This document shows positions 1 through 64,000 of a stretch of DNA of 64,000 nucleotides, one piece after another; position 1 is the first letter of the stretch, and each line of letters starts with the position of its first letter. Both the position numbers and the translations under genes were made by a program. The stretch is taken from contig DAOSLF010000003.1 in the NCBI GenBank assembly GCA_035368605.1, positions 889-64,888 on the forward strand. Reading direction: 5' to 3'. The notes below the pieces were generated by a model. It did not search any database. It was given only the letters and a program-made list of their open reading frames with translations, and had not been told where the DNA came from. This DNA is from Candidatus Omnitrophota bacterium. GTDB taxonomy: Bacteria; Omnitrophota; Omnitrophia; Omnitrophales; Aquincolibacteriaceae.

Positions 1-3000
1 AATGTGAAGCGCCGGCGCCCGTCTCGGCACGGACAAGTTCTCCGGCCGCGTTATAAGTCATCGTGTAATCCCCGACTTTACATTGAAACCCGAGGAACCC
101 GCCCTCCTCATCCTGCACAATTTCACGCGACGTCCCTTGAGGCAGAGACTGTTCAAACAGCGAACCCTCCGCGAGCCGTCCCCGGACCGGAACGTAATCT
201 TCAATTTCAAGAATCAATCCGTTCGAAAACTGGATCTGCCCGGCTTTGATTCGCTGATCTTCATCAAACACAAGATTGACCGCCGTGGCGCCCGAGGCGA
301 GATGAACTTCGGATCCCTGATCCCCCTCAAAAATGATCCAGGAACCGTCCGGGGCCTGATACCCCTTCAGACTGACAGCCCGAAGACCTGTTTCCGCATA
401 GGCTGCATTCTTATAGTCGCCGGGGTCGGGAACCGCTCCGTCAGGAAGCGTTTGGAAATAATCGGAATATTCATAAAGGTAACCATCCCGGGTAAGATGC
501 TTGATCAGTTTGCCGTCGGCGTCATAAAACCATACCGTCCCGCGTTCATCCGTGATCCGGGTCTCTTCACCTTCATAAGAATACCGGGTGCTGTTCAAAA
601 CACGGTTCCGGTAGGTCAATTCCGCTCCGATGATCTCCTCATCGGAATAAAGGTAGTGAGTCACGATCCCGTTCGGGTCTGCCGAGGTTAAAAGTTTTCC
701 GCCCCTGAACCGGCGGACTTCCCCGCTCACAGGATCCGTGAAAACGGTGATCTCGTTTCCTTCGCTGTCAAACTCATAGGAAAGATCATATTGCCTTCCA
801 TCCGGCTGGATAATCCTCCGGAGCGCGCCGTAGCTGTAACTGACCGCCGGGGACCCGTCCGGGGAAGTATGATCCGGGCCGCCGATACTGATCTCGGCCG
901 AGTTCTCGGAAAATTCATATTCGTTGACGATCCCGTTCGGAAGCGTCACGCGGGTCACCTCGCTTCCGTTCAGTTCAACCCGGGTTCCGTCAAATCTCCG
1001 GAAGGTCACAAGCCGGTTCGCCCCGGCAGTCGTGTCCGTGTGAATCATCCGCGTGGGAATATCCAGATAAGGCAGGAGCCCCGGAAAAGTGAGCGGTGTT
1101 CCGGCGGCAATGGTCGCGCCGACCGAAGAAAGGTTCTCGGCCTCGATCTTGAGATTCCTGATCCGGGAAGCCCGAATACCCGCCTGCTCCTCCCAGAGAG
1201 GCTCTTCAAAAGTTTTCAGGCTCATGTAGGAAACATCCTTGAAATAGACGCATCCTTCCTTTCCCACGCCGTCGCTTTCCTTCACAAGTTCGAGAGTGAT
1301 CTCGCCTTCCAATCCGGCTTTGCCCGCCATGGGGAACCAGAAGGTCCGGTATTCCGGCACCAGGTTTTTCATGCTGAACGCATATAAAGTGTTGTAGCCC
1401 GTTCCTTTTATCTTGAACGTAAAATCCTGGTTCCATGTCATGGAGGGATCCTGCATGAGGGTGACCGACAAAAATCCGTAATCGGAGATCTCGAACGGAG
1501 AGTTTTGATGATTAAAAACCATCCCGAGGACGTGGCTTGTGCTCGTGCTTTGATATTGAAACATAAAATACGCCTGGGAGTCATAGCCGATATCGGCCCG
1601 CCGGGCATAGATCATTTCGCCCTGGGGGTGATCGGGATAACTGAACTCCCCGACGATCGACCCCGGGATCGCGATCACATTCAGCGTTCTTGATATAAGC
1701 TGCGCCCGTTCAGCGGCCCTCTCGGGAAGCATGAGATATTCGAAAAGAGGCATGGAAACGGGCTCGCCTTCCCGCGTAAATTCCGCGTCAACCCCGACAA
1801 CGCGGCCGGCCGCGTCGTAACGATAAACAAGATCCGTGCGGCCATTCCGGAGGGTCTCGACCGCCGTGATCTCGGTCCCCCGGTAATAAAGCCATATGCC
1901 CTCGCCGACACTCACCCGGTTACCCGCGAATTCATCAATATCCATCTCCCTTCCGTCGTTCAGAACCGCATGGGCCCGGATCAGGTTGCCGTCGTCTCCG
2001 AACTCAATCCCCGTAAGAATGGCCTGAGGGGTCGTGATCGAAATGATCCGGCCTCCTTCCATCTGAACCGTGTTCCCGTCCTGAATCATCGTCCGGAGCG
2101 TCCCGTCGGTATTGAAAATCCTCCGGCGGTCATTGTCCTGGATATTGAAGGAATGGATCGTTCCCCGGAGGTCCTGATCGTAGTAAAAACGACCCGTTTC
2201 CAGCTTCCCCCGCGCGAGATCAATGATGAAACTCGCAATCCCTTTTTCATAGAGCACCGTCCGGCCGTTACGAAAAACCCACTTTGAAAGAAGCCCGTTT
2301 TCAAAATACTGAATACTGCCGTCCGCCCGCCGGAGAATGCCGCTTACAAGTTTCCCGGACGAATCGATCGTAAAATTCTCGAGAATTTCCTCGGCATCGC
2401 GAACCCCTCCGCCGAAAGCCTCCGTGACGATCCCGTTCCGGATCAATGTCCTTATCTCCTGTTCGCTTTTACCGAGCATCATCGCCCAGTCCAGCCGGTT
2501 CGTTGTCCGGACCTTGAAGCCGGAAAGCGGTCCGATATAAATTTCTCCGGCAACAGGCTCCCCGTTCGCCGACTGAATGACCGTCGTTATCATCTCCGCC
2601 CTGCCGTCAAGCGGCCGCACCACCGGGATCGTGATGAACTGCCATCCCTGTTTTAGCGGTTCGGTCAGAAAAATATTCCCGGTCCCCTTGAATTCGAACT
2701 TCAGTCGTATGTTTTCCGGCGTGCCGTCACCGACGCGGACGGGAACCGAAAGAAAATCAAAGCGGTCCAGGTCCAGGGGCGCGGCGCTGTACTTGTTCCA
2801 AAGCCCCACAGGATGCTCCGCGTCCAGGAACTGGAACGCTATCTGGCGGACTTCCCCCAATAACGGATCGCGGATCAGTTCGCTTGCCGCGTAACCATGC
2901 AGAGGCGTATAAAAAGCTCCCTGGGAATCCGCCCTGTTGTAAACATCGAGCTCAAAACCTCCCATGAGGGCCCGGCCGAGATCGGTATGCCCCGTCAACA

Positions 3001-6000
3001 AAAGATATTCCTGGATATCCATTTCCCTGAAACTGCCGCCCTCTCCGAACTCGATCGCGCTGTGGTGGAAAGTTCCGTCCGGCTGGCGATAATTGAACAC
3101 ACGACCTTCGCCGAATCTGGAATCAAAAACGTTCGGAATAAAGCTCGGCTGTTTCACAAGGCCGGACATCTTTCCGTCGGGCATAACGCTTCCGCCGTCA
3201 TAAAGCACTTCGACGTTTTCGCCGAACGGGGGCATGGGGAGCGCGGAATCCGTCGCGGGGTTCAGATTCAACAGGAACGATCCGTAGAGGTTGTCGAAAC
3301 GCTCCGCGACACCCCGGTCCATCAGATAGCTCCGCAAATAACCCCGGCTCGTCGTGAGAAGCGAAAGAATGAATGATGCCTGGTCCACACCGAAATACTG
3401 CGACGAAAAAACAGGCTCTTCGGTCGGCAAGATCTCCCCCGTGACGGGATCCGTATGAAGAACGGTTCTTATCGAAAGAGCGTCCACAAAACCCGCTTCC
3501 GTCACGATCTCCGGAAAACTCGTTTCCAGATTCTTGAGAAACTGAAGCGTGTAATGCGGGGCCAGGCCAAAGGCCGAGGCTGTCCCGTAAATTGACCCGA
3601 TATCGCTATGGCGGACATCATCCGCTTCGGCGGCCGCGGGAAGACCGATTTTGCCTTCGTATCCGTACCCGGGATTATCGCCCGCCGACAAAAGGCCGGG
3701 ATTCCCGGTCCCGAAAGCGTATTCGGCCTGCACGTAAAGAAAATTCCGGAGCGCGACATTGAATTCGGGATACCGGGTTTCATCCACGTGGATCAGCGGC
3801 CAGAACATCTGGAAGGTCCCTCCGTCAAACGGCGCCGCGAGTTCGATTGCCCGGCCTTCTTCCGTCAAGTAACGCCGGATTGTGACATCCAGTCCGTCAA
3901 ACGCAGGTTGATACTCGGGGTAATTCGCCGCGAGCCAAACCATGCCCGGGCGAAATTCGTTGAACAGGCGGTCTATATAATAATTGTTAACAAACTCCCA
4001 TTGCCCGGTCTGCGGATTAAGTCCGTAAGCACCCCGGAAACGTTTTTTCACGGAATCATAAAAAGCCGCGTATCCCGCTTCCTGGGCTGTCAGGATCGCG
4101 TTAGCCCGTGCGACAATACTTTCCCGCAGAACCGTCATATCGGGCTCAAGAGAAAGATTTTTTACGGCCCCGAGCACACTCGAAAGGCTGACGGCAAGGT
4201 TCAGCGTGTCTCCAAAACCGTATTGATCGGAAAGGTTTTCGTAACGGTAAGTCTTTATGACCTCCCCGGTTGGCTCCCCGGATTCATCAAGGACCGGCTG
4301 CTCATTTTCAATGATCCTGAAAAAAGCGACCATACCGTTCCATCCCGCCTGACGCTGGACTTCCTGATAGACCGCCAGCAAGGCTTCCAGTTTTTCGAAA
4401 GCCTGTTTCCTTGAAACAAGCGGCGTTTCAAAATCACCGGCCGCGATCGCGGCAAGGATCTCGGCCCAGAAACCCACAAGCGTAGCCTGGCTGTAATCCG
4501 ACTGTTGATCTTCCGCGAGCAGGTAATTATCGAGAGGAAGTCCGGTGCCCGCGTGGAGCCCTTTGCCTTCCGAAAAAAATCCGAGCTGTTTTTCGACCAG
4601 ATACCGCCGGTAAGCGGCTTCGGCGGCCGTCAGAGCCTCCGGAGGGGACGCGGGACCGGGCTCTTGAAATTCGATCGCGTCCGAAAATTCGAGAAAACGA
4701 CCGGACGCGGTAATTTGTTTGACGATCTCATTGTTTTCGATCAGGCATTGGGTCCCGTCACGAAAAAGGATCTCGCCGCTGAAAATATACCCATTCTCAT
4801 CAACCGTCAGTGAACGCAGGCTCGCGTTGGGAAGTTCGATCACGGAAACAAAGTGCTTCCCGGGAAGAAGCTCGGGAACCTCATAGGGCTCGATCCGGAC
4901 CTGTCTGGATTGAACATAACGGACCGGGCGGCCCTGCTCGAATTCGATCCGTCCCCCGCCCGGGAGATCGATCTTTACAAGTTCGGTCAGCCTTTCAGTC
5001 AATCCTTCGCCGTTCGGATAGCGGATCACCCGATAGGTCATTCCGTCTTCCGTGATGAGGCTCTCGGGTTCCCGGCTGTTCCGATAATCGATGAAGATCG
5101 TCCGGACACCATCCGCCCCGATCCGTTCGATCACTTTGGAGTTTCGATAGATCTCTACCTGCCCGTCCGCGGATGTCCTCCTGAAACCCGTCAGGCTGGT
5201 CCCGTTCCAGACAAGCTCCGTTAAAACAGTTCCGTCCGAGAGCACGATACGGTCAAGCGAACTTTCGTCGATACGAAGAAGCGTCCCGTCGCTTAGCCGC
5301 AGGCCCTCCAGCGCGCCCTCCGCGTTATAGATCTGAACCACACCGCTTCCGTCATCCCAGGAAATCGAAAGAAGGTCGCCGTTTTGAGATATCTGATTCC
5401 CGATCGAAACAACCCGGTGATCCGGCCCCGTCAAGGCGACGGGCAGGCCATCCGCAAGCCGCAGAATCTCTCCTTTTCCTGAAACCGTCTGCCGGATATT
5501 TCCCGTCGCGTCGTATTCGATCCGTTCGAGAAGATCATTCTGCAGGGTCTCCCAGGCTTCAGGGAACGCGTCCTTGTTTTGGAGGAAAAGGCCGGGATCT
5601 ATTTCGGTCGAAAAACCCGCCGGCCTGACGGCAATAATCTTCGATAAATAACCCGTAAGATCATGCCCTTCCCGGCTGATACTTGTTTCATAGCGGAAAA
5701 AATCACCGTTCGCATTCCTGTAACCTTTGAGAAATCCGTCTTCATAATAGACCTGGGTCCCATCCGAACGTTTGATCCAGAGCGGTTTTCCCTGATCGTC
5801 ATAGCGGGCGGTGAGGTTCTCTTCAAAACTCAAAATCCCGGTCACGGAGCCTCCATCACCCGACCGGTAGGCGAAATCCGTTCTTTTTGAATCGGAGCCG
5901 AGAACATAGGCCACGGTCCCGTCCTCGTGGTAGATCAACTTCTCCCCCGACGGTTTCTCCAGGCAAACCGGCTTCCCGCCCTGATAAAGCATCCGGTCAC

Positions 6001-8260
6001 CGTTCTGAAAAACAAGAAGCCCTCCCGCGAGATTGTTCCCGGAATCAAATTCCGGAAGGTAAAGCGTATAAACCGAAGGCTGTTCGACCGCCGTCAGCAT
6101 ATCCCCGGCATACTTCAGCACCATGCCGTTTTGCGTGGTTAAGGTTATCGGGTCCGTGCCCAAAACGGGCACTCCGGGCACTTCGGGAACTTCGGGGGCA
6201 TTTTTCCGGAGCATCACTTCATGAGCCAGATAGGTCGAACCGCTTCCCCGGCTGCCGCTGATCAAAAGCTCGTTGAGACCCGGCCGGAGTCTCCAGGTCT
6301 CATTATGAAGCTCTCCGTCCACCGTGTAAGTCAGCGTATAGAATTCCTGATCCGTCAAAGACGGAGACGTCACGACCACAACGGGCAACACCGGGGCCGT
6401 CGTGTAAAAAATACTGTCGGAAAAAACCGTTCTGTTACCGGCCCGGTCCTCGACCTCGCACAAAACCGTTTTTAATCCGTCTCCTCCTTCCCCGGGGATC
6501 TCAACAACCTTGTTCGCTCCGTAAGTCTCCCAATCCGTCCAGCTGGACCCGTCATCCAGTGAAAACCTGACGCTGGCAACCGGGGAAAGATCGTCCTGCG
6601 CCTCGATAAAAAGAGCCAGGGCCCTCGAATCCGTCTCGGCGTCCCCCCTGTTGATCCGTAAACTCCCCCACGGCGGCACCGTATCCAGAAAAATCGTCAC
6701 GGTCTTCGTCGAAGTGCGTCCGAAAATATCGGTCGCGGAAAGAACCACCGTGTTCTCACCTTCCTGCAGGGAATAGCTCCGGGTCCGATCCTTGCCGTCC
6801 ACGGTGTAACGAAGTTCGCAGGAGCTTTCCCGGGTGTAAACCGGCTGTTCGGGTATTTCGATCTCGGGCGGAGTCGTATCAAGGACCCGGCGGCCGTCAT
6901 TGTAAAATTCTTCGACGGAACCTTCTTCGTAAAGGACCTGATAACCGGTGACGGCTTGTCCGTCCGTGATATTCCGGATAATGCTTTTGGCGGGTATCGT
7001 GCTCGCGCGGTCGAGCGCGGCTGTCAGCGATTCGGGGAGAAATGCGCCGCGGCCATAAGACTCGGAGGTCGCCCGGATACTGTAATTCCCGGTCCCGGCG
7101 TTCACGAATACCGGATCGGCCTTCAGATTTCCGGCTGTCTGCGCCGCGGCCGCGGGAGGCGTAGCGCTGCCATAAGCGGTACTCCGTTCCGTATTCTTCC
7201 AAAAGGTATTGTTCTCCACCACGGCATATCCGCGGCCTGGCTGACCGGCGGAGTGGGCGGCCCAGGAGAACTCATAGATCGATGAAAATGTGCTTCCCGT
7301 GAAAATATTATTACAGATCCGGCTCTTCGCTCCGGAAAGGACGTTTATGGCGATATCGTTCGCCACGAAGGTGTTGTACCTGATCACGGTCGTGTCCTTC
7401 GGGAGCTGGACTCCGACATGCGTCATCGAAAAATAATTCATTTCGATCAGCGTATCGGAACCGTTCCGGACATGAATGCCGTAATCCTTGTTAGCCACGA
7501 TCCGGTTATGGCGGATCACAACCCTGTCTCCTTCAACGCGGATCGCAGCGGAAGGAGTCCCCGCGTAAGGGCCGATCCCCGAGATTGTCAGTCCTTCAAT
7601 CCGGTTATTCCCCATCGCGCGAATCCCCTGGATTCCCGTTTCATAATCACCGTGAAGGATCGTCGTATCTGCATTCTCCCCCTGCAAATTCACCCCGGCT
7701 TTCAGAATCAGCCCTTGGGGACACCCAAAGGCGTCGCGTTCGTAATGATAAGTGCCGGAATGGATGAAAAGGGTCGTCCCGGCTTCGGCGTTATCGATCG
7801 CGGACTGGATCGATTGTCCTTCATAGACATGACGGAACATTCTGCCATCCGGAAGTTTTTCCGTTACGATCCGTCCGGATTCATCATAAATATTCTGGTC
7901 CGTTCCCGGACTTTCGGAAAGCGGACCGGCGTTATTAGCGAGGAACTGCGTGGTGGCATCCGCAAGAACCGGTTCATCCGGTGCCGTTGATGAAACATTT
8001 GCCGCCGCGACAACCGGTCGGACCGCGGTGAGATCATAGTCCTGCGACGGAAGACCATCGCACCAGACCGTCTGGTGCCAAACAAGACAGAATACCAGGC
8101 AAAGCGCCACCACTCTGATGGACAGCCGATGCGAGCAGCGGCAGAAACGCTTCGCGAACGCAGGAAGTGGCAAGACTCCCGAAAGAGAAGCCTCCGCTTG
8201 AACCCGCGGCAAGATCATCACATCCCGATCACTTTGGCGTTCGTCGGATATTTTCTTCAT
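1..8260 (-). CDS. Giant secreted multidomain protein, N-terminal >2,750 aa only (C-terminus lies beyond nt 1): signal peptide, parallel beta-helix repeats, Ig-like modules, glucoamylase/GH144-like region, many YD/RHS-type repeats
   Basis: Absent from the ORF track because no stop codon falls inside the window. Hand translation of the minus strand from ATG 8260 (alt ATG 8218) gives MKKISDERQSDRDVMILPRVQAEASLSGVLPLPAFAKRFCRCSHRLSIRVVALCLVFCLVWHQTVWCDGLPSQ... The frame was spot-checked open at nt 7618, 6538, 5278, 4498, 3418, 2338, 1498 and 58. No minus ORF in this frame is listed over 8.2 kb; all listed ORFs here are short shadow ORFs. Motifs: NNRIEGLTISG, VIRHNRIVANKDYGIHV, VIRYNTFVANDIAINV (beta-helix); YRYDAAGRVVGV, YEFDSEGNEI, FYDADGKLI, YDDQGKPL (YD repeats); YFGVDQASFILSLL (GH144/PF10091-like). 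Confidence 0.85.
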   Translation of the reverse strand, partial: MKKISDERQSDRDVMILPRVQAEASLSGVLPLPAFAKRFCRCSHRLSIRVVALCLVFCLVWHQTVWCDGLPSQDYDLTAVRPVVAAANVSSTAPDEPVLADATTQFLANNAGPLSESPGTDQNIYDESGRIVTEKLPDGRMFRHVYEGQSIQSAIDNAEAGTTLFIHSGTYHYERDAFGCPQGLILKAGVNLQGENADTTILHGDYETGIQGIRAMGNNRIEGLTISGIGPYAGTPSAAIRVEGDRVVIRHNRIVANKDYGIHVRNGSDTLIEMNYFSMTHVGVQLPKDTTVIRYNTFVANDIAINVLSGAKSRICNNIFTGSTFSSIYEFSWAAHSAGQPGRGYAVVENNTFWKNTERSTAYGSATPPAAAAQTAGNLKADPVFVNAGTGNYSIRATSESYGRGAFLPESLTAALDRASTIPAKSIIRNITDGQAVTGYQVLYEEGSVEEFYNDGRRVLDTTPPEIEIPEQPVYTRESSCELRYTVDGKDRTRSYSLQEGENTVVLSATDIFGRTSTKTVTIFLDTVPPWGSLRINRGDAETDSRALALFIEAQDDLSPVASVRFSLDDGSSWTDWETYGANKVVEIPGEGGDGLKTVLCEVEDRAGNRTVFSDSIFYTTAPVLPVVVVTSPSLTDQEFYTLTYTVDGELHNETWRLRPGLNELLISGSRGSGSTYLAHEVMLRKNAPEVPEVPGVPVLGTDPITLTTQNGMVLKYAGDMLTAVEQPSVYTLYLPEFDSGNNLAGGLLVFQNGDRMLYQGGKPVCLEKPSGEKLIYHEDGTVAYVLGSDSKRTDFAYRSGDGGSVTGILSFEENLTARYDDQGKPLWIKRSDGTQVYYEDGFLKGYRNANGDFFRYETSISREGHDLTGYLSKIIAVRPAGFSTEIDPGLFLQNKDAFPEAWETLQNDLLERIEYDATGNIRQTVSGKGEILRLADGLPVALTGPDHRVVSIGNQISQNGDLLSISWDDGSGVVQIYNAEGALEGLRLSDGTLLRIDESSLDRIVLSDGTVLTELVWNGTSLTGFRRTSADGQVEIYRNSKVIERIGADGVRTIFIDYRNSREPESLITEDGMTYRVIRYPNGEGLTERLTELVKIDLPGGGRIEFEQGRPVRYVQSRQVRIEPYEVPELLPGKHFVSVIELPNASLRSLTVDENGYIFSGEILFRDGTQCLIENNEIVKQITASGRFLEFSDAIEFQEPGPASPPEALTAAEAAYRRYLVEKQLGFFSEGKGLHAGTGLPLDNYLLAEDQQSDYSQATLVGFWAEILAAIAAGDFETPLVSRKQAFEKLEALLAVYQEVQRQAGWNGMVAFFRIIENEQPVLDESGEPTGEVIKTYRYENLSDQYGFGDTLNLAVSLSSVLGAVKNLSLEPDMTVLRESIVARANAILTAQEAGYAAFYDSVKKRFRGAYGLNPQTGQWEFVNNYYIDRLFNEFRPGMVWLAANYPEYQPAFDGLDVTIRRYLTEEGRAIELAAPFDGGTFQMFWPLIHVDETRYPEFNVALRNFLYVQAEYAFGTGNPGLLSAGDNPGYGYEGKIGLPAAAEADDVRHSDIGSIYGTASAFGLAPHYTLQFLKNLETSFPEIVTEAGFVDALSIRTVLHTDPVTGEILPTEEPVFSSQYFGVDQASFILSLLTTSRGYLRSYLMDRGVAERFDNLYGSFLLNLNPATDSALPMPPFGENVEVLYDGGSVMPDGKMSGLVKQPSFIPNVFDSRFGEGRVFNYRQPDGTFHHSAIEFGEGGSFREMDIQEYLLLTGHTDLGRALMGGFELDVYNRADSQGAFYTPLHGYAASELIRDPLLGEVRQIAFQFLDAEHPVGLWNKYSAAPLDLDRFDFLSVPVRVGDGTPENIRLKFEFKGTGNIFLTEPLKQGWQFITIPVVRPLDGRAEMITTVIQSANGEPVAGEIYIGPLSGFKVRTTNRLDWAMMLGKSEQEIRTLIRNGIVTEAFGGGVRDAEEILENFTIDSSGKLVSGILRRADGSIQYFENGLLSKWVFRNGRTVLYEKGIASFIIDLARGKLETGRFYYDQDLRGTIHSFNIQDNDRRRIFNTDGTLRTMIQDGNTVQMEGGRIISITTPQAILTGIEFGDDGNLIRAHAVLNDGREMDIDEFAGNRVSVGEGIWLYYRGTEITAVETLRNGRTDLVYRYDAAGRVVGVDAEFTREGEPVSMPLFEYLMLPERAAERAQLISRTLNVIAIPGSIVGEFSYPDHPQGEMIYARRADIGYDSQAYFMFQYQSTSTSHVLGMVFNHQNSPFEISDYGFLSVTLMQDPSMTWNQDFTFKIKGTGYNTLYAFSMKNLVPEYRTFWFPMAGKAGLEGEITLELVKESDGVGKEGCVYFKDVSYMSLKTFEEPLWEEQAGIRASRIRNLKIEAENLSSVGATIAAGTPLTFPGLLPYLDIPTRMIHTDTTAGANRLVTFRRFDGTRVELNGSEVTRVTLPNGIVNEYEFSENSAEISIGGPDHTSPDGSPAVSYSYGALRRIIQPDGRQYDLSYEFDSEGNEITVFTDPVSGEVRRFRGGKLLTSADPNGIVTHYLYSDEEIIGAELTYRNRVLNSTRYSYEGEETRITDERGTVWFYDADGKLIKHLTRDGYLYEYSDYFQTLPDGAVPDPGDYKNAAYAETGLRAVSLKGYQAPDGSWIIFEGDQGSEVHLASGATAVNLVFDEDQRIKAGQIQFSNGLILEIEDYVPVRGRLAEGSLFEQSLPQGTSREIVQDEEGGFLGFQCKVGDYTMTYNAAGELVRAETGAGASH

Positions 8261-8427
8261 CGATCAGAAAGATATCCGCGCGAAAGATCAAAGTACACGG
8301 ATTTAAAGCTTAAATTTTTTGGTTCTATCTCATAAGACGATTCATATCGCTTATAAATAGATTTTTGGGGCCGGGCAGCAAAAACCGCTAAAAAAGGATC
8401 AGGGATGGAACGGCGAGAAAGGCAATG

Positions 8428-8619
8428 CTAGAAGCTGAACTTTCCTGCGCAATGTTTTTCTTCGAGGATATCAAATATCTCGTTGATGTAGCCCTGGATG
8501 TGGACAGGCGGCTGATTATCGAAGAGGAGGGACAGGTTCAGGAGGAAACGGCGGACTTCCGTGGCGAGCTTCTGGTCTTTGATCCTGGAAAGCCTTGTTT
8601 CCAATTCTTCCATCAACAT
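8428..8619 (-). CDS. Hypothetical small helical protein (63 aa)
   Basis: ATG start with GGGAGA 9 nt upstream. GC3-rich codons like neighbouring genes. Lies in an otherwise AT-rich 600-bp divergent control region. No family recognised. The overlapping plus-strand ORF 8425..8715 looks less protein-like. Confidence 0.35.
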   Translation of the reverse strand: MLMEELETRLSRIKDQKLATEVRRFLLNLSLLFDNQPPVHIQGYINEIFDILEEKHCAGKFSF

Positions 8620-8856
8620 TTGCTACTATCTCCCGTTTTCTTCAGGGAATATAACTCATTTTATGATAATTTGCAAGTCAATAAAGTCTTCGATATAGCA
8701 TTAAATAGCTATTGATTGCTTTGTATAGTCGATAAACCAAATAATTGATTTAAATTCACTAAGGTAAAGAAGAATCCGGTTCGATAAGTAACCATGACGT
8801 TATACACTATCCGGTGCCGGTTGCAGACTCTCAAACATAAACGAGGAGCCTCTTTC

Positions 8857-10272
8857 ATGAAAAAGACCATAGCGGTCCTTGCGATTCTCAGTATCACATT
8901 TTTGTCCCCCTTTTCCGCCTGGGCCGTCGGGTCAGGAGGCCTCGAGAACGCCTCCTTCAGCGCCCAACAGCTGAGCCTTGGCGGCGCCACGACAGCGACA
9001 CCGGATGAACCGGCCGCCATCTCCTACAATCCCGCCGGCATCGTGGACCTTCCCGGCGTCCAGGTCCAGGCCAGCCAGAACTTTATCAGCATGCTGACGT
9101 TCAAGGATAATGACGTCACAGGGGACACCCGGAGCTCGGGAACGCTCGCGTATGTCCCGACCGCGTATGTCACGATCAACCCGGGAAGGGTCTTCTGTGA
9201 CCGCCTGGCTTTCGGCATCGGAAGTGACTCCCCCTTCGGGCTCATGAACAAGTACAATTCCAGTGATCCGGCGACCCATTACACGGGCTGGCGGAACTAT
9301 CTCAAGATGTTCACGCTAAAACCGACCGTCGCCTACAAGTTCACGGACAAGCTCTCGATCGGCGGCGGCCCGATGTGGTACCGGATTTACGATTTCGGAG
9401 GCATCCAGGGTTATCCGAACAACCTCATCACGATCCCCTTCCTCGGAGTCAATACAGCTGACGGACAGATCAGGATCAACACGTCCGGCAACCATTGGGG
9501 ATGGCAGCTCGGCACACTCTATAAATTCAATGAAAAACACCGTGTCGGTTACTACTTCCGCAGTCCCGTGGTCGTGAACCTGAAAGGCCGGGTCAAGGTA
9601 GAAAACTCCAACATCTCACCACTTCTCGGCGGTCTCGGCCTCCGTAATTTTGAGACCGGTGTGCATACGAAGATGAGCCTTCCGATGAGCATGACTTGGG
9701 CCTACGCGTACCAGCCGACGAAGAAAACACACTACGAAGCCGATTTCATCTGGACCCGCTGGTCCACCATGAAACGCGTCTATTTCGTGAACGACACTTC
9801 CGGAAACGCGCTGGACGATGCGATCCTGAACGCGGTCCGCAGCGCCGACAAAGACTGGCGGGACGGCTTTGGATTACAGCTCGGGGCAAGCCACAAGCTC
9901 ACGGACAGGCTGACGCTCCGCGGCGGAAGCTGGTTCTACTGGACCCCGGTCCCGAAAACCCATTTCACACCAAGTATCCCCGATGCCAATCACCTGGTGC
10001 TTTCTCTCGGTCTCGGCTACAAGCTCAGCAAATATCTTGTCGCCGACCTCGCCTATTACAACTCGTTCTATTTCAAACGCCGGATCAATAATGACATCGC
10101 CGAGAATGCCGCGCTCCTCAACTCCTCCGTGGACGGGCATTACAAGACTTATTCGCAGGGCCTTACCGTCAGCATGACGCTCAAGTGGGATGATATCTTT
10201 CCCCGCGTGACGCGCGCGGGCGACGAGGAATCCATCGGTTCGTCCATGAGCATGAACCCGGCCGCCAGATAA
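8857..10272 (+). CDS. Outer-membrane transport protein, FadL/OMPP1/TodX family
   Basis: Internal ATG 8857 preceded by AGGAG (8844-8848). Signal peptide MKKTIAVLAILSITFLSPFSAWA. N-terminal GLENASFSAQQLSLGGATTATPDEPAAISYNPAG matches the FadL-family hatch motif. Barrel-like alternating sequence over about 470 aa. Confidence 0.75.
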   Translation: MKKTIAVLAILSITFLSPFSAWAVGSGGLENASFSAQQLSLGGATTATPDEPAAISYNPAGIVDLPGVQVQASQNFISMLTFKDNDVTGDTRSSGTLAYVPTAYVTINPGRVFCDRLAFGIGSDSPFGLMNKYNSSDPATHYTGWRNYLKMFTLKPTVAYKFTDKLSIGGGPMWYRIYDFGGIQGYPNNLITIPFLGVNTADGQIRINTSGNHWGWQLGTLYKFNEKHRVGYYFRSPVVVNLKGRVKVENSNISPLLGGLGLRNFETGVHTKMSLPMSMTWAYAYQPTKKTHYEADFIWTRWSTMKRVYFVNDTSGNALDDAILNAVRSADKDWRDGFGLQLGASHKLTDRLTLRGGSWFYWTPVPKTHFTPSIPDANHLVLSLGLGYKLSKYLVADLAYYNSFYFKRRINNDIAENAALLNSSVDGHYKTYSQGLTVSMTLKWDDIFPRVTRAGDEESIGSSMSMNPAAR

Positions 10273-10280
10273 AAAGGTCC

Positions 10281-10330
10281 GAAAAACAAAAACCCGGTAC
10301 CGGCTTTGGCCGGCACCGGGTTTTTTTATT
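10281..10330. terminator. Bidirectional rho-independent terminator between convergent FadL-like gene and gpsA
   Basis: Stem cccggtaccggc (10293-10304) / gccggcaccggg (10309-10320) with one A-C mismatch, loop tttg. T7 run at 10321-10327 and an A-rich run upstream, 10281-10292. Confidence 0.8.
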
Positions 10331-10347
10331 TTGGGAACGATCAGGTC

Positions 10348-11388
10348 TTATTTCCGCCTGAACGCGGAAAGATCGAACGCCTTCCACTCGTCGTAGGGTG
10401 TGCGGGAAAGCAGGGACGAAACGGCATCCGCGGGTGACTTGCCTTCGAACAACATCTTGTAAACCTCGGTCATGATCGGGAGCTGGAGGTCCGGATACTT
10501 GCGGGAAAGTTGATGGACGCTGAGGGAGGTCCCGATGCCTTCCGCGACCATCGCCATTTTCCCGAGGATGTCCCCGGTCTTCTTCCCCTTGACGAGTTCG
10601 CGTCCGACATAAAGGTTCCGGCCGTGCTTTGAGGCACAGGTCGTGAAGAGATCGCCGATCCCCGAAAGTCCGAAAAAGGTGTCCGGGCTCGCGCCAAACT
10701 TCACGCCGAGCCGGGCGATCTCGTAGATCCCGCGCGTCATAAGACCCGCCTTGGTGTTATCACCGAACTTCAGACCATCGCAAACACCCGCGGCGATCGC
10801 AATCACGTTCTTGAGCGCGCCGCCGAGCTCCACGCCCACCACGTCCTTCTGGACATAAATACGAAAGCGCGGGTCCTGGAAATGCTCCTGGACATAAGAC
10901 GCCACGGCCGCATCGTCGGACGCCGCAACGAGCATGGTTGGTATCTTGCGCGCGACTTCTTCGGCGTGGGACGGACCCGAAAGGACAACGAGCCGGACAT
11001 CTTTCCCGAGGACCTTGTGGACGATCTCGGAGGGCCTCAGACAGGTCCCGTTCTCGATGCCCTTCGCGACATTGACGAGAATCTTTCCGCGATACGGGAG
11101 CTTCTTCAGCCTGAGAAGGACGCTCCGAAGGTGCTGGGTCGGGACCGCGAGAACAATCACATTCGCGAACTCGACGGCTGCCCTGAGATTCGAGGTGATG
11201 CGAAGGTCCTTCGGCAGTCTCACACCCGGAAGGAACCTCTCATTCACGCGTTTGCGTTCGAGCGTCTTCGCGTAATCGGGAAAGACGGACCAGAGCAGGA
11301 CTTCGTTCCCGCGCCGCAGGTTCACAAGCGCAAGCGCCGTCCCCCACCCGCCGTCACCTATAACACTTACCTTGATCGGTTCAGTCAT
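10348..11388 (-). CDS. gpsA: NAD(P)H-dependent glycerol-3-phosphate dehydrogenase
   Basis: MTEPIKVSVIGDGGWGTALALVNL... (GxGxxG) and full-length GpsA similarity. I chose ATG 11388, because the longer ORF to 11547 would overlap the upstream thioesterase gene. Confidence 0.9.
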   Translation of the reverse strand: MTEPIKVSVIGDGGWGTALALVNLRRGNEVLLWSVFPDYAKTLERKRVNERFLPGVRLPKDLRITSNLRAAVEFANVIVLAVPTQHLRSVLLRLKKLPYRGKILVNVAKGIENGTCLRPSEIVHKVLGKDVRLVVLSGPSHAEEVARKIPTMLVAASDDAAVASYVQEHFQDPRFRIYVQKDVVGVELGGALKNVIAIAAGVCDGLKFGDNTKAGLMTRGIYEIARLGVKFGASPDTFFGLSGIGDLFTTCASKHGRNLYVGRELVKGKKTGDILGKMAMVAEGIGTSLSVHQLSRKYPDLQLPIMTEVYKMLFEGKSPADAVSSLLSRTPYDEWKAFDLSAFRRK

Positions 11389-11477
11389 GTTATTCACCGC
11401 TTTAAACGTTCTCATTGCCGGTACAGCATAACAAAAATCGTGACCTGGGACTTGTTCCCGGGGACAGATCCCCGCAT

Positions 11478-11903
11478 TCAGGGTTTCCTGCTCCTCAAAA
11501 GCGTATGCACTTTCACTTTCTGCCGGATCTCGTCCGGGATGCGACACGGACGCAGCGTCTTATCGACGAACACGTGCAGCGTGTCACCGGTTGTGATGAT
11601 CTTGTCCGTCCCTTTCCGGATAACCTGATACTGGAACTTGATCGAGCTCGCGCCAAGGTGACTCACGCTGGTCCGGATGATTAACTCATCGTCGTAGGTC
11701 GAAGGGGCGATATACTTGGCGTGCGCCTCCCCGACCGGGAGGAAGAGTCCCTTTTTCTCGCATTCGGTATAGGGCAGGCCGAGCGCCCGGAAATATTCGT
11801 TGCGCGCCGCCTCGAAGAAACGGAAGTAGTGGCCGTAGTAGGTGACGCCCATCCGGTCCGTATCGGCGTAAATGACACGGTATTCGTGATCAAAATATTC
11901 CAT
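11478..11903 (-). CDS. Acyl-CoA thioesterase, YbgC/4HBT hot-dog family
   Basis: YRVIYADTDRMGVTYYGHYFRFFEAARNEYFRALG is a typical 4HBT N-terminus. ATG 11903 is preceded by GGGAGA. Confidence 0.8.
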   Translation of the reverse strand: MEYFDHEYRVIYADTDRMGVTYYGHYFRFFEAARNEYFRALGLPYTECEKKGLFLPVGEAHAKYIAPSTYDDELIIRTSVSHLGASSIKFQYQVIRKGTDKIITTGDTLHVFVDKTLRPCRIPDEIRQKVKVHTLLRSRKP

Positions 11904-11922
11904 TTCTGTCTCCCGGACCGTT

Positions 11923-13047
11923 TCAGCCCACACGGTTGAAATGGCTAAAGAAGCCTTTCTTCGACGCGACCTTGTCGCCCCGCTCCGCCGCGAGGGCTTC
12001 GAGAAGTTCCCGCTCGGCCTTCGACGGTTTCGAAGGCACTTCGACCTGGATCCGCAGGTACAGGTCCCCGCGCCGATCCGGCATGTTGACCGCCGGCAGT
12101 CCCTCGTGGCGGACTTTCACGATCTTTCCCGAAGGCGTCCCCGGCTCGATCGTGAGCTCCGTCTTGCCGGTCAGCGTCACGGCATCGGCCTTTCCGCCGA
12201 GCACCGCGACCGTGTAAGGGATCAGCGTTTCCGCGTAGAGGTCGTGCCCCTGGCGCTCGAACACCTTGTGTTTTTCGACCGTCACATGGATGTAGAGGTC
12301 TCCGCGGCCGCCCGCACCCTGGCCGGCCTCGCCTTCCCCCGTCACCCGCAACCGGGAACCATCCTCGATCCCGGCCGGAACATTCACCTGGAGCTTGCGG
12401 ACCTTGCGGACGCGTCCTTCCCCGCGGCAGACGTGGCAAGGTTTCTCGATCGATTCCCCTTCGCCGCCACACTTCGGGCAGGTCCGCCGCATCGAGAAAA
12501 ATCCCTGCGTGATCCTGACCTCGCCCCGGCCGCCGCAATCGGCGCAAACCTTCTTCCTTGAACCTTTTTCCGCGCCACTCCCGCCGCATTCCGTGCAAGT
12601 CTCGCGCCTCGGGATCTCGAGCTCCATCGCCTTGCCCGAGAGCACCTCTTCGAGCGTGAGCGTCACCGGGTATTCGAGATCGGAACCCCGGCGCCCGCGC
12701 GCCCCGCTGCGGCGACCGCCCCCGCCTCCGCCACCGAAGAAATCCTCGAAAAGATCGCCGAAGATGTCGCTGAAGCCGCCGAAGGAGTCCTGGAAGTTCT
12801 CGAAACCCGAGAAACCGCCGCCCCCGAGGCTGTGCCCGAACTGGTCGTAACGGGCGCGTTTGTCGGAATCATTCAGAACGGCGTAGGCCTCGGCCGCCTC
12901 CTTGAATTTCTCCTCAGCCTCCTGACTGTTGGGGTTGCGGTCCGGGTGGTACCGGAGGGCGAGCTTCCGGTAGGCTTTCTTCAGTCCATCCTCCGTCACG
13001 TCACGGCTGACGCCCAACACTTCATAGTAATCGCGCTTTTGTTTCAT
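11923..13047 (-). CDS. dnaJ: Molecular chaperone DnaJ
   Basis: J domain with HPD (RYHPDRN), a G/F-rich linker, and four CxxCxGxG motifs ([32 protein letters not shown]). Confidence 0.95.
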
Positions 13048-13121
13048 AGAGTACGGGGTACGGAGTACGGGGTACGGAGTAAACGGTTTTGAGACTCCAT
13101 ACTCGGTACGCCGTACTGAAT
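13048..13121 (-). promoter_or_regulatory. Structured grpE-dnaJ intercistronic leader with GTACGGR heptamer repeats
   Basis: 13051-13081 reads (GTACGGG GTACGGA)x2 GTA. It is complementary (20 of 23 pairs including G-U) to 13096-13118. There are six GTAC cores in 74 nt and no SD upstream of the dnaJ ATG. Confidence 0.5.
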
Positions 13122-13751
13122 TTAGGTGATCTCGTCCTGTTTTTCGGGAGGAGGGGCGGTGCGGACCCGGACCTTCGCGGCCCGCAGGAGCCGGTCGTGG
13201 AGCATATACCCGGTCTCCAGCTCGTCGACAATGACGTCCTCCTCTCCCTTTTCCTGGACGCGAGCCACAGCTTCATGGCGGTGCGGATCGAACTTCTCGC
13301 CGACCGTTTCAAGACGCGTGAGACCGTGGTTCCGGAGAATATCGGTCAGCTGTTTCTGGACCATCTGGATCCCGGTGGCGACGTTCTTGAAATTCTGGCG
13401 AAGTTTTTCCTCATCGGCCTCGGCGAGCTCACCGGCGGTCGTATGCTCGACGGCACGGCCAAAGTTATCGAGTACGGGGAGCATCTCGCGCATGATACGC
13501 TCCATGCTGAACTTGATGAATTCGTCCTTGTCGCGGAGCGCGCGTTTTTTCGCGTTCTCGAAGTCCGCCGCGGCGTGCAGGAACTTCTCGCGGAGCCCTT
13601 CGAGCTCTTCGACACGTTTTCTGAGCGCCTCGTGCTCTTCCGGGGAGATCGCGGCCTTCGGCGTCTCCGGCACCGGAGGGACGGAAGCCTTCGCGGGCTC
13701 TTCAGGATGGTCATTCTTGTGGTTATGCCTGGAGTTCGGAGTCACGATCAA
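13122..13751 (-). CDS. grpE: Nucleotide exchange factor GrpE
   Basis: C-terminal GrpE signature ...[22 protein letters not shown]...[16 protein letters not shown]. The TTG start at 13751 overlaps the hrcA stop (TTGA), so the exact start is uncertain. Confidence 0.85.
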
Positions 13752-14530
13752 AACCCTTCCCCGGATGCAAAAAGCTCGCCGATCAGACCGGCTACCCGTG
13801 AAACAAGCGGGATCACCCGCCGGTACGGCATCCGTTTCGGGCCCAGGACCGCGATCACGCCCGTCCCGAGGTCCCCGGCCGAATACCGGGCCGTCACGAT
13901 CGCACAGTCCTCAAGGGCTTCGCTGCCGTTCTCGCGACCGACCGAGACCGAGACCTTCGACTCGTGGGCCTTCTCGAGAAGCCACTGCTTCAGGAGAATC
14001 TTCTCCTCGAGTGTCTGCAGCAACGCCTTCAGCTTGTGGATGTCACGAAACTCGGGTTTTTCGAGGATATGCGTAAGACCCTGGAGCGACAGCTTGAGCT
14101 CGTCGATCTTCCGGGAAAGATCCGGCTCGGGGGCCATCGAAAGCGAGAGACCGATCTCCCGCGTGACGGAGGAAAGAAGTCCCGAAACCCTGTCGAGGAA
14201 CGCCTCGATGGCGCGCTCCTGGCGACAACCCTGGCTGATCTCTTCCGCGACCCGGGCAGAGACAGTCTCCGGGAGCTCTTCATCAAAGGGCAAGTGGTCC
14301 AGATAATAACGGTATCCGTCATCGGTCGGGATACGTCCCGACGACGTGTGCGGATGCGACAGATAGCCCATTTCCTCAAGCACGCCCAGTTCGTTACGAA
14401 CGGTGGCCGGCGAACAGCGGAGTGAGTAGCGGCGGACGATGAACTGCGAGCCCACGGGGTCGCTCGTCTCGATATGGGACTCCACCACACTCCGGAGTAA
14501 ACCGGATTGTCTCGGGGTTAACGGTATCAT
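13748..14530 (-). CDS. hrcA: Heat-inducible transcription repressor HrcA (short, about 260 aa)
   Basis: MIPLTPRQSGLLRSVVESHIETSDPVGSQ...SPATVRNELGVLEEMGYLSHPHTSSGRIPTDDGYRYYLDHL matches the HrcA winged-helix N-terminus. I prefer ATG 14530 over the TTG at 14569. Confidence 0.85.
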   Translation of the reverse strand: MIPLTPRQSGLLRSVVESHIETSDPVGSQFIVRRYSLRCSPATVRNELGVLEEMGYLSHPHTSSGRIPTDDGYRYYLDHLPFDEELPETVSARVAEEISQGCRQERAIEAFLDRVSGLLSSVTREIGLSLSMAPEPDLSRKIDELKLSLQGLTHILEKPEFRDIHKLKALLQTLEEKILLKQWLLEKAHESKVSVSVGRENGSEALEDCAIVTARYSAGDLGTGVIAVLGPKRMPYRRVIPLVSRVAGLIGELFASGEGF

Positions 14531-14588
14531 AGGGAGGGATATGATAGCAGAAAATGCTCCATTCCTCAATACAGTCCCGGGGTCCGGC

Positions 14589-15974
14589 TCAGGCGGCGGT
14601 GTCGCGGGAGGTAGTCAGGACGAGGGTGTCCTGAAGGGATTTTTTCTTCCTGCGGAAAAGCTCCAGGTCTTCGCGGGAGGCACGCCACGAATAGGACTTC
14701 GTCTGGGACAGGAAGAACATCAGATAATCCCAGTCCTTGTAACCGTAACCATGAAGGACATCCGCAAACTCACGGGCCGCGAGCTCCCAGAGATAAATAA
14801 CATCTGCATTGATGCCTCCGGTCGCGGAATAGACCTTCTGGCGGATGTCCTTCGAAGGGGCCGTCATATAGAGCGAATAATGGCACGGCTTTGAAGGTTC
14901 GTACTTCAGCATCACCTTGACACCGGAGAACGTGTTATAAATCCGCTCGTCCTGACCGATCAGCATCTGGATGCGCCGCGTAAGCTGAAGGGCAAGGAAT
15001 TCCCCCGTCGTCATATCCGGCACGTTGAACTCCGTATCCCACCGGTCCAGGCTTTTCAGGATCATATCCCGGTTCATCGGGAACGACGGATCGTCAAACG
15101 CGCTGGCCATCATCGCCATCGGGATGATCCGCGTGATCTTTTCCTTTTCGCCGTCGACAGACACGTGGAAAAGGTATTCAGGGGTCTCCGGAGGAATCTT
15201 CGCGCCTTTCGGCGTCACCCTGGTCTTCGCATAAACGACGACCTGCCGGTCCTGGAGTACGAGGCTCCGGATATCGAGAATCTCCCAGGACGCCTGCGCA
15301 CGTTCAAGGGGGTATCCCGTCGCGTCCTCGAAATAGAACTCTTTCATCCACTTGACGTCCTCCTGGCCTTTGAAATACCGCGGCTTGAGCTCCTGGCGGG
15401 TCATCGTGTTCAGGTCCGCGAAGAATTTCCGGACCGGCCGGTGCCAGAGGATGGGACGGTTCAGCTGGATTTCGTAAATGAGGCGTTTGCGGTATTCGCT
15501 GCGCGGAATGTCCCAGAAGCGGACCTTCTTCACATCGTCGCTCGCGCCTAGGAACATCATCTCCATCCCCGTCTTTTCGGTGTCCGCGGCCTGGAGGTAA
15601 TAAAAATCGATCTTCTTGTCGGTGGAGAGCATGACGCGCGACATCGAAAAGAGCATGTCCTCAATGCGGTCGATCGCTTTTTCGGTCGGCTGGAAAAGCT
15701 GTTCCATATCGGTCACCTGGCCGGAGAGGATGGCTTCCTTGAAATCCATCGCGAAGAGCTGATCGAGGGGGAGAAAAACGCCGAGCGTCGTTCCGTTGAT
15801 CCTCACGTCACATTGGCGGATGCCGTATTCCTTCTCGGCGATCGACGCGATCTCTTCCTTGACCTTCTCGGCCCGGTAACTGGCGGGCGTGCAACCGGCA
15901 AGGAAGAGGACCGTGAAAAGAAAAAGGGACAGGCTCGCGACCGGAGAGATCGGACCTGTCCCCTGTTTCCTCAT
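14589..15974 (-). CDS. Hypothetical lipoprotein (461 aa)
   Basis: Signal peptide with canonical lipobox LFLAGC. No recognisable family. Sits between the FtsH paralog and hrcA. Confidence 0.7.
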   Translation of the reverse strand: MRKQGTGPISPVASLSLFLFTVLFLAGCTPASYRAEKVKEEIASIAEKEYGIRQCDVRINGTTLGVFLPLDQLFAMDFKEAILSGQVTDMEQLFQPTEKAIDRIEDMLFSMSRVMLSTDKKIDFYYLQAADTEKTGMEMMFLGASDDVKKVRFWDIPRSEYRKRLIYEIQLNRPILWHRPVRKFFADLNTMTRQELKPRYFKGQEDVKWMKEFYFEDATGYPLERAQASWEILDIRSLVLQDRQVVVYAKTRVTPKGAKIPPETPEYLFHVSVDGEKEKITRIIPMAMMASAFDDPSFPMNRDMILKSLDRWDTEFNVPDMTTGEFLALQLTRRIQMLIGQDERIYNTFSGVKVMLKYEPSKPCHYSLYMTAPSKDIRQKVYSATGGINADVIYLWELAAREFADVLHGYGYKDWDYLMFFLSQTKSYSWRASREDLELFRRKKKSLQDTLVLTTSRDTAA

Positions 15975-15981
15975 GATCCGC

Positions 15982-17640
15982 TTATACCGCCGGCGGGGTT
16001 CCGCCCTGCGTCAGATGGGCGCGGCGGGGATTCGCCTTGCCGTACTCCATGAAGATCGCCTCGATCTCGTCATAATCCAGTTCGTTCTTCTGAAGGAGCT
16101 CATGGGCGAAACGCTCGAAGATGTCCTTTTCCTTGCGGAGGAGCGTATCCACCTCGGCCATGCAGTCCTTCAGGATCTTGTCGACGTCCTGGTTGAGCCG
16201 GGTCTTCATCTCTTCGGAGAGGAGCTGCGGGGCGACCGTGTAGTCTCCCACGAGACCCGACGGCCCCATCCCGTATTTCCAGACCATCGCGTTGGCATAA
16301 TTCGTCGCCTGATAGAAATCACTCCCGGGCCCTCCGCCGACACCGGTCGTGGTCGTTCCGAACTTGATTTTCTCCGCGACATAACTCGCGACGCAGACCT
16401 TGATCTCGGCCAGCATCGACTCGCGGTCGTTCAGGTGCCATTCCTCGATCGGCGTGGGATGCACGACACCGAGGGACATCTTCCGCGGGATAATCGAGGC
16501 CTTGAACACGTCGTCGCGCGGATGCAAAAGGTACGTGACGATCAAATGGCCCGTCTCGTGATACGCCGTCATCTCGCGTTCCTTGACGTTTATGGTCAGC
16601 TTCTGCTTCACGCCGAGCTCGATACGCTCGATCGCTTCGGAGATATCCTTCAGCGTCACGGAATCGCGTTTATTGCGGGTCGCGATCAGGGCCGATTCCT
16701 TGACGATGTTCTCAATGTCGGCCGGCGACTTGTCCACCGCCTTGCGCGCGAGACGCTTGCAGTCAACCGAGGCCTCGTGTTTGACCTTGCCCAGATAGAA
16801 CTTGAAGAGCGCCTCGCGGCCCTCGAGATTCGGTTTCTTGATATAGACCTTCCGGTCGAAACGTCCGGGACGGAGCAGCGCGGGATCGAGTACGTCCTCG
16901 GCCGCGTTCGTGGCCCCGATCACGACGATGTTCTCGGTCTTTTCCCCGAGACCATCCATCGCGACGAGTAGCTGGTTTTGGGTGGTGTTCCCTTCCCCGC
17001 TCCCGAACTGGCTGAAGGTGCGGCGGTGCCCCATCGCGTCAAGCTCATCAATAAACACGATGCAGCCGCCGAACCCGTAGGCCATGCGGGCGGCTTTCTT
17101 GAAGAGTTGGCGAACGCGGCTTGCGCCGACGCCGACGAAAATCTCGTTGAATTCGCTCGCGGCCATCGAAAGAAACGGCAGCCCCGCTTCCGTCGCGATA
17201 GCCTTCGCGAGATATGTTTTGCCGCACCCGGGAGGCCCCATCATCAGGATGCCGCGAAGAATCTTGCCGCCGATCTTCTTGAGGCGCGCATGGTCCTTGA
17301 TAAGCTGAACGACCTCCCAGCACTCCTCTTTGGCCTCGTCGATCCCGATCACGTCCGAAAACTTCACGTTCACGTCCTTGGCCGCGATATTCTTCTTTTT
17401 CTCGAGGTTCCCGAGGTTGCCGCGGAACAGCACCATATAAATATAGGCGAAGACCACCGCATTGATGACCATGATGATCATCTGGAGCGGCAACTGCGCC
17501 AGCGTGATATTGCGGTAGTAGCTTTCAAGCGACGCCATCCCCCAGATCGAGAGGAGGATCAGGATGAGGGAGGCGGCCACGATCGCGATCTTGATCCAGT
17601 GATCCATCCAAAAAAGCTTCCAGCGACGGTATGATTTCAT
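15982..17640 (-). CDS. ATP-dependent zinc metalloprotease, FtsH family paralog (AAA+ plus M41)
   Basis: Two N-terminal TM helices with only about a 20-aa loop between them. Walker A GPPGCGKT, Walker B IVFIDELD, second region of homology [21 protein letters not shown], zinc site HETGH. ATG 17640 has GGAGA 10 nt upstream; the track's TTG at 17649 is too close to it. Confidence 0.85.
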
Positions 17641-17801
17641 GTCAGACAATTCTCCTTTTCATTCTTGGCCTTCAAACTTGGGAAAGCGGCCTGGGAAGGC
17701 GGATAGTTGGGGTATTATATCCGTAAGTATTTCCGTTTTATAGAGGTATTTTGCCCTTTGGCCCCTGTCTTAACCCGAAACTCCGGGAGGAAAGGACAGT
17801 C

Positions 17802-18311
17802 TCACCACCAGTAGTCTTCCGAGGGAGCGGCATTCGTCGCCGCGGTTTCCGGGGAGATCCCCGCAGAGACTCCGCCTGCATCGGTCATCTCGGCTGCGGC
17901 ATCGAATCCGGGGAGAACTTCCGTTCCAGCGGCTGTCTCCTGTTCCCAATAGCCTTCCGCAGGCTGCTCGGGGGAAACCGGCTCTTCCGGCGCGGCAAGG
18001 GCATCCGCGGGAACCGCGGGTTCATCCCACCAGTTAAGTCCGGCCGTTTCCCCGGGCATGGCTTCCCTGGCCGCTGGTTTTTCGGCCTCGGGAGCGAACG
18101 GCGGCGCCGTCAGGAAGGTATCTTTGGGATTGTATTTAACACTATAAAGAAGAGCTCCTTTTTTTCCGTCTTTTTCCTCTTCCATCTTCTGTTTATAGAG
18201 AATGCCGTCCGTTTGCGTGTCCCGGATCGGATCCTCGCTCCTCCGGATCGCGGCAAGATTCGGCACGGCAAGCACGATCACCAAGGTTAAAAACAGACAT
18301 TTTCTGCTCAT
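17802..18311 (-). CDS. Hypothetical secreted Pro/Glu/Ala-rich protein
   Basis: I chose internal ATG 18311, which avoids overlap with uvrA. Signal-like MSRKCLFLTLVIVLAVPNLAA, low-complexity acidic C-terminal half ending EDYWW. Confidence 0.5.
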   Translation of the reverse strand: MSRKCLFLTLVIVLAVPNLAAIRRSEDPIRDTQTDGILYKQKMEEEKDGKKGALLYSVKYNPKDTFLTAPPFAPEAEKPAAREAMPGETAGLNWWDEPAVPADALAAPEEPVSPEQPAEGYWEQETAAGTEVLPGFDAAAEMTDAGGVSAGISPETAATNAAPSEDYWW

Positions 18312-18381
18312 GGATGCACCACGTAAAGAGTATCTGAAAAAACCGGTCCTGGCAAATCGCGCGGCGTCCGGAATACGGAGC

Positions 18382-21183
18382 TTAAACATTTATACCCTGC
18401 CCTGTGTTGTATTTCTTGAGGCACCGCCCCGTATAAGACCGCTCGCACGCGAGAAGACCCGGGACATCCCCTGCGTAGAGGACCTCGCCACCCCTGTCGC
18501 CCCCCTCGGGTCCGAGATCGATCACATGGTCCGCGAGACTGATCAGTCCCATATGGTGTTCGATCACAAAGAGCGAATGCCCGCGCGCGAGGAGCTCGTC
18601 AAAAGCCTTCAGCAAATGATGGATATCCCGCTCATGAAGACCGGTGGTCGGTTCGTCGAGGAGATAGAGGGATGGTTCCGGTCCCAATTCGGTAAGCTCC
18701 GACGCGAGCTTCAGGCGTTGCGCCTCCCCTCCCGACAACGTGAGCGTCGGCTGTCCGAGCCGGAGATAGCCGAGGCCGATCCTGCGGAGGATATCCAGTT
18801 TCTCGATGAGGCCCTTGCGATCCGCGAAGAAGACGGCCGCTTCATCCACGGTCATATTGAGGACCTGATCGATGTTCTTTCCCTGATATTCGATCTCGAG
18901 GATCTCGCCCTTGAAACGTTTCCCGCGGCAGGCTTCACAGGGGACAAAGACATCCGCGAGAAAATGCATCTCCACCTTCACGGCACCATCCCCCTTGCAG
19001 GCCGGACAGCGGCCTTTCTCGGAATTGAAGGAAAAGTGACCGGCATCGAATCCCGCGCGCCGGGCCGCCTGGGTCGCGGCAAAGAGTTTGCGGATCTCTT
19101 CGAACGCCTTCGTATAGGTCGCTGGATTGGACCGGGGAGAGCGGCCGATCGGTGACTGGTCGATCACGATCATCTTCGCGATGTGCTCGAATCCCGTGAC
19201 ACGGCCCGCTTCGCCAAGTTCTTCGCGGGAAACAGGTTCGCCGCGGGATTTCAGATAATGATGATAGAGAACATCATAGAGCAGCGTGCTTTTCCCGGAA
19301 CCTGAAACGCCGGTCAGGACCGTCAGCCGTCCGAGCGGGACCGTCACACTGATATTTTTCAGGTTATGCGCCCGCGCGTTTATGATCGTGATCGCCGCTG
19401 TTTTATTCCGGGCCGCGCGGCCGGATTCCGGAACGCGGAACGCCCGTGTCAGTTTTTCCCGTCCCGAAAGATAGCGGGCCGTGTGGGAGTCCTTCACGCC
19501 AGGGAGTCCCCGGACAGGTCCCTGATAAATGAGCCGTCCTCCTCCGGCGCCGCCGTCCGGACCGAGGTCGATCACTTCGTCGGCGGCTTCAATCATCGTC
19601 CGGTCGTGTTCGACCACAACAACCGTATTCCCGAGGTCGCGCAGTTTTTTGAGGAGATTGATCAGCATTTCGTTGTCGCGCTCGTGCAACCCGACGCTCG
19701 GCTCGTCCAGCACATACAGCGTGTCGACAAGCGCCGAACCGAGCGAGCTCGCGAGATGGATCCGCTCCACTTCCCCGCCCGAAAGGGTGCGGGACATCCG
19801 GTCAAGCGTGAGGTAGCCGAGGCCGACCTCTTTCAGAAAGCCGACACGCGCAAGAAGTTCCTCGTGCACGGGGCCGGTCTTCTCCCTTTCCGCAGGCCGG
19901 AATTCGATTCCGCGAAGGAATTCGAGCAGCCGGTCGACCGGCATCGCCTGGATTTCGGCGATCGTCTTGCCGCCGACCCGGTAATTCATCGCCTCCGGTT
20001 TCAGACGGGCGGTCCCGCAGGCCGAACACGGAATGTAGCCGCGGTAGCGGTTCAGGAAAATCCGAACGTGCATCTTGTAGATCTTCTTCGCGAGGTAATC
20101 GAAGAAATCCCGCACGCTGAAGTATTCGTCTCCTTCGCGTCCGTTAAAAATCCATTCCTGGTGCTCTTTTTTGAGTTTCGCCCAGGGCTTTTTGACAGGA
20201 ATGCGTTTCCTCGAACAGAAATCGAGCAGTTGCCCCTGCTCCCAGCGGGTGCTCGCCTTCGTCCACGGCTCGATCGCGCCGCCGCTGATCGAACGCGAAG
20301 GATCGGGAATGACGAGGTCCCGGTCGATCGTGATGACGCGTCCGAACCCCTGGCAGACGGGGCAGGCGCCGAGCGGGCTGTTGAACGAGAAAAGGTTGGA
20401 CGTGGGTTCGGGGAACGTCCGGTCGCAGGAAATACAGCGGAGCTTCTCGGAAAAGGTCAATCGCTCGCCATCGGTCCATGCCTGGACCTCGCCCTGCCCG
20501 TAACGGAACCCGGTCTCGAGCGAATCGATCAGACGTTCCCGTTCATTCGCGGCGGGGATCAGTTCGTCAATCCCCACGAAAAGTTCCTCAGGCGCCGGCT
20601 TGGCCGCGACGACCGCACTTCCCTCGCGCCATTCGCCTTTATGAAAGAACGGGCCAAACCCTTGCCGCTCGAGTTCGGCGATATTCTCCTTCAGGTATTT
20701 TTTCCCGGATCTCCCGACCGCGATCCGGATCACGATCCGGAACTTTCGGCCCGAAGCGTCCGCGATCAGCCGGTCCGCCGTGCCCGCCGGGTCGTGGCTC
20801 TCAACCTCTTTCCCGCAATCCGGACAAGTCAGGCGCCCCGCCCGGGCGAAAAGGACCCGGAGATAGTCGTTGATCTCGGTCTGGGTGCCAACCGTCGAGC
20901 GGGCATTTGTGACGATATTCTTGGCCTGGATCGCGATCGCGGGAGGGATTCCGGTGGCGCTTTCGAGATCCGGCTTCGGCATCCGCTCGAGGAATTGGCG
21001 GGCATACGCGGAAACGGACTCGAGATAGCGGCGCTGTCCCTCCGCATACAGGGTGTCAAAGGCAAGGGATGATTTTCCCGATCCGGAGACACCCGTTACG
21101 ACATAGAACTTCCGGTGCGGAAGCCTGAGGTGGAGGTTCTTGAGATTGTGGGTCCTGACCCCGCGGAGCTCGATGGAATCCAA
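18382..21183 (-). CDS. uvrA: Excinuclease ABC subunit A
   Basis: Two ABC modules (VVTGVSGSGKSSLAF, VLTGVSGSGKSTLLY) and Zn-finger Cys pairs. In-frame TTG 21183 gives LDSIELRGVRTHNLKN, a typical UvrA N-terminus, and about 934 aa. The listed ORF to 21354 overlaps the upstream lipoprotein gene. Confidence 0.9.
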   Translation of the reverse strand: MDSIELRGVRTHNLKNLHLRLPHRKFYVVTGVSGSGKSSLAFDTLYAEGQRRYLESVSAYARQFLERMPKPDLESATGIPPAIAIQAKNIVTNARSTVGTQTEINDYLRVLFARAGRLTCPDCGKEVESHDPAGTADRLIADASGRKFRIVIRIAVGRSGKKYLKENIAELERQGFGPFFHKGEWREGSAVVAAKPAPEELFVGIDELIPAANERERLIDSLETGFRYGQGEVQAWTDGERLTFSEKLRCISCDRTFPEPTSNLFSFNSPLGACPVCQGFGRVITIDRDLVIPDPSRSISGGAIEPWTKASTRWEQGQLLDFCSRKRIPVKKPWAKLKKEHQEWIFNGREGDEYFSVRDFFDYLAKKIYKMHVRIFLNRYRGYIPCSACGTARLKPEAMNYRVGGKTIAEIQAMPVDRLLEFLRGIEFRPAEREKTGPVHEELLARVGFLKEVGLGYLTLDRMSRTLSGGEVERIHLASSLGSALVDTLYVLDEPSVGLHERDNEMLINLLKKLRDLGNTVVVVEHDRTMIEAADEVIDLGPDGGAGGGRLIYQGPVRGLPGVKDSHTARYLSGREKLTRAFRVPESGRAARNKTAAITIINARAHNLKNISVTVPLGRLTVLTGVSGSGKSTLLYDVLYHHYLKSRGEPVSREELGEAGRVTGFEHIAKMIVIDQSPIGRSPRSNPATYTKAFEEIRKLFAATQAARRAGFDAGHFSFNSEKGRCPACKGDGAVKVEMHFLADVFVPCEACRGKRFKGEILEIEYQGKNIDQVLNMTVDEAAVFFADRKGLIEKLDILRRIGLGYLRLGQPTLTLSGGEAQRLKLASELTELGPEPSLYLLDEPTTGLHERDIHHLLKAFDELLARGHSLFVIEHHMGLISLADHVIDLGPEGGDRGGEVLYAGDVPGLLACERSYTGRCLKKYNTGQGINV

Positions 21184-21199
21184 GGAAATCCCGGACGAA

Positions 21200-21589
21200 C
21201 TACCTGGCGTCGCTCGGGAGCCTGTCGCCGATCCAGTCGATGATCTCGCCGCTGCTGAGCCGCTGCCGGGAGTCGGGCGCGAGAGACACCGAGGTCTGTT
21301 CCCGGTCGACCCGTTTGACGAGGATCGAGATAACGCGTTTGTCAGCGTCGTCAAAGCGGGTGTACTCGGTGTTGCGGACCGTGATGAGGCCTTTTTCCTT
21401 GTCGGTGGACTCGAGTTCCCATCCGGGCTTCGCGTTCAGAGCCATCAGGGTGTTCATGTAGGTCAGGTCATAAGGCTTGTTATAAAGAAGGACCTCGTCG
21501 TGGACCGGGAGGACCTTGTGGACCGACGAACAGCCGGGAAGATAGAGGCACGCGAGAACGGCAACACACATCAGGATTTTTTTCATCAT
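21200..21589 (-). CDS. Small lipoprotein (129 aa)
   Basis: ATG 21589 preceded by AAGGAGA. MMKKILMCVAVLACLYLPGC lipobox. No recognised family. Confidence 0.7.
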   Translation of the reverse strand: MMKKILMCVAVLACLYLPGCSSVHKVLPVHDEVLLYNKPYDLTYMNTLMALNAKPGWELESTDKEKGLITVRNTEYTRFDDADKRVISILVKRVDREQTSVSLAPDSRQRLSSGEIIDWIGDRLPSDAR

Positions 21590-21655
21590 GGATATCTCCT
21601 TAACCCCGCAGGGTCTCGATTTGAAGCCGGCTTTTTTGTCCGTCACCGGACAGGG

Positions 21656-24600
21656 CTAGAACTTCCCCGTCATCCGCACGAACGGACCGCTGTTATGATA
21701 ATTGTTCGCGTCCCGGAGGTCATCCGTAAAATCGGTAAAATTATAACCGATCCCGATCCGCACGTAATCATAGATTTCACGATCAACCTCGAAAAGCATC
21801 CCGTGCCGTATCGTATCGAGCGCGGAGGATTGCCACAAGAGCCGATATTCGGCCGCGATATCCCATTTCCGGGTCACATGGAAATTAATGCGGCTGACAG
21901 ACAAGAAATTACCGGTATCCGTCTCATCAAGCGTGTTACGGGCCAAAGTGAACAAGTCGCGATCCTGGGTGATCAGCGTTGCCCGTTTCCACGCCAGTTT
22001 CTGTGCGAGACCGAAGAACCGATTCACGTCATAGATCGCGTCCATTGAGATAACATGCGCGATCTCATGGAACATGTTTTCGTTGTAATAAGAATTCACG
22101 TACTGAAAATCATTTCCGATGTCTCTCAAATAGCTATACTTAAAGAGAAAATTCAGGTGGTCAAGACCAATAGGGCGATAGGCAAAAGCCACGGTAAAAT
22201 CCGCAAAATTCCCAAGATTTGTTTGCTTGCTTTCATCCACGAGATCGAAAAGATAGGTGGCGCCATAATCAAATTTGGTCAGAAAAGTCAGCTCGCGATG
22301 AATTTGATATTGAAATGAATTGCGCAAGACCAGCTGATTACCCTTGGGATACGCACCATTGCTTCTCAGTTCCGCATAAGTCCGCGCACGGAGTTTTCTG
22401 CCGTCCGCGTAGGCCAGATAGCCTCCATAAACGTTGGAGCTGTTATTCTGCGCCAGGCTATTTTCAACCAATGTCAGCAGATTCCGGGCCATCGAACTGT
22501 CCAAGTGCCGCCGCTCATACTTCGCGCCGTAATCCCAGTGGTCGTTCAGCGCGCCCTCATAGCCGAGAATATCCGCAAAACCATCCACGCCCTGGTAGGA
22601 GGAGTACTCGCGTTCCGAATAAATTCGCGATTTCTCGGTAAGCGAAAAAGAGCTCCCGATCGCGGTTGAGAGTGTCCTCGAACCAATGCCGCGGTCGATC
22701 GAGCGGAGGTTCGCATAGCTTCGCGCGCCGTTGCCGTGGTTCCTTTCGAAGCCGAAGTAGGTCGAATCCCCCAGCGGACCGAACATCTGCTCGATATAAC
22801 CGAAGACATCCTTGATCAGCTCGCAACGCACACCGCCGCCAAACTGGTAATTGTCCGCCGAGTGAAGAGTCGTTTGCGCTTTCACATACGGCAAGAGGCG
22901 GTCATTGATATGGTAGCCGATCTTGGTCGCGATGCCGTGCTCATAGGGGATTTCGGAATAAAGCGAGGGCGTCAGGTTGGCAGCGTCCTGGACTTGGTCG
23001 ATGTTGCTGCGCTGGTATTCGGCCTGGGCAAGGTATTTGCCGTTATCGTAGGCAAGCTGGGCCGTGTGGGTCTGCAGGTCTTCGTAAGGGGCCATGATAT
23101 TATGCTCGGCAAGAGGCATCAACTGGCCGATCACCTCGCTTGAATCGAAACGGTAGCGGGCCGAGAAATTATCGGTGAACTTGTAACGGCTCGCGAGACC
23201 GTATTTCTTGAAACCTTCCTGGCTCGTCATGTGGCCGTTCGAAAAACTCGGCTCCACGCCCTGGACGTAACCGCTCACTTCGAGGTTCCTCACGGGTTCC
23301 GACTGCGCGCGGATCAGGTAGGCGTCCTCGCGCGGCCGCGTGTTGTCCCCGCGCAGGTTCCCTTCCGTCCCGAAGCTGAGCCCTCCGTCGAAAGAGACCG
23401 AGGAATCCATCTGCTTGTTCGCGGTGGTCGCGTACTCCGCGGTGATCTTGGTGTTGCGGCCGAACTTCATCATCAGGTCAACGCCGCGCATGTCGTAATC
23501 GTTGCCGCCGGTCCGTTTTTCCTCGACCGCCGTTGCACCGAGCCTCACGTGATCGCCGGCCCACACGTAACCGCGCAGACCGCGGTTGCCGATCTCCGGA
23601 AGGTCCGACGAGGAAGGTTCATACTCGTAGTCCACGATCAGGTAAACGGGATTGCCGTCCATGATATCGGCCGAAACGAGCGAATCCGTCGCGGCGACGG
23701 ACGAGAGCGGGCGGGAAAGAAGGATGCGGCCTTCGGCGTAGCTGATCTCGTAATCCGTCCCTTCCGTCATGTCGTGGCTCGTCAGCACCATCCCCGTAAT
23801 CTTGTCGCGGATCTCGACGCGAATCTTTTCGCTACCTTCGATCAGGTTCCGGTTGCGCGTGTAGAAAAGGGAGCCGCCCGTCGCGTAGAACTCGTTATGG
23901 TCGGCCCGTTTGTCCGAATCAGCCCAGAAAAACCGGAGACCGCGCTTCGGGTCCCCGTAGACCGTGCTCGCGACCGAATCGAAACTCCCCTTGAGGCCGG
24001 AGAGCGTCCGGTTATAGGTGGCCAGTTCGGTATCCGTGAATTCCGTCTTGAAGCTCCCCCATTTCAGATAAGACTTGTCCATCTCGACCAGCACATAGAG
24101 CCGCTGGGCCGTGTCCTGCGCCTCGTAGTCGCGTGCCGAGTAGTCGCCGTAGACCGGATAGTATTCGTCAGGGTCGAGGTTCGTGAACAGCGCGGAACGG
24201 CGATCCGAGGTGTCGTAGTGAGCCTTGACGAGGAACTTCCCCTTGAGTTTCGATTTCAGGAAAAAGGCCGCGCGGCCGTCCTCGGTGAACCCGTCGCGGT
24301 AGGCGTCGGAATCCGCGGCTTCCATCGCCCCGTTCGCGAAATTGATGCCGAGCTGCTCCTCGCCAAGGGCGACCATGAAGAACGTGCTGTCCTTGACCTT
24401 GATCTTTTCCTGGTAGGTCGTGCTTTCCCCTTTCGGATCCGCGGCCATGATGTTGAACTCGTGCTCGCCGGGCTCGACGAAGAACTCCTTCTGGAACATG
24501 CCGGTCTCGGGGTCCACTGTCACGGGGAGGTCGTTGATCATGACCTGGTACTCGGGTCTTGTCTTGCCCTGGACCCGGACCGTCGGTTTCGCGATGAGGG

Positions 24601-26419
24601 GGATGCTGCGCTTGCCGTCCTTAAAGAGGTTGAAATCCCCGACCGCCGGAAGCTCGGGCTGGTAGTTCTTCTGGGCCCTGGGATCGAGCTTGTTGTAGAC
24701 CTCGAAGAACTTGAGGGTTGTCCAATCCTCGTGGTGCTTCGCATCGCGAACCTTGAGCTGGTACGAATAGACGCCGGGCTTGATCATGAAACCATTCTCG
24801 GCCTTCCCGTCCCACGTCACCTCCGCGGGCGGCGCACCGATGCCGTAACCGGTCCAGACGGGCACGCCCATTTCGTCGCGGACCTCGATGGCCCATTTCT
24901 TGACGAACCTGGCGTAATTGGTGTCGAGCCTGAAGAGCGCGTCCTTTTCGAGGACCCCGACGCCGAGCTTCAGGAGCTCCGGTTCCATCATAATGTCAAG
25001 GTCCGGCCGGGAGATATCAACCCCCTGCGTGACCATGACCATCAGGTCCTTGCGGAACGCCTCGGGAATGCCGGAGGGCGGGAGCAGGACGGCAAAACTC
25101 GCCTTGCCCATGAGACCGGGCGTGATCTTCACGAGATAGGTCTCTTCGGTGATGAATTTCGTTCCTTCGGGAAGCGTATGCCCGTCGATCTTGACGAGAT
25201 GGCGGCCCGGCGCGACGCCGGGGATGTGATAGCGGCCGTACTCATCGGTGACAACCTTGATGCCCTCTTCCGTATAAAGCGTCACCCACGGCACGCCCTC
25301 TTCACCGCATTGCTGGACGCCGTCCTGGTTAAGATCGTTAAAGACCTTGCCGATGATGGTCCCCTCCTCAAAGATCGGATCGCCCACGACCGTGAACTGC
25401 ACGTGCGCCGTTTCGGAAAGCGTGCCGCCGCTCCCCTCCACCGTAACCTCCAGCGAATATGTCTTCCCGAGCTGGACACCGCTCGTCACGAGCGTGGCAA
25501 ACGTCACGTCATACGAGGCGCCGGGTCCGATCGTCCCGAGCGGGATGAGCAGCGAGCCGTCCTGCCCGGCGACCGACTTCCCGTTCACGCGGATCGAATG
25601 CTCGGCGTAGTCGAACCCGTTCGGAATCTTGACCCGCATGTTCGAGTTCGTGAAGGTGTTGCCGGAACTATTCCGGAAATGCGCATTAATCCCGATCGCG
25701 TCTCCTTTCTTGATGTGACGCTTGGACGCCGCAACCGTAAGCTTTGCCGGATTCACTTCCGCGTTCAGATCGTCATACAGAATATTTCCATATCGGGGAA
25801 CTGCACCGGCGCTGACACCGTTGGCATCCAAAACAAAAACAACTTTGGCCGCATTTTCAGGAACGATCGCAGTTATCGAAAAGAGCGTCCAGACGCCCAC
25901 CGGAGCGGTGGCAGCAGTGATTTTTCCCGTTTCAACGGGAGTTCCGATTTTCACCCCGGAGGCGTCCTCGAACTCGATCTTCATTCTCCCCCCCGTGTCC
26001 GCTGCCATGATGTCCGATTGGGCATAGCCCGAGAAAGTAATGTAATCTCCCGGCTTCACGTTGCTGTAGGTCTGGAACGTGAAGGTGCTTTCATAAAAAG
26101 CCGGCGCGTCAAAATAGGCCTGCAAATAAAGCGCGTAGGAGCCGTTCCTCGGGGCGAGAAAACCGGGCGGCAACCCGGCGGGATTAACCACTCCATCCCA
26201 GCGCCCCATTTTGGCGGTCGTGTTCAAAGGCCTGGTGTTATCTGCCCAGTTATTCTGCGTCCCGTCCCCAAGCGGCTGTTCAAAACTCGGGTTGCCGAGC
26301 ACGTTGGCGAAGGCGGAAGGCGTAAAAGCGAAAAACAGCCACAAACCACAAAACCATACGGCAATACGAAGCCGGGGCGCTTTCTTGGCGGGCATGTGGT
26401 GTGTGGCGCGTGACATCAT
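21656..26419 (-). CDS. Very large multidomain outer-membrane protein (1,587 aa): CBM-like N-terminus, DUF11-like repeat, SdrD-B/Cna-B-like and FlgD-Ig-like modules, about 900-aa C-terminal beta-barrel-like region
   Basis: Signal peptide ...WFCGLWLFFAFTPSAFA. NVLGNPSFEQPLG (CBM4/9-like). LTVAASKRHIKKGDAIGINAHFRNSSGNTFTN...IPNGFDY (DUF11-like). GTIIGKVFNDLNQDGVQQCGEEGVPWVTLYTEEGIKVVTDEYGRYHIPG (SdrD-B-like). VTWDGKAENGFMIKPGVYSYQLKVRD (FlgD-Ig-like). Aromatic-rich alternating C-terminal part ending ...VRMTGKF (terminal Phe, OMP hallmark). Confidence 0.8.
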   Translation of the reverse strand: MMSRATHHMPAKKAPRLRIAVWFCGLWLFFAFTPSAFANVLGNPSFEQPLGDGTQNNWADNTRPLNTTAKMGRWDGVVNPAGLPPGFLAPRNGSYALYLQAYFDAPAFYESTFTFQTYSNVKPGDYITFSGYAQSDIMAADTGGRMKIEFEDASGVKIGTPVETGKITAATAPVGVWTLFSITAIVPENAAKVVFVLDANGVSAGAVPRYGNILYDDLNAEVNPAKLTVAASKRHIKKGDAIGINAHFRNSSGNTFTNSNMRVKIPNGFDYAEHSIRVNGKSVAGQDGSLLIPLGTIGPGASYDVTFATLVTSGVQLGKTYSLEVTVEGSGGTLSETAHVQFTVVGDPIFEEGTIIGKVFNDLNQDGVQQCGEEGVPWVTLYTEEGIKVVTDEYGRYHIPGVAPGRHLVKIDGHTLPEGTKFITEETYLVKITPGLMGKASFAVLLPPSGIPEAFRKDLMVMVTQGVDISRPDLDIMMEPELLKLGVGVLEKDALFRLDTNYARFVKKWAIEVRDEMGVPVWTGYGIGAPPAEVTWDGKAENGFMIKPGVYSYQLKVRDAKHHEDWTTLKFFEVYNKLDPRAQKNYQPELPAVGDFNLFKDGKRSIPLIAKPTVRVQGKTRPEYQVMINDLPVTVDPETGMFQKEFFVEPGEHEFNIMAADPKGESTTYQEKIKVKDSTFFMVALGEEQLGINFANGAMEAADSDAYRDGFTEDGRAAFFLKSKLKGKFLVKAHYDTSDRRSALFTNLDPDEYYPVYGDYSARDYEAQDTAQRLYVLVEMDKSYLKWGSFKTEFTDTELATYNRTLSGLKGSFDSVASTVYGDPKRGLRFFWADSDKRADHNEFYATGGSLFYTRNRNLIEGSEKIRVEIRDKITGMVLTSHDMTEGTDYEISYAEGRILLSRPLSSVAATDSLVSADIMDGNPVYLIVDYEYEPSSSDLPEIGNRGLRGYVWAGDHVRLGATAVEEKRTGGNDYDMRGVDLMMKFGRNTKITAEYATTANKQMDSSVSFDGGLSFGTEGNLRGDNTRPREDAYLIRAQSEPVRNLEVSGYVQGVEPSFSNGHMTSQEGFKKYGLASRYKFTDNFSARYRFDSSEVIGQLMPLAEHNIMAPYEDLQTHTAQLAYDNGKYLAQAEYQRSNIDQVQDAANLTPSLYSEIPYEHGIATKIGYHINDRLLPYVKAQTTLHSADNYQFGGGVRCELIKDVFGYIEQMFGPLGDSTYFGFERNHGNGARSYANLRSIDRGIGSRTLSTAIGSSFSLTEKSRIYSEREYSSYQGVDGFADILGYEGALNDHWDYGAKYERRHLDSSMARNLLTLVENSLAQNNSSNVYGGYLAYADGRKLRARTYAELRSNGAYPKGNQLVLRNSFQYQIHRELTFLTKFDYGATYLFDLVDESKQTNLGNFADFTVAFAYRPIGLDHLNFLFKYSYLRDIGNDFQYVNSYYNENMFHEIAHVISMDAIYDVNRFFGLAQKLAWKRATLITQDRDLFTLARNTLDETDTGNFLSVSRINFHVTRKWDIAAEYRLLWQSSALDTIRHGMLFEVDREIYDYVRIGIGYNFTDFTDDLRDANNYHNSGPFVRMTGKF

Positions 26420-27994
26420 TTAAAACCGCCTGTGCGAGAACTTCATTCCAAAACGGAGGTCGTAACGGATGGCATCGGGAGCTTCCCCGTCCTGCTTGGA
26501 GTGCTGAACTTTACCGATCGCAAGCCATTCCCCGAAGATCGCTATTTTGGAAAGCCACTCGTCTTCTTTCCAGCGATAGGACCTGAACGGCATCCAGCGG
26601 ATTCCGGGAGCAAGGTAATACTGGTTTTGATAATGATAAGAGTATTCGTCATTGCTTGTATGCTCAAAACGGAGGTAAGGCATCAGGACCAATTCATCGT
26701 TGATCGGGTTATGCGGGAGCGGGATAGCGGGCAGCTTGATCCCCATGATCACGGAGGAGTTCAGAATCCAGGCGTTGAAATGACGCATCTCGCTAAAATC
26801 GGTTTTATGCCACCGGTAGTCGCCGAAATATTCGCCCCACACATATTGACGGAGATAATCGGCAAAACGTTCGGGCTTTCCTTCGTCCAGAGGCGGCAAC
26901 TCCGTGCCCCATTCATAGAAAATCTGAACCCCGGCAACCAGATCGTAGTCTTTCGCGTTCTGGATCTCGTCCTTGATGTTGTAACGGTTGCCGTATTTGA
27001 TATAGAACTTGTAATTCCGGACCCATTCAAGGAGCGGGATGTCCCAGCCGAACGGGCGGAAGTTGTAAAGCCAGGGATTGCGCGCGAAGGGACGCCATTC
27101 GAATCCGGCGAAGATATCGAAGTGGCTCTTGTAATCCGCCCCGACCGCTTCGATCGTTGTCGTCTCCTCGAAGAAGGGATCGATGGTGCTGAGCGGGGCG
27201 CGGATGCCTTTAAGGACGATGCGGTTCGTCCAGTAGCCGACCTGGCTGTTGAAGTTCCTGTTCTCGAGGTTGGTCATGCGGTAGGTTGTTTCGCCGAAGG
27301 ACTGCCACAGCACCGGTTCGCCGGCCGGCTCGCCCTGGAAGGGGCCCCACATCTTTTCCCCGAGATCGAGCTGGTCCGCGAATTTAAGAACGAGCTCTTC
27401 TTCCTTCTGGTACTGGGCCTTCGTCTTCACGGGCTCCGGTTTTTCAGGCGCGACAAACACCGGCACGGCCTGGACGCTCTTTGCGAAATTCCCGCCCTGG
27501 GATTCGATCCTCGATTTGACGCGGGTCACTTCCGCGGTCGCCTGGGCGGCCGTCGGGAAGGCCTTGTCCCCGACCCAGAAAAGATCGGACGTTCCCCCGC
27601 CCGCGAGCGGGAGGGGAAGTTTGCGGATCTCTACGCCTTCGAAATTCGCGACCTGCAGGTTCTTCTTGATGTATTCGTCGATCGCCTTGATGTCTTTCAG
27701 GCCGGGAAGGAAACGCGATCGGAGCGCGCCGCCCCCGAAATCTGTCACGATGGAATATTCGGCGTTCTGCGGCCGCGAGCGGGTCTTGATCACGGGAAAG
27801 CCGCGGACCCCGGAGACCTTCAGGTCGAGTTTCTGGCCGGACGGGGCGTAGAAATGCTCGGCGTAGAGATTTCTCCCGGGAGTTTCGGCCGGAGCGGCTT
27901 CAGGCTCGGTCGTCAGGATGCCCGCAAACGCAGGGGAGGAACAGAAAAGAACCGCGCTTGCCAAAACAGGGGGTATGAAATTTTTAAGTATCAT
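26420..27994 (-). CDS. Secreted, probable outer-membrane beta-barrel protein (524 aa)
   Basis: Signal peptide MILKNFIPPVLASAVLFCSSPAFA. Aromatic-rich C-terminal half ending ...FGMKFSHRRF. Its stop TAA directly abuts the ATG of the 1,587-aa gene (TAAATGATG). Confidence 0.7.
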   Translation of the reverse strand: MILKNFIPPVLASAVLFCSSPAFAGILTTEPEAAPAETPGRNLYAEHFYAPSGQKLDLKVSGVRGFPVIKTRSRPQNAEYSIVTDFGGGALRSRFLPGLKDIKAIDEYIKKNLQVANFEGVEIRKLPLPLAGGGTSDLFWVGDKAFPTAAQATAEVTRVKSRIESQGGNFAKSVQAVPVFVAPEKPEPVKTKAQYQKEEELVLKFADQLDLGEKMWGPFQGEPAGEPVLWQSFGETTYRMTNLENRNFNSQVGYWTNRIVLKGIRAPLSTIDPFFEETTTIEAVGADYKSHFDIFAGFEWRPFARNPWLYNFRPFGWDIPLLEWVRNYKFYIKYGNRYNIKDEIQNAKDYDLVAGVQIFYEWGTELPPLDEGKPERFADYLRQYVWGEYFGDYRWHKTDFSEMRHFNAWILNSSVIMGIKLPAIPLPHNPINDELVLMPYLRFEHTSNDEYSYHYQNQYYLAPGIRWMPFRSYRWKEDEWLSKIAIFGEWLAIGKVQHSKQDGEAPDAIRYDLRFGMKFSHRRF

Positions 27995-28000
27995 TAAAAA

Positions 28001-28030
28001 TTTTTAGTTTTTGGCTTTCGGCTTTTGCAA
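28001..28030 (-). promoter_or_regulatory. Putative sigma70-type promoter giving a leaderless transcript for the 524-aa gene
   Basis: On the minus strand: TTGCAA (28030-28025), 18 nt, TAAAAA (28006-28001), 6 nt, then ATG at 27994. No SD; AT-rich surroundings. Confidence 0.4.
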
Positions 28031-28059
28031 AACTTTAATGAACAAGGTCCCGCCAAAAC

Positions 28060-28863
28060 TTACATCATTCCGAGAACATGGCCCATATGATAGAGACCCG
28101 TCTTCTTTTTCGCAAGGAATTTTGCCGCCAGAAGCGCGCCCCGGGCCAAAGCTTCGCGGGAAGTAGCCTTGTGGACCAGTTCGACACGCTCCCCATCCCC
28201 GAAAAACGACACCGTATGTTCACCGACCACGTCGCCGCCCCGCATGGCGAATACGCCGATCTTCCCTTGCTGCCGGGCGCCGGTGTCCCCTTCGCGGCCA
28301 CAGACCAGATCCTTCGCCGGGTCCCTGCCTCTTGCATCGGCCAGAATTTCGGCCAGTTTAAGAGCGGTGCCGCTCGGCGCGTCCTTTTTCATCCGGTGGT
28401 GGATTTCCATGATCTCGAGGTCGTAGCTTTCGTCGAGGACCTTGCCCGCGAACGCCGCGAGGCGGAACAGGAGGTTCACCCCCACGCTCATGTTGGGCGA
28501 CTGGACGATCGGTATCTTCTTTGAAGCGAGGGCGATTTTTTTCATCATCCCGGGAGGAATCGCGGTGGTCCCGATCACATACTTCTTCTTCGCCGCGACA
28601 CAGGCCGCAAGGTTATCCGGCAGCGCCGAAAAATGACTGAAATCGATCAGGACATCCGACGTCTTCATGACCGCGACCGGACTGGAATCAATCCGGACAT
28701 TAAGGAGATCGCCGCCGATCAAGGAACCGATATCCATGTCCAGTGTCGCGTGGCCGCGCTGTTCGATGCCGCCCGTGATCCTGAACGCCCTGTCCTTCGC
28801 AGCGAGCTTCAGGATGATCTTTCCCATCCTGCCCGCCGCGCCCGCCACCGCCAATCTGATCAT
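28060..28863 (-). CDS. dapB: 4-hydroxy-tetrahydrodipicolinate reductase
   Basis: MIRLAVAGAAGRMGK... and the signature EIHHRMKKDAPSGTA. ATG 28863 is preceded by AAGGAGAAGGG. The listed longer ORF overlaps dapA. Confidence 0.9.
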   Translation of the reverse strand: MIRLAVAGAAGRMGKIILKLAAKDRAFRITGGIEQRGHATLDMDIGSLIGGDLLNVRIDSSPVAVMKTSDVLIDFSHFSALPDNLAACVAAKKKYVIGTTAIPPGMMKKIALASKKIPIVQSPNMSVGVNLLFRLAAFAGKVLDESYDLEIMEIHHRMKKDAPSGTALKLAEILADARGRDPAKDLVCGREGDTGARQQGKIGVFAMRGGDVVGEHTVSFFGDGERVELVHKATSREALARGALLAAKFLAKKKTGLYHMGHVLGMM

Positions 28864-28877
28864 ACCCTTCTCCTTAT

Positions 28878-28901
28878 ACCACTCCAACCTACGAGGTTGG
28901 A
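28878..28901. repeat. 24-nt hairpin repeat copy A (ACCACTCCAACCTACGAGGTTGGA) in the dapA-dapB spacer
   Basis: Identical 24-mer at 35001-35024. Core palindrome CCAACC-TACGA-GGTTGG. Confidence 0.8.
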
Positions 28902-28907
28902 TTTTGG

Positions 28908-29792
28908 TTAAACGATTTTCAACGTTTTGAGAACTGCCCGCAGTTTCTTCACGTTCTCCGGTTTCATCTCGCAGAGCGGAAGCCGCAGCTCCGGCTTGAT
29001 CATCCCCATCATCCCGAGCGCCGTCTTGGCCGGAATGGGATTCGTCTCGATGAAGACCGCTTTGGAAAGAGGATAGTGTTTCTTGTGGAGTTCCCGCGCC
29101 TTCGCCATATTGCCGTCGAGCGCCGCCCACACCATGTCATGAACGAGCTTCGGCGCGACGTTCGCCGACACCGAGATCACACCCACCGCCCCGGCCGCGA
29201 TCAGCGGGAAGGTCAGGCTGTCCTCGCCCGAAATGACGGGAAGGTCGCAGAGCTGCATGATCTGGTCCGCCTGGTCCATGCTCCCGCTCGCTTCCTTGAT
29301 CGCGACAATATTGTCGATCTTCGAAAGCCGCGCCACGGTCTCAGGCGCGATCGACACTCCGGTACGCCCCGGCACGTTATAAAGGACGATCGGGATGTCA
29401 ACCCGGCCCGCGAGGTATTCGTAGTGGCGGTAGAGACCTTCCTGCGTCGGCTTGTTATAGTACGGCGTCACGATCAGCGCCGCGTCCGCGCCGGTTCGCT
29501 TCGCATGCTGGACAAGGCCGAACGCCTCCGCGGTATTGTTCGACCCGCACCCCGCAATCACGGGGACGCGCCCGTTCACGTAATCGACGACGAACGACAT
29601 TGTGTCACGGTGTTCCTCATGCGACATCGTTGCGGACTCCCCCGTCGTGCCGCAGGGAATGATCACGTCCGTCCCGGCCTTCAGGTGGAAATCGATGAGC
29701 CCCGCCATCGCCTTGCGATCGACCTTACCGCTCCTGAACGGCGTGACAAGCGCAACCATGGAACCCGCGAACCTTATTTTCTTTTTAGCCAT
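28908..29792 (-). CDS. dapA: 4-hydroxy-tetrahydrodipicolinate synthase
   Basis: ALVTPF...CGTTGESATMSHEEH...IVAIKEASG (Schiff-base Lys context). Strong SD GGGAGAAGGAAG. Confidence 0.92.
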   Translation of the reverse strand: MAKKKIRFAGSMVALVTPFRSGKVDRKAMAGLIDFHLKAGTDVIIPCGTTGESATMSHEEHRDTMSFVVDYVNGRVPVIAGCGSNNTAEAFGLVQHAKRTGADAALIVTPYYNKPTQEGLYRHYEYLAGRVDIPIVLYNVPGRTGVSIAPETVARLSKIDNIVAIKEASGSMDQADQIMQLCDLPVISGEDSLTFPLIAAGAVGVISVSANVAPKLVHDMVWAALDGNMAKARELHKKHYPLSKAVFIETNPIPAKTALGMMGMIKPELRLPLCEMKPENVKKLRAVLKTLKIV

Positions 29793-29816
29793 GTTCTCTT
29801 CCTTCTCCCTGCCTGA

Positions 29817-30629
29817 TTAAAGAAAATATTCGCCCCGATAGACAACCTGCGCCTTCCCCTGAAGGAAGGCCTTTGTGACGACGGTACCTTTGCGCTCCAG
29901 ATCGATCACAAGCTTCTCGCCGCCCCTCGTGTGGACCGTGACCGGTGTCGCGACATACCCCTTGAGCACGCTCACGACGGAAGAAGCCGTCGATCCCGTC
30001 CCGCACGCGAGCGTCTCGTTCTCGACACCGCGCTCGTACGTCCGGACCATGATCTCGCGCTTGCTCTTCACCTCGACAAAATTCACGTTCGTTCCCGCCG
30101 GCTTGAACTTCGCATGCGTGCGGACTGCCCGTCCGACGGTGGCAACATCGATCTTCCCGAGCCCCTCCACAAAGATCACGATATGCGGGACACCGGTGTC
30201 GACGAACGCGTAGTGGAGCCGGTGGCCGGAGACCTCAAGCATGCCGCTCATCTCAAAAATCCTCGGCTTCACAAGCTGGACCTTCACGTCACCGCTTTGT
30301 CCGACTGCGGCCTCAATGAGTCCGGAGCCCGACTCAAAGATCATCTTTGGGGGCAGTTTGATAACTTCGCGCGCATACAGGGCAATACAACGGAAACCGT
30401 TCCCGCAGGCCGCGGCCTCGGAACCGTCCAGGTTGATGATCCGCATCCTAAAATCCGCCTTCGCGGACTTTTCATAAAGCAGGACGCCGTCCGCGCCCAC
30501 TCCCTGATGAAGCTCGCAGACCCGCTTCGAGAAAGCGGCGGCGTTCTTTACGACCCCCCGTCGGTTGTCCACAACCACGAAATCGTTCCCCGAGGCGACC
30601 ATTTTATAGAAGGGTATTGTTTTTCTCAT
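29817..30629 (-). CDS. dapF: Diaminopimelate epimerase
   Basis: FYKMVASGNDFVVVDN, with catalytic Cys contexts CGNGFRC and ACGTGSTAS. Confidence 0.92.
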   Translation of the reverse strand: MRKTIPFYKMVASGNDFVVVDNRRGVVKNAAAFSKRVCELHQGVGADGVLLYEKSAKADFRMRIINLDGSEAAACGNGFRCIALYAREVIKLPPKMIFESGSGLIEAAVGQSGDVKVQLVKPRIFEMSGMLEVSGHRLHYAFVDTGVPHIVIFVEGLGKIDVATVGRAVRTHAKFKPAGTNVNFVEVKSKREIMVRTYERGVENETLACGTGSTASSVVSVLKGYVATPVTVHTRGGEKLVIDLERKGTVVTKAFLQGKAQVVYRGEYFL

Positions 30630-30788
30630 GATAACGTCTTGATAAACCTGCGGTTAGGCGGGCGTATTCTATCAAATCCCCCCCGGGAATCCAAAAGGAT
30701 TGATTGGAAAGGAGCCGGGGAACCGCACGAAGAGTTTTGCGGCCTCTTTCCGGGCCCCCGGATCAAAACTTCGCGAAGGCGGGACAAA

Positions 30789-31013
30789 TCAGGTCTGATT
30801 GTCGCTTTCGGGATTCGTTTTATCGAGTTTCTTGCACACGTCCCTCTTACAGATGCATCCCGTCAACTCCTTCACAATGACGGCCACACCTAGCACGGTC
30901 AGGGCAATCGGGGCCCAGGAGACATTCCACCAGGCGAACACGATCACAAGCACTCCGGCGAGCGCGGAACAGCAACAACACGGACTCTTGTGACTTTCTT
31001 TCTTTTTTTCCAT
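30789..31013 (-). CDS. Small Cys-rich membrane protein (74 aa)
   Basis: ATG 31013 preceded by GGGAGGGGG. MEKKKESHKSPCCCCSALAGVLVIVFAWWNVSWAPIALTVLGVAVIV... has two TM helices, a CCCC run and CICKRDVC. Confidence 0.55.
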   Translation of the reverse strand: MEKKKESHKSPCCCCSALAGVLVIVFAWWNVSWAPIALTVLGVAVIVKELTGCICKRDVCKKLDKTNPESDNQT

Positions 31014-31201
31014 GACCCCCTCCCTTTCTCGGTTAAGCGGCTCAGGCCGGCATCGTCTCACTCATGTTCATGCCGCCCCCTTTCACTTTTATCCACGGGC
31101 ATTCCTTCTGTTGTTTCATTTCTTTCCACTGCTCGGCCGTTGGGATGGCCTTGCGTTCGGCGTCCTTATGGATCGCAATCCACTTGGCCTGCGCCTTGAG
31201 A

Positions 31202-31246
31202 AATGGGGTCAGTCACCATTTCCCTGAAATGGTGACTGACCCCATT
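31202..31246. repeat. 45-nt perfect palindromic (REP-like) element copy 1, likely terminator of the hss-odc operon
   Basis: AATGGGGTCAGTCACCATTT CCCTG AAATGGTGACTGACCCCATT: 20-bp stem, 5-nt loop, 6 nt after the decarboxylase stop. A second copy lies at 46914-46958. Confidence 0.85.
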
Positions 31247-31252
31247 ATTTAT

Positions 31253-32434
31253 TTATACGAGAATGACCTTGGCAGGTTCGAAGCCGTTGAAATTGGGGAC
31301 AGCGCTCGCGCAGGAGTAGGCGCCGATATTCTTGACGTAAACAACATCCCCGACGAACAACTCGGGGAACTCTTCGTTCGATGTGAGGATATCAAGCGAA
31401 TCGCAGGTCGGGCCCGCGATCACGCTCATGGTCTTCTGCCCGCGTCGCAAGGTCTTGAACTCGTACTTGCAGTGATCGAACATCATCCCTGAAAAATCCT
31501 GGTAGATGCCATCATTGATGTAGTAGAAGTTCTTGTTGTCGCGGAAGGCCTTCCCCACCACCTGCGTCACGAGCACGCCGGAGGGACCCGCGAAAAACCG
31601 CCCCGGCTCGGCGATAAAATGAGTGGATTTCGGAAAGAGCTCCTTCATCTGCTTGCGGATCTGCGCGGCCATCCGCTCAAAGTTGATGCCGATCTCGTTT
31701 TCAAAGTGAGGTATCGGGAACCCGCCTCCGATATCGACGATCGAAAGCGGCATGCCGTTCTCTTTGGCCTCCCTGAAAATCCCGGCCGTGAGCTCGAGCG
31801 CCTGCAAATAATTTTCGACGTTCGTCGACTGCGAACCGACGTGAAAGCTCACGCCTTTCGGCACGAGCCCGAGGCTTTTCGCCTTCCGCAAGAGACAAAA
31901 CCCCTGGTCCGGTTCCGCGCCGAACTTAAGCGACAGCTGGACGACCGAGCCGCGGTTCTCGACGCGGATCCTCAAGATCACGTGCGCTCCGGGGAAACTC
32001 TCCGCGATCTTGTAAAGCTCGGCTTCGTTGTCGAAGGTCATGAGCCGGACGCGGCGCTTGCGGGCGGTGACGATATCCTCTTTCGACTTGATCGTATTCG
32101 CGAAGATGATGTGGCTCGGTTTCGCGCCCTGCTTGAGGACGAGTTTCATCTCGGCCGCGCTCGCGACGTCGAAGCAGGCCCCGAGCTTCGCGAAATATTT
32201 GACGATCCGCGGATGCGGATTGGCCTTGATCGCGTAATAAGGCGTCACTTCCGGCAGGGCCTTTCGAAAGCGGTTGAACTGCTTCTCGAGGACACTCTTG
32301 CGGATCAAGAGAAAGGGCGTCTTATGCTTTTTCAGCATTTGCCGGATCAGATTCTCGATACCCGAGGACTCCGTCGGCCTGACCGCCTTGTTTAAAAACG
32401 AAATGCTCCCACTCTCAAGAAGGGGCTGTTTCAT
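31253..32434 (-). CDS. PLP-dependent Orn/Lys/Arg decarboxylase (group IV, ornithine-decarboxylase-like)
   Basis: YYAIKANPHPRIV (PLP Lys), VDIGGGFPI, GPTCDSLD. Lies 6 nt downstream of hss. Confidence 0.85.
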   Translation of the reverse strand: MKQPLLESGSISFLNKAVRPTESSGIENLIRQMLKKHKTPFLLIRKSVLEKQFNRFRKALPEVTPYYAIKANPHPRIVKYFAKLGACFDVASAAEMKLVLKQGAKPSHIIFANTIKSKEDIVTARKRRVRLMTFDNEAELYKIAESFPGAHVILRIRVENRGSVVQLSLKFGAEPDQGFCLLRKAKSLGLVPKGVSFHVGSQSTNVENYLQALELTAGIFREAKENGMPLSIVDIGGGFPIPHFENEIGINFERMAAQIRKQMKELFPKSTHFIAEPGRFFAGPSGVLVTQVVGKAFRDNKNFYYINDGIYQDFSGMMFDHCKYEFKTLRRGQKTMSVIAGPTCDSLDILTSNEEFPELFVGDVVYVKNIGAYSCASAVPNFNGFEPAKVILV

Positions 32435-32440
32435 TCCGGA

Positions 32441-33943
32441 TCAACCCCTGTCGTCCACGAGGAAGGAGTTGAACTGCCAAAGCTCGTCCTTTTTCGGCGC
32501 CTTGGCCCCGAACCTCAGGTACTTCGTGTTGAGATTCTGAAGCGGCGTCCAGTCCGAGGGGATCGAAACGAACGGGACGATGTAAGGGGTCGCGAACTTC
32601 AGGATGAACTCGTGATCGATATCATCCGGGAGCAGAAAACCCTTGCGCGGATTGTCGATCATCCAGAGCGCCGCGGCGACCACGGAGACCGCCACCTGGA
32701 GAGTCGTCGCCTGCTGGTGCGCGACCAGTTTGCGCGTCGTGTGGATGTCGAGAAGCGAACCGCACCACCAGGACGTGAAATCATGTCCCATCAGGAGCAC
32801 ACCGAGCTCGTCGCGACCGTCAATGATATCGTCCGAAAGGATGCGCTGGTCCTCGTGCAGCTTGTACTGGCGCATCCGGAGCTCCTGCATCGAAAGGACC
32901 GCGGAATCGCAGGGGCAGTACGCGTAATGCACGGTCGGGCGGTACACGGCCTTGCCGTTCTTCCATACCGTGAGACGGTCGGAGATCGAAAACGCCTCGC
33001 CGTGGCGGATCACCATGCCGTTGATCTCCCCACAGGGCACCCACGAACGAACAAACGTGTTCATGCCAAGCGTGCCGAGGCAAATCTGGTTCTTCGGCCC
33101 CGTCCTGTGCTCATAGCCGTCCCTGGGAAGTTTCTTCTCGTGAGTCCCCCAGCCGAGTTCGGCCGGCGCGACACCCTCCTCATAGAACCCTTCGATCGAC
33201 CAGGTGTTCACGAACTCGTTGACGCGTTTCGGAACGTCCGTGACCTGCGTGTCTCGTTCGCTGATATGGATAACCTTGACGCCTGTTGTCTGCGCGAGCT
33301 TCGCGAAGTTCTTCCCGGCAAGAAAGCGCTCGAGGTTCTTCGCGCGCGGATCCCGCGGCTTTTCCTTCAGAATCTTCTTCGCGATATCGATCAGGGCCTT
33401 CTTTGTGAAATGGGACACAAGGCCGGGATTCGCGCCGTGGTCGACGATCGAAGTCGCGCCCTTCTCGTCGCCCCACTTCTCCTTCATGAGCTTGCGAAGC
33501 TTCATGTGGCGATAGTAGAGCGTGTATTGGGTCGGGTCAGTTCGCTTGTCGTCACGGTAAGGGTCCCATTCCTCGATCGAGGTGTTGACATAGAGGATGT
33601 TGTTTGCGCGACACCAGTCGAGGATCTCCCATGCGTCGATATTCCAGGCGAGGTCGATGATCATATCGCCGCACCCGACGTATTTCGCAAGAAGCTTCCT
33701 GTAATTGTCCCTCGTGACGCGATCGAAGACGTAGCGGACGCCTTTCTTCAGCGCGTCTTTTACACGGTGGCGGTTGTCGACGAAGTCCATAATCGTGATG
33801 TTCTTCGCGGGCATGTCGAAGTGACGCAGGATCAGCGGTGTCGCACATTGCGACACACCCCCGCACCCGATAATCAAGACCTTTCCGTTGAACTTCACGC
33901 GGGTCTCGGGGATGCTGGCTTTGACCTTAGGGTATTTGAACAC
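32441..33943 (-). CDS. hss: Homospermidine synthase (bacterial type)
   Basis: GTG start with GGAGGGTGA upstream. IIGCGGVSQCATPLILRHF, VTRDNYRKLL, GANPGLVSHF, ISERDTQ, FVNTWSIEGF, AELGWGTHE, VYRPTVHYAYCPCDSAV, DELGVLLMGH are collinear with bacterial HSS as I recall it (Blastochloris viridis). Confidence 0.85.
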   Translation of the reverse strand: MFKYPKVKASIPETRVKFNGKVLIIGCGGVSQCATPLILRHFDMPAKNITIMDFVDNRHRVKDALKKGVRYVFDRVTRDNYRKLLAKYVGCGDMIIDLAWNIDAWEILDWCRANNILYVNTSIEEWDPYRDDKRTDPTQYTLYYRHMKLRKLMKEKWGDEKGATSIVDHGANPGLVSHFTKKALIDIAKKILKEKPRDPRAKNLERFLAGKNFAKLAQTTGVKVIHISERDTQVTDVPKRVNEFVNTWSIEGFYEEGVAPAELGWGTHEKKLPRDGYEHRTGPKNQICLGTLGMNTFVRSWVPCGEINGMVIRHGEAFSISDRLTVWKNGKAVYRPTVHYAYCPCDSAVLSMQELRMRQYKLHEDQRILSDDIIDGRDELGVLLMGHDFTSWWCGSLLDIHTTRKLVAHQQATTLQVAVSVVAAALWMIDNPRKGFLLPDDIDHEFILKFATPYIVPFVSIPSDWTPLQNLNTKYLRFGAKAPKKDELWQFNSFLVDDRG

Positions 33944-34018
33944 GATCGCTCACCCTCCATTGTTTGAAATTTGACAATAACCGTCACAAAAAACTTTTTC
34001 CCGTGAATCGGAAACCGG

Positions 34019-34047
34019 ATATTACATCATATCGTTTTCTGCATCAA
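34019..34047 (-). promoter_or_regulatory. Putative promoter of the hss-decarboxylase operon
   Basis: Minus strand: TTGATG (34047-34042), 17 nt, TAATAT (34024-34019). Confidence 0.4.
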
Positions 34048-34135
34048 CCACTAAACCCCGAAAAAACATATTTTTTTAAAAATTCCCCGCCGAAGGCCGA
34101 GAGCCAGGCCTTCAGCCCCAAGCCGCCATTGCGCC

Positions 34136-34164
34136 TTGACGGAAGCGGGCTTTACGTGGAGAAT
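34136..34164 (+). promoter_or_regulatory. Putative promoter of the TIGR04073-like gene pair
   Basis: TTGACG (34136-34141), 17 nt, GAGAAT (34159-34164) with TG at -15/-14. SD AAGGAG at 34181. Confidence 0.35.
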
Positions 34165-34191
34165 CTTCCCGCTGTCCAAAAAGGAGCCTTT

Positions 34192-34527
34192 ATGAAAAAA
34201 ATTCTTTGCGCGTTCCTCGCCCTTTCTGTTCTGACATCCGCGACGCCGGTCTTCGCGAATTTCGACAATTTTCAGAAGAGCCCCTGGACCGAAGAGAAGA
34301 CCTATGTCGATAAATCGGTCGGCAAGCTCGCCTTCGGTCTCACGAACATCACAGCCGGCTGGACGGCCCTCTTCTTCGAAACCGCGAAACACGGCAACAT
34401 CTTCGCGGGCATCGCAAAGGGTGTCTGGCGCACCGGGACCAACACCGTGGGCGGCGTTCTCCATGCGGCTACCTTCCCCGTCGCGGTGGATATCCCCCTT
34501 CCTGACGGAGGCGTGAAATTCGAATGA
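34192..34527 (+). CDS. Small secreted protein resembling the exosortase system-associated TIGR04073 family
   Basis: ATG 34192 after AAAGGAG. Signal peptide MKKILCAFLALSVLTSATPVFA. The pattern KLAFGLTNITAGW...G...G...TFPV fits my recollection of TIGR04073 (KLxRGxxNxxxGWxE...TFPxP). Confidence 0.55.
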   Translation: MKKILCAFLALSVLTSATPVFANFDNFQKSPWTEEKTYVDKSVGKLAFGLTNITAGWTALFFETAKHGNIFAGIAKGVWRTGTNTVGGVLHAATFPVAVDIPLPDGGVKFE

Positions 34528-35135
34528 AACGCTTCCTCGCGCTCGCCCTTCTATTGATGATCGCTCTCGCTCCCTCCGCGGTCGCAACGCCATGGGCCGA
34601 AAAGGAAGGTTACGGCGAAAAGACCAAAGGGAAGCTTGCGTTCGGTCTCCGCAACACGTTCCTCGGCTGGACCGAAATGTTCTCGGAGCCGAAGCGCTAC
34701 AAGTTCGACCTCAAGAAGAGCGAATGGGAAGGGTTCTGCATGGGAATCTCGAAGTTCGTCTTTTACACGGCGGACGGTCTGATCCAGCTCGCGACCTTTC
34801 CCATTCCCGTCGACTTCCCCGACTTCGGGGAGGGAGCGGTCCCGGACCTCGGAAAGAAAAAGGAAGGGCCGCCGAAACCGTGGGAGGTTCACGGAAAATC
34901 AAGGTACAGCGTAATTCCCGCCTCGGAAGTCCCGGCCACGATCCGCGTCACCAAAGCGAAGTCACCCGCTCCCGTTCCGCCGCCGATCCAGACTCCCCCG
35001 ACCACTCCAACCTACGAGGTTGGAATGGTTCCCACGACTTCTCTAGCGGAAACCGCGGCCCAGGATACTTCCGGGGTTCCCGAACCGCCGACTCTTGTCG
35101 CGACGCCGGTCCCCGACCTGCCCTACTCGAAATAA
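34524..35135 (+). CDS. TIGR04073-like paralog with Pro-rich C-terminal extension
   Basis: ATGA overlap with the upstream paralog. GKLAFGLRNTFLGWTEMFSEP...LIQLATFPIPVDFP, then a low-complexity tail of about 100 aa (PAPVPPPIQTPPTTPTYEVG...). Confidence 0.6.
   Translation: MKRFLALALLLMIALAPSAVATPWAEKEGYGEKTKGKLAFGLRNTFLGWTEMFSEPKRYKFDLKKSEWEGFCMGISKFVFYTADGLIQLATFPIPVDFPDFGEGAVPDLGKKKEGPPKPWEVHGKSRYSVIPASEVPATIRVTKAKSPAPVPPPIQTPPTTPTYEVGMVPTTSLAETAAQDTSGVPEPPTLVATPVPDLPYSK
35001..35024. repeat. 24-nt hairpin repeat copy B, in-frame inside the Pro-rich tail of the 34524..35135 gene
   Basis: Identical to 28878-28901. Encodes TTPTYEVG. Confidence 0.8.
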
Positions 35136-35412
35136 AAACCGCACCCGGGGTTACCCGTTGCGGCGTTTGACTCACGAATCCTGTTCAGCTTCGGACCTGA
35201 TACTCGCGGGCGGAATTCCCTTCGCATTCCACAAAGGCATGCTTCAAGCATTCTCGATCACAACCTGGCAACAACCCTCCGATCCCCGATCCTCCGCCCG
35301 CGCGTGAACATACCCCGAGAAGACCAGGTCAGGGATCAGCACAGGCAGGAAAAAGCTCTGCGGGGACCGTTTGCACCGCATCACACCGATGCGATGTTCG
35401 CTCTTTTCCCTA

Positions 35413-36237
35413 TTACTCCGCCGCCAGAAATCCGTGGACGATGTTGACGAACACCTCGCGCTCTTCCATATGGATCGAGTGGGCCACGGCGGGGATGCAC
35501 CGGTAAACGCTGCCAGGGATCATCTTCGAAAGCGCCTCCGCTTCTTCCGGAAGGATCAGCACGTCCTCCCCGCCCTCGAGAACAAGCGTCCGGGCCTTGA
35601 TCCCTCCGAGACGCCCGCGTGCGTCGAACGAAGCGACCGCGTCAATCTGCCCCTTGAATCCGGGAAGCTGCTGCCGGTAACGATCGCGGATGCCCCGTTT
35701 CACGAGCGCCGCAACGAAACTTTCCCGGGAAAGAACGCTCGGCGAAAAAAGCCAGCGGGTCCATTCGCGGAGCCACGCCTCGAGATCCCCCCCCTGCGCA
35801 AGGTCCCTGTAAAATTTCAGGAAAAGCTCGTTGTTCCTCCCGGAAGAAACGGCCGCGGTGCTCGACAGGACGAGCCGGTCGACGCGCTCCGGATACCGGA
35901 TCGCAAGCTCCTGGGCAATAAAACCTCCGAGGGAATGACCCAGAACATGCGCCCGCCCGACCTTGAAATGATCGAGCACCCGCAGGACGTCCTCCGCCAT
36001 TTCGATGACGCTGTACGGCTTTCCCGGAATCGAACTGCGCCCCGCGCCCCGGTTGTCGAGCGTCAGGATGCGGTACTGCTTCGGAAGTCTCGCGATCACC
36101 CCGTTCCAGTTCGAGCTGTCGGTCCCAAGCCCCGCGATCAAAAGAAGCGGCGCCCCCTCCCCGCGCGACTCGCAGTAGATCGCGACCTCGCCCGGAAGTT
36201 TCTCCCCCTTATGCGTTCGTCGTTCGTGAGTGGTCAT
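35413..36237 (-). CDS. Alpha/beta-fold hydrolase
   Basis: LLLIAGLGTDSSNW, nucleophile elbow GHSLGG, C-terminal His context AVAHSIHME. ATG 36237 preferred over TTG 36291. Confidence 0.8.
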   Translation of the reverse strand: MTTHERRTHKGEKLPGEVAIYCESRGEGAPLLLIAGLGTDSSNWNGVIARLPKQYRILTLDNRGAGRSSIPGKPYSVIEMAEDVLRVLDHFKVGRAHVLGHSLGGFIAQELAIRYPERVDRLVLSSTAAVSSGRNNELFLKFYRDLAQGGDLEAWLREWTRWLFSPSVLSRESFVAALVKRGIRDRYRQQLPGFKGQIDAVASFDARGRLGGIKARTLVLEGGEDVLILPEEAEALSKMIPGSVYRCIPAVAHSIHMEEREVFVNIVHGFLAAE

Positions 36238-36396
36238 GGGTTTCACAGTCTGTCTTTTAGACTCTAGTCCCGCTAATTCCCGGTCGATCAAGTTCGTTTT
36301 TCAACAAAAACAATCCTGTTTTTGGAAAAATCCCGGATCAATGGCTAACAACCAGTTTCTGCCGGAAAACCACAAAGAATATCTACTATGGTTTCA

Positions 36397-36430
36397 ACAA
36401 AAAAGGCCGTGCCGAAACGCCGGCACGGCC
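36397..36430 (-). terminator. Rho-independent terminator ending the arg-lysA transcription unit
   Basis: Minus strand: GGCCGTGCCG-gcgttt-CGGCACGGCC (perfect 10-bp stem) followed by TTTTTTG, 17 nt after the lysA stop. Confidence 0.85.
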
Positions 36431-36446
36431 CCGATTTTCAAAAACC

Positions 36447-37727
36447 CTAAACACATTCACCCCGAACCAGGTCCTGGTAGGTCTCGCGTTTGCGGACGAT
36501 CCTGAAGGAGCTTCCCTTCACCATCACCTCGCAGGCGCGACCGCGGGAATTGTAGTTGGAACTCATCGTAAAACCGTAGGCACCCGCGGTCATAATCGTG
36601 AGGCATTCGCCGGGCCGCATTTCGGGAAGCTCCCGATCCTTCGCAAAAAAGTCCCCGCTTTCGCAGATGGGACCAACCACATCGTACACCCAGCGCCGGG
36701 CATCCGGGCGTTTCTGGACGGGCCAGATCGCGTGGTAGGCGTTGTAGAACGCGGGACGGATCAGGTCGTTCATACCCGCGTCCGTAATAAAAAATTTTTT
36801 CACGTTCGTTTCCTTCACATAGAGGATCTTCGCGGCGAGCACACCCGCGTTCCCCACGATGAAACGCCCGGGTTCGAAGATGACCTGGAACTTGCGTTTC
36901 CTGAGCAGGGGGAGGATCTTCGACGCGAACTCGTCTGCCGTCTGCGGGTCCTCGTCGCTATAGATGATGCCAAGGCCGCCGCCGAGGTTGAGGAACCTTA
37001 TCTTCATGCCCGCCGCCTCGATCTCATCGATAAATTCCAGTATCTTGCGGAATGCCTCGACAAAGGGCTCCCCCGTTTCGATCTGGGAACCGATATGGAC
37101 ATGAACACCCGTGAGCCGGGCGTGCGCGAGCGTCTTGCTCGCGAGGTAGATCGCACGCGCGCGTTCAAAGTCGATGCCGAACTTGGTCTCGGCCTTGCCG
37201 GTCGTGATGTAGTCGTGCGTGTGCGGGTCGACGTTCGGGTTGATGCGCAGCGACACATTCACTTTCTTTCGCATCTTCTTCGCGAGCGCGTTGATGCGCT
37301 CGAGCTCGGGCACGGACTCGACGTTGAAAAGGAGGATGCGAGCCCTGATCGCCTCGCGAATCTCCTCGTCCTTTTTTCCGACGCCGGCGTAGACGATCTT
37401 CCGGCCCTGGCATTTCACCTTCCTCGCGCGGAAGAGCTCGCCGCCTGAGACAATGTCGAGGCCGGAGCCCTTCGCGACGAGCGCCCTCAGGACCGCAAGG
37501 TTCGAATTGGCCTTCACGGAATAACAGATCAGGGGCCGCACGGAGCGGAACGCGCGCTGGAGCTTCGCGAGGTGGTCGGTGAGCGTCTTCGAGCTGTAGA
37601 TATACGCGGGCGTGCCGGTCTTCTCCAGGATCTTCCTGAGCGGGACATTCTCGCAGCAGAGCTCGCCCTTCCGGTTATAGCAGAAATCGTGCATCCGGGA
37701 TTCTTCTTCGAAATCGATTCGTGACAT
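36447..37727 (-). CDS. lysA: Diaminopimelate decarboxylase
   Basis: CYSVKANSNLAVLRAL (PLP Lys), LNLGGGLGI, GPICESGD. SD GAGGTAA. Confidence 0.92.
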   Translation of the reverse strand: MSRIDFEEESRMHDFCYNRKGELCCENVPLRKILEKTGTPAYIYSSKTLTDHLAKLQRAFRSVRPLICYSVKANSNLAVLRALVAKGSGLDIVSGGELFRARKVKCQGRKIVYAGVGKKDEEIREAIRARILLFNVESVPELERINALAKKMRKKVNVSLRINPNVDPHTHDYITTGKAETKFGIDFERARAIYLASKTLAHARLTGVHVHIGSQIETGEPFVEAFRKILEFIDEIEAAGMKIRFLNLGGGLGIIYSDEDPQTADEFASKILPLLRKRKFQVIFEPGRFIVGNAGVLAAKILYVKETNVKKFFITDAGMNDLIRPAFYNAYHAIWPVQKRPDARRWVYDVVGPICESGDFFAKDRELPEMRPGECLTIMTAGAYGFTMSSNYNSRGRACEVMVKGSSFRIVRKRETYQDLVRGECV

Positions 37728-37807
37728 AATCGTTACCTCGATTTTCCAGGATAGTTAACTCCCCTCTTTCCTGGGAGGGGCCGGGGGAGATTTCAGATTC
37801 CCCTGGA

Positions 37808-37830
37808 TTCCCCCTTGGCCGAAGGGGGAA
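37808..37830 (-). other. Intercistronic stem-loop directly after the argH stop
   Basis: TTCCCCCTT-CGGCC-AAGGGGGAA (9-bp stem) with no U tract. A second hairpin CCCCTC/GAGGGG lies at 37761-37780. Confidence 0.5.
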
Positions 37831-37833
37831 CGT

Positions 37834-39213
37834 TCAAGCAAGCAGTCTCGTCCAATAGTCCATCTGCTGACGGACCTTGAGGGGATGCGTGCTGCCGATG
37901 GTCTTCTTGCCACGGACCGAAGTCTCGGGGTCGAAGAGATCGTAAATATCCGCGCCGATCCCGGGGGAGAACCTCTTCCACTCCCTGAGCGAAAGTTCCC
38001 GCAGCCCCTTGCCCGACTCCGCGGCGAAGCGCACGGCCTGGCCGACGGTCGAGTGGGCCTCCGAGAACGGGACCTTCTTGCGGACGAGGTACTCAAGGAT
38101 GTCCGTGGCGAAGAGCGTGTCGTCCGCGACCGCTTTCGCCATCGCCTTTTTCTGCCAGGTTGCGGACGCGACCGTGAGTGCGAGCACTTCAAGGGCGATC
38201 GTCGTCTTGTGGACCGCATCGAATGCGCCGGGCTTATCCTCCTGGAGGTCCCGGTTATAAGAAAGCGGCAGTCCCTTCTGGACGGTCAGGATCGACTGCA
38301 GATGCCCGAAGATCACCCCGGCCCTGCCCCGCACGAGCTCAAAGACATCAGGGTTCTTCTTCTGCGGCATCAGGCTGGAGCCCGTCGCGAACGCGTCGTC
38401 GAGCTCGACATACCCGAATGCCTCCGAGTTCCAGAGGATGAAATCCTCGGCGAGCCTCGAAAGATGCATCCAGAGGATCGAAAGGTTCGCCAGAAATTCC
38501 GCAAGGAACCCCCGGTCGCTCACGGCGGTCATGCTGTTTCGGGCGATTTTTTCGAAGCCGAGCTCCTTCGCGAGGAATTTTTGATCGATCGGAAGCGCGG
38601 AACCCGCGAGCGCCGCGGAACCGATCGGGAGGATATTGACGCGCTTCAAGGTGTCGGCAAGTCGGGCCTTGTCCTCCTCGAGCATCTCGACATAGGCGAG
38701 GAGGTGATGCGCGAGCAGCACCGGCTGGGCCTTCCTCAGATGCGTCATGCCGGGGACAATGGCCCCCTGGGCTTTTTCCGCCGCGGCGACGAGCGCCTTC
38801 TGGAGACGCGAGGTTTCATACCGTATCACCGCGATCTTTTCCCGGAGGCAGACCCGGGTGGACGTGACGACGAGGTCGTTCCGGCTGCGGCCCGTGTGGA
38901 GTTTCTTCGCGACCGCGCCTGAGCGCTTTTCGAGTTCGCTTTGGATCAGGGTGTGAATGTCTTCGACCTCCGCGACATAGCGGGCGATGTCTTTTCCCTC
39001 GAGGTCCTTCTCGATCCGCGCGAGGCCTTTCAGGATCGCCTTCGATTCGGCCTGTGTGATGATCGCGGTCCGCGCGAGCATCTTCGCCCACGCCGCGTTT
39101 ACGGCGAGTTCCGCGTCAAAGAGCTCTTTGTCGACGGCGAGCGAATAGCTGAAGCATCTCAACGCCGGATGCATTTCCTTCTTGAACCGACCGCCCCAGA
39201 GTTTTTTGGACAT
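37834..39213 (-). CDS. argH: Argininosuccinate lyase
   Basis: MSKKLWGGRF, GRSRNDLV, GSSLMPQKKNPD signature. Confidence 0.95.
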   Translation of the reverse strand: MSKKLWGGRFKKEMHPALRCFSYSLAVDKELFDAELAVNAAWAKMLARTAIITQAESKAILKGLARIEKDLEGKDIARYVAEVEDIHTLIQSELEKRSGAVAKKLHTGRSRNDLVVTSTRVCLREKIAVIRYETSRLQKALVAAAEKAQGAIVPGMTHLRKAQPVLLAHHLLAYVEMLEEDKARLADTLKRVNILPIGSAALAGSALPIDQKFLAKELGFEKIARNSMTAVSDRGFLAEFLANLSILWMHLSRLAEDFILWNSEAFGYVELDDAFATGSSLMPQKKNPDVFELVRGRAGVIFGHLQSILTVQKGLPLSYNRDLQEDKPGAFDAVHKTTIALEVLALTVASATWQKKAMAKAVADDTLFATDILEYLVRKKVPFSEAHSTVGQAVRFAAESGKGLRELSLREWKRFSPGIGADIYDLFDPETSVRGKKTIGSTHPLKVRQQMDYWTRLLA

Positions 39214-39287
39214 ATTTACCCCCAGCTTGGAGCCCAGCGACGAGAGCCAAGAGCTGTTCCAGGCTCTTCGTTTTTCGCCCTTCGCGC

Positions 39288-40472
39288 TTAGCTTTTATAC
39301 ATTCCCTCGTACGGAAGGCCCCAGAGTTTCATGAACCCCGTCGCGGCCGTCCGGTCGAAGAGATCGCCCTTTGAATACGTCGCGAGTTTTTCCCGGTAGA
39401 GCGCAAACTTTGATTCGCGGCCCACGCAGATCGCGTGGCCCCGGTCGAGCTTGATCCTCACTTTTCCCGTGACACGCGCCTGGTTGGAGGCAAAGAAGGC
39501 GTCGAGGGCTTTTCTCAGGGGCGAGAACCAGAGCCCGAAATAGACAAGCTCGGCATATTTTTCGCTGAGCACGCGCTTGTAATGGATGAACTCGCGGTCC
39601 ATGACGAAGCCCTCGAGCTCGTCGTGGGCCTTCAGGAGCACATCCGCGGCCGGGGCCTCGTAGACCTCGCGGCTCTTGATCCCGACCAGGCGATTCTCGA
39701 TCATGTCAAAACGCCCGACGCCGTAGGCGCCCGCGACTGCATTGAGCCTGTCGATCAGCGTCACGAGCGGCATCTTCTTTCCGTCAAGGCTGACCGGCAC
39801 GCCCTTCACGAAACCGATCTCGATGTAGCGCGGCTTCTTCGGCGTCTTGTCACAGGCCTTTGTCATCACGTACGCGTCTTCCGGCGGCTCGAGCATGGGG
39901 TCTTCCAAAATCCCGGCCTCGATCGCGATCCCCCAGATGTTCTTGTCGATCGAGTAGATGCTTTTTTTCGTCACATCGATCGGGATACATTTCTCCCGCG
40001 CGTATTCGATCTCTTCTTCGCGGGTCTTAAACTCCCACTCGCGGAGCGGGGCAATGATCTTGAGATCCGGATTGAGCGCCCTCACCCCCACTTCAAGGCG
40101 GACCTGATCGTTGCCCTTGCCCGTGCAACCGTGCGCCACGGCCTCGGCGCCCTCGCGTTCAGCGACCTCGACCAGGTGCTTCGCGATCATGGGACGCCCG
40201 AGCGCGGTCGCGAGCGGATATTTCCCCTCGTAACGCGCGTGGGCCCAGATCGCGGGAAGGATGTAGTCCTTCGCGAACTCGTCCTTGAGATCGACGATGA
40301 AGGTCTTGAGCGCGCCGGCGGCTTTCGCGCGCTTGATCAGCTTGGTCTTGTCCTTGACTTCCCCGATGAACGCGGAAAAACAGATGACCTCGTAGCCGTA
40401 ATGTTCCTGCAGCCATTTCACGGCGCAGGAAGTGTCAAGTCCGCCTGAATATGCCAGCACTATTTTTTTCAT
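39288..40472 (-). CDS. argG: Argininosuccinate synthase
   Basis: KIVLAYSGGLDTS and full-length similarity. Confidence 0.95.
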   Translation of the reverse strand: MKKIVLAYSGGLDTSCAVKWLQEHYGYEVICFSAFIGEVKDKTKLIKRAKAAGALKTFIVDLKDEFAKDYILPAIWAHARYEGKYPLATALGRPMIAKHLVEVAEREGAEAVAHGCTGKGNDQVRLEVGVRALNPDLKIIAPLREWEFKTREEEIEYAREKCIPIDVTKKSIYSIDKNIWGIAIEAGILEDPMLEPPEDAYVMTKACDKTPKKPRYIEIGFVKGVPVSLDGKKMPLVTLIDRLNAVAGAYGVGRFDMIENRLVGIKSREVYEAPAADVLLKAHDELEGFVMDREFIHYKRVLSEKYAELVYFGLWFSPLRKALDAFFASNQARVTGKVRIKLDRGHAICVGRESKFALYREKLATYSKGDLFDRTAATGFMKLWGLPYEGMYKS

Positions 40473-40541
40473 TGTTTCATCCTTTTCAATGACTGAAGGC
40501 CGGAAATGTTCCGGTTTTTCAAAAATCGATCGTCCCCAGCC

Positions 40542-41471
40542 TTATTGGATCGCTCCTTCGTTAAAGAGATGAAGCAAAACGGCCTTCTGGATGTGAAGCC
40601 GGTTCTCGGTTTCGTCGAATACGATGCAGTTCTTGCTTTCCATGACACTGTCGGTGATCTCCTCGCCGCGGTGCGCCGGCAGGCAGTGCATGATGAGCAC
40701 GTTTTTCCTGGCCTTCGCGACGAGCTCCCTATTGACCTGCATGCCCTGAAAGTCCTTCAGCTTCTTCTTCCGCATCGCCTCTTCGCCCATACTGACCCAG
40801 ACATCGGTGTAAATCGCATCCGCTCCGGCCACGGCCCTGGCGGGGTCAAAGAACCCTTCGATCACGGCCCCCGTCTTTTTCGCGATTTCCCGCGCGGTCC
40901 TCACGATCTTGGCGTCGGGCTGGTATTTCTTCGGCGTCGCGTAACGGATCTTCGCGCCCAGTTTCGCCGCGACAAGGATCAGCGAGTGCAGGACATTGTT
41001 GCCATCCCCTACGAACGCGAGGACGGGGTCTTTTTCGGCGGGGATCTTCTCATACAGCGTCATGTAATCCGCAAGCGCCTGGCAGGGATGCTCCTTGTCG
41101 CTCAAGCCGTTGATGACGGGTTTGTCGAAGTAGTCCCGGAACTCGGTAATTGTCCAGTGCGAAAAGGTTCGCATGACGACCCCCGCGAGGTACCGGTTGA
41201 GGACGCGCGCGACATCCCGCACCTCTTCCCGCACGCCGAGCTGGATGTCCTCGGGTCCGAGGTAGATCACACCGCCTCCCATCGCAAAGATGCCCGCCTG
41301 GAACGAAACCCAGGTCCTGGTCGACGGTTTCTCGAAAATGAAACCGAACATGCGTCCCTCGAGAACGTTCCGGAAATCCTGCGGCCGGGCCTTGAGATCC
41401 GCCGCAAGTGCGAACAACTTTTTGATCTCGTCCGTGCTGAGGTCGTTGATCGAGATCAATGAGTCGAACAT
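40542..41471 (-). CDS. argF: Ornithine carbamoyltransferase
   Basis: FEKPSTRTWVSF, HCLPAHRGEE. Confidence 0.92.
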   Translation of the reverse strand: MFDSLISINDLSTDEIKKLFALAADLKARPQDFRNVLEGRMFGFIFEKPSTRTWVSFQAGIFAMGGGVIYLGPEDIQLGVREEVRDVARVLNRYLAGVVMRTFSHWTITEFRDYFDKPVINGLSDKEHPCQALADYMTLYEKIPAEKDPVLAFVGDGNNVLHSLILVAAKLGAKIRYATPKKYQPDAKIVRTAREIAKKTGAVIEGFFDPARAVAGADAIYTDVWVSMGEEAMRKKKLKDFQGMQVNRELVAKARKNVLIMHCLPAHRGEEITDSVMESKNCIVFDETENRLHIQKAVLLHLFNEGAIQ

Positions 41472-42679
41472 GAGCAGTCTTCCTGTTTTTTCGACAGCTT
41501 CGCGAATACCTGGTCAAGGATCGCGACGGCCCTGCGGACCTCTTTCGCGGTCACGTTGAGCGCCGGCAGGAACCGTAGCACGTCGCCCTGGGTCGAATTG
41601 ACCAGAAGCCCCCGGTCGCGCGCCTCCTGGGCGTAGGGCGCGGACGGTGCGCTGAGCTTGAGGGCGCACATAAGGGCCATGCCGCGATATTCCTCGATCA
41701 CGGGATACTTTTCCCGGAGCTTCTCGAACTCGATCTTGAGGAGTTCCCCCATCCGGACCGTATTCGTGAGCAGTTTTTCCTTGCGAATCGCCTTAAAAAC
41801 GGCCAGGGACGCCGCGCACACGAGCGGGCTCCCGCCGAAGGTCGAGCCGTGCATGCCGGCCGTCAGAACCTCTTTTCTGATCCGTTTGTTCACGACAAAC
41901 GCACCGATCGGAACACCGCCGCCCAAAGCCTTCGAAAGCGTCATAATATCCGGTTCGACGCCGTGGTAATGCTGGTAGGCGAACATCTTGCCCGTCCGCC
42001 CCATACCGGTCTGCACTTCATCCAGGATGAGAAGCATATCCCGCTCGTCGCAAAGCTGGCGCAGGCCCTGCATGAATTCCGGCTTCGCGACGTGGATTCC
42101 GCCCTCCCCCTGGATCGGCTCGAGCATGATCGCCACAGTCTTCGGCGTGAGAAGTTTTTTCACGGACTCAAGATCGTTGAACTCGGCGTAGTGGAACTTC
42201 TCGATCAGCGGCTCGAAACCCTGATGAAACTTGTCCTGGCCGGTCGCGGTCATCGCTGCGATCGTCCTTCCGTGGAAGGACCGCTTCATCGTGATGATCT
42301 CGTAGCGACCGGTCTCGCCACCGTACTTTTTGGCGAACTTGATGGCACCCTCGTTCGCCTCGGCGCCGGAATTGCCGAAGAATACGCGTCCCGGGAAGGA
42401 GGCTTTCACAATCTCGCTGGCGAGCTCCGACTGCTTGATGTTGAGGAAGTTGTTCGGGATGTGGAGCATCGTCCGGGACTGGTGTTTGATCGCGTTGATC
42501 ACGGCCGGATGGCAGTGCCCCAGGCACGACACGCCCCAGCCCGGGAAGAAATCAAGATACTCCTTGCCTTCCAGGTCCCAGACCCGCGATCCTTTCCCCT
42601 TCACGAGACAGACCGGCAGCCGCGTGTAAGTGGGCATCACGTATTCGTTATAAAGTTTCTGGACGTCTGTGGTTTTCAT
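41456..42679 (-). CDS. argD: Acetylornithine aminotransferase
   Basis: Class-III aminotransferase: LILDEVQTGMGRTGKMFAYQH, TLSKALGGG. Overlaps argF by 16 nt. Confidence 0.9.
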   Translation of the reverse strand: MKTTDVQKLYNEYVMPTYTRLPVCLVKGKGSRVWDLEGKEYLDFFPGWGVSCLGHCHPAVINAIKHQSRTMLHIPNNFLNIKQSELASEIVKASFPGRVFFGNSGAEANEGAIKFAKKYGGETGRYEIITMKRSFHGRTIAAMTATGQDKFHQGFEPLIEKFHYAEFNDLESVKKLLTPKTVAIMLEPIQGEGGIHVAKPEFMQGLRQLCDERDMLLILDEVQTGMGRTGKMFAYQHYHGVEPDIMTLSKALGGGVPIGAFVVNKRIRKEVLTAGMHGSTFGGSPLVCAASLAVFKAIRKEKLLTNTVRMGELLKIEFEKLREKYPVIEEYRGMALMCALKLSAPSAPYAQEARDRGLLVNSTQGDVLRFLPALNVTAKEVRRAVAILDQVFAKLSKKQEDCSCSTH

Positions 42680-42718
42680 AGCCCTGTGTTCAGTTCTCAG
42701 CCCTCGGCATTCAGCCTT

Positions 42719-42746
42719 TACTGATAGCTGATCGCTGATGGCTGAT
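42719..42746 (-). repeat. Four tandem heptamers (plus strand NNCTGAT; minus strand AUCAGNN) in the argB-argD spacer
   Basis: Plus strand: TACTGAT AGCTGAT CGCTGAT GGCTGAT. On the mRNA these are AUCAGCC AUCAGCG AUCAGCU AUCAGUA, followed by two complementary GGCUGA motifs (42695-42716). Confidence 0.7.
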
Positions 42747-42748
42747 CC

Positions 42749-43603
42749 CTATAGAGTTATTTCCGTTCCGATTCCCTGATCGGTAAAAATCTCGAGTAGC
42801 AACGCGTGCGGGATGCGCCCGTCGATGATGTGCGCTTTGGGGACACCGCCCTCAAGCGCGTCGATGCAGGCCTTCACCTTCGGGATCATGCCTCCCGAGA
42901 TGATCTGCTGGTCGATCAGCCTCTGCGTGTCGCCCACGCACAGTGACGGGATCAGGGTGCTTTCATCCTTGAAATCGCGCAGGATGCCCCTCACGTTCGT
43001 AAGCACCATGAACTTCTGGACTTGCATGGCGGCCGCGATGTTGGCCGCCGCCTCGTCCGCGTTCACGTTGTATATTTCGCCGTCCGGCCCCTTACCGACC
43101 GGAAAGATCACGGGAATCTTTCCGAACCCCGTCAGTTCCTTGATCGGGACCGTGTTGACCGAGGACACGTCGCCGACGAAACCGATGTCCCCGTGTTCCG
43201 TGTTCTTCACGACACTCAGGACCTTTGCGTCGTAACCGGAAAGACCGACCGCCGAACCGCCGAGCCGTTCGATGTCGTGAACGATGCCGCGGTTGAGCTC
43301 GGCCAGCGTTTCGTTGACAACCGAAATCGCGGGTTTGTCCGTCACGCGCAGTCCGTTGATAAACTGGCTCTGGATGCCCTTTTTCTTCATGTTCTCGGTG
43401 ATGTACTTGCCGCCGCCGTGAATCAGGACCGGACGGATACCGACGTAGCTCATGAACACGAGATCCTGGAGCACCATGTCCCGCACTTCCTGGTACGTGA
43501 GCGCGGCACCGCCATACTTGATGAGAACTTCCTTGCCGCGGAATTTCTGAATGTACGGAAGCGCTTCGATGAGGACGCCGGCCTTTTTGATCAGTTCCTG
43601 CAT
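42749..43603 (-). CDS. argB: Acetylglutamate kinase
   Basis: VLIKYGGAAL and full-length AAK-family ArgB similarity. Confidence 0.92.
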   Translation of the reverse strand: MQELIKKAGVLIEALPYIQKFRGKEVLIKYGGAALTYQEVRDMVLQDLVFMSYVGIRPVLIHGGGKYITENMKKKGIQSQFINGLRVTDKPAISVVNETLAELNRGIVHDIERLGGSAVGLSGYDAKVLSVVKNTEHGDIGFVGDVSSVNTVPIKELTGFGKIPVIFPVGKGPDGEIYNVNADEAAANIAAAMQVQKFMVLTNVRGILRDFKDESTLIPSLCVGDTQRLIDQQIISGGMIPKVKACIDALEGGVPKAHIIDGRIPHALLLEIFTDQGIGTEITL

Positions 43604-43677
43604 TTTTTCGTGTGGAGCGCAGCGTGTTCGGCGTGGAGTTTTCCCCTACGCTCTACACTGCACGCTCTTCCCTTTCT

Positions 43678-44898
43678 CTAGGAATATGCCGCGTTAATGA
43701 GAACGTACTTCGTCGTGAGGTCGGACGTGATAAACTCCGCCCGGCCGCGGCCTTTGCCGATCTTGACATCGATCGTGTACTCTTTTTTCTGGAGGATCCG
43801 CCGCGCCTTCGGGATGTTGAGGACGCGAAGCTTCCCGAGGTGCACGACTTCGGCGTCACCGAACGAGATACTCAGGTGGTTCGGGTTGAAATCCACGCCG
43901 CTCGCGCCAACCGCGGCCGCGATGCGCCCCCAGTTCGGGTTCGAACCCGCGAGCATGGTCTTGAAAAGCATCGAGTTGGCGATCTGCCGCGCCGCGCGCT
44001 CGGCGTCCGTCGGGGTTTTCGCCCCCGAGAGACGCAGTTTGCAGACGTGCGTCACGCCCTCGCCGTCCTTCACCATTTCATAGGCGATGTACCGCATAAC
44101 CTCTTCGAGGGCCTCACGGAACATCCAGTAGTCGCGGTCGACCTTCGCGATCGTTGGGTTGCCGGCCAGGCCGTTCGCGAGGCAAAGCACCATGTCGTTG
44201 GTGCTCATATCGTTGTCGATCGCCATGCTGTTGAACGTGTCGTCCGCCGCGTGGCGCACCGCACGCCGCAGCATCGGTTTCGTGATCGCGCAATCGGTCG
44301 TGATGAAACAAAGCATCGTCGCCATATTCGGGTGCACCATACCCGCGCCCTTCGCGCAGGCCGCGATCGTCACTTTCTTCCCGCCGAGCTCGATCGAAAG
44401 CGCGATCTCCTTGTTGGAAAGGTCCGTTGTCAGAATCCCTTTCGCCGCGCCGTGACCGCCCGTGTCGGAGAGCTTCGCGACCAGTTTCGGGATCGCCCGT
44501 TTGACGCGCGTGACCGGGAACGGCACGCCGATAATTCCCGTCTGGGCGATGAGGACCTCGTTCGGGAGCACCTCGAGGGCCTTCGCGGTCTCCCATGTGA
44601 TTTCGTCAACCGCCTTCTTGCCGATCGCCCCATTCAGGCAATTTGCGTTCCCGCTCGTCCCGAGAATGGCGTGGTGCCTCGCATTGTTGATAACCTTCAT
44701 GGAATACAGCACGGGCCACGCCTTCGCGCGGTTGGTTGTGAACGTTCCCGCCGCGACACACGGAATCTTCGAGAAGATCAGCGACATGTCATATTTTTTT
44801 TTCTTCTTTTTGATGCCCGCGTGAATGCCGCCCGCCACGAAACCGCGCGGGGAAGTCACCGAACCGTTTTTTTCTCTCTTCCAAAAAGGTTTTTTCAT
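43678..44898 (-). CDS. argJ: Bifunctional glutamate N-acetyltransferase/amino-acid acetyltransferase
   Basis: KGAGMVHPNMATMLCFITTD (autocleavage site before Thr). Confidence 0.92.
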   Translation of the reverse strand: MKKPFWKREKNGSVTSPRGFVAGGIHAGIKKKKKKYDMSLIFSKIPCVAAGTFTTNRAKAWPVLYSMKVINNARHHAILGTSGNANCLNGAIGKKAVDEITWETAKALEVLPNEVLIAQTGIIGVPFPVTRVKRAIPKLVAKLSDTGGHGAAKGILTTDLSNKEIALSIELGGKKVTIAACAKGAGMVHPNMATMLCFITTDCAITKPMLRRAVRHAADDTFNSMAIDNDMSTNDMVLCLANGLAGNPTIAKVDRDYWMFREALEEVMRYIAYEMVKDGEGVTHVCKLRLSGAKTPTDAERAARQIANSMLFKTMLAGSNPNWGRIAAAVGASGVDFNPNHLSISFGDAEVVHLGKLRVLNIPKARRILQKKEYTIDVKIGKGRGRAEFITSDLTTKYVLINAAYS

Positions 44899-44976
44899 CG
44901 AGAACTGCTCTCCCTTAGATTGACTTGCATAGCGGTTTTCGCACTTCGTTCACAGCGATCATATCGTGAAGCGGTT

Positions 44977-46002
44977 TCAGATGAGCCCCGCACCCTCGGG
45001 GAAACCGAACCGGATGTTCATGTTCTGGACCGCCTGACCGGAGGCGCCCTTTAAAAGATTGTCGATGGCCGTAATGATGACAAGCCGCCCCGTGCGGGCG
45101 TCGAGCGAAACGCCGATGTCGCAGAAATTCGTGTTCCGGACGTCCTTCAGGCTCGGGAACTGTCCCGCAGGCTTGACCCGCACGAACGGGTCCTTGCCAT
45201 ACGCGGTCACGAGCGCCCGCCGCACTTCATCCTCCGTCACCGTCTTTTTGGCGGGCTCGACATAGATCGTCGCGAGAATACCGCGGTACACGGGAAGAAG
45301 ATGCGGGATGAACGTGATCGCAACCTCGCGGCCGGCCGCCAACGAAAGATTCTGCTCGATCTCGGGAATATGCTGGTGTTTATTGACCTTGTACGCGTTG
45401 TAGTTCCCGTCCACTTCGCAGAACTGTGTCGAGGTGACAAGCTTCTTCCCCGCGCCGCTCACGCCGGACGCGGCATTGATGATGACGGGATCATGCTTGA
45501 TAAGCTTCTTCTCCAAGAGCGGAATGAGCGCGAGCGAAGGGCCTGTCGGATAACACCCGGGATTGGAAATAAGCTCGGCCTTCCTGATCTTCTTCCGGTT
45601 CACTTCGCAAAGTCCGTAAACGGCCTGCCGGAGCCGCGCCGGGAACGCATGGTCGATTCCGTACCACTTCGGATAAAGCGTCGCGTCTTTCAGCCGGAAA
45701 TCCGCGGAGAGATCAATCACAACCTTTCCCGCCTGCAGAAACAGGTCCCCGGTCGTCATCGCCTCCGTGTGGGGCAGGCAGAGAAAAACCATGTCGGCCT
45801 TCTTCCTGAGATCTTCAAAATCATACGGGGTGATCTGGAGTTGCACGCCCCTGGGAACGGACGGAAGGACCTCAGAAAGCGGGATCGGCTTTTCCTGCCG
45901 AGTGGTGAGATGAGTGATCCGAACATCCGGATGGGAAAGCAACAACCTCGTGAGTTCAGCGCCTGTGTAACCCGTAGCGCCCAAGACAGCGCAGTTCAAC
46001 AT
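44977..46002 (-). CDS. argC: N-acetyl-gamma-glutamyl-phosphate reductase
   Basis: VLGATGYTG, catalytic Cys context SNPGCYPTG. Confidence 0.92.
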   Translation of the reverse strand: MLNCAVLGATGYTGAELTRLLLSHPDVRITHLTTRQEKPIPLSEVLPSVPRGVQLQITPYDFEDLRKKADMVFLCLPHTEAMTTGDLFLQAGKVVIDLSADFRLKDATLYPKWYGIDHAFPARLRQAVYGLCEVNRKKIRKAELISNPGCYPTGPSLALIPLLEKKLIKHDPVIINAASGVSGAGKKLVTSTQFCEVDGNYNAYKVNKHQHIPEIEQNLSLAAGREVAITFIPHLLPVYRGILATIYVEPAKKTVTEDEVRRALVTAYGKDPFVRVKPAGQFPSLKDVRNTNFCDIGVSLDARTGRLVIITAIDNLLKGASGQAVQNMNIRFGFPEGAGLI

Positions 46003-46058
46003 CTGACGTCGGTTTCTCCTTTGCGGGAATAAAGGGACAGCCTCCTTGAGAACGCGTT

Positions 46059-46087
46059 ATTATAGGAATAGCTCTATCCTTTGTCAA
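46059..46087 (-). promoter_or_regulatory. Consensus sigma70 promoter of the arg-lysA operon
   Basis: Minus strand: TTGACA (46087-46082), 17 nt, TATAAT (46064-46059). About a 50-nt leader with AAAGGAGAA before argC ATG 46002. Confidence 0.7.
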
Positions 46088-46175
46088 TTTAAGAAGTTAC
46101 GTCAAAAACCGGGGATGGACCGCGGCTCAAAACACTCATAACTCCATACCACGAATCAGGTTACGTGTATTTTGA

Positions 46176-46204
46176 TTGACATTCAGAGGTTAAATCTCTA
46201 TCTT
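46176..46204 (+). promoter_or_regulatory. Putative rnc promoter (near-leaderless)
   Basis: TTGACA (46176-46181), 17 nt, TATCTT (46199-46204). ATG codons at 46205 and 46214 with no SD. Confidence 0.5.
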
Positions 46205-46915
46205 ATGAAATCCATGAAAAAGACACCTCAGATCACCAAGTCCCTTCTCAAGAAGTCATTCGGCCTGACGGTCAAAAAAGTCCCTCTTTACGAAGCCGCG
46301 CTGACACACCCTTCCTTCCGGCATGAAAACCAGATCAAGGCCAAACTCGAGGATTTCGACCGTCTGGAATTTCTCGGGGACTCGATCCTGAACGAAGTGA
46401 TCTGCCAGAGGATCTACGCGGATTTTCCGGACGCCGACGAGGGCATGCTTTCGAAGCTCCGGTCGATACTCGTTTCGCAGAAGATCCTCAGCCGCATCGC
46501 AGCAAAATTCAAGCTTCACAATCTGATCCGGCTCGGGAACAGCCTGGGCCAGGCCATGAAAACGCCGTATAAATTCAAACTGATGACAGACTCGATGGAA
46601 TCGATCTTTGCGGCGGTCTTTTTCGATCTCGGCCGGAAAAAAACGGAGGCATTCATCCTGAAACATTACGCGGAATATATCGACGCCAAACGGCTATTCC
46701 GCCTTGATCCCAACCCGAAGAGCACGCTCCAGGAACTGACGCTCAAGAAATGGCAGAAACTTCCCCAATACACCCACAAGTTCGGTCCGAAAGGCGTGAC
46801 TACGACAGTGTCCATAGACCGCCGGCGCAAGGCTTCGGGATTTCACAAGATCAAGAAGGAATCGGAGCTGAAGGCGGCACGGGCCCTTCTGAAACTTCTC
46901 CGGCAGGAACAATAA
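46205..46915 (+). CDS. rnc: Ribonuclease III
   Basis: AALTHPSF...ERLEFLGDSILN signature and a C-terminal dsRBD. The start is ATG 46205, or 46214 if the mRNA is leaderless. Confidence 0.9.
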   Translation: MKSMKKTPQITKSLLKKSFGLTVKKVPLYEAALTHPSFRHENQIKAKLEDFDRLEFLGDSILNEVICQRIYADFPDADEGMLSKLRSILVSQKILSRIAAKFKLHNLIRLGNSLGQAMKTPYKFKLMTDSMESIFAAVFFDLGRKKTEAFILKHYAEYIDAKRLFRLDPNPKSTLQELTLKKWQKLPQYTHKFGPKGVTTTVSIDRRRKASGFHKIKKESELKAARALLKLLRQEQ

Positions 46916-46958
46916 TGGGGTCAGTCACCGTTTCCCTAAAACGGTGACTGACCCCATT
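46914..46958. repeat. 45-nt perfect palindromic (REP-like) element copy 2, bidirectional terminator between rnc and asmA
   Basis: AATGGGGTCAGTCACCGTTT CCCTA AAACGGTGACTGACCCCATT. It overlaps the rnc TAA stop and ends 3 nt before the asmA TAG stop. It differs from copy 1 by a compensatory A-T to G-C pair. Confidence 0.85.
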
Positions 46959-46961
46959 ATT

Positions 46962-49445
46962 CTAATCCAGAACGAGTTCGAAAAGGAGAGCGCGGGCTTT
47001 TTTGTTCCGGATCTTTTCGACGAGTTCTTCGACTTGCGCGGGGTCCGGTTTGATTTCGGGAGCGGATAAGGGGCCCGTGACCAGCATCGTGATCGGCCCC
47101 AGATGGGCACGCGTTTCCCTCCGAAAGGTTCCAGCCATCTCCGGAAAAATCTCCGCGGCAAGGGTCGTCGGAAAAAAAACATCCCACCGGAAATTCGTCA
47201 GGCCATCGAAACCAAGCGTACCTTCCCCAGCCACGACATAATCGGAACCCCTGGTCAGGAAGTTATCCGTCATGACCTTGCCGTCGAACAGACTCCAATT
47301 GAAATCCAGTTCGCTGAACGCGCCCGGGTCTTTCAACCGTTCACGGATACCGGAGAAAGGCGTAATAGTCGCCACAGCGCCGGGCAGATCAATGAAATTG
47401 ACCCGGCCGTTCGAAAGAGTAAAACGACCCTTTCCGCCGAGCAAACCAGCCCAGTTGTCTTTCCCCCAGCCATTTCCATGCAATGAGAACTTCAGGGTAA
47501 GCGATCCCGTCATCGGCGGCTGTTCCTGGCCCGAGCGGGTCAGAAAGGATGCAAAGTCCAGCCCCTTGGCCTCGCCTTCACAAAGGTACCCGATCGGTTT
47601 GGCTGAAAGGTCCAGCGACCCCGCCAGATCCAGCATTCCGCCATAAACCTGGGCGTGGAACTTGGGAACATCCCATTGCCCGTCCGAATAAGCCAGTTCC
47701 GCCGAAAAATCCTTGAGCGTCTGCCCCGAGGGGAACAAGTCTCCGATCGAGGTCTTCACATGGTCGAGCACGTCCCTGCCGGAGGCGAGATCGGCCTTTT
47801 TCCGGAAAAGCGCCATGACCGCGTCCCAGAATTCTTCCACTCGCAATTCCCCCGAAGAAAGACGGGCCCAGACCGCACTCTTCACACCCGGCTGGGTGAC
47901 CTTCAGGTCCGCGACCAGAGCGCTCCCTCCGATCTCGAACTTCATCTCCCGCCCTTCGAGCATGAGCGGGCTGTAATCGAAGGAAAAATTCGCGTTCCCG
48001 ACGCCCTTGCCGTCCTTGCCCGTCAAAGCGCCGTTCTCGATCGTCACATGAAAGATCTGCTCGGTCTTGTCAAAATGCCGGAGGTCCCCTTTCCAGTTCG
48101 CAAGCAACTTGGCATCACCGCGGACCTGGTATCCCTGGAGGGCGGGAACGAATTTCTCCCAGCCCGTCATGGAGAATTTGTTGGTCAGGAGATTCAACTG
48201 GCCGATGGCCGTCGCCATATCAAGGTCGGTCAGGTTCCCTTTGAGCGACATCTCCTGGAACCGCACGGAGAAATCTCCCGAAAGCACCGATCCCTTTTGG
48301 ACAAGATAATCAAAGGTCACGAGGAACGGAACATCCTTTGGCTTCGCGAAATAATTCCCGTATGTAAGAAGCGCAGGGCCGAAATCGAGATTAAGGTGGA
48401 GCGAAAGATGATCGAGGGTTCCTTCCAGGCTCAGGTTCCATTGGCTCATCCCCGAAAAACCAATCTGGAGCGGGAGGGCGTTCTCGACTCCGGGCCAGCA
48501 GGTGACGAGCTTTTCAAGCGCCACTTCCCTGGATGTAAAAAAGAGGCTTGGAATCTCACCCGTCCCGAGCTTGACGGTGCCGTTCGACTCGACCACCCCG
48601 AACGGGAAACGGAAAGAGGATTGGCTGACGGTCAGTTCCTCTGCCGACGCATTCCAGGCGCCGGTGATGTCCATATCGAGATCAAAAGGTTCCGGAGCAT
48701 TCCATAGTTGGCCGTTCAAAACCTCATAACTCAGCCCCACGATCCGCCCGGTCCCCGAGAAATTCATCGCGGCAACCTCGGGCTGTTTTTTGACCTCAAA
48801 GGAACCGTCCAGGATACCGTTCTTGAAAGCAAAAAAACGTCCCGCCTCACCCGCCATTTTTCCGGGGTTCACAAGCGGAAGTCCCTTGAAATCGATCAAT
48901 AACCGGACATTCGTTTTATTCCAGTCCGGTTTTTCGACCGACGGAATGACCACATGGCCTTTGACGCCAAGCGCTTCGGCCCGGTCACCGACATCGCTGG
49001 TCATCTGGACCGGGATGGGAAGGTTCGGGCGGATCGCACCCATTTTCAGCGCGACGTTGCGGAACTGGAGCGGACCGAGCACCGGGAACCAGGGAATGCC
49101 GGCATCAGCCTGGCCGCCGAAGACACAGATGCCGGACGGCTCAACCCTGCCCCACGCCATCGGGATGATATTGAAATCAAAACGTATCGAATCCGCGCGG
49201 ATCGTCGCGGATCCGTCCGTGAACGTCAGGGAAGGTTTCAAGAGAGAAATGGCCGGCTGCGGAAGGAATTTGATCTCGATCCCGTCATGGGAGACGAGCC
49301 CGCCGGAGACATTCTGGATTTTCTGGATGAGATAATCCTGAACCCTGGGCGAGCGGAGGAGACGATCGGACTGGAACCAGACAAAAGCGGCAAAGGCGAC
49401 CGCGGCGAGGAAAAGTAACAGGAAAAAGCGTGCGCCTTTCTTCAT
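46962..49445 (-). CDS. AsmA-family outer-membrane biogenesis protein
   Basis: N-terminal anchor MKKGARFFLLLFLAAVAFAAFVW. AsmA-like N-terminal (IEIKFLPQPAISLLKPSLTF) and C-terminal (DGKVMTDNFLTRGSDYVVAGEGTLGFDG) regions. Confidence 0.7.
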   Translation of the reverse strand: MKKGARFFLLLFLAAVAFAAFVWFQSDRLLRSPRVQDYLIQKIQNVSGGLVSHDGIEIKFLPQPAISLLKPSLTFTDGSATIRADSIRFDFNIIPMAWGRVEPSGICVFGGQADAGIPWFPVLGPLQFRNVALKMGAIRPNLPIPVQMTSDVGDRAEALGVKGHVVIPSVEKPDWNKTNVRLLIDFKGLPLVNPGKMAGEAGRFFAFKNGILDGSFEVKKQPEVAAMNFSGTGRIVGLSYEVLNGQLWNAPEPFDLDMDITGAWNASAEELTVSQSSFRFPFGVVESNGTVKLGTGEIPSLFFTSREVALEKLVTCWPGVENALPLQIGFSGMSQWNLSLEGTLDHLSLHLNLDFGPALLTYGNYFAKPKDVPFLVTFDYLVQKGSVLSGDFSVRFQEMSLKGNLTDLDMATAIGQLNLLTNKFSMTGWEKFVPALQGYQVRGDAKLLANWKGDLRHFDKTEQIFHVTIENGALTGKDGKGVGNANFSFDYSPLMLEGREMKFEIGGSALVADLKVTQPGVKSAVWARLSSGELRVEEFWDAVMALFRKKADLASGRDVLDHVKTSIGDLFPSGQTLKDFSAELAYSDGQWDVPKFHAQVYGGMLDLAGSLDLSAKPIGYLCEGEAKGLDFASFLTRSGQEQPPMTGSLTLKFSLHGNGWGKDNWAGLLGGKGRFTLSNGRVNFIDLPGAVATITPFSGIRERLKDPGAFSELDFNWSLFDGKVMTDNFLTRGSDYVVAGEGTLGFDGLTNFRWDVFFPTTLAAEIFPEMAGTFRRETRAHLGPITMLVTGPLSAPEIKPDPAQVEELVEKIRNKKARALLFELVLD

Positions 49446-49499
49446 GCGGGCCGTCCTCGTATTAAATGACCGGTGACCTTCCGGAGCCAGCGACGGGCA

Positions 49500-49628
49500 T
49501 CAATAAGCGTTGCTGCTCATCTGGGACCCGCCGAGCGGCGAATAATTGTAATCCTGCAAAAACTGCTGGCAACCTGAACAGACCCATCCCAGCAGAACAA
49601 TCAGGGACAGGATCAGGAACTGACGCAT
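49500..49628 (-). CDS. Unlisted 42-aa lipoprotein-like small ORF coupled to rpsI
   Basis: The ATG overlaps the rpsI stop (TAATG). MRQFLILSLIVLLGWVCSGCQQFLQDYNYSPLGGSQMSSNAY has a hydrophobic signal-like N-terminus with Cys after SG. Confidence 0.35.
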   Translation of the reverse strand: MRQFLILSLIVLLGWVCSGCQQFLQDYNYSPLGGSQMSSNAY

Positions 49629-50020
49629 TAACGCTTCGTATACTGGAAGCGACGGCGAGCGCCTTTGCGGCCAGCCTTTTTGCGCTCTTTTTCGCGGGGG
49701 TCGCGAGTAAGATAACCACCCTGACGCAACGTCGAGCGGCTGTCGGCGTTCAGTTCAAGAAGCGCTCTGGCGATCCCGAGACGGACCGCACCCGCCTGGC
49801 CCGCCGTTCCGCCGCCATCAACACGGGCACGGATGCGGACCTGGCCGAGGAGGTTCACCGCCTTGAGCGGCTGCTCCACGACCATCTGCAAATTGGCGCG
49901 TTTGAGATATTTATCAGAATCCTGGCCGTTGATCTTGAACCCTTTCTGTCCGGGGAAAATCCAGACACGGGCGATCGCGGATTTTCTGCGGCCGGTCGCG
50001 TAAATGGGAGCTGTTGCCAT
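49628..50020 (-). CDS. rpsI: 30S ribosomal protein S9
   Basis: GRRKSAIARV...GGGTAGQAGAVRLGIARAL...RKKAGRKGARRRFQYTKR. Confidence 0.97.
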   Translation of the reverse strand: MATAPIYATGRRKSAIARVWIFPGQKGFKINGQDSDKYLKRANLQMVVEQPLKAVNLLGQVRIRARVDGGGTAGQAGAVRLGIARALLELNADSRSTLRQGGYLTRDPREKERKKAGRKGARRRFQYTKR

Positions 50021-50022
50021 CT

Positions 50023-50454
50023 TCAGGAAACCTCGATTTGAATCGGCTTTTGAGCCTTGTGGTTATAGTCAGGACCGGCGAACACGCGAAGACGTTTGGC
50101 CATCACATCCCCGTTCCGGGTCTTGGGAAGCATGCGGGTCACGGCCTTCGTGATAACATCGGCCGGCTTTTTCTCCATGAGCTCTTCGAGCGTCACTGAG
50201 TGAAAGCCGCCGGAATACCCGGACCAGCGGGTGTAGACCTTCTGTTCTTTTTTTTTGCCGGTCACGCGGATTTTCGCGGCATTGATCACGATGACCTGAT
50301 CGCCCGTAATCTGATCTTTCGCAAAGCAAGCCTTGCCTTTCCCGATCAGAAGGGACGCTGCCTTCGTGGCCAGACGCCCGAGGGTCTTCCCCGATGCGTC
50401 GATGAGATAAACCTTGCGGTTGATGTCCTTTTCCTTAGGAATAAACGTTTTCAT
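50023..50454 (-). CDS. rplM: 50S ribosomal protein L13
   Basis: KVYLIDASGKTLGRLATKAASLL..., full-length L13. Confidence 0.97.
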   Translation of the reverse strand: MKTFIPKEKDINRKVYLIDASGKTLGRLATKAASLLIGKGKACFAKDQITGDQVIVINAAKIRVTGKKKEQKVYTRWSGYSGGFHSVTLEELMEKKPADVITKAVTRMLPKTRNGDVMAKRLRVFAGPDYNHKAQKPIQIEVS

Positions 50455-50613
50455 AACTCTCTTCTCTTGAATGAATTGGCACCGCTTCTCCTGTTCTACA
50501 GGCTAGCGTCGCAACGCCATTTACCCATAAAATCACACGGAAAACAGTGTTAGGGAAAAATCACTACGGAGGAAATCTTCCCGCGACTCGAAGTGTCCCG
50601 AAAAAGTTCGCAG

Positions 50614-50642
50614 AGTATACCAAAGCACCCCTGCGGTGTCAA
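50614..50642 (-). promoter_or_regulatory. Sigma70 promoter of rplM-rpsI with a 5' leader of about 150 nt
   Basis: Minus strand: TTGACA (50642-50637), 17 nt, TATACT (50619-50614), with an A-rich UP-like tract upstream. Confidence 0.65.
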
Positions 50643-50713
50643 ACGTTTACCCTCTTTTTTTTATTGGACGGACCGGAAGACACGACCGCCAAAAACTCCC
50701 GGAAATATTCGCA

Positions 50714-50745
50714 AATGACCCCGAACCCGAAGGTCCGGGGTCATT
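50714..50745 (-). terminator. Stem-loop terminator candidate after the 1,380-aa gene
   Basis: AATGACCCCGAACC-CGAA-GGTCCGGGGTCATT (14-bp stem, one G-U) 30 nt past the stop. The U tract is poor. Confidence 0.5.
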
Positions 50746-50774
50746 CACAGCCGTCCCGTCCGAAGATCCCACCA

Positions 50775-53700
50775 TTACTGTTTAAAGGAAGCCCACTTCC
50801 TCGTGACCGGATCATAGCTTTTCAGCACGGATCTCCTTCCGGACTTAACCGTATAGATCTCTTTCAGGCCGGTAGCCGTCATGACGTAATAGAGCCCCGA
50901 GCGGTATCCCCTCCGGTCCTGCGAGCTCGGCTTCTCGGAAACCGCGCCCGTCGTAAGGTTCATGACCCGGACCTTGTTTCCTGAGATCGTCTGATACGCC
51001 AACGTCGCAAGCGACGGAACGGCGGTCCATCCCGCAGGGATGGGCCGCGGCACGATCTTGAGCGTGTTCATGTCGACCCAGGTCTGCGAGCCGTTCGTTT
51101 TGGTGATCACTGCGTTCATTCCTTCAAAAACAACCGACTTTGCCGCTCCGGAGACCCTCAGCTTTTGGGTCGCGTCCGCGATCTTTTGCACATAGATACT
51201 TCTCGGAGCAATGCCGTAGACCACGGTTGCGCCGTCAGGAGAAACGTCATAGACGCTGCTGACCGGAACCGTCGAATACCGCCCCCCTTTATAAACCTTG
51301 AATAGTACCTTCGACTCTCCTGTCTTCAGATCCAGCAGGATCAGCTTGCTATATCTATTCACGGTCTCGATCTTGAACGCGTAGTTCACGTTCGATGCCG
51401 CCCGAGTCCAGCCGGCGGGCAAAGGAGGATCCATCAACTGCAGCGTGTCGAGATCCACATACTTTGTTTCCACCGCTCCGCCCGAATGCGTGACCGTGCA
51501 GACCGCGACACTTCCCCGGTACTCCACAGCGGTTACGGCTCCCGAAAGCGTCATTTGCGCGGCAGTTCCCAGATTGATGATGAAGGTCTTGCTGTAATCC
51601 GCATCCCCGTTGCCGGTCGCGGAAACACCGACCGTCAGAACGGTCTTCCCGGAGGGCGTCCGGTACACATCGATCGTTCGATACGAACCCGACCCCGAAC
51701 TCCCGCCCGCCGCCTGGCTCGCCGGATAAAAAATCTTGACCGGCGTCAGAACCAGGTGCTCCGTCCCGGCGGAAGCATCATAGACAAACACTTCGTAGGT
51801 GTTGCTGTAGGTGATCTTCGTCGGAACAATGAGATACCCCTCATCCAGCACCGCATCCGCCTGCTCGAGAAGCGTGTGGTGAGACAAAGTGCTTGCGAGG
51901 GTCGTTTGATCCACCACATAAACATCCCCGATCCGGGTGCCGTTCCGGTAAGCCGTAGCCATTACCACCGAAACATTCCCGTCAGAGAGAAAACCGACGC
52001 TCTGGGGAATACCCGTGATGTCCGCATGTTTCGTGGCATCACCAACCTGCTGAACACGCAGCCAGCCCGTTGCCGGGGTGGCGTAATCGTTCCGCACGCC
52101 GAAATAAACCAGCTCGCCGCTCGGGGAAATGTCCATCGAGGTATAACTGTTCGGCGGCGATTGGAGAGAATAGAGTTCCCGGATCTCGCCGGTCCCGAGG
52201 TCCTGGATTTTTAATCTCGTGTAGTTGCCATGATTGTCCGGATTGATCCAATCCTCGGTCATAAACGCATAATTCGCATTACCCGCCGCCCGAGTCCAGC
52301 CGGCGGGCAAAGGAGGATCCATCAACTGCAGCGTGTCGAGATCCACATACTTTGTTTCCACCGCTCCGCCCGAATGCGTGACCGTGCAGACCGCGACACT
52401 TCCCCGGTACTCCACAGCGGTTACGGCTCCCGAAAGCGTCATTTGCGCGGCAGTTCCCAGATTGATGATGAAGGTCTTGCTGTAATCCGCATCCCCGTTG
52501 CCGGTCGCGGAAACACCGACCGTCAGAACGGTCTTCCCGGAGGGCGTCCGGTACACATCGATCGTTCGATACGAACCCGACCCCGAACTCCCGCCCGCCG
52601 CCTGGCTCGCCGGATAAAAAATCTTGACCGGCGTCAGAACCAGGTGCTCCGTCCCGGCGGAAGCATCATAGACAAACACTTCGTAGGTGTTGCTGTAGGT
52701 GATCTTCGTCGGAACAATGAGATACCCCTCATCCAGCACCGCATCCGCCTGCTCGAGAAGCGTGTGGTGAGACAAAGTGCTTGCGAGGGTCGTTTGATCC
52801 ACCACATAAACATCCCCGATCCGGGTGCCGTTCCGGTAAGCCGTAGCCATTACCACCGAAACATTCCCGTCAGAGAGAAAACCGACGCTCTGGGGAATAC
52901 CCGTGATGTCCGCATGTTTCGTGGCATCACCAACCTGCTGAACACGCAGCCAGCCCGTTGCCGGGGTGGCGTAATCGTTCCGCACGCCGAAATAAACCAG
53001 CTCGCCGCTCGGGGAAATGTCCATCGAGGTATAACTGTTCGGCGGCGATTGGAGAGAATAGAGTTCCCGGATCTCGCCGGTCCCGAGGTCCTGGATTTTT
53101 AATCTCGTGTAGTTGTTACGATTGTCCGGATTGATCCAATCCTCGGTCGCAAAAGCATAATTCGCATTACTCGCCGCTCGAGTCCAGCCCTGGGGGATTG
53201 CCGGGACATGATAAAGGTCCATCGTCCCCTGGAGGCCTATCCCCTCAATGATGACATAGATCGTTCGCACTTTCGAAAGATCGACCTGCTGGAACAGTGT
53301 CGCGGGAATCCGGTAAATGTTTTCCTCGCCGGATTCGATACCCGTCAAATGGACAAAAGCCTTCTGGTCATTTGCGTCCACAAATTCCAGTTTGATGGTT
53401 CCGGCGGTTCCCTTGAGCCCGAAAACAAACTCACTGAAACCGCTGAGGTCGTTCGTTTCAATCTCCGGAGTTCCGTAATGGTCGAACGTCAATCCCCCGC
53501 CAGCCCAACCGAATATGCCTGTGTTGTAGGTGAAAGAGCCCCCTCGGCCGTGCGCCGTCGCGGCGGCATTCGCATCCCCTCCATAAATCACCGTGATCAC
53601 CGGATTCCCGGGCAGGGGCGTCAGATTCTCGGAGGTCAGGAAAGTATCCGGGAGGATTTTCGGCTTGTAAGGATGTTCTCCCAACCGCACCTGGAGTTCC

Positions 53701-54917
53701 CCTGTCGGCTGCGAGACGCCATGGCTCTCCACGACCACGTTGATGTTCGTGATCCGGTGGAGGTCGAGCCCGGGATTGTTCGCGAGAAGTTCGCTCATCG
53801 GTATCGCGTAAAACTGCTCCGATGTTCCGACATCCGCCAGATGGACGACCCCCTTGTTCCGGGCCGCATCCTCAAATTCCACCTTGATCCGCCCGCTACC
53901 GCTCGACAGCCTGAGGCCCAGCACAAGGTTCGCCATTCCGGTCAAATCCCTGGACTCCACCGCCGGCGTCCTGTAATCATCGAATGACGTCACCCCCGCC
54001 GCCCAGCCGGCGCTCGGCGGCAGAGCGTAAGAGAGCGTGTAAAGCGATGAACTCTGCTGCGAAACCTCTCCAAAGGCGCCTTCGGGGCCCGCGACATCGA
54101 TCAGATGATGGATTCCGGAAAAAGTGCTCACGTCTGCCGGTGTCAGGGCCGGATTGGAAACGACCACCGGCGTATACGCCAAGCCCGCGGTCTCGATCTC
54201 GACCGTGCCGCTGGATCCCGCGTTCGCCTTATCCGCAACAAAAACGATCTCGCGAATCCGGGTCGCATCAAGCTGCGGGGAAAGCGTCTGGAGCGTGGTG
54301 GAAGAAATAACGTAATTTTTGAAATCGCTGGTGAGGGTGAGCGGAACAGTGGCCACATGATTCGAGACATCTTTGATCTCCAGCTTGAGCGTGGCGTCCG
54401 GGGTCCCTTTAGCCGCGACCGTCAGCCCGGAGGCTGAAAGATTCATCGGAGCCGACCCGGAGAGATAAACGAACGCGAAATCATCGCTGTCCAGGTTGCT
54501 GTATTGCATCTGGATGTTTCGGGAAGAGGTCTGATGGACCTGAAGAGTCCCGCTCACCACAGTTTCCCCGCTGCCGACGCCGGATCCGATCACCGGTCTG
54601 TCAGGCAACACGGTAATCCGGGAAGGATCATAGGCGGCCGTTGTGAAATTCTGCGTATCGCTTGCTGCCGACAAGGGGCTAACGCTTTGAGTAACAGAAC
54701 CGGAAGGAACGGCTTTCGTATCAGAAACCGTTTTTGAATTCGCCTCCGCAAGGGTCCTCGTCCGGATATGGTCGCGCCCGGTCAAATACCCATGGGCCGC
54801 GAAGGAAGTGGGCACAGGAATCCCGTTAAAAATAAAAAGGACGGTTACGAGATACGCAACCGTCCTTTGCATAAGTCCGTTTTTGACACCTCTAATTTCA
54901 TTTTTCTGTGCGTCCAT
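50775..54917 (-). CDS. Large modular surface/secreted protein (1,380 aa): three CBM-like modules of about 150 aa, then tandem PD40/beta-propeller-like modules of about 296 aa
   Basis: ATG 54917 with AAGGGGGTG SD. N-terminal hydrophobic segment VAYLVTVLFIFNGIPVPTSFAA. Repeated pattern D(L/F)(T/S)G..(L/F)V(F/L)GL...G.IK(L/V)EF.DA appears three times. DISPSGELVYFG and DVSPDGATVVYG are TolB-like PD40 motifs. Confidence 0.8.
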   Translation of the reverse strand: MDAQKNEIRGVKNGLMQRTVAYLVTVLFIFNGIPVPTSFAAHGYLTGRDHIRTRTLAEANSKTVSDTKAVPSGSVTQSVSPLSAASDTQNFTTAAYDPSRITVLPDRPVIGSGVGSGETVVSGTLQVHQTSSRNIQMQYSNLDSDDFAFVYLSGSAPMNLSASGLTVAAKGTPDATLKLEIKDVSNHVATVPLTLTSDFKNYVISSTTLQTLSPQLDATRIREIVFVADKANAGSSGTVEIETAGLAYTPVVVSNPALTPADVSTFSGIHHLIDVAGPEGAFGEVSQQSSSLYTLSYALPPSAGWAAGVTSFDDYRTPAVESRDLTGMANLVLGLRLSSGSGRIKVEFEDAARNKGVVHLADVGTSEQFYAIPMSELLANNPGLDLHRITNINVVVESHGVSQPTGELQVRLGEHPYKPKILPDTFLTSENLTPLPGNPVITVIYGGDANAAATAHGRGGSFTYNTGIFGWAGGGLTFDHYGTPEIETNDLSGFSEFVFGLKGTAGTIKLEFVDANDQKAFVHLTGIESGEENIYRIPATLFQQVDLSKVRTIYVIIEGIGLQGTMDLYHVPAIPQGWTRAASNANYAFATEDWINPDNRNNYTRLKIQDLGTGEIRELYSLQSPPNSYTSMDISPSGELVYFGVRNDYATPATGWLRVQQVGDATKHADITGIPQSVGFLSDGNVSVVMATAYRNGTRIGDVYVVDQTTLASTLSHHTLLEQADAVLDEGYLIVPTKITYSNTYEVFVYDASAGTEHLVLTPVKIFYPASQAAGGSSGSGSYRTIDVYRTPSGKTVLTVGVSATGNGDADYSKTFIINLGTAAQMTLSGAVTAVEYRGSVAVCTVTHSGGAVETKYVDLDTLQLMDPPLPAGWTRAAGNANYAFMTEDWINPDNHGNYTRLKIQDLGTGEIRELYSLQSPPNSYTSMDISPSGELVYFGVRNDYATPATGWLRVQQVGDATKHADITGIPQSVGFLSDGNVSVVMATAYRNGTRIGDVYVVDQTTLASTLSHHTLLEQADAVLDEGYLIVPTKITYSNTYEVFVYDASAGTEHLVLTPVKIFYPASQAAGGSSGSGSYRTIDVYRTPSGKTVLTVGVSATGNGDADYSKTFIINLGTAAQMTLSGAVTAVEYRGSVAVCTVTHSGGAVETKYVDLDTLQLMDPPLPAGWTRAASNVNYAFKIETVNRYSKLILLDLKTGESKVLFKVYKGGRYSTVPVSSVYDVSPDGATVVYGIAPRSIYVQKIADATQKLRVSGAAKSVVFEGMNAVITKTNGSQTWVDMNTLKIVPRPIPAGWTAVPSLATLAYQTISGNKVRVMNLTTGAVSEKPSSQDRRGYRSGLYYVMTATGLKEIYTVKSGRRSVLKSYDPVTRKWASFKQ
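51397..53172 (-). repeat. In-frame tandem direct duplication, 2 x 888 bp (296 aa)
   Basis: 51397-52227 is identical by eye to 52285-53115 (831 nt). The remaining 57 nt of each unit are about 85-90 percent identical. A diverged third module follows at about 50900-51396. Confidence 0.9.
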
Positions 54918-55021
54918 GACCGCACCCCCTTGTTTTCATTTTTTTATATCCTTAAAGCTCATCATTAAATTCTTTTTTAAATATCTTTAAAAGTATTCCA
55001 AAAAAACCGTCGGCAAGCCGA

Positions 55022-55049
55022 ATATTAACACATTTTAATCCAATGTCAA
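55022..55049 (-). promoter_or_regulatory. Putative promoter of the 1,380-aa surface protein gene
   Basis: Minus strand: TTGACA (55049-55044), 16 nt, TAATAT (55027-55022), in a 170-bp AT-rich spacer. Confidence 0.55.
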
Positions 55050-55087
55050 GGCGCGGATATTTCTTGCTATGAAAAACACCACTTCCG

Positions 55088-55846
55088 CTAGTAGAAAACC
55101 TTTATCAGGGTGAGCCCGCAGGAGGGTATTGTTTGCCCGGAAAAACAGCGGGATTTCGCCTTTAGCATGGAAGGGATATCGGAGGGTTGACGTTTCCCCC
55201 TCCCTACTTCGAGAAGGGTCCCCATAATGTTGCGGACCATGTGATAGAGAAAGCCGTCGCCTTCAAAGCGGAAGACCAGAAGACCATTCTCCTTTTTGAT
55301 CCGGATGGGCCTGAGCGTCCTGGTAAAGCTGACTTTCCTGGAACTTCTGCCTTTAAGAACGGCCGCCTCTGAAGTGAAGGACCGGAAGTCGTGACGACCG
55401 GACAGATGTCTCGCGGCTTTACGCATCGCGGCAAGGTCCAAGCGGAACGGAACGTGGTAGGCTCGGCCGGCAAGGAGGGGCGCGCGAAAAGGGCTGTTCC
55501 AGACGCGATATTCATAAACTTTGGACCGGGCACTGTAGCGCGCGTGAAAATCCGCTGGAACTTCCACGGCTGACTTTACAACGATGGCGGACGGGAGATA
55601 GGCATTCACGCCCCTCTGGATATGCGAAAGCTCGCGTCCGCTGCCGGTCCTGAAATTGACGACCTGCCCTTCCGCGTGAACGCCGGTATCCGTGCGACCG
55701 CTCGCGGCGGAGATCTTCACCGGATGGTCGAAAAACGCGGAAAGGGCCTTTTCGAGGGCTTCCTGGACCGTCGGCTTGCCGGGCTGGCGCTGAAATCCGA
55801 AAAACGCGGCGCCGTCGTATTCCAATACCAGTTTGATGTTTCTCAT
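55088..55846 (-). CDS. truA: tRNA pseudouridine(38-40) synthase
   Basis: LVLEYDGAAFFGFQRQ, catalytic ASGRTDTGVHA. Confidence 0.92.
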   Translation of the reverse strand: MRNIKLVLEYDGAAFFGFQRQPGKPTVQEALEKALSAFFDHPVKISAASGRTDTGVHAEGQVVNFRTGSGRELSHIQRGVNAYLPSAIVVKSAVEVPADFHARYSARSKVYEYRVWNSPFRAPLLAGRAYHVPFRLDLAAMRKAARHLSGRHDFRSFTSEAAVLKGRSSRKVSFTRTLRPIRIKKENGLLVFRFEGDGFLYHMVRNIMGTLLEVGRGKRQPSDIPSMLKAKSRCFSGQTIPSCGLTLIKVFY

Positions 55847-55894
55847 ATTGTTGCGGGAAGCGCGGGGAAAATTTCGATCTGGCTATTCCACACT

Positions 55895-56911
55895 TTACGC
55901 TAACCGCCAGTCCTTAAAAAGAACTTCCGCAATCTGGACCGCGTTCGTCGCCGCGCCTTTACGGATCTGGTCGCCGGAGACGAACATCGCCAGCCCGTTC
56001 GTCACGCTTGAATCGACGCGCAGTCGGCCGACATGGATATCGTCCTGACCCGTCGTTTCAAGCGGCATCGGGAAATAATTCCTCTCGCGGTCGTCAACGA
56101 TCTTCACGCCCGGCGCTTTCGCGAGAAGGACGCGTGCGTCATCCGGCGTGATGGGTTTTTCGGTCTCGATATGCAGCGCTTCGGAATGCGCCCGGAGTAC
56201 CGGAACACGCACACAGGTCGCCGAGATCCGGATATCGGAATCGTGGAAGATCTTTTTGGTCTCCTTGATCATCTTGGTCTCTTCCTCGTTGTAGCCGTCG
56301 GGCCCGATCCCGGAGTTGTGCGAGAATACGTTGAATGCGATCTGGTGCGGCAGGACATTTTTCTGAACGGGACGTCCCGCCAGGAAATCCCGGGCCTGGA
56401 TCCGGAGCTCTTCCATCGCCTTCGCGCCGGCACCGCTCGCGGCCTGATAGGTCACTGCGACAAAGCGCTTGATCTTCACGGCCTTGTGGATCGGCCAAAG
56501 CGGAACAAGTGCGATGATCGTGGAGCAGTTCGGGTTCGCGATGATCCCTTTGTGCTTCGCAATGTCCTCGGGGTTGATCTCAGGGATCACAAGCGGAACC
56601 TCCGGATCCATCCGGAACGCGCTTGTGTTATCCACGACCACCGCGCCCGCCTTCACGGCGTACGGCGCGAGGGCTTTCGAGATCGATCCGCCCGCACTCG
56701 CGAACACGAGGTCGATTCCCTCGAAAGAATCCGGTGTCGCTTCTTCGATCTTGTACGTCTTCCCCATGAATTTCTGCTCTTTCCCCGCCGAACGACCGGA
56801 CGCGAGCAGTTTGAGCGACGCGAACGGGAACTTTCGTTCCTCAAGGATGGCCAAAAGTTCCTGACCGACAGCGCCGGTGACGCCGAGAATTGCAATATCG
56901 GGTTTTTTCAT
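55895..56911 (-). CDS. asd: Aspartate-semialdehyde dehydrogenase
   Basis: IAILGVTGAVGQE, active-site ANPNCSTI. Confidence 0.92.
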   Translation of the reverse strand: MKKPDIAILGVTGAVGQELLAILEERKFPFASLKLLASGRSAGKEQKFMGKTYKIEEATPDSFEGIDLVFASAGGSISKALAPYAVKAGAVVVDNTSAFRMDPEVPLVIPEINPEDIAKHKGIIANPNCSTIIALVPLWPIHKAVKIKRFVAVTYQAASGAGAKAMEELRIQARDFLAGRPVQKNVLPHQIAFNVFSHNSGIGPDGYNEEETKMIKETKKIFHDSDIRISATCVRVPVLRAHSEALHIETEKPITPDDARVLLAKAPGVKIVDDRERNYFPMPLETTGQDDIHVGRLRVDSSVTNGLAMFVSGDQIRKGAATNAVQIAEVLFKDWRLA

Positions 56912-56912
56912 A

Positions 56913-56966
56913 TTAACGCACAGCGTAGAGCGTTTGGCGCTCGGGATTCAGCATCCGCCACGGCAC
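56913..56966 (-). CDS. Candidate 17-aa upstream ORF coupled to asd
   Basis: AGGAGG (56980-56975), 8 nt, then GTG 56966: VPWRMLNPERQTLYAVR. Its stop TAA ends 1 nt before the asd ATG, and asd itself lacks an SD. Confidence 0.3.
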   Translation of the reverse strand: MPWRMLNPERQTLYAVR

Positions 56967-57118
56967 GCTCCCCGCCTCCTTTATCAGTTATTCAGCGATT
57001 CTGCTTTCACCGAAACCCAAATCGACGCTGATTCGGCATTGAGCTTCCATTTCACGAAGGAATCCGCGGGCGATCGACAAGAAATGGCTCTGTTCTTTTA
57101 TAAAACTTCGCCCGCCCC

Positions 57119-58189
57119 CTACGATATACGTTCCGTTACAAGATCACCCATTTTCACACAACCGACCCTGGTCGTGCCTTCCGCGTAAATATCCGCGGTG
57201 CGATAGCCGTCGGCAAGGACCTTCTCGACCGCCGCCTCGATCGCGCGCGCGGCCTTCGGCTGGTCAAAACTGTGTTCCATCATCATCGCGACCGAGAGGA
57301 TCGTCGCGAGAGGATTCGCGATGTCCTTGCCCGCGATGTCGGGCGCCGAACCGTGTACCGGTTCGTACATCGCCACCTTGTCGCCGACCGAAGCCGACGG
57401 CAGCATCCCGATCGAGCCCGTGAGCATCGCGGATTCGTCGCTCAGGATGTCCCCGAAGAGATTGCTTGTGACGATCACGTCGAACTGTTTCGGGTCGCGG
57501 ATCAGCTGCATCGCGCAATCATCCACATAACGATGTGAGAGTTCGACATCCGGGAAACCATTCGCAACCTCGATCACCACCTTGCGCCAGAGCTGACTCA
57601 CGTCGAGGACATTGGCCTTGTCAACCGAAGTCACTTTTTTCCGCCGCTTCCGGGCGAATTCGAAGGCCCTCCGCGCGATCCGCGCGATTTCAGGCGTCGT
57701 GTAGCTCATCGTATTGAAACCCCGCTCCGTGCCGTCGGGAAGTTTTTCGATCCCGCGAGGCGAACCGAAATAAACGCCGCTCACGAGCTCTCGCAGGATG
57801 ATGAAATCGAGGCCCTCGACGATCTCTTCCCTGATCGGCGAACGGGATGCGAGCTGCGGGAACATCTTCACGGGACGGACGTTCGCATAGGCGTTAAGCC
57901 CCTTGCGGAGCCCGAGCAATCCTTTTTCCGGACGCTTATCCGAGGGCAGGCTGTCCCATTTCGGGCCGCCGACCGCGCCGAGAAAAACCGCGTCGGCTTT
58001 CTGGGCCTTCGCAAGGGTCTCGGGCGTGAGAGGGACGCCAAATTGATCGATGGAAGCACCACCGGCCAGAAGTTCCTCGGTCTCGAATCTGAGACCGGTC
58101 TTGGGCTCGACCTTCCGCAGGACCTTCATGGCCTGCGCCGTTACTTCGACTCCGATACCGTCACCGGGAAATACTGCTATTTTGTACAT
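57119..58189 (-). CDS. leuB: 3-isopropylmalate dehydrogenase
   Basis: [29 protein letters not shown] 58189 with GGTGA SD is preferred over GTG 58201. Confidence 0.92.
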
Positions 58190-58228
58190 GGGATGGGTCA
58201 CCTTTCGAGCGTGGACTCTTTAAAACGC

Positions 58229-59698
58229 TCAGACCTTGCTGATCTTGAAATGCCTGCGTTTGACACTTTCGTAGATTTTGGAATATTTCTTCGCGGTCGA
58301 GGACCAGGAGAAGTCACTTTCCATGGCATTCTTCACGAGTGTTCTCCACGGCTTATCCTGCCGGAAAACCGTGACCGCCCCGGCGACCGCGTCCGAGAGA
58401 GCCTCGACCGTGTAATCCTCGAAAACAAACCCGTTTCCCTTACCGGACTCCGCGTCAAACGGCTCCAGAGCGTCGGCAAGGCCACCGGTCGCGCGGGCGA
58501 CCGGCACCGCCCCGTAGCGGAGGCCGATGATGTGCCCGAGCCCCGCGGGCTCGTGATAGGCCGGAAAAAGAAGCATGTCGGCCCCGGCATAGATCCGTTT
58601 CGCCATCCTGGGGTCGAAAAGGATATGCACGCTCAGCCATTTCTTGTTGCGCCTGGCCAGATCACGCAGAATCTGATGATACCGTTCCTCGCCGGTCCCG
58701 AGCAGGACACACTGGACACCCAGACCGGCCATTTTTTCGAAAGCCGGGATCAGGATATCGAGCCCCTTCTGCGCCGTGAGGTGGGACACGAAACCGATCA
58801 GGGGCACAGCCTCATCCGCGGCGAAACCATTTTCCTTCTGGAGCACCGTTTTGTTGACCTTTTTCCCGGAAGCGGCAGCGGCGCTGAAATTCGCCTCGAT
58901 CTCTTTATCGGTCGCCGGATCCCATTCCGCGGGATCGATCCCGTTCAGGACTCCCGTCACGGTCTCCTTTCGCGCGGCGATCACCCCTTCCATCCCGCAG
59001 CCGAATTCTTTCTTCTGGATCTCGCGACTGTAATGTTCGGACGCAGCCACCACGCGATCGGCGAACACGAGCCCGCCTTTGAGGAAACTGAACTTGCTGT
59101 AGAACTCAAGAAGGTCCGACTTGTAAAACTCCCATCCGAACCCGGTGGACGGAAAAGAGTCGGGCGGGAAATTTCCCTGGTAAGCGAGGTTGTGGACCGT
59201 GAAGACACTTCGCGCTTTCGCGAACGGGGCGTAGCCGGTCTCGATCGACTTGATATAGACCGGAATCAGACCCGTCTGCCAATCATGACAGTGGATGATC
59301 TCGGGGCTCAGCTTGAGCTGCTCGATGGCCTTGAGGGTCGCTCGCTGAAAATACGTGAACCGCCGGTCATTATCCTGGTAATCCCCGATCGCGTTGCCGT
59401 AGAGCTCGTCCCGCTGGAAATAATCAGGATGCTCGATAAAGTAGACCTTGATCCCGTTATCGAGCTTCTTGTAGAAGACCCGGGTCGCTTCGAGGGTATT
59501 GCCGATTATCACCTCGAAATAATTGATCGCGATCTCGAGACCCAGCCTGCGAATATCGACGCATTTGTAGCGGGGCATGAATACCGTAACATCGTGACCT
59601 TCCGCGCGGACGGCGGCTGTCAGAGAAGCGAGGGTATCCCCCAATCCCCCCGTTCGTGCGAACGGGGAGATCTCGGACGTAACGAAGAGAATCTTCAC
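58229..59698 (-). CDS. glgA: Glycogen synthase (ADP-glucose type, GT5)
   Basis: GTG start. KILFVTSEISPFARTGGLGD and full-length GlgA similarity. Confidence 0.9.
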   Translation of the reverse strand: MKILFVTSEISPFARTGGLGDTLASLTAAVRAEGHDVTVFMPRYKCVDIRRLGLEIAINYFEVIIGNTLEATRVFYKKLDNGIKVYFIEHPDYFQRDELYGNAIGDYQDNDRRFTYFQRATLKAIEQLKLSPEIIHCHDWQTGLIPVYIKSIETGYAPFAKARSVFTVHNLAYQGNFPPDSFPSTGFGWEFYKSDLLEFYSKFSFLKGGLVFADRVVAASEHYSREIQKKEFGCGMEGVIAARKETVTGVLNGIDPAEWDPATDKEIEANFSAAAASGKKVNKTVLQKENGFAADEAVPLIGFVSHLTAQKGLDILIPAFEKMAGLGVQCVLLGTGEERYHQILRDLARRNKKWLSVHILFDPRMAKRIYAGADMLLFPAYHEPAGLGHIIGLRYGAVPVARATGGLADALEPFDAESGKGNGFVFEDYTVEALSDAVAGAVTVFRQDKPWRTLVKNAMESDFSWSSTAKKYSKIYESVKRRHFKISKV

Positions 59699-59736
59699 AA
59701 GACTTTTGAGGACGGGTACCGGAACTTCGTGATGGC

Positions 59737-60069
59737 TTAACGGACCTGAAGAACGCAGTTCCAGCTGCCGAAGGCGTTCGGAACGCGCTCGCCGGCCTCC
59801 TGGGCATCCTGCCAGTCACCGTCGACCAGATAGCGGTACTCATAGCGGCCCAGACCAAGCACGACGGAGGCTTTCCAGTTGCCGTTCGCGTCCTTTTTCA
59901 GGGGCGTTTTCCCGGGATTCCAGCCGTTAAAACTCCCGCCAACGGAAACTTTCTTCGCTTGCGGAGCATAGAACTTGAATTCGACGGTCTTGTCGCAGGA
60001 TTTGGAACAGGTCTGGGAAACGGATTTAGCGGGTTTTTTGACGGAAATTTTGGTTGATGGTCTCGACAT
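59737..60069 (-). CDS. Stand-alone glycogen-binding CBM48/AMPK-beta-like domain protein (110 aa)
   Basis: VEFKFYAPQAKKVSVGGSFNGWNPGKTPLKKDANGNWKASVVLGLGRYEYRYLVDGDW matches the AMPK1_CBM/CBM48 pattern. SD GAAGGAG. Confidence 0.8.
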   Translation of the reverse strand: MSRPSTKISVKKPAKSVSQTCSKSCDKTVEFKFYAPQAKKVSVGGSFNGWNPGKTPLKKDANGNWKASVVLGLGRYEYRYLVDGDWQDAQEAGERVPNAFGSWNCVLQVR

Positions 60070-60141
60070 GATAGAAACTCCTTCTGATTGTCTGGCTGGT
60101 TAGTTCACATTCCGTAGATCAAATGACGCGGAAGTGGGGGC

Positions 60142-60170
60142 AGTATATATCAGAAAAAACAACTTGCCAA
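60142..60170 (-). promoter_or_regulatory. Putative promoter of the CBM48-glgA unit
   Basis: Minus strand: TTGGCA (60170-60165), 17 nt, TATACT (60147-60142). Confidence 0.5.
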
Positions 60171-60191
60171 GAAGCATCTGGCCCATATAAT
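60164..60191 (+). promoter_or_regulatory. Putative rpmB promoter (near-leaderless)
   Basis: TTGCCA (60164-60169), 16 nt, TATAAT (60186-60191), 9 nt, then ATG 60201. No SD. Confidence 0.55.
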
Positions 60192-60200
60192 ACCGCCTCT

Positions 60201-60464
60201 ATGAAAATCTGCGTCATCTGCAATAAGAAGCCGATTGTCGGCAATACTATCGCTCGCCGTGGTCTTCCTAAAAAGACCGGCGGTATCGGTGTCAAGACTA
60301 CCGGCATTTCCCGCCGTCGCTTCATGCCGAACCTCCAGAGGGTCAAGATCAGGTTCCCGAACGGAACGGTGCGGCGCGTCAACGTTTGCGCCAGCTGTCT
60401 CCAGTCGGGCAAGGTCACCAAGGCGCCCGTTCGGCGGAAAACCGAAGTCCAGGCGGGCGCTTAA
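60201..60464 (+). CDS. rpmB: 50S ribosomal protein L28
   Basis: MKICVICNKKPIVGNTIARRG...RRRFMPNLQRVKI is the L28 pattern (C..GK....GN..S....T.RRF.PNL). Confidence 0.85.
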   Translation: MKICVICNKKPIVGNTIARRGLPKKTGGIGVKTTGISRRRFMPNLQRVKIRFPNGTVRRVNVCASCLQSGKVTKAPVRRKTEVQAGA

Positions 60465-62110
60465 TCCGGGTCCGCCGGCTCCTTCATTTCCTTCGCGTCC
60501 AGGCTGAGTGTTTCTATGCCGTTCCAGACCCTGGTCTTCACGGTATAGGCAAAATCGTATTTCGACCCCGGACGTGCCGTGGCGAGTCGGAACATTTGCT
60601 TTTCATTGATGAGGGCGGGATAGTTCGCTGATCCGTCGCCGACCACGATCTCGTAAGTTTCCCCGTAGATTTTCCTGGGTCTGGTTTTGACCGAAAGTCC
60701 CCGCGTCAGGAATACCGGCCGCGGGTTCCCCACCCCGAAAGGTTCCAGCAATTCCAGTTCACGGAGAAACACCGTCGTGAGGTCTCCGAATCCGATCTCG
60801 AGATCAACCGGGACTTTCCTGACCATGATCGCGGGGTCCAGGTTCTCAAGGGCATAGGCGTTGATCTCCTCGCGGAACGCCTTGAGATTCCCCGCCCGGA
60901 TCGAAAGCCCCGCCGCCTGTTCGTGTCCGCCGAATTCCTCCAGAAGTCCGGCGCAGGATTGAAGGGCGTTGAATAAATGAAATCCTTTGATCGAGCGCCC
61001 TGAACCCTTGCCTTTGTCACCCTCGACAGCAATGACGATCGCGGGCCGGCAGTATTTCTCGACAAGCCGCGACGCCACGATCCCGATGACGCCCTGATGC
61101 CATCCTTCTCCGGCCGCAACGATGATACGGTCCCGGTTGAAATTAACCGTCCGTTCGACCTTCGCGATCGCTTCTTTCGTGATCTCCCGTTCCTGCTGCT
61201 GCCGGGCCCGGTTCTCCTCGTTCAGGATATTCGCGAGGCTCATCGCCTCCCGTTGCGAATCCGTCAGGAGAAGCCTGAGCGCGGTATCCGGGGAACTCAT
61301 CCTGCCGGCCGCGTTGATCCGGGGGCCCAGGATGAATCCCACATGACCGGTATCGATCTTTTGGCTCCTGATCTTCGCGACCTCGGCCAGGCATTTAACC
61401 CCCATCCGCCGGCGCGCAGAAAGTTCCGCGAGCCCGCATCGAACAAGCGCGCGATTCTCGGAAACGAGCGGCGCGATATCGCTGATCGTCGAGATCGCAA
61501 CAAGGTCCAGGAGCGCGATCGACTCTTCCCCGATCATCGCCTGCGCGAGCTTGAAGGCAAGACCCGCCGCCGAAAGCTCCTTGAAGGGATAAACACAATC
61601 TTCCTGGAGCGGGTTCAGGATCAGGTGCGTGTCGGGAAGTCCCTCCGGCGGCAGCCGGTGGTGGTCGATCACGATCACCTCCATCCCGAGGCTCCGCGCG
61701 AGGCGGATTTCCTCCCGGGCCGTGATCCCGCAATCAATCGTGATAACGAGTTTCGCGCCTTCCCTGTGCGCCTTGAGGATCGCTTCTTCGCTCACGCCGT
61801 AACCGTGCCGCTCCCTTTCGGGAAGGAACGTCAGGAAATCACCGCCGAGCTTTTCAAGGACCTTGACCATGACCGCGACGCCGGTAATGCCATCTGCGTC
61901 ATAATCCCCGTGCAGGAGCATCCGTTCCTTTTTCCGGATCGCCTCTTCGAGGCGCGATTTCACCTCTCGCATATTTTTCATCAGAAACGGATCGTGCAGA
62001 GCGGAAAGATCGGCGGAAAGGAAACTTTCGATGGCGGCAGAATCCGTCAGCCCACGCCCGGCAAGAAGCCTGAGAAAAGCAGGAGAATAGTTTTTTATCC
62101 GTTCCGCCAT
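60461..62110 (-). CDS. recJ: Single-stranded-DNA-specific exonuclease RecJ
   Basis: DHH family: HGDYDADGITG, VIVIDHHR, GGHEQAAG. Confidence 0.9.
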   Translation of the reverse strand: MAERIKNYSPAFLRLLAGRGLTDSAAIESFLSADLSALHDPFLMKNMREVKSRLEEAIRKKERMLLHGDYDADGITGVAVMVKVLEKLGGDFLTFLPERERHGYGVSEEAILKAHREGAKLVITIDCGITAREEIRLARSLGMEVIVIDHHRLPPEGLPDTHLILNPLQEDCVYPFKELSAAGLAFKLAQAMIGEESIALLDLVAISTISDIAPLVSENRALVRCGLAELSARRRMGVKCLAEVAKIRSQKIDTGHVGFILGPRINAAGRMSSPDTALRLLLTDSQREAMSLANILNEENRARQQQEREITKEAIAKVERTVNFNRDRIIVAAGEGWHQGVIGIVASRLVEKYCRPAIVIAVEGDKGKGSGRSIKGFHLFNALQSCAGLLEEFGGHEQAAGLSIRAGNLKAFREEINAYALENLDPAIMVRKVPVDLEIGFGDLTTVFLRELELLEPFGVGNPRPVFLTRGLSVKTRPRKIYGETYEIVVGDGSANYPALINEKQMFRLATARPGSKYDFAYTVKTRVWNGIETLSLDAKEMKEPADPD

Positions 62111-62123
62111 AACTTCACCCTGA

Positions 62124-62171
62124 CAAAAAAAGAGGACAGGCCGACATCCAGGGGAAACCGGCCTGCCCTCT
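62124..62171 (-). terminator. Rho-independent terminator after secDF
   Basis: Minus strand: AGAGGGCAGGCCG-15 nt-CGGCCTGTCCTCT (13 bp, one G-U) followed by T7. It ends 13 nt before the recJ ATG. Confidence 0.8.
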
Positions 62172-62207
62172 TCGAATGCTCCAAACTTACCACTTACAGC
62201 TTATCGC

Positions 62208-64000
62208 TTATTTATGCGCCTTCCAGTCCACCACAAGCGCCGTCGCGATAAAGATCGTCGAATAGATACCGACGCCGAACCCGACCAGCATCGCGAACGC
62301 AAAGTCGTTGATGCTCGATCCGCCAAAGAGGAACAGCGCCAGGGTCGCGAGGATCGTCGTGAAGCTCGTGAGGAACGTCCGGCTCAGCGTCTGGTTGATG
62401 CTGAGGTTCACGATTTCCGCGAACGGGGTCTTGCGCATCAGTTTTATGTTGTCGCGGACGCGGTCGAACGTCACAATCGTGTCATTGACCGAAAAACCCA
62501 TGATCGTCAGAACCGCCGCAATCGTGGGCAGGTTGATCTCGCGCCCGGAGAGCGCATACACACCGAACGTGAATATCGTATCGTGCATGATAGCGATCAC
62601 GGCCGCCAGCGAGAACTTCCATTCAAAGCGGAGCGCCAGATAAACGAGAATCCCGATCGCGGACCACAAAACCGCCCAAAGGGCTTTTTTTGTAAGGTCC
62701 TTGCTGACCGAAGGTCCCACATGATCAACACGAAGGATCTCGTAGCCTTTGTCACCGGCAAAGTTTTTGATCGCGGTTTCCACCTTCTGGGCCTCATTCC
62801 CGGCGATCCTGATGATGTACTGGTTGTCCTTAGTCTCGCCATACCGCTGGAGCGTGATGCTTTTCAGGTCTTCCTCCTCAAGCGCATCCCGGACCGCGCC
62901 GGCATCGACCGCATTCCTGAAACCGACCTGGACCAGTGTCCCGCCGGTGAATTCCACGCCATAATTTTGACCGCCCCGCATCGCGAATGCCGCGATCCCG
63001 ATCCCGAGCGTGATAATCGAGAACCCGTACGCCCAGACACGCCCCTTCAGGAACTGGATATTCGTTTTTTTGAAGAACTGATGCATGCGAAGGTTGAGGT
63101 TCGGGTTTCTCTTTGAAAGGAAATCAAAGATGACCCGCGTCACGACAATGGCGGAGAACATGCTGGCAATGATACCGATGGACAGCGTCACCGCGAACCC
63201 CTGCACCGGGCCCGTCCCGAATATGAACAGAAGAACCGACGTGATAAGCGTCGTCACGTTCGAATCAAGGATGGCCGAAAACGCCTTGTGATACCCCGCC
63301 GAAATGGCGGCCTTGGAACCCTTCCCCATCGCGACCTCTTCGCGCATCCGCTCCGAGATGAGGACGTTCGCGTCGACGGCCATCCCGACCGAGAGGATAA
63401 AGCCGGCGATACCGGGAAGCGTCAGCGTTGCGCCAAGCGCCCCGAGCGAACCGACCATGAAGATGATATAGAAAGTAAGGCCAATCACCGCCACAACCCC
63501 CGAGAGGAGGTAATAGATCGGCATAAAAAGGAAAATAAAAAGAACGCCCAAAAGACCCGCCCTGACGCCCTTTTCGATCGAATCTTTTCCAAGCCCCGGA
63601 CCGACCGTCCGCTCTTCGACGATACTCACGGGCGCGGGCAGGGCGCCGGCGCGGAGTACGAGCGCGAGATCGCTTGCTTCGGCGGCCTTGAAGTTCCCGG
63701 ATATCTGGGCCTTGCCGTTCGGAATCCTGTCGCGGATCACCGGCGCGGAATGCACCGTGCCATCCAGCACGATCGCGAGACGCTTGCCGATATTCTGGAA
63801 CGTGGCCCTGTCGAAAATCTTCGCGCCCTCGTCGTCAAAACTCAGCTGAACGATGGCCTGCCCGTAATTGTCAAAACCCACGGACGCGGTCGTCAGATGC
63901 CCGCCGGTGAGGATCGCCTCTTTGGAGAGAAGGACCATATCCTCCGCCATGTCGGATTTGACCTTTTTATATTCATACCCTTCCGGCACCTGTCCTTCCG
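62208..64000 (-). CDS. secDF: Fused protein-export membrane protein SecDF (N-terminus beyond the right edge)
   Basis: SecD periplasmic and TM part (LAIVLDGTVHSAPVI...) runs directly into a SecF part (NIQFLKGRVWAYGFS...GVEFTGGTLVQV...). The ORF is open to nt 64000. Confidence 0.9.
   Translation of the reverse strand, partial: EGQVPEGYEYKKVKSDMAEDMVLLSKEAILTGGHLTTASVGFDNYGQAIVQLSFDDEGAKIFDRATFQNIGKRLAIVLDGTVHSAPVIRDRIPNGKAQISGNFKAAEASDLALVLRAGALPAPVSIVEERTVGPGLGKDSIEKGVRAGLLGVLFIFLFMPIYYLLSGVVAVIGLTFYIIFMVGSLGALGATLTLPGIAGFILSVGMAVDANVLISERMREEVAMGKGSKAAISAGYHKAFSAILDSNVTTLITSVLLFIFGTGPVQGFAVTLSIGIIASMFSAIVVTRVIFDFLSKRNPNLNLRMHQFFKKTNIQFLKGRVWAYGFSIITLGIGIAAFAMRGGQNYGVEFTGGTLVQVGFRNAVDAGAVRDALEEEDLKSITLQRYGETKDNQYIIRIAGNEAQKVETAIKNFAGDKGYEILRVDHVGPSVSKDLTKKALWAVLWSAIGILVYLALRFEWKFSLAAVIAIMHDTIFTFGVYALSGREINLPTIAAVLTIMGFSVNDTIVTFDRVRDNIKLMRKTPFAEIVNLSINQTLSRTFLTSFTTILATLALFLFGGSSINDFAFAMLVGFGVGIYSTIFIATALVVDWKAHK

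What the first reader, a model, noticed from the sequence alone, without database searches (positions are those of the whole stretch)
35001..35024. 24-nt hairpin repeat inserted in-frame in a coding region (RPE-like behaviour)
ACCACTCCAACCTACGAGGTTGGA (core CCAACC-TACGA-GGTTGG) occurs identically at 28878-28901, where it is intergenic between dapA and dapB. Here it lies within the Pro-rich tail of the TIGR04073-like paralog and encodes TTPTYEVG. A chance 24-mer match in 64 kb is very unlikely (expected order 1e-5). A palindromic element found both in spacers and in-frame within a disordered protein tail recalls Rickettsia palindromic elements. Those elements insert into ORFs without disrupting them.
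Basis: partly seen in the sequence, partly recalled or inferred. Interest (0 to 1): 0.55.

Follow-up and report, generated by a model that had tools for sequence, protein, structure and literature searches.

The report
Short hairpin repeat invading genes
The 24-base repeat is real: it is a short mobile-type DNA hairpin (a REP-like element) that in other genomes flanks its likely transposase gene, and in this Omnitrophota genome it sits once between dapA and dapB and at least twice in frame inside protein-coding genes.

Summary
The 24-mer is exact at 28878-28901 (dapA/dapB spacer) and at 35001-35024 (in frame, TTPTYEVG), and chance does not explain it.

Its core is a 19-nt hairpin, TCCAACCTACGAGGTTGGA, with an 8-bp stem and a 3-nt loop. 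A variable spacer and an outer ACC/GGT box flank it, giving 31-nt hairpins at 28878-28908 and 35000-35030.

A third exact copy lies 3.8 kb beyond the window in the same strain, in frame inside queA.

The same 19-mer occurs in about 80 distinct contexts in Omnitrophota, Saccharibacteria, Berkelbacteria and Desantisbacteria. In 8 of 92 fetched loci it lies in the same locus as an IS200-like Y1 gene, mostly flanking or abutting it. That gene's best matches are REP-associated tyrosine transposases (RAYT; E. coli TnpA-REP, PDB 4er8).

Five of its six reading frames are open. Copies or related variants sit in frame in NadE, PurB, a class IV aminotransferase, MtnA and, repeatedly, one QueA loop.

So this is a new REP family. 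It is not a Rickettsia RPE, but it behaves like one. A clean 8-codon insertion is not shown, because orthologs already have Tyr-Glu at the loop position. No RAYT gene was found in the roughly 72 kb of this genome that I could read. REPs inside ORFs are already described, so interest is moderate.

The parts
28878..28908 (.). REP-like hairpin, copy 1 (31 nt). Layout: outer box ACC, spacer AC, invariant 19-mer 28883-28901, spacer TTTT, outer box GGT. On the dapA-dapB mRNA (minus strand) it starts at the last A of the dapA stop codon and ends 14 nt before the dapB ATG, just upstream of the AAGGAG ribosome-binding site.
   Evidence: Sequence. Fold of the minus-strand RNA: -16.8 kcal/mol, z -3.5. 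No Rfam match. The syntenic relative L111 has no such hairpin in its dapA-dapB spacer.
35000..35030 (.). REP-like hairpin, copy 2 (31 nt). Layout: G-ACC, spacer AC, 19-mer 35006-35024, spacer AT, GGTT. It lies in frame in the C-terminal tail of the gene 34524-35135 and encodes (P)TTPTYEVGMV.
   Evidence: Sequence and codons. Fold of the + strand RNA: -17.5 kcal/mol, z -3.7. Orthologs lack the palindrome but share Tyr-Glu at the loop position.
34524..35135 (+). Host gene of copy 2: a 203-aa secreted or lipoprotein-like protein, weakly TIGR04073-like. The N-terminal part, about 130 residues, is conserved. The C-terminal tail is fast-evolving and rich in Pro, Thr and Ala. The last residues (PYSK, versus PYSRIK or SSRIK in orthologs) are conserved, so the reading frame runs through the hairpin.
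   Evidence: The AlphaFold2 model is poor throughout; residues 160-186 have pLDDT below 50 and no secondary structure is predicted after residue 121.
28908..29792 (-). dapA (4-hydroxy-tetrahydrodipicolinate synthase). Its stop codon abuts hairpin copy 1.
   Evidence: ORF list. Pfam DHDPS on the identical gene in L002.
28060..28863 (-). dapB (dihydrodipicolinate reductase). Its start codon lies 14 nt downstream of hairpin copy 1 on the mRNA.
   Evidence: Gene call and Pfam DapB_N/DapB_C in L001 and L002, mapped to the window through 100% identity. Sequence.

Best explanation
The two 24-mers are copies of a small, non-autonomous REP-type element (repetitive palindromic hairpin).

Anatomy. The invariant top is TCCAACCT-ACG-AGGTTGGA. 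Below it lies a short, usually self-complementary spacer and an outer ACC/GGT box.

Inferred mechanism. The hairpin forms on single-stranded DNA. It is recognised and copied to new sites by a RAYT-like HUH/Y1 tyrosine transposase encoded elsewhere in the genome. New copies persist where they do little harm. One such place is directly after a stop codon inside an operon (dapA/dapB). Another is in loops, linkers and tails of proteins, because five of the six reading frames of the hairpin are open.

Copy 2 is therefore translated as part of a probably disordered tail. Copy 1 puts a stable hairpin of about -17 kcal/mol into the dapA-dapB transcript, where it may affect mRNA decay or dapB translation.

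Shown: the repeat itself, its family, its link to Y1 genes in other genomes, and the in-frame copies.

Inferred: mobilisation by a RAYT in this genome, and any effect on expression.
For: 1. Exact repeat, not chance. A third exact 19-mer with the same ACC...GGT frame lies in queA on a contig that is 100% identical to the window over 11.7 kb.

2. A scan of GTDB genomes gave 21 exact 19-mers in 19 loci, where I estimate about 4 by chance. They came from five named Omnitrophota MAGs, Saccharibacteria, Berkelbacteria and a Desantisbacteria MAG. A metagenome scan added 73 loci with GC content from 0.29 to 0.62.

3. Eight of 92 loci carry a Y1 gene in the same locus as the hairpin. It matches Pfam PF01797 at E about 1e-9 to 1e-11. 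Its best NCBIfam hit is REP-associated tyrosine transposase (E 1e-16 to 1e-19). Its only PDB hit is E. coli TnpA-REP 4er8, with the HuH and Tyr motifs aligned. In L017, L021, L043, L067 and L073 the gene has hairpins on both sides. In L030 the hairpin starts 2 nt after the stop codon.

4. Flanks pair within a copy far more than between copies. The mean is 3.1 consecutive Watson-Crick pairs against 0.98 in the control (highest of 1000 shuffles 1.42). Covariation score is 0.221 against 0.125, with 0 of 500 shuffles reaching it, and pair 10:30 is paired in 91% of copies using six pair types. ACC is present in 49 of 79 left flanks and GGT in 53 of 79 right flanks.

5. Inverted doublets resembling REPINs occur in L038, L051 and L089.

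6. In-frame copies in known genes: the NadE interdomain linker, PurB, a class IV aminotransferase (about 18 extra residues inside the domain), the MtnA C-terminus, and a PMT_2 membrane protein. The QueA loop carries this core or a related variant in several Omnitrophota; DNA was checked in L112, L114, L115 and L116.

7. The syntenic relative L111 lacks the hairpin at both window sites.

8. No Rfam family matches.
Against: No RAYT-like gene was found in the roughly 72 kb of this genome that I could read: the window and its 100%-identical extension L112. A cognate enzyme in this organism is therefore assumed, not shown.

The canonical 5' GTAG or CGTC tag of described REPs is absent. GTAG occurs only across the loop on the complementary strand.

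Copy number is low. There are 3 copies in about 72 kb here and 1 to 4 exact copies per representative genome, whereas classical REPs number in the hundreds.

For copy 2 no empty site is known. The orthologous tails already have Tyr-Glu where the hairpin loop lies, and the tail is not longer than in orthologs.

In QueA the residues encoded by the hairpin's 3' half occupy the place and length of a native strand. Simple insertion therefore does not describe every copy.

Flanks differ between copies within one genome, which a plain copy-and-paste element does not predict.
Confidence: 0.72

Rival explanations
1. The hairpin is a selected cis-acting RNA or DNA signal, for example a binding site for a conserved host protein or an mRNA-stability or translation element. 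On this view it is kept or created in place at each locus, and its presence next to Y1 genes is secondary.
For: The apical 19 nt are identical in organisms with GC content from 0.29 to 0.62, and next to Y1 proteins that are only 37-64% identical to each other.

Extended stems covary.

At the same codons of queA the sister species L114 has a different palindrome (CAACAC/GTGTTG). Two of its pairs are changed on both sides relative to L112.

Copy 1 sits exactly between a stop codon and a ribosome-binding site.
Against: Orientation relative to transcription is not constant. The dapA-dapB mRNA carries the CGU loop, while the coding copies carry the ACG loop.

Host genes and positions are unrelated to one another.

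The hairpin flanks Y1 genes on both sides in five loci, which is the REPtron layout.

It occurs in three different reading frames within one queA insert in L115.

No Rfam family matches.
Confidence: 0.12
2. The two 24-mers are direct repeats left by a local rearrangement. They would be the ends of an inserted or duplicated 6.1-kb segment (28878-35024), or att-like sites, rather than members of a dispersed family.
For: The two copies are in the same orientation, 6123 bp apart, with sharp borders of identity.
Against: The relative L111 has the same gene order across both borders without the repeats.

There is no integrase or transposase between the copies.

A third copy lies about 33 kb away in queA.

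The same 19-mer occurs in dozens of unrelated genomes.
Confidence: 0.02
3. Copy 2 did not arise by insertion. A REP sequence was written over a pre-existing similar coding stretch (ACN TAC GAR ...) by short-patch conversion or template switching that depends on microhomology. The gene gained little or no length.
For: Orthologs share QT(P/S)xxY(E/A), with TAC GAA or TAC GCG at the loop position.

In QueA, YEVGSGVRK has the length and place of the modal native GELIAQSGK and is modelled as a strand.

In PurB, the hairpin-encoded PTY aligns with native PAF/PAL and there is no net gain in length.
Against: No known RAYT or REP mechanism does this.

Alignments in low-complexity tails and variable loops are loose.

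Survivorship alone could produce the pattern, if only those insertions persist that mimic the native residues.

L106 and L115 show clear net insertions of 15-20 residues.
Confidence: 0.15

Closest known systems
REP / REPIN elements with their RAYT (TnpA-REP) transposases ('REPtrons'), especially group 3 REPs of Stenotrophomonas maltophilia
   Same: Both are short palindromes of 20-40 nt. The S. maltophilia REP has an 8-bp perfect stem and a 3-nt loop (PMC8266576), and so does this one. The element is dispersed, mostly between genes. It flanks a single Y1/HUH gene whose closest solved relative is E. coli TnpA-REP. Some copies form inverted doublets.
   Different: There is no GTAG or CGTC tag at the 5' foot; an ACC/GGT box lies at a variable distance instead. 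Copy number is low. The same 19-nt top is shared across several candidate phyla, rather than being specific to a species or genus. The Y1 proteins score below NCBIfam's RAYT cut-off (58-70 bits against 80) and carry a C-terminal extension of about 55 residues.
Intragenic REPs described by Di Nocera et al. 2013 (PMC3733652)
   Same: REPs lie entirely within ORFs of known proteins and are translated in frame. They often abut stop codons.
   Different: Those elements are GTAG- or CGTC-tagged families of Proteobacteria and others. The present family and its hosts (Omnitrophota and CPR phyla) are not among them, and no paper in the library holds this sequence.
Rickettsia palindromic elements (RPEs)
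   Same: Both are palindromic repeats found in spacers and also in frame inside functional genes, adding a peptide to the protein (PMC10969869).
   Different: RPEs are about 150 bp, each encoding a conserved peptide of tens of residues, and are Rickettsia-specific families. No RAYT link was seen for RPEs in the passages read here. This element is 19-31 nt and encodes 6-10 residues.
IS200/IS605 subterminal hairpins
   Same: Both are single-stranded DNA hairpins recognised by a Y1 HUH transposase of the same superfamily (Pfam PF01797).
   Different: In IS200/IS605 two different imperfect hairpins lie at the ends of one element that also carries tnpA and tnpB. Here the hairpins are scattered on their own and the Y1 gene looks single-copy. 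The IS200 equivalog scores very weakly (E 5e-4).

Membership tests
REP/REPIN-RAYT system | Short (about 20-40 nt) palindrome able to fold as a stem-loop on one strand | tested here: met
   8-bp stem and 3-nt loop, with an outer ACCA/UGGU stem. Fold energies are -14 to -22 kcal/mol with z about -3 to -3.7. Covariation is seen in the extended stem.
REP/REPIN-RAYT system | Many dispersed copies per genome, mainly extragenic | tested here: inconclusive
   Three copies in about 72 kb of this genome, two of them inside genes. Representative genomes hold 1 to 4 exact copies each. Degenerate copies exist. A whole genome of this organism was not available.
REP/REPIN-RAYT system | Conserved GTAG (or CGTC) tetranucleotide at the 5' foot of the hairpin | tested here: not met
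   The 5' flanks show ACC at variable distance, not GTAG or CGTC. GTAG is present only across the loop-stem junction of the complementary strand.
REP/REPIN-RAYT system | A RAYT (Y1 HUH) gene flanked by the cognate REPs (REPtron) | tested here: met
   Met in other genomes. L017, L021, L043, L067 and L073 have hairpins on both sides of the gene, and in L030 the hairpin abuts it. Family assignment rests on Pfam, NCBIfam and PDB matches. No such gene was found in the roughly 72 kb of this genome that I could read.
REP/REPIN-RAYT system | Binding and cleavage of the single-stranded REP by its RAYT | not testable with these tools
   This needs a biochemical assay of the kind used in PMC8266576.
Rickettsia palindromic elements (RPE) | Elements of about 100-150 bp belonging to the RPE sequence families of Rickettsia | tested here: not met
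   The unit is 19-31 nt and the host is Omnitrophota. RPE size is taken from PMC10969869.
Rickettsia palindromic elements (RPE) | Copies inserted in frame in functional ORFs | tested here: met
   Seen in the tail gene, QueA, NadE, PurB, Aminotran_4 and MtnA. This is a shared behaviour only, not evidence of membership.
MITE (miniature inverted-repeat transposable element) | Terminal inverted repeats around an internal region (70-300 bp), with target-site duplications | tested here: not met
   The whole element is a single hairpin of 31 nt or less. No consistent direct duplication flanks the copies. Only a doubtful CCCNCG pair appears at copy 2 (sequence).
Intrinsic (Rho-independent) terminator | GC-rich hairpin followed by a U-run on the transcribed strand at a gene end | tested here: not met
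   A T-run follows copy 1 only on the + strand, which is antisense to dapA and dapB. Copy 2 and the queA copy lie inside ORFs and have no T-run.
Any Rfam RNA family | Match to a curated covariance model | tested here: not met
   No match at the hairpins, either at gathering score in 18 loci or at E up to 1 in window 28000-36000.

The most novel reading that the evidence does not exclude
This is an undescribed REP-RAYT lineage shared by Omnitrophota and several CPR (candidate phyla radiation) phyla. Its 19-nt hairpin top is more conserved than its enzyme. It colonises coding sequence as readily as spacers and recurs at one QueA loop. It spreads, or is homogenised, by a process that makes each copy's flanks self-complementary and favours sites already resembling the hairpin centre. 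That would be a mode of REP propagation (fold-back synthesis or microhomology-dependent conversion) not described for known RAYTs.
Probability: 0.3. Interest if true: 0.65.

Novelty: new member of a known kind. Interest (0 to 1): 0.45.

Why it matters
REP/RAYT systems have been studied almost only in Proteobacteria. This sequence-defined family occurs in Omnitrophota and in small-genome candidate phyla, and it can be tracked with a single 19-mer.

It shows that tiny hairpin elements contribute peptide segments to housekeeping enzymes such as QueA, NadE and PurB in these lineages. It also explains some odd low-complexity inserts and spurious ORFs in their annotations.

The invariant hairpin, paired with diverged Y1 proteins, offers a compact system for testing how RAYTs recognise their substrates.

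For the window itself the practical message is modest. The repeat is a selfish or domesticated element, not a regulatory site specific to the dap genes.

Tried and rejected
- Chance match: rejected.
- Assembly artefact: rejected. All the near-identical contigs I read that reach the sites, from independent assemblies, keep the copies.
- Frameshift variant P0002: it is only a low-coverage contig with many frameshifts, not a real variant.
- att-like direct repeats around a 6.1-kb island: rejected by synteny in L111 and by the third copy.
- Known RNA family: none.
- Integron attC: the inner stem fits RYYYAAC/GTTRRRY by eye. However, the element is far shorter than an attC site (57 nt or more), has no cassette context and sits next to Y1 genes, so I dropped the idea. 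This comparison rests on my own knowledge and was not tested.
- Terminator: only on the antisense strand of copy 1.
- Convergent PTYEVG peptide motif: rejected, because one copy is non-coding and other copies use other frames.
- L026, L058 and L085 (Euryarchaeota Lpd): a chance hit with no extended stem.
- Search for a RAYT in the window and its flanks: nothing found.
- Extending the window leftwards: the protein look-up failed.
- P0025 locus: no DNA was available.
- Viral contigs: no copy.
- AlphaFold2 of the 203-aa protein: too poor to say more than that there is no predicted structure in the tail.
- PDB homologs of PurB and NadE: too distant to decide between insertion and replacement.
- Not attempted: a covariance model of the hairpin. 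The 19-mer is invariant by the way the copies were collected, so a model would add nothing beyond the mismatch searches.

Full report
**Observation**

The 24-mer ACCACTCCAACCTACGAGGTTGGA is present exactly twice on the + strand, at 28878-28901 and 35001-35024. None of 100 dinucleotide-preserving shuffles produced a match, even with three mismatches allowed.

- The first copy lies between the dapA stop codon (TAA, minus strand, 28910-28908) and the dapB start codon (28863-28861). The genes were identified by ORFs and by Pfam DHDPS and DapB_N/DapB_C hits on the identical genes of contigs L001 and L002.
- The second copy starts at codon 160 of the ORF 34524-35135 and reads TTPTYEVG.
- That ORF resembles TIGR04073 only weakly, at E 6.4e-5 and below the cut-off.

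All the near-identical contigs I read from separate JGI, ENA and Logan assemblies that reach the sites keep the copies, so this is not an assembly artefact. Looser searches found no further copy in the window. Protein homologs place the organism in Candidatus Omnitrophota.

**Anatomy**

The repeated core is a 19-nt hairpin, TCCAACCT-ACG-AGGTTGGA, with an 8-bp stem and a 3-nt loop.

- In both window copies an ACC box and a 2-nt spacer precede it, which is why the identity reaches 24 nt.
- A GGT(T) box follows after 2 or 4 nt.
- The folded units therefore span 28878-28908 and 35000-35030.
- Fold energies are -14 to -22 kcal/mol depending on strand, with z about -3 to -3.7.
- On the dapA-dapB mRNA the hairpin begins at the last A of the stop codon and ends 14 nt before the dapB ATG, next to the AAGGAG ribosome-binding site.
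- Five of the six reading frames of the 19-mer are open: SNLRGW, PTYEVG, QPTRL, SNLVGW and QPRRL. Only PTS* is closed (read directly from the sequence).

**A third copy in the same genome**

Contig Ga0116243_10000152 is represented by loci L002 and L112 and is 100% identical to the window over 20.6 and 11.7 kb. It extends past the right end of the window.

About 3.8 kb beyond that end, an exact 19-mer with the same framing (ACC-GA-19mer-TCG-GGT) lies inside queA. It is in the same reading frame as copy 2 and gives ...GGEETDPTYEVGSGVRKTSIF....

**The family**

An exact scan of one genome per GTDB species found 21 copies in 19 loci, where I estimate about 4 by chance.

- The hits came from five named Omnitrophota MAGs, two Saccharibacteria, two Berkelbacteria, a Desantisbacteria MAG and unclassified MAGs.
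- One more hit lies inside the Lpd gene of a Euryarchaeota MAG. It has no extended stem and looks like one of the expected chance hits.
- A metagenome scan added 73 loci with GC content from 0.29 to 0.62.
- No copy occurs in IMG/VR viral contigs.
- The sequence appears in no paper of the library.
- No Rfam family matches it.

Across 79 distinct contexts, the bases outside the 19-mer pair with each other within a copy far more than between copies.

| Measure | Observed | Control |
|---|---|---|
| Mean consecutive Watson-Crick pairs beyond the 19-mer | 3.1 | 0.98 (highest of 1000 shuffles 1.42) |
| Covariation score over 77 copies | 0.221 | 0.125 (0 of 500 shuffles as high) |

The first flanking pair is formed in 91% of copies, using six pair types. 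ACC occurs in 49 of 79 left flanks and GGT in 53 of 79 right flanks.

**Link to a transposase**

In 8 of the 92 fetched loci a gene of about 225-236 codons lies in the same locus as the hairpin, mostly right beside it.

- Hairpins lie on both sides of the gene in L017, L021, L043, L067 and L073. In L030 the hairpin starts 2 nt after the stop codon.
- These proteins match Pfam Y1_Tnp (IS200-like) at E about 1e-9 to 1e-11.
- Their best NCBIfam hit is REP-associated tyrosine transposase, at E 1e-16 to 1e-19 but below the curated cut-off.
- Their only match among solved structures is E. coli TnpA-REP (4er8), with the HuH and catalytic Tyr motifs aligned.
- They are 37-64% identical to each other.
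- Inverted doublets of the hairpin, like REPINs, occur in L038, L051 and L089.

This is the layout of a REPtron. By its 8-bp perfect stem and 3-nt loop, the hairpin most resembles the group 3 REP of Stenotrophomonas maltophilia (PMC8266576). It lacks the GTAG or CGTC tag at the foot that defines the described REP superfamilies (PMC3733652).

**Copies inside genes**

Besides the two coding copies of this genome, the exact 19-mer with an extended stem lies in frame in several known genes:

- the linker between the nitrilase and NAD-synthase domains of a NadE (L059);
- a variable segment of PurB (L069), within a palindrome of about 36 nt in a genome of 32% GC;
- an Aminotran_4 domain (L106), which has about 18 extra residues there;
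- the extreme C-terminus of an MtnA/IF-2B protein (L018);
- a PMT_2 membrane protein (L087).

Seven of the eight in-frame copies I judged to be real elements have the ACG-loop strand as the sense strand (my count).

QueA is the most telling case. Among 120 Omnitrophota QueA proteins the loop after R-A-L-E-S is modally 14 residues (SVNxAGELIAQxGK), but many lineages carry in-frame additions there. Where I could read the DNA, these additions are palindromes of the same or a related core:

- L115 has AACCTCGTAGGTGCACCTACGAGGTGCACCTACGAGGTT. This is an 18-bp-stem composite that uses three frames of the core (NLVG, PTR and TYEV).
- L116 has two direct copies of CAACACC(C/G)GGTGTT.
- The sister species L114 has CAACAC-CGG-GTGTTG at exactly the codons where L112 has the 19-mer. 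Two base pairs differ on both sides.

REP-type hairpins therefore enter, or are maintained in, coding sequence repeatedly in this phylum. REPs inside ORFs are already known for GTAG and CGTC families (PMC3733652). The Rickettsia RPEs are the classical, much longer example (PMC10969869).

**Is copy 2 an 8-codon insertion?**

Not cleanly.

- The tail is translated. Its last residues (PYSK) match the orthologs' PYSRIK or SSRIK.
- Four orthologs of 48-60% identity have no palindrome at this place. No match with up to 5 mismatches was found.
- However, three of them read PPPxQT(P/S)xxY(E/A), where the window reads PPPIQTPPTTPTYEVGM. The TAC GAG of the hairpin loop thus aligns with an ancestral TAC GAA or TAC GCG. 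The local difference is about +3 and +1 codons.
- The window's tail is the shortest of the four that share this motif: 52 residues after PPP, against 56-64.

A similar overlap with native residues appears elsewhere. In QueA, YEVGSGVRK takes the place and length of GELIAQSGK. It is modelled as a strand, and the low-confidence extra loop lies upstream at residues 272-279. In PurB, the hairpin-encoded PTY aligns with native PAF or PAL.

Two explanations remain open. Either only insertions that mimic the native sequence survive, or the element spreads preferentially to sites that already resemble its centre. I could not separate them.

For copy 1, the syntenic relative L111 has an unrelated 55-nt spacer without a hairpin. 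That fits a lineage-specific gain.

**Mechanism and limits**

The best-supported reading is a non-autonomous REP element mobilised in trans by a RAYT-like Y1 enzyme acting on the folded single strand. The element is tolerated right after stop codons and in protein loops, linkers and tails, because most of its frames are open.

- Shown here: the repeat, its family, the association with Y1 genes, and the in-frame copies.
- Inferred: that this organism has its own RAYT, since none lies in the roughly 72 kb I could read; that the copies arose by transposition; and that the hairpin in the dapA-dapB mRNA affects decay or dapB translation.
- Unexplained: why flanks differ yet stay self-complementary between copies of one genome, and why the hairpin top is more conserved than the enzyme.

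**Verdict**

The RPE comparison is right about behaviour and wrong about identity. This is a new family of a known kind of element (REP/RAYT). Interest is moderate. The more novel possibility, an unusual mode of spread across candidate phyla, is not excluded.

Noticed in passing
window 31202-31249 and 46911-46961: A second, unrelated palindromic repeat (AATGGGGTCAGTCACC...GGTGACTGACCCCATT) with 21-23-bp perfect stems. The two copies are 94% alike. Each sits in a short spacer at gene ends, and the first is followed by a T-rich tail. It could be a terminator-like REP family of its own. A weak spurious Rfam hit to mir-9014 falls on it.
   Followed up: no
window 51366-53189: Tandem units of 888 bp, in three copies 71-96% alike. 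The contig L112, identical elsewhere, has one unit fewer. This is a copy-number difference between assemblies or strains.
   Followed up: no
L112 4341-4369 (same strain, about 3.8 kb beyond the window's right end), inside queA L112 3504-4577: Third exact copy of the 19-mer hairpin, in frame in queA (TDPTYEVGSG). The AlphaFold2 model places the encoded YEV in a strand and the extra upstream residues 272-279 in a low-confidence loop.
   Followed up: yes
QueA proteins P0022-P0141; DNA in L114 10490-10506, L115 7100-8224, L116 10001-11143: The loop after R-A-L-E-S of Omnitrophota QueA is a hot spot for in-frame inserts. These look like translations of several different palindromic repeats (for example VIPAKAGIQ..GFPIKAFGND, CHSREGGNPVLDPRLKHSGMT and SETRSLxGAL), besides the TYEV and STPGV types studied here.
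   Followed up: partly
L114 9197-9213 and 10490-10506 (GCA_022705945.1): The sister species has a variant palindrome, CAACACC-G-GGTGTTG, in queA. A second copy with 2 mismatches lies 1.3 kb away in a LOG-family gene, which suggests this species has its own REP variant.
   Followed up: partly
L015 and L113 (ENA ERZ2648042, coverage about 2): These low-coverage contigs of the same organism carry many frameshifts. Protein P0002 is the same tail read partly in the +1 frame, not a biological variant.
   Followed up: yes
L026, L058, L085: The exact 19-mer lies inside the dihydrolipoamide dehydrogenase gene of a Euryarchaeota MAG (L026) and in two metagenome contigs with the identical context. It has no extended stem, and the encoded SNLVGWK looks like ordinary Lpd sequence. 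This is the kind of chance hit expected at this pattern length.
   Followed up: partly
window 31253-33943 (minus strand): An Orn/DAP decarboxylase-like gene and a saccharopine-dehydrogenase-like gene (a polyamine-type pair) sit between dapF and the TIGR04073-like gene pair, inside an arg/dap/lysA biosynthetic cluster. The order is conserved in L111.
   Followed up: no

Follow-up and report, generated by a model that had tools for sequence, protein, structure and literature searches.

A hairpin between the convergent rnc and asmA genes of a Candidatus Omnitrophota bacterium is very probably a copy of a dispersed REP-type repeat

Introduction

Palindromic extragenic repeats located at the 3' ends of genes are characteristic of the REP/REPIN-RAYT system ('REPtron') described in E. 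coli and Pseudomonas. Classical REPs are imperfect palindromes of 20-40 nt with an unpaired GT[AG]G tag at the foot of the hairpin. They are concentrated between convergent and unidirectional ORFs, and their termini often supply stop codons (PMC3733652). In E. coli, REPs lie mostly between convergent or tandem genes. They stabilise the mRNA that precedes them, have an attenuating effect on transcription and go along with higher expression of convergent gene pairs; they also provide a precedent for a role as terminator or stability element (bioRxiv 10.64898/2026.03.23.713779). A related arrangement, called TIRYT or 'TIRtron', was described for genomes without GTAG REPs, in which repeats with the motif GGGGWSAS flank Y1 transposases (Di Nocera, De Gregorio and Rocco 2013, PMC3733652). 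Some of these TIRs are self-complementary and make up families of moderate abundance; the published examples are from Acidobacteria, Stenotrophomonas and others, not from Omnitrophota (PMC3733652). Our literature search found no publication linking Omnitrophota with RAYTs or REPINs. A third system is relevant if such a hairpin is located at the gene for RNase III: the known autoregulation of this enzyme in E. coli acts on a hairpin in the 5' UTR (PMC3867540).

Here we analyse a palindrome located between rnc and a convergent asmA gene in a 64-kb stretch of DNA from a Candidatus Omnitrophota bacterium of anaerobic digesters. This whole stretch is called the window, and window positions refer to it. 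The original prediction had described the palindrome as a REP-like element that could act as a symmetric bidirectional terminator or RNA-stability element, and had raised the possibility of RNase III autoregulation. We find that the palindrome belongs to a family of dispersed repeats which, in two Omnitrophota populations, brackets a gene for a REP-associated tyrosine transposase (RAYT), so that the label 'REP-like' now stands on firmer ground.

Results

The rnc gene (window 46205..46915, + strand) encodes an RNase III of 236 aa with matches to the Pfam families Ribonuclease_3, Ribonucleas_3_3 and dsrm. Its start was placed at ATG 46205 according to public gene calls, which were used throughout instead of a greedy longest-ORF gene map that is unreliable in this genome of 57% GC. 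A very long ORF (>2754 aa, - strand) occupies window 1-8263 and runs off the window start. The convergent neighbour of rnc (46962..49445, - strand) encodes an AsmA-family protein of 827 aa (Pfam AsmA, 32.1 bits versus a cutoff of 29.8). On the + strand, rnc appears to be monocistronic and is flanked by - strand genes.

The gap between the two genes is occupied by a REP-type palindrome (copy 2, 46911..46961, no strand assigned). Inspection of the sequence and a repeat finder agree on two arms of 23 nt with 100% complementarity, AATAATGGGGTCAGTCACCGTTT at 46911-46933 and AAACGGTGACTGACCCCATTATT at 46939-46961, which enclose a 5-nt loop (CCCTA) at 46934-46938. The core sequence of the family described below, GGGGTCAGTCACC, is found at 46917-46929, and its complement, GGTGACTGACCCC, at 46943-46955. 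As predicted, the stop codon of rnc (TAA 46913-46915) overlaps the 5' arm, being located wholly within it, and the arm coordinates confirm that the 46-nt convergent spacer is hairpin throughout. The extent of the hairpin had been understated: the predicted element at 46914-46958 is real and corresponds to the ~20-bp part in common with copy 1 (see below), but the palindrome is 3 nt longer on each side, and the duplex, described as perfect over 20 bp, is indeed perfect but measures 23 bp. The predicted gap of 3 nt between the 3' arm and the asmA TAG does not exist, since this stop codon (cta at 46962-46964) directly adjoins the right arm. On both sides, stop codon and stem are contiguous or overlap (distance of 0 nt or less). 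Two further features were considered and rejected: the flanks are inverted, as part of the palindrome, and not direct repeats, so that they do not represent a target-site duplication, and the element provides stop codons in only two frames, not in all three. A 19-mer of the arm has four matches in the window versus 0.01 expected by chance; beyond copies 1 and 2, neither further copies nor solitary half-sites were found in the 64 kb. The window contains no match to Rfam families at gathering thresholds, and no tRNA or tmRNA gene was found in it.

The exact rnc protein was found in 12 contigs from metagenomes of anaerobic digesters and in two NCBI MAGs, and the named rnc homologues are from Candidatus Omnitrophota. 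The gene order argC(-) / rnc(+) / asmA(-) / rpsI-rplM(-) is common to all contigs with the exact protein. In all ten independent assemblies with an identical rnc protein, the hairpin is present at rnc, and it is identical in 8/10 contigs. The other two, L003 (5706-5760) and L010, are from the same species and carry an allele with three mismatches in one of its arms and an inverted loop (TAGGG instead of CCCTA). Because these alleles are imperfect, a perfect duplex is not fixed even within the species. Two of the three arm mismatches match copy 1 and other copies; the allele may have arisen by flipping mediated by the hairpin or by an exchange between copies, or may represent an assembly chimera at repeats.

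Upstream of argC (44977-46002, - strand) and divergent from rnc, the window contains a perfect σ70 consensus promoter (TTGACA-17-TATAAT, 12/12 matches) at 46059-46087 on the - strand. A promoter-like sequence, TTGACA-17-TATCTT, is found at 46176-46204 and ends immediately before the rnc ATG at 46205. If real, this site would leave no room for a 5' rncO hairpin of the E. coli type. The rnc transcript may be leaderless, or translation may start at ATG 46214.

Copy 1 of the palindrome (31202..31246, no strand assigned) has perfect arms of 21 bp and a CCT loop. It is located at the 3' end of a gene for an Orn/DAP/Arg decarboxylase-family protein (31253..32434, - strand, 393 aa), 6 nt past the stop codon, inside a co-directional array consisting of the decarboxylase gene, a 74-aa ORF, dapF, dapA and dapB. 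Copy 1 is identical in nine strains, and the site is empty in L087, a relative with an 88%-identical decarboxylase. Between copy 1 and the 74-aa ORF (30789-31013, - strand), the segment 31014-31201 (- strand) contains a coding-like open frame of ~50 codons that emerges straight from the REP arm without a start codon. Both this segment and the 74-aa ORF are missing in L087.

The two copies in the window are members of a dispersed family, which we define by two inverted arms of the form (A/T-rich)-GGGGTCAGTCACC-(A/G/T)TTT around a loop of 3-5 nt. Genomes (one per species) were scanned with the pattern GGGTCAGTCACC-N7-19-GGTGACTGACCC, and the exact core pair was found at 18 genome loci and 34 metagenome loci. 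Omnitrophica bacterium RIFOXYB12_FULL_50_7 alone contains 12 exact-core copies in both loop orientations and one compensated core variant. Its copies have the inner stem and loop of the window copies and AAAG...CTTT flanks, with A-tracts and T-tracts. In addition to the two copies in the 64-kb window, four more are located on contigs that resemble the window in composition (L039, L042 and two on L081). A scan of viral contigs for the family pattern, which addressed a phage origin, gave 0 matches.

An alignment of 28 distinct copies showed paired bases in 90% of the cells, with an invariance of the core that partly follows from the exact-match pattern by which most rows were retrieved. Nevertheless, the core contains three independent compensatory double substitutions (T-A to G-C in L065, T-A to A-T in L081, and T-A to G-C at another position in L025_1499). 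A mismatch at one inner position is found in 13/28 copies, so that many members of the family are imperfect, as REPs usually are. The flank consensus, AA[T/A]AA[A/T]G followed by GGGTCAGTCACC, is symmetric on both sides, and an unpaired 5' tag (GT[AG]G / CGTC) at the foot of the hairpin was looked for in this consensus and is not present. Every copy contains GGGGTCAG, which fits GGGGWSAS exactly. A literature search with the exact core returned unrelated PCR primers only.

The basal 12-13 nt of this core, (G)GGGTCAGTCACC, were also observed in hairpins with unrelated apical stems and loops from Solirubrobacterales, Chloroflexia and Deltaproteobacteria MAGs and from soil metagenomes (L011, L018, L020, L021, L022, L035, L036, L045, L046, L049, L052 and L057). 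Some of these hairpins form multi-copy families of their own, with three copies, for example, in a Solirubrobacterales MAG. Such matches are weak evidence alone, because, roughly estimated, chance should produce a few 12-mer matches to natural hairpins in 600 Gb. Pure chance is less likely in view of the extra G (GGGG), which is found in 8 of about 10 unrelated hairpin classes, and of the published GGGGWSAS motif. The core may represent a recognition motif (GGGGWSAS) common to one transposase clade, or be partly coincidence.

The copies are usually located 2-10 nt past the stop codons of unrelated genes; those preceding the element include the decarboxylase gene, radC, the transposase gene itself and rnc. 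In most copies, the stop of the adjacent long ORF lies 5-13 nt upstream of the core, within the A/T-rich outer palindrome. Copy 2 is placed between convergent genes, copy 1 between tandem genes. At position -5, an enrichment of T was observed (28/56 arms). A fixed stop-codon phase was rejected as a rule, since the stops of real genes are found at -5 to -13 without any single phase.

In RIFOXYB12 (loci L025, L029 and L043), two copies ~700 bp apart bracket an ORF of 226 aa (L029 321-1001). This protein matches Pfam Y1_Tnp (E 3.5e-12) and the NCBIfam model NF047646, 'REP-associated tyrosine transposase', with 83.8 bits (cutoff 80), compared to 20.9 bits for the IS200 model (cutoff 55). It contains an HUH motif (PNHFHFV) and a tyrosine motif (LRYVEANP). 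Its last residues, KRGQSPFP, and its stop codon, the TAA of the loop, are encoded by the arm and loop of the downstream repeat.

A second RAYT, P0241, is a 67%-identical orthologue with the same radC-RAYT-HAD synteny as in RIFOXYB12; the second RAYT scored 78 bits on NF047646, against the cutoff of 80. Among solved structures, the best match to P0241 is E. coli TnpA_REP (PDB 4ER8, E 7e-5), compared to E values of ~0.5 for IS200-type chains. The gene is preceded, 18 nt before its ATG, by the compensated variant GGGGTCAGACACC...GGTGTCTGACCCC, and a hybrid copy whose right arm, GGTGACTGACCCCATTATT, matches the window copies lies over its stop codon. On L081, the RAYT ORF (3001-3669) enters the left arm of the downstream repeat and stops at a TAA within this arm. 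The last 6-8 residues of the RAYT ORF are thus encoded by the repeat in two species (L029, L081). Moreover, the C-terminal tails of the closest RAYT homologues translate their own REP variants (KRGQSPFP, KGVSH..VTDPFI and KRGQ[ST][PLQ]F), and this correspondence indicates co-evolution of enzyme and repeat.

The contigs with P0241 (L081-L086) come from the same samples as the species of the window, have a GC content of 55.7% and show a tetranucleotide correlation with the window of r = 0.93, compared to 0.45-0.86 for other Omnitrophota loci. From the shared samples, the composition and the repeat subtype, we infer that the L081 RAYT locus belongs to the genome of the window. No RAYT gene is located in the 64-kb window, and a tblastn search run with the RAYT against the window and the compared loci did not reveal a second RAYT. 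A weak match at 31156-31224 (E = 2.8) was rejected as a RAYT, since it is the REP arm, which also encodes the tail of the enzyme.

We compared the rnc-asmA junction in 10 species, the window included. Synteny is conserved, the spacer is variable, and the element is present in three species (3/10, window included). It is absent in the two closest relatives, L063 (79% rnc identity, spacer of 26 nt) and L064 (75%, 21 nt). Besides the window (100%, 46 nt), it is found in L065 (68%, 47 nt), with a compensated core GGGGGCAGTCACC...GGTGACTGCCCCC, and in L067, which is of the RIFOXYB12 type (65%, 56 nt). Other species without the element include L066 (67%, 13 nt), L070 (66%, genes overlapping by 4 nt), L069 (65%, 40 nt of unrelated sequence) and L068 (64%, 9 nt). 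No other long duplex was found at the rnc 3' end of the seven species lacking the element. The spacer of L069 (3727-3766) opens with TAAAGGGGGATTCAGCCTGTCCCCTT, which could be a degraded remnant of this repeat or an unrelated small hairpin.

Each rnc-site copy has the flank subtype of its own genome (AATG...CATT in the window, AAAG...CTTT in RIFOXYB12), which points to recent independent insertion or to concerted evolution. No precise empty site with alignable flanks was found in the relatives, where the intergenic regions are too diverged to align; the occupied sites may reflect insertion or an ancestral presence followed by loss. An occupancy of 3/10 would be nothing unusual if a REP were present at 12-30% of convergent junctions; for E. 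coli, the cited figure is ~30%. At 12-30% junction occupancy, the binomial probability of at least 3 occupied sites among 9 relatives is ~0.08 to 0.54, a value that overstates the association, since the element was observed in 2/9 relatives and the third species is the window itself.

The prediction of a very stable hairpin in both transcripts is borne out by RNA folding. In an 86-nt context, copy 2 has predicted folding energies of -43.4 kcal/mol (+ strand) and -48.1 kcal/mol (- strand), compared to about -18 to -21 kcal/mol for shuffled controls (z of -9.0 and -8.5, respectively). In a terminator scan, only the - strand (asmA side) passed a simple rule. The tail on the + strand (rnc side), UAUUCUAA, has 4 U in 8 and is below this rule, so that a G+C-rich stem followed by a U-tract, as expected on both strands of a bidirectional terminator, was found on the - strand only. 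Of the proposed 'symmetric bidirectional terminator or stability element', the general role is plausible by analogy with E. coli REPs, but the scan does not bear out a symmetric termination. The window also contains a unique canonical terminator-like hairpin with A-tract, GC stem and T-tract between convergent genes (10279-10334) and a unique UUCG-tetraloop hairpin after a 1380-aa gene (50714-50745); because of these, the host appears to use ordinary, non-repeat terminators as well.

A perfect 23-bp stem corresponds to about two helical turns, which is the size class cut by bacterial RNase III. Cleavage of the duplex by this enzyme is thus plausible for every transcribed copy, judging from its dimensions, and nothing ties such cleavage specifically to rnc. 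A structure that is both specific to the rnc transcript and conserved with it, as an autoregulatory operator would be, was not found, the element being present in 3/10 species.

Discussion

The Omnitrophota element resembles the REP/RAYT system in several respects. It is a palindromic extragenic repeat at the 3' ends of genes, it brackets a single-copy Y1/HUH transposase that matches NF047646 and has 4ER8 as best solved relative, and RAYT and repeat co-vary. The radC-RAYT-HAD synteny conserved in two species is expected for vertically inherited RAYTs (PMC5581495). The differences concern the hairpin and the enzyme: the element is a long, symmetric hairpin with arms of 21-23 bp, perfect in the window copies, unlike the short, imperfect classical REPs, it has no unpaired GT[AG]G tag at its foot, and the RAYT is ~220-226 aa long with a conserved C-terminal extension (...GLESTLRPRGRPKK), compared to 165 aa in E. 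coli. In structure, position and transposase association, the family thus agrees with REP/RAYT systems, and it differs from them in the tag. With the TIRYT repeats it has in common the flanked Y1 transposase and GGGGTCAG as a fit to GGGGWSAS. It differs from them in that the Omnitrophota RAYT gene is flanked by complete palindromes on both sides and not by single arms. The hairpin would also be, like E. coli rncO, a double-stranded RNA structure within the rnc transcript, but rncO is a dedicated operator in the 5' UTR, whereas the Omnitrophota hairpin is located at the 3' end and is a generic repeat that is not conserved with rnc.

We therefore consider it very probable that the hairpin at rnc is a copy of a REP/REPIN-type dispersed repeat of Omnitrophota, spread by a RAYT, and that its position beside rnc is incidental. 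The repeat would be generated and spread by a single-copy Y1/HUH RAYT of the 'TIRYT' GGGGWSAS type, which would recognise the folded hairpin in single-stranded DNA. Copies would persist where they are harmless, that is, directly past stop codons in short 3' intergenic spacers. If transcribed, copy 2 would place a 23-bp hairpin at the 3' end of both the rnc and the asmA mRNA, where it would probably block 3'-5' exonucleases; it may also take part in termination, for which the asmA strand makes a better case than the rnc strand. A generic role of the element as 3' stabiliser or terminator is plausible on these grounds.

The autoregulation suggested by the original prediction would require that RNase III cuts the 23-bp duplex at the end of its own transcript, removes the protective hairpin and thereby lowers rnc expression in a feedback loop. 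The stem is of a size that RNase III can cleave (review, PMC3867540), the window shares the element at the 3' end of rnc with L065 and L067, whose rnc is only 65-68% identical to its own, and rnc appears to be monocistronic. Its 5' leader would be very short or missing, provided that the promoter-like site at 46176-46204 is genuine. But the same element follows unrelated genes, so that any cleavage would be generic. It is absent from seven of the ten species, including the two closest to the window (79% and 75% rnc identity), which have no long duplex in its place; as far as can be judged from sequence, this is the outcome that the original prediction itself had named as speaking against the idea. 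The two same-species alleles with three mismatches in one arm (L003, L010), an occupancy that is not unusual at junctions of which 12-30% hold a REP, and the 5'-UTR location of the known autoregulation point in the same direction. We regard rnc-specific autoregulation as very unlikely. The same low probability applies to a variant in which cleavage by RNase III is the reason why the window, L065 and L067 have kept a mobile hairpin at the 3' end of rnc, resulting in a negative-feedback loop via the 3' UTR. If this were true, RNase III would police all transcripts that end in the repeat.

A brake at the level of translation has somewhat more in its favour, and we still consider it unlikely. In this scenario, the terminating ribosome would have to melt the stem, which could result in stalled termination, tmRNA tagging and mRNA decay. 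Such an effect has been reported for REPs of E. coli that are no more than 15 nt away from a stop codon (Liang, Rudd and Deutscher 2015, PMC4427526, cited after PMC5082802), most family copies are located within 13 nt of a stop, and at copy 2 no nucleotide separates stop and stem on either side. However, a placement close to stop codons is equally expected from compact spacers and purifying selection against insertions elsewhere, and such a brake is compatible with the hairpin being a REP-type repeat. It is hardly credible, by comparison, that the hairpin arose in place as a locus-specific bidirectional intrinsic terminator and is neither a repeat nor a mobile element. The convergent site, the terminator-like - strand and the A-tract and T-tract flanks of RIFOXYB12 copies would fit such an origin, but the family data contradict it: nearly identical sequences are found at many unrelated loci in several genomes and bracket a transposase gene. 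Furthermore, other convergent junctions in the window have unique canonical terminators (e.g., 10279-10334), and the U-tract on the + strand fails the rule.

The interpretation of the hairpin as a RAYT-spread repeat would extend REP/RAYT systems to the Omnitrophota, an uncultured phylum of small cells, in an untagged variety of the GGGGWSAS type. It would also offer a clear case of a repeat that varies together with its transposase and within which the transposase ORF terminates. For the annotation of these genomes, it serves as a warning that long, perfect hairpins abutting stop codons are family repeats and not gene-specific regulators, and it would explain the tendency of contigs of these MAGs to break near repeat sites. 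Finally, the 13-nt core at the base of unrelated hairpins in other phyla hints at a common DNA recognition code of one RAYT/TIRYT clade.

Follow-up and report, generated by a model that had tools for sequence, protein, structure and literature searches.

The gene at positions 50775..54917 (minus strand) of the window, the 64-kb stretch of DNA that was analyzed, encodes a predicted modular secreted protein of 1380 amino acids (from the open reading frame list and translation; the stop codon is at 50775–50777). An identical protein is found in a cluster together with entries from metagenome-assembled genomes (MAGs) of Ca. Omnitrophota. The neighboring loci, annotated by Pfam, are truA (55088–55846) and rplM (50023–50454). 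The same truA-X-rplM-rpsI-asmA slot houses two related proteins, P0002 (1600 aa) and P0003 (1964 aa), which display different module sets. An explanation by a diversity-generating or invertible element was discarded; there is no adjacent reverse transcriptase or recombinase, and the neighbors are housekeeping genes. The order of modules in the 1380 aa chain is a signal peptide, three CBM11-like β-sandwiches, two units of 296 aa each, a short three-blade module and a C-terminal remnant.

The N-terminal leader (54795..54917, minus strand; aa positions 1–41) has a basic n-region and a hydrophobic core, TVAYLVTVLFIFNGIPVP, followed by SFA|A. The leader motif FFIFSGIPVPTSFA is kept in nine distinct proteins of the family. 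The leader thus looks like a Sec signal peptide that is conserved across the family and, judged from the sequence, the protein is probably secreted, located at the cell surface and of a glycan-binding type. The first-pass annotation had called it a surface protein. Secretion agrees with the leader; location at the surface would be a further step, and Pfam and NCBIfam searches of the protein display no LPXTG, autotransporter, T9SS or other anchor.

The three CBM11-like domains are on the minus strand at 54186..54569 (copy 1, aa 117–244), 53679..54101 (copy 2, aa 273–413) and 53205..53597 (copy 3, aa 441–571). Copy 3 was assigned by AF2 modeling and Foldseek. The model of aa positions 430–575 has a pLDDT of 92.5 and a pTM of 0.86, and its best Foldseek match is CBM11 (1v0a/6r3m, TM 0.64, E-value = 1e-6, prob 1.0), after which come CBM30, agarase CBMs and CIA30/NDUFAF1. 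An iterated HMM built from this domain detects copy 2 (E-value = 2.1e-35) and copy 1 (E-value = 1.7e-26). The β-sandwich fold of CBM11 (PDB 1v0a) and of the related CBMs and CIA30 is common to all three N-terminal domains, however the sequence identity is only 11%–16% and there is no Pfam match. A profile of the CBM11-like domain shows only a weak match among PDB sequences (E-value = 0.009), to a GH89-associated module.

The 296 amino acid unit and the GWT modules

The AF2 model of the 296 aa unit is a single confident domain (pLDDT 95.1, pTM 0.87). DSSP assigns to it approximately 24 strands grouped in fours, i.e. about six four-stranded antiparallel blades, and the top structural matches are all propellers. 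The center of the module, L.v.DL.TG...YDVSPDG..VVY, matches the blades of the PD40/TolB-type β-propeller (PF07676). On the model, about six four-stranded blades of PD40-like type make up the unit. The first-pass annotation had described a PD40- or propeller-like module. The blades agree with this in the AF2 model, the structural matches and the family profile, which matches many PD40-repeat proteins and TolB at an E-value of 3e-4; the name PD40 itself is not recovered, as Pfam and NCBIfam searches of the 1380 aa protein give no significant match and only spurious ones (TOBE_2, HEPN_DZIP3, VirK), with PD40 absent even at E ≤ 1. The homologue P0023 has a marginal PD40 match (E-value = 2.5e-4, 21.3 bits, where the cutoff is 20.9). 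The modules belong to a domain family, here termed GWT, for which there is no Pfam model; a search of 1.84 billion representatives finds about 400 proteins with it at E ≤ 1e-10. Of the module alignments, A3 was used for prediction; A2 was left out, its short modules being stretched over a 290 aa gap.

The two units are followed by a short GWT module of about three blades (51039..51419, minus strand; aa 1167–1293), identified by motif parsing, by the module alignment and by an HMM match over these residues. By tblastn, it shares 36% identity with the initial ~110 aa of the 296 aa unit. The canonical module length in the GWT family is 125–147 aa. This is the segment that was earlier read as a diverged third module: it is diverged, but it is not a 296 aa unit, only a three-blade module of 127 aa. 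The C-terminal end is an 87 aa module that begins PAGWTAVPS (50778..51038, minus strand) and is kept at the C-terminus of P0004 and P0023.

The tandem duplication and its junction

Comparison of the window with itself shows that nucleotide positions 51397–52227 and 52285–53115 are identical (831 nt, 0 mismatches) at an offset of 888. Further matches at this offset are 52232–52260 with 53120–53148, and 52267–52282 with 53155–53170. A separate repeat search of the window also reported the 888-nt spacing. TRF returned no tandem repeat in the window, which is due to its longest period (500) being smaller than 888. The repeat is in frame (888 = 3 × 296) within the sole long open reading frame of 1380 aa, and the in-frame 888-bp tandem duplication proposed in the first-pass annotation is therefore borne out by the offset comparison and the reading frame. 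Plus-strand open reading frames over the repeat (51486–52214 and 52230–53102) were set aside as antisense shadows of the real gene. A copy of the unit is not present elsewhere in the 64-kb window, and a local paralogue was rejected.

Each unit starts with a segment of 57 nt and continues with the exact 831-nt core, termed R. Unit 1 begins with the array-edge version of the segment, Jup (53116..53172, minus strand; aa 583–601, SNANYAFATEDWINPDNRN), followed by R copy 1 (52285..53115, minus strand; ~aa 602–878). Unit 2 begins with the internal junction, J (52228..52284, minus strand; aa 879–897, GNANYAFMTEDWINPDNHG), followed by R copy 2 (51397..52227, minus strand; ~aa 898–1174). The segments at 52228–52284 and 53116–53172 differ at 7 of 57 positions and the cores at 0 of 831 (Fisher p = 3e-9). 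The seven nt changes result in S583G, A590M, R600H and N601G, together with one synonymous change. The differences are thus confined to the junction parts, as had been noted, but these parts are not unrelated sequences, since only seven positions are changed.

Jup is found exactly in 9 of 9 assemblies examined. J, the presence of which is diagnostic of two or more units, is found exactly in three independent assemblies, i.e. the window, L002 (SPAdes, ERZ2648042) and L007 (GCA_035411025.1), and is missing from six contigs that have one unit. The R cores of the three J-bearing assemblies differ from each other by SNPs; in L002 there is no difference between the two R copies, which share three SNPs relative to the window copies. 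The L007 scaffold consists of two pieces, one of which ends exactly 55 nt into R while the other begins with exactly the last 55 nt of R. Similarly, the contig L010 (JGI 3300036966) starts exactly 127 nt before the boundary of R and module 3. Breaks of this kind are the signature of a de Bruijn branch at the edge of the repeat, and they make directly visible the assembly trouble for which such a site had been flagged. As J is unique and is the same in three assemblies, and as the contigs break at k-exact distances (55 and 127), real molecules carry at least two units. The duplication is older than the sampled strains, because J is common to strains that differ by SNPs in the core and flanks.

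Copy number among assemblies

The members of the protein cluster (one 90% cluster) are 1380/1365 aa or 1084/1069 aa in length, and the gap is exactly 296 aa. Six contigs of the same species, with flanks 99.8%–100% identical, have exactly one unit (1084 aa) and are without J (JGI 3300010344, GCA_029553765.1, ERZ27249273, ERZ27249275, ERZ27257448 and ERZ795058); the window, L002 and L007 have two. Copy number therefore differs between assemblies of near-identical strains, variation in copy number having been one of the possibilities raised in the first-pass annotation, but in apparently short-read assemblies only. All assemblies appear to be of the short-read de Bruijn type from MEGAHIT- or SPAdes-style names or from k-mer breaks, the assembler not being on record for the window, L001 and L008. 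An exact-pattern search for J, Jup and a 40-mer of R in metagenome and genome contig collections gave nothing further.

The one-unit contigs L001 and L008 show no flank differences from the window over ~23 kb, and the only mismatches are those of J versus Jup. SNPs in the flanks define two groups, one with the window (two units), L001 and L008 (one unit each), and one with L007 (two units), L003 and L006 (one unit each). The interspersion of one- and two-unit forms among flank haplotypes points either to repeated loss of a unit through recombination between the 831-bp repeats or to collapse by the assembler. The 1084 aa allele equals the window allele minus J and one R, which is what recombination between the cores would give. 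Between assemblies there are 8 SNP sites in positions 194–488 of R, whereas the remaining 2424 nt of the gene (3255 nt when collapsed) have one, and at least five different R haplotypes are present.

The reading that is favored, and that is probably correct, is that of a secreted protein of glycan-binding type whose unit was duplicated in frame before the strains diverged, with recombination homogenizing the cores and adding or removing units. Gene conversion and unequal recombination are inseparable here because the two copies in a de Bruijn assembly are one graph edge walked twice. The zero divergence of the cores and the shared SNPs of L002 are partly guaranteed by the assembly method, and the true copy number in the two-unit genomes could be greater than two.

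It is unlikely, though a serious alternative, that there is no biological variation in copy number, all genomes having two (or N) units and the 1084 aa forms being due to short-read collapse. Tandem repeats are a known cause of such collapse. The 831-nt repeat exceeds any k-mer and probably also the insert size, assemblies visibly break at it (L007 and L010), and the flanks of L001 and L008 are 100.000% identical to those of the window, as if the same population or reads had been assembled differently. L001 and L008 may derive from the sample behind the window or from a sister sample, assembled with a different pipeline, and their difference in unit number may be purely technical. Collapse is opposed by the presence of one-unit forms in at least six datasets from several projects. 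In addition, MEGAHIT leaves repeats unresolved, and J at approximately half the depth of R should branch the graph and break the contig. However L003, L005 and L006, which have one unit and MEGAHIT-style k141 names, run through unbroken, unlike L007 and L010; if the assembler behaved as it generally does, J is absent from those samples or is below ~20% of the local depth.

It is improbable that the copies are real but modestly diverged, with no ongoing homogenization. Bubble popping may have removed small real differences between the cores, as identity is forced by the graph structure, and some of the eight SNPs in R 194–488 could be paralogous variants that were picked differently in each assembly. 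On the other hand, at least five R haplotypes among assemblies are more than two copies can supply, the same variants are present in one-unit contigs, and dense differences would have broken the assemblies.

A very recent duplication was among the possibilities raised in the first-pass annotation. In its simplest form, a single unequal crossover at the microhomology that encodes GWTRAAS would have produced the copies, with no time since for them to diverge; this is now very doubtful. The identity of 831 bases agrees with it, and by inspection a near-identical 17-nt sequence, GGCTGGACTCGRGCGGC, found where the unit begins and again where module 3 begins, could mediate the crossover. A fresh 888-bp duplication, however, should leave the two units identical over all 888 bases or else create a junction that combines both flanks. 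J fits neither expectation. It has seven private substitutions (four of them amino acid changes) that reach its 3′ end, it matches the module-3 start (Jdn) at just two of the seven diagnostic positions (by inspection), on which basis a Jdn/Jup hybrid was rejected, and, being identical in three assemblies that differ by SNPs, it predates strains with SNP differences in the core and flanks. Mutagenic repair synthesis at the junction would explain the clustering of differences only and not the age.

That the two-unit form is an expansion artefact, i.e. a loop present in no molecule or a threaded strain variant or paralogue, is hardly credible: there is a generic risk of this at repeats and the coverage of L002 is very low (cov 2.38), but J is distinct and must exist in reads, with the R end on its left and the R start on its right in three independent assemblies, the ~11–17 nt in common between the R end and the sequence that precedes Jup would not suffice to join them wrongly at k ≥ 21, the k-exact breaks at the R edges (L007, L010) show a true branch, and the unit has no paralogue elsewhere in the window.

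Proposed recombination, related systems and significance

Under the favored reading of an old duplication acted on by recombination, the 831-bp perfect direct repeats would be a substrate for RecA-type unequal recombination, gene conversion or replication slippage. Such exchanges would homogenize the cores and would also remove or add whole units. The one-unit allele of 1084 aa would be the product of recombination between the cores, with loss of J and one R, and each unit gained or lost would make the protein longer or shorter, or change its valency, by a folded module of ~32 kDa.

Tandem arrays are known to evolve in concert by unequal crossover or gene conversion. The present case is similar in that the cores are identical within a genome and differ between strains, however there are two copies only and the identity within a genome is confounded by the assembly method. 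The array edge (Jup versus J) stays diverged, in line with the expectation that out-of-register exchange cannot homogenize edge segments. A diverged edge is also seen in the family member P0023, on the 5′ side of an independent duplication that has a period of 293 aa and 249 identical residues.

The change in length by whole folded modules corresponds to the principle of the Periscope Proteins, e.g. SasG/Aap, Rib/alpha C, Sgo_0707 SHIRT, Esp and CdrA (Whelan et al. 2021, PMC8201768). In these proteins the repeat number varies among close strains, and intragenic homologous recombination is the proposed mechanism (PMC8201768). As in that class, the protein described here appears to be secreted or at the surface, its long near-identical DNA repeats each encode a whole folded domain, and a binding-type domain (here CBM11-like) is N-terminal to the repeats. 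It differs from the class in having only one or two copies, where classical members have long arrays, and in its 296 aa six-blade unit, theirs being Ig-like, G5-E, Rib or SHIRT units of 70–130 aa. In addition, no C-terminal wall anchor was found and the organism is an uncultured Omnitrophota bacterium. The protein is best described as a probable Periscope-like protein of variable length in a new phylum and with a new fold; the pattern itself is already known. Its copy number evidence is from metagenome assemblies of short reads, while genomes from long reads were the basis on which the class was defined.

The analysis defines an unannotated domain family and documents a protein that is recorded at two different lengths in MAG and protein databases. 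It also shows that k-exact contig breaks, taken together with a private junction sequence, can separate a real duplication from an assembler artefact. The truA-rplM slot is positionally conserved and rapidly remodeled, and could serve as a strain marker. Should the alleles with one and two units be biological, the Periscope principle would reach a phylum that is uncultured and largely host-dependent, as well as a repeat unit that is far larger and has another fold.

A more far-reaching proposal, which must be considered a long shot, is that the slot encodes a fast-switching attachment protein that frequently gains and loses whole six-blade units within populations. If this were true, the units would represent an undescribed, non-closed propeller-like family (the GWT modules, whose named members are to date all from Omnitrophota), and the duplication in P0023 and the SNP hot spot in the unit would reflect a selected mechanism that is family-wide. 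The locus would then provide these ultra-small, host-dependent bacteria with a contingency-type switch of length or valency for contact with hosts or particles.

Repeat organization and protein architecture

The gene at positions 50775–54917 (minus strand) encodes a predicted 1380 amino acid protein. Comparison of the window with itself at an offset of 888 nt shows that positions 51397–52227 and 52285–53115 are identical over a single exact run of 831 nt, which bears out the repeat described in the first-pass annotation, and two more exact stretches lie within the 57 nt next to this run. The 888-nt spacing was also returned by a separate repeat search of the window; TRF did not detect the repeat, since a period greater than 500 is outside its range. 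The repeat is in frame within the 1380 aa open reading frame. In gene orientation the order is U-Jup-R-J-R-Jdn, where R is the 831-nt core, Jup (53116–53172, minus strand) and J (52228–52284, minus strand) are the 57-nt starts of units 1 and 2, Jdn is the start of the module that follows the second R, and U is the sequence upstream of Jup. The junction parts had also been said to differ, and they do, 57 nt each, but at just 7 positions. With 0/831 differences in the core vs 7/57 in the junction (Fisher p = 3e-9), the pattern of identity is non-random. Exact copies constitute ~40% of the CDS (2 × 831 of 4143 nt). In complete Omnitrophota genomes, strict identical nucleotide tandems are reported by a 2026 preprint to be rare in long genes and never to reach 10% of the CDS; the share found here is unusual for the phylum, in what is a loose comparison, as the preprint survey covers “long proteins” only. 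Antisense open reading frames at 51486–52214 and 52230–53102 (plus strand, 242 and 290 aa) are duplicated with the repeat and are treated as shadows of the minus-strand gene.

Pfam and NCBIfam searches with the 1380 aa protein gave no meaningful match. Read from the translation, its N-terminus resembles a Sec signal peptide (...TVAYLVTVLFIFNGIPVPTSFA followed by A). This leader and the TVTLEQAN-like stretch after it are kept in nine otherwise diverged family proteins (P0002, P0003, P0022, P0028, P0029, P0030, P0033, P0077 and P0109). The leader (54795–54917, aa positions 1–41) is unusually conserved, i.e. ...FFIFSGIPVPTSFA and then ...PVTLNE.Q..V.TVTLEQAN, in proteins that are otherwise only 30%–40% identical, and its role may be that of a sorting or anchoring signal specific to the lineage, not of a generic Sec signal. 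An approximately 130 aa domain follows in three copies, at aa positions 117–244, 273–413 and 441–571. The AF2 model of the third copy is confident (pLDDT 92.5), and its best structural neighbours are CBM11 (1v0a, TM 0.64, E 1e-6), CBM30, agarase CBMs and CIA30. The C-terminal half is composed of modules that start with PxGWT(R)AASNxNYAF. The 296 aa unit consists of one canonical module of ~140 aa and an extension of ~155 aa (motif VxVYDASxG).

One-unit and two-unit forms

The 1380 aa sequence belongs to a 90%-identity cluster of 15 sequences, whose members with a name (HOE68342.1, HQB94408/9) are MAG proteins of “Candidatus Omnitrophota bacterium”. The cluster displays length classes exactly one unit apart, 1380/1365 aa vs 1084/1069 aa. 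Ten contigs of the species were fetched for comparison. J is present with identical sequence in each of three independent assemblies, namely the window, L002 (SPAdes NODE_1080, ERZ2648042) and L007 (GCA_035411025.1). It is unlike Jup at 7 positions, which give S583G, A590M, R600H, N601G and one synonymous change. J agrees with Jdn at 2/7 of these positions only, and an origin of J as a hybrid of its flanks is ruled out.

L007 consists of two scaffolded pieces joined by 100 Ns: the left one stops after exactly 55 nt of R, and the right one begins exactly 55 nt before the R end and continues as J-R-Jdn. Contig L010 (JGI 3300036966) begins exactly 127 nt before the R/Jdn boundary. Standard SPAdes k values include 55 and 127, and a true branch in the graph gives breaks exactly k nt from the repeat edge. 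With only ~11–17 nt in common between the R end and the sequence preceding Jup, a false join is not credible. We therefore hold with high confidence that the R-J-R arrangement, with at least two units, exists in real molecules. A copy number above two is possible in the two-unit genomes, because an assembler walks a loop the minimal number of times.

Two contigs show local peculiarities. L011 (JGI 3300036959) begins just 23 nt before the R/module-3 boundary (positions 1–23) and has A, not G, at R position 826, giving a GWTRAA-coding stretch identical to that upstream of unit 1; the change may be genuine, may be a trace of recombination or may be an error at the contig end. L002 shows a cluster of single-base deletions vs all other strains at ~9100–9200, which shorten its called truA to 210 aa; at a coverage of 2.4, sequencing or assembly error is a more probable source than biology.

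Comparison of repeat number across related contigs, which the first-pass annotation had called for, shows both one and two units. A single unit runs straight through, without J, in six contigs (L001, L003, L004, L005, L006 and L008), and three more cluster members are one-unit forms. All one- and two-unit contigs are of one species-level population. L001 and L008 have zero mismatches with the window over 11.7 kb upstream and only 8 over 11.5 kb downstream, all in one stretch together with the J/Jup differences; the remaining contigs are 99.5%–99.98% identical to it. Flank SNPs group the two-unit window with one-unit L001 and L008, vs two-unit L007 with one-unit L003 and L006, and two-unit L002 lies between. 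Across the haplotype tree the two forms are thus intermixed and J is invariant, so either two units are the ancestral state with two or more origins of the one-unit form, or the repeat was collapsed in some of the assemblies.

On balance the copy-number variation suggested from the window is more likely biological than not; homologous recombination between the two R cores would leave exactly the one-unit sequence. Collapse of the repeat in some assemblies, which would make the one-unit contigs partly artefact, is the less likely explanation. In its favor, the identity of L001 and L008 to the window is high enough that all three may stem from one dataset or from sister datasets. However, three one-unit contigs carry MEGAHIT-style k141 names and run through the site; MEGAHIT leaves repeats unresolved, and its contigs would be expected to end at the branch if J were not rare.

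Age and possible homogenization of the copies

A very recent duplication, one of the readings first offered for the identical copies, is not borne out, as J has 7 differences of its own that are shared by differing strains. A fresh 888-bp duplication would leave 888 identical bases and unequal crossover at the GWTRAAS-coding microhomology would give J = Jup; neither is seen. Since J is common to strains that differ elsewhere, the duplication is older than the sampled strains and is old, not recent.

In L002 both R copies are alike and each has 3 SNPs relative to the window copies (R positions 202, 229 and 334); the intact R copy of L007 has two of these. At face value this is concerted evolution, where the cores are homogenized within genomes and the array edge (Jup vs J) stays diverged. 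The diverged edge fits out-of-register exchange, because the edge can never be converted. However, a de Bruijn assembly passes twice along a single R edge, so identity within an assembly is guaranteed by construction, and small differences between R copies would vanish through bubble popping. Concerted evolution can thus be stated only weakly, and “nucleotide-perfect” describes the repeat as assembled, but these assemblies do not justify reading it literally.

Between-assembly SNPs of the gene cluster at R positions 194–488, with 8 sites in ~300 nt vs 1 site in the remaining 2424 nt when the gene is collapsed to its one-unit length of 3255 nt. This stretch corresponds to window positions 51740–52034 and 52628–52922 (aa 666–764 and 962–1060), and four of the eight changes are nonsynonymous (T666A, H668Q, N685D, V764I). 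Such clustering could stem from diversifying selection acting on the blades, from conversion between strains, or from assemblers choosing differently among paralogous variants.

Module family, chromosomal slot and comparison with Periscope Proteins

The gene surroundings are ordinary chromosome. One flank has truA, asd, leuB, glgA, recJ and secDF and the other has rplM, an AsmA-like protein gene and argC; rpsI, rnc and arginine-biosynthesis genes are called at the syntenic locus in L001, and uvrA, ftsH, a fadL-type porin and arginine/polyamine genes are farther off in the window. In the window neighbourhood, neither a recombinase or reverse transcriptase nor a mobile element borders the gene. 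A second large open reading frame, at 21656–26419 (minus strand, 1587 aa), may encode another surface protein; its sole Pfam match, an SdrD B-like domain, just reaches the gathering score (29.7 bits vs cutoff 29.7), and the reading frame shows no sequence relation to the 1380 aa protein.

Of 1.84 billion representatives, 3530 proteins matched a profile of 11 modules at E ≤ 1e-3, and 406 did so at E ≤ 1e-10. Full modules are present in ~80 of the top 150 matches, 1–5 per protein; the rest are PD40-repeat proteins that match profile positions ~22–73 only, repeatedly. A profile of the long unit reaches TolB (E 3e-4). The 296 aa unit is single-copy in other proteins, i.e. P0025 (56% identity), P0065 (53%) and P0024 (48%), and every family member carrying a name is an Omnitrophota/Omnitrophica MAG protein. 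Internal repeats of other relatives are 60%–93% identical. P0023 (on an NCBI contig of 19,573 nt) displays an independent duplication with a 293 aa period at aa positions 236–815, two short modules per period. Residues 274–522 and 567–815 are identical (249 residues) and divergence is limited to the first ~38 residues of the period, which is the window pattern of an identical core with a diverged 5′ edge.

P0002 (1600 aa; L009 6001–10803) and P0003 (1964 aa; ERZ1426829 contig) occupy the same slot, glgA-leuB-asd-truA-[X]-rplM-rpsI-asmA-rnc. P0002 has five short modules, and P0003 has three modules and four Ig-like repeats. The truA-[X]-rplM position is kept with occupants of 1380, 1600 or 1964 aa whose module sets differ; thus the slot contains a fast-remodelling modular protein. 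An extra 497 aa open reading frame between truA and the P0002 gene in L009 has no Pfam match. In ERZ1426829 a 131 aa gene with Pfam 23S_rRNA_IVP/bAvd matches lies between leuB and asd, two genes upstream of the P0003 gene; the ~200-nt leuB-asd spacer of the window has no equivalent.

By analogy, the closest concept for the 1380 aa protein is the class of Periscope Proteins. In these surface proteins, tandem folded domains are encoded by long DNA repeats of high identity, and repeat number shifts between close strains by intragenic recombination, changing the reach of an N-terminal binding domain (PMC8201768). Common to both are identical domain-coding repeats, N-terminal binding-type domains (here CBM11-like by predicted fold), a secretion signal (here read from the sequence) and, provisionally, copy-number differences (here from assemblies only), whereas the anchor, rod geometry and more than two copies of the class are not seen in these data. 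The locus is best viewed as a Periscope-type case, not a new mechanism, with a fold and a phylum new for the class, and public databases contain the protein at both lengths.
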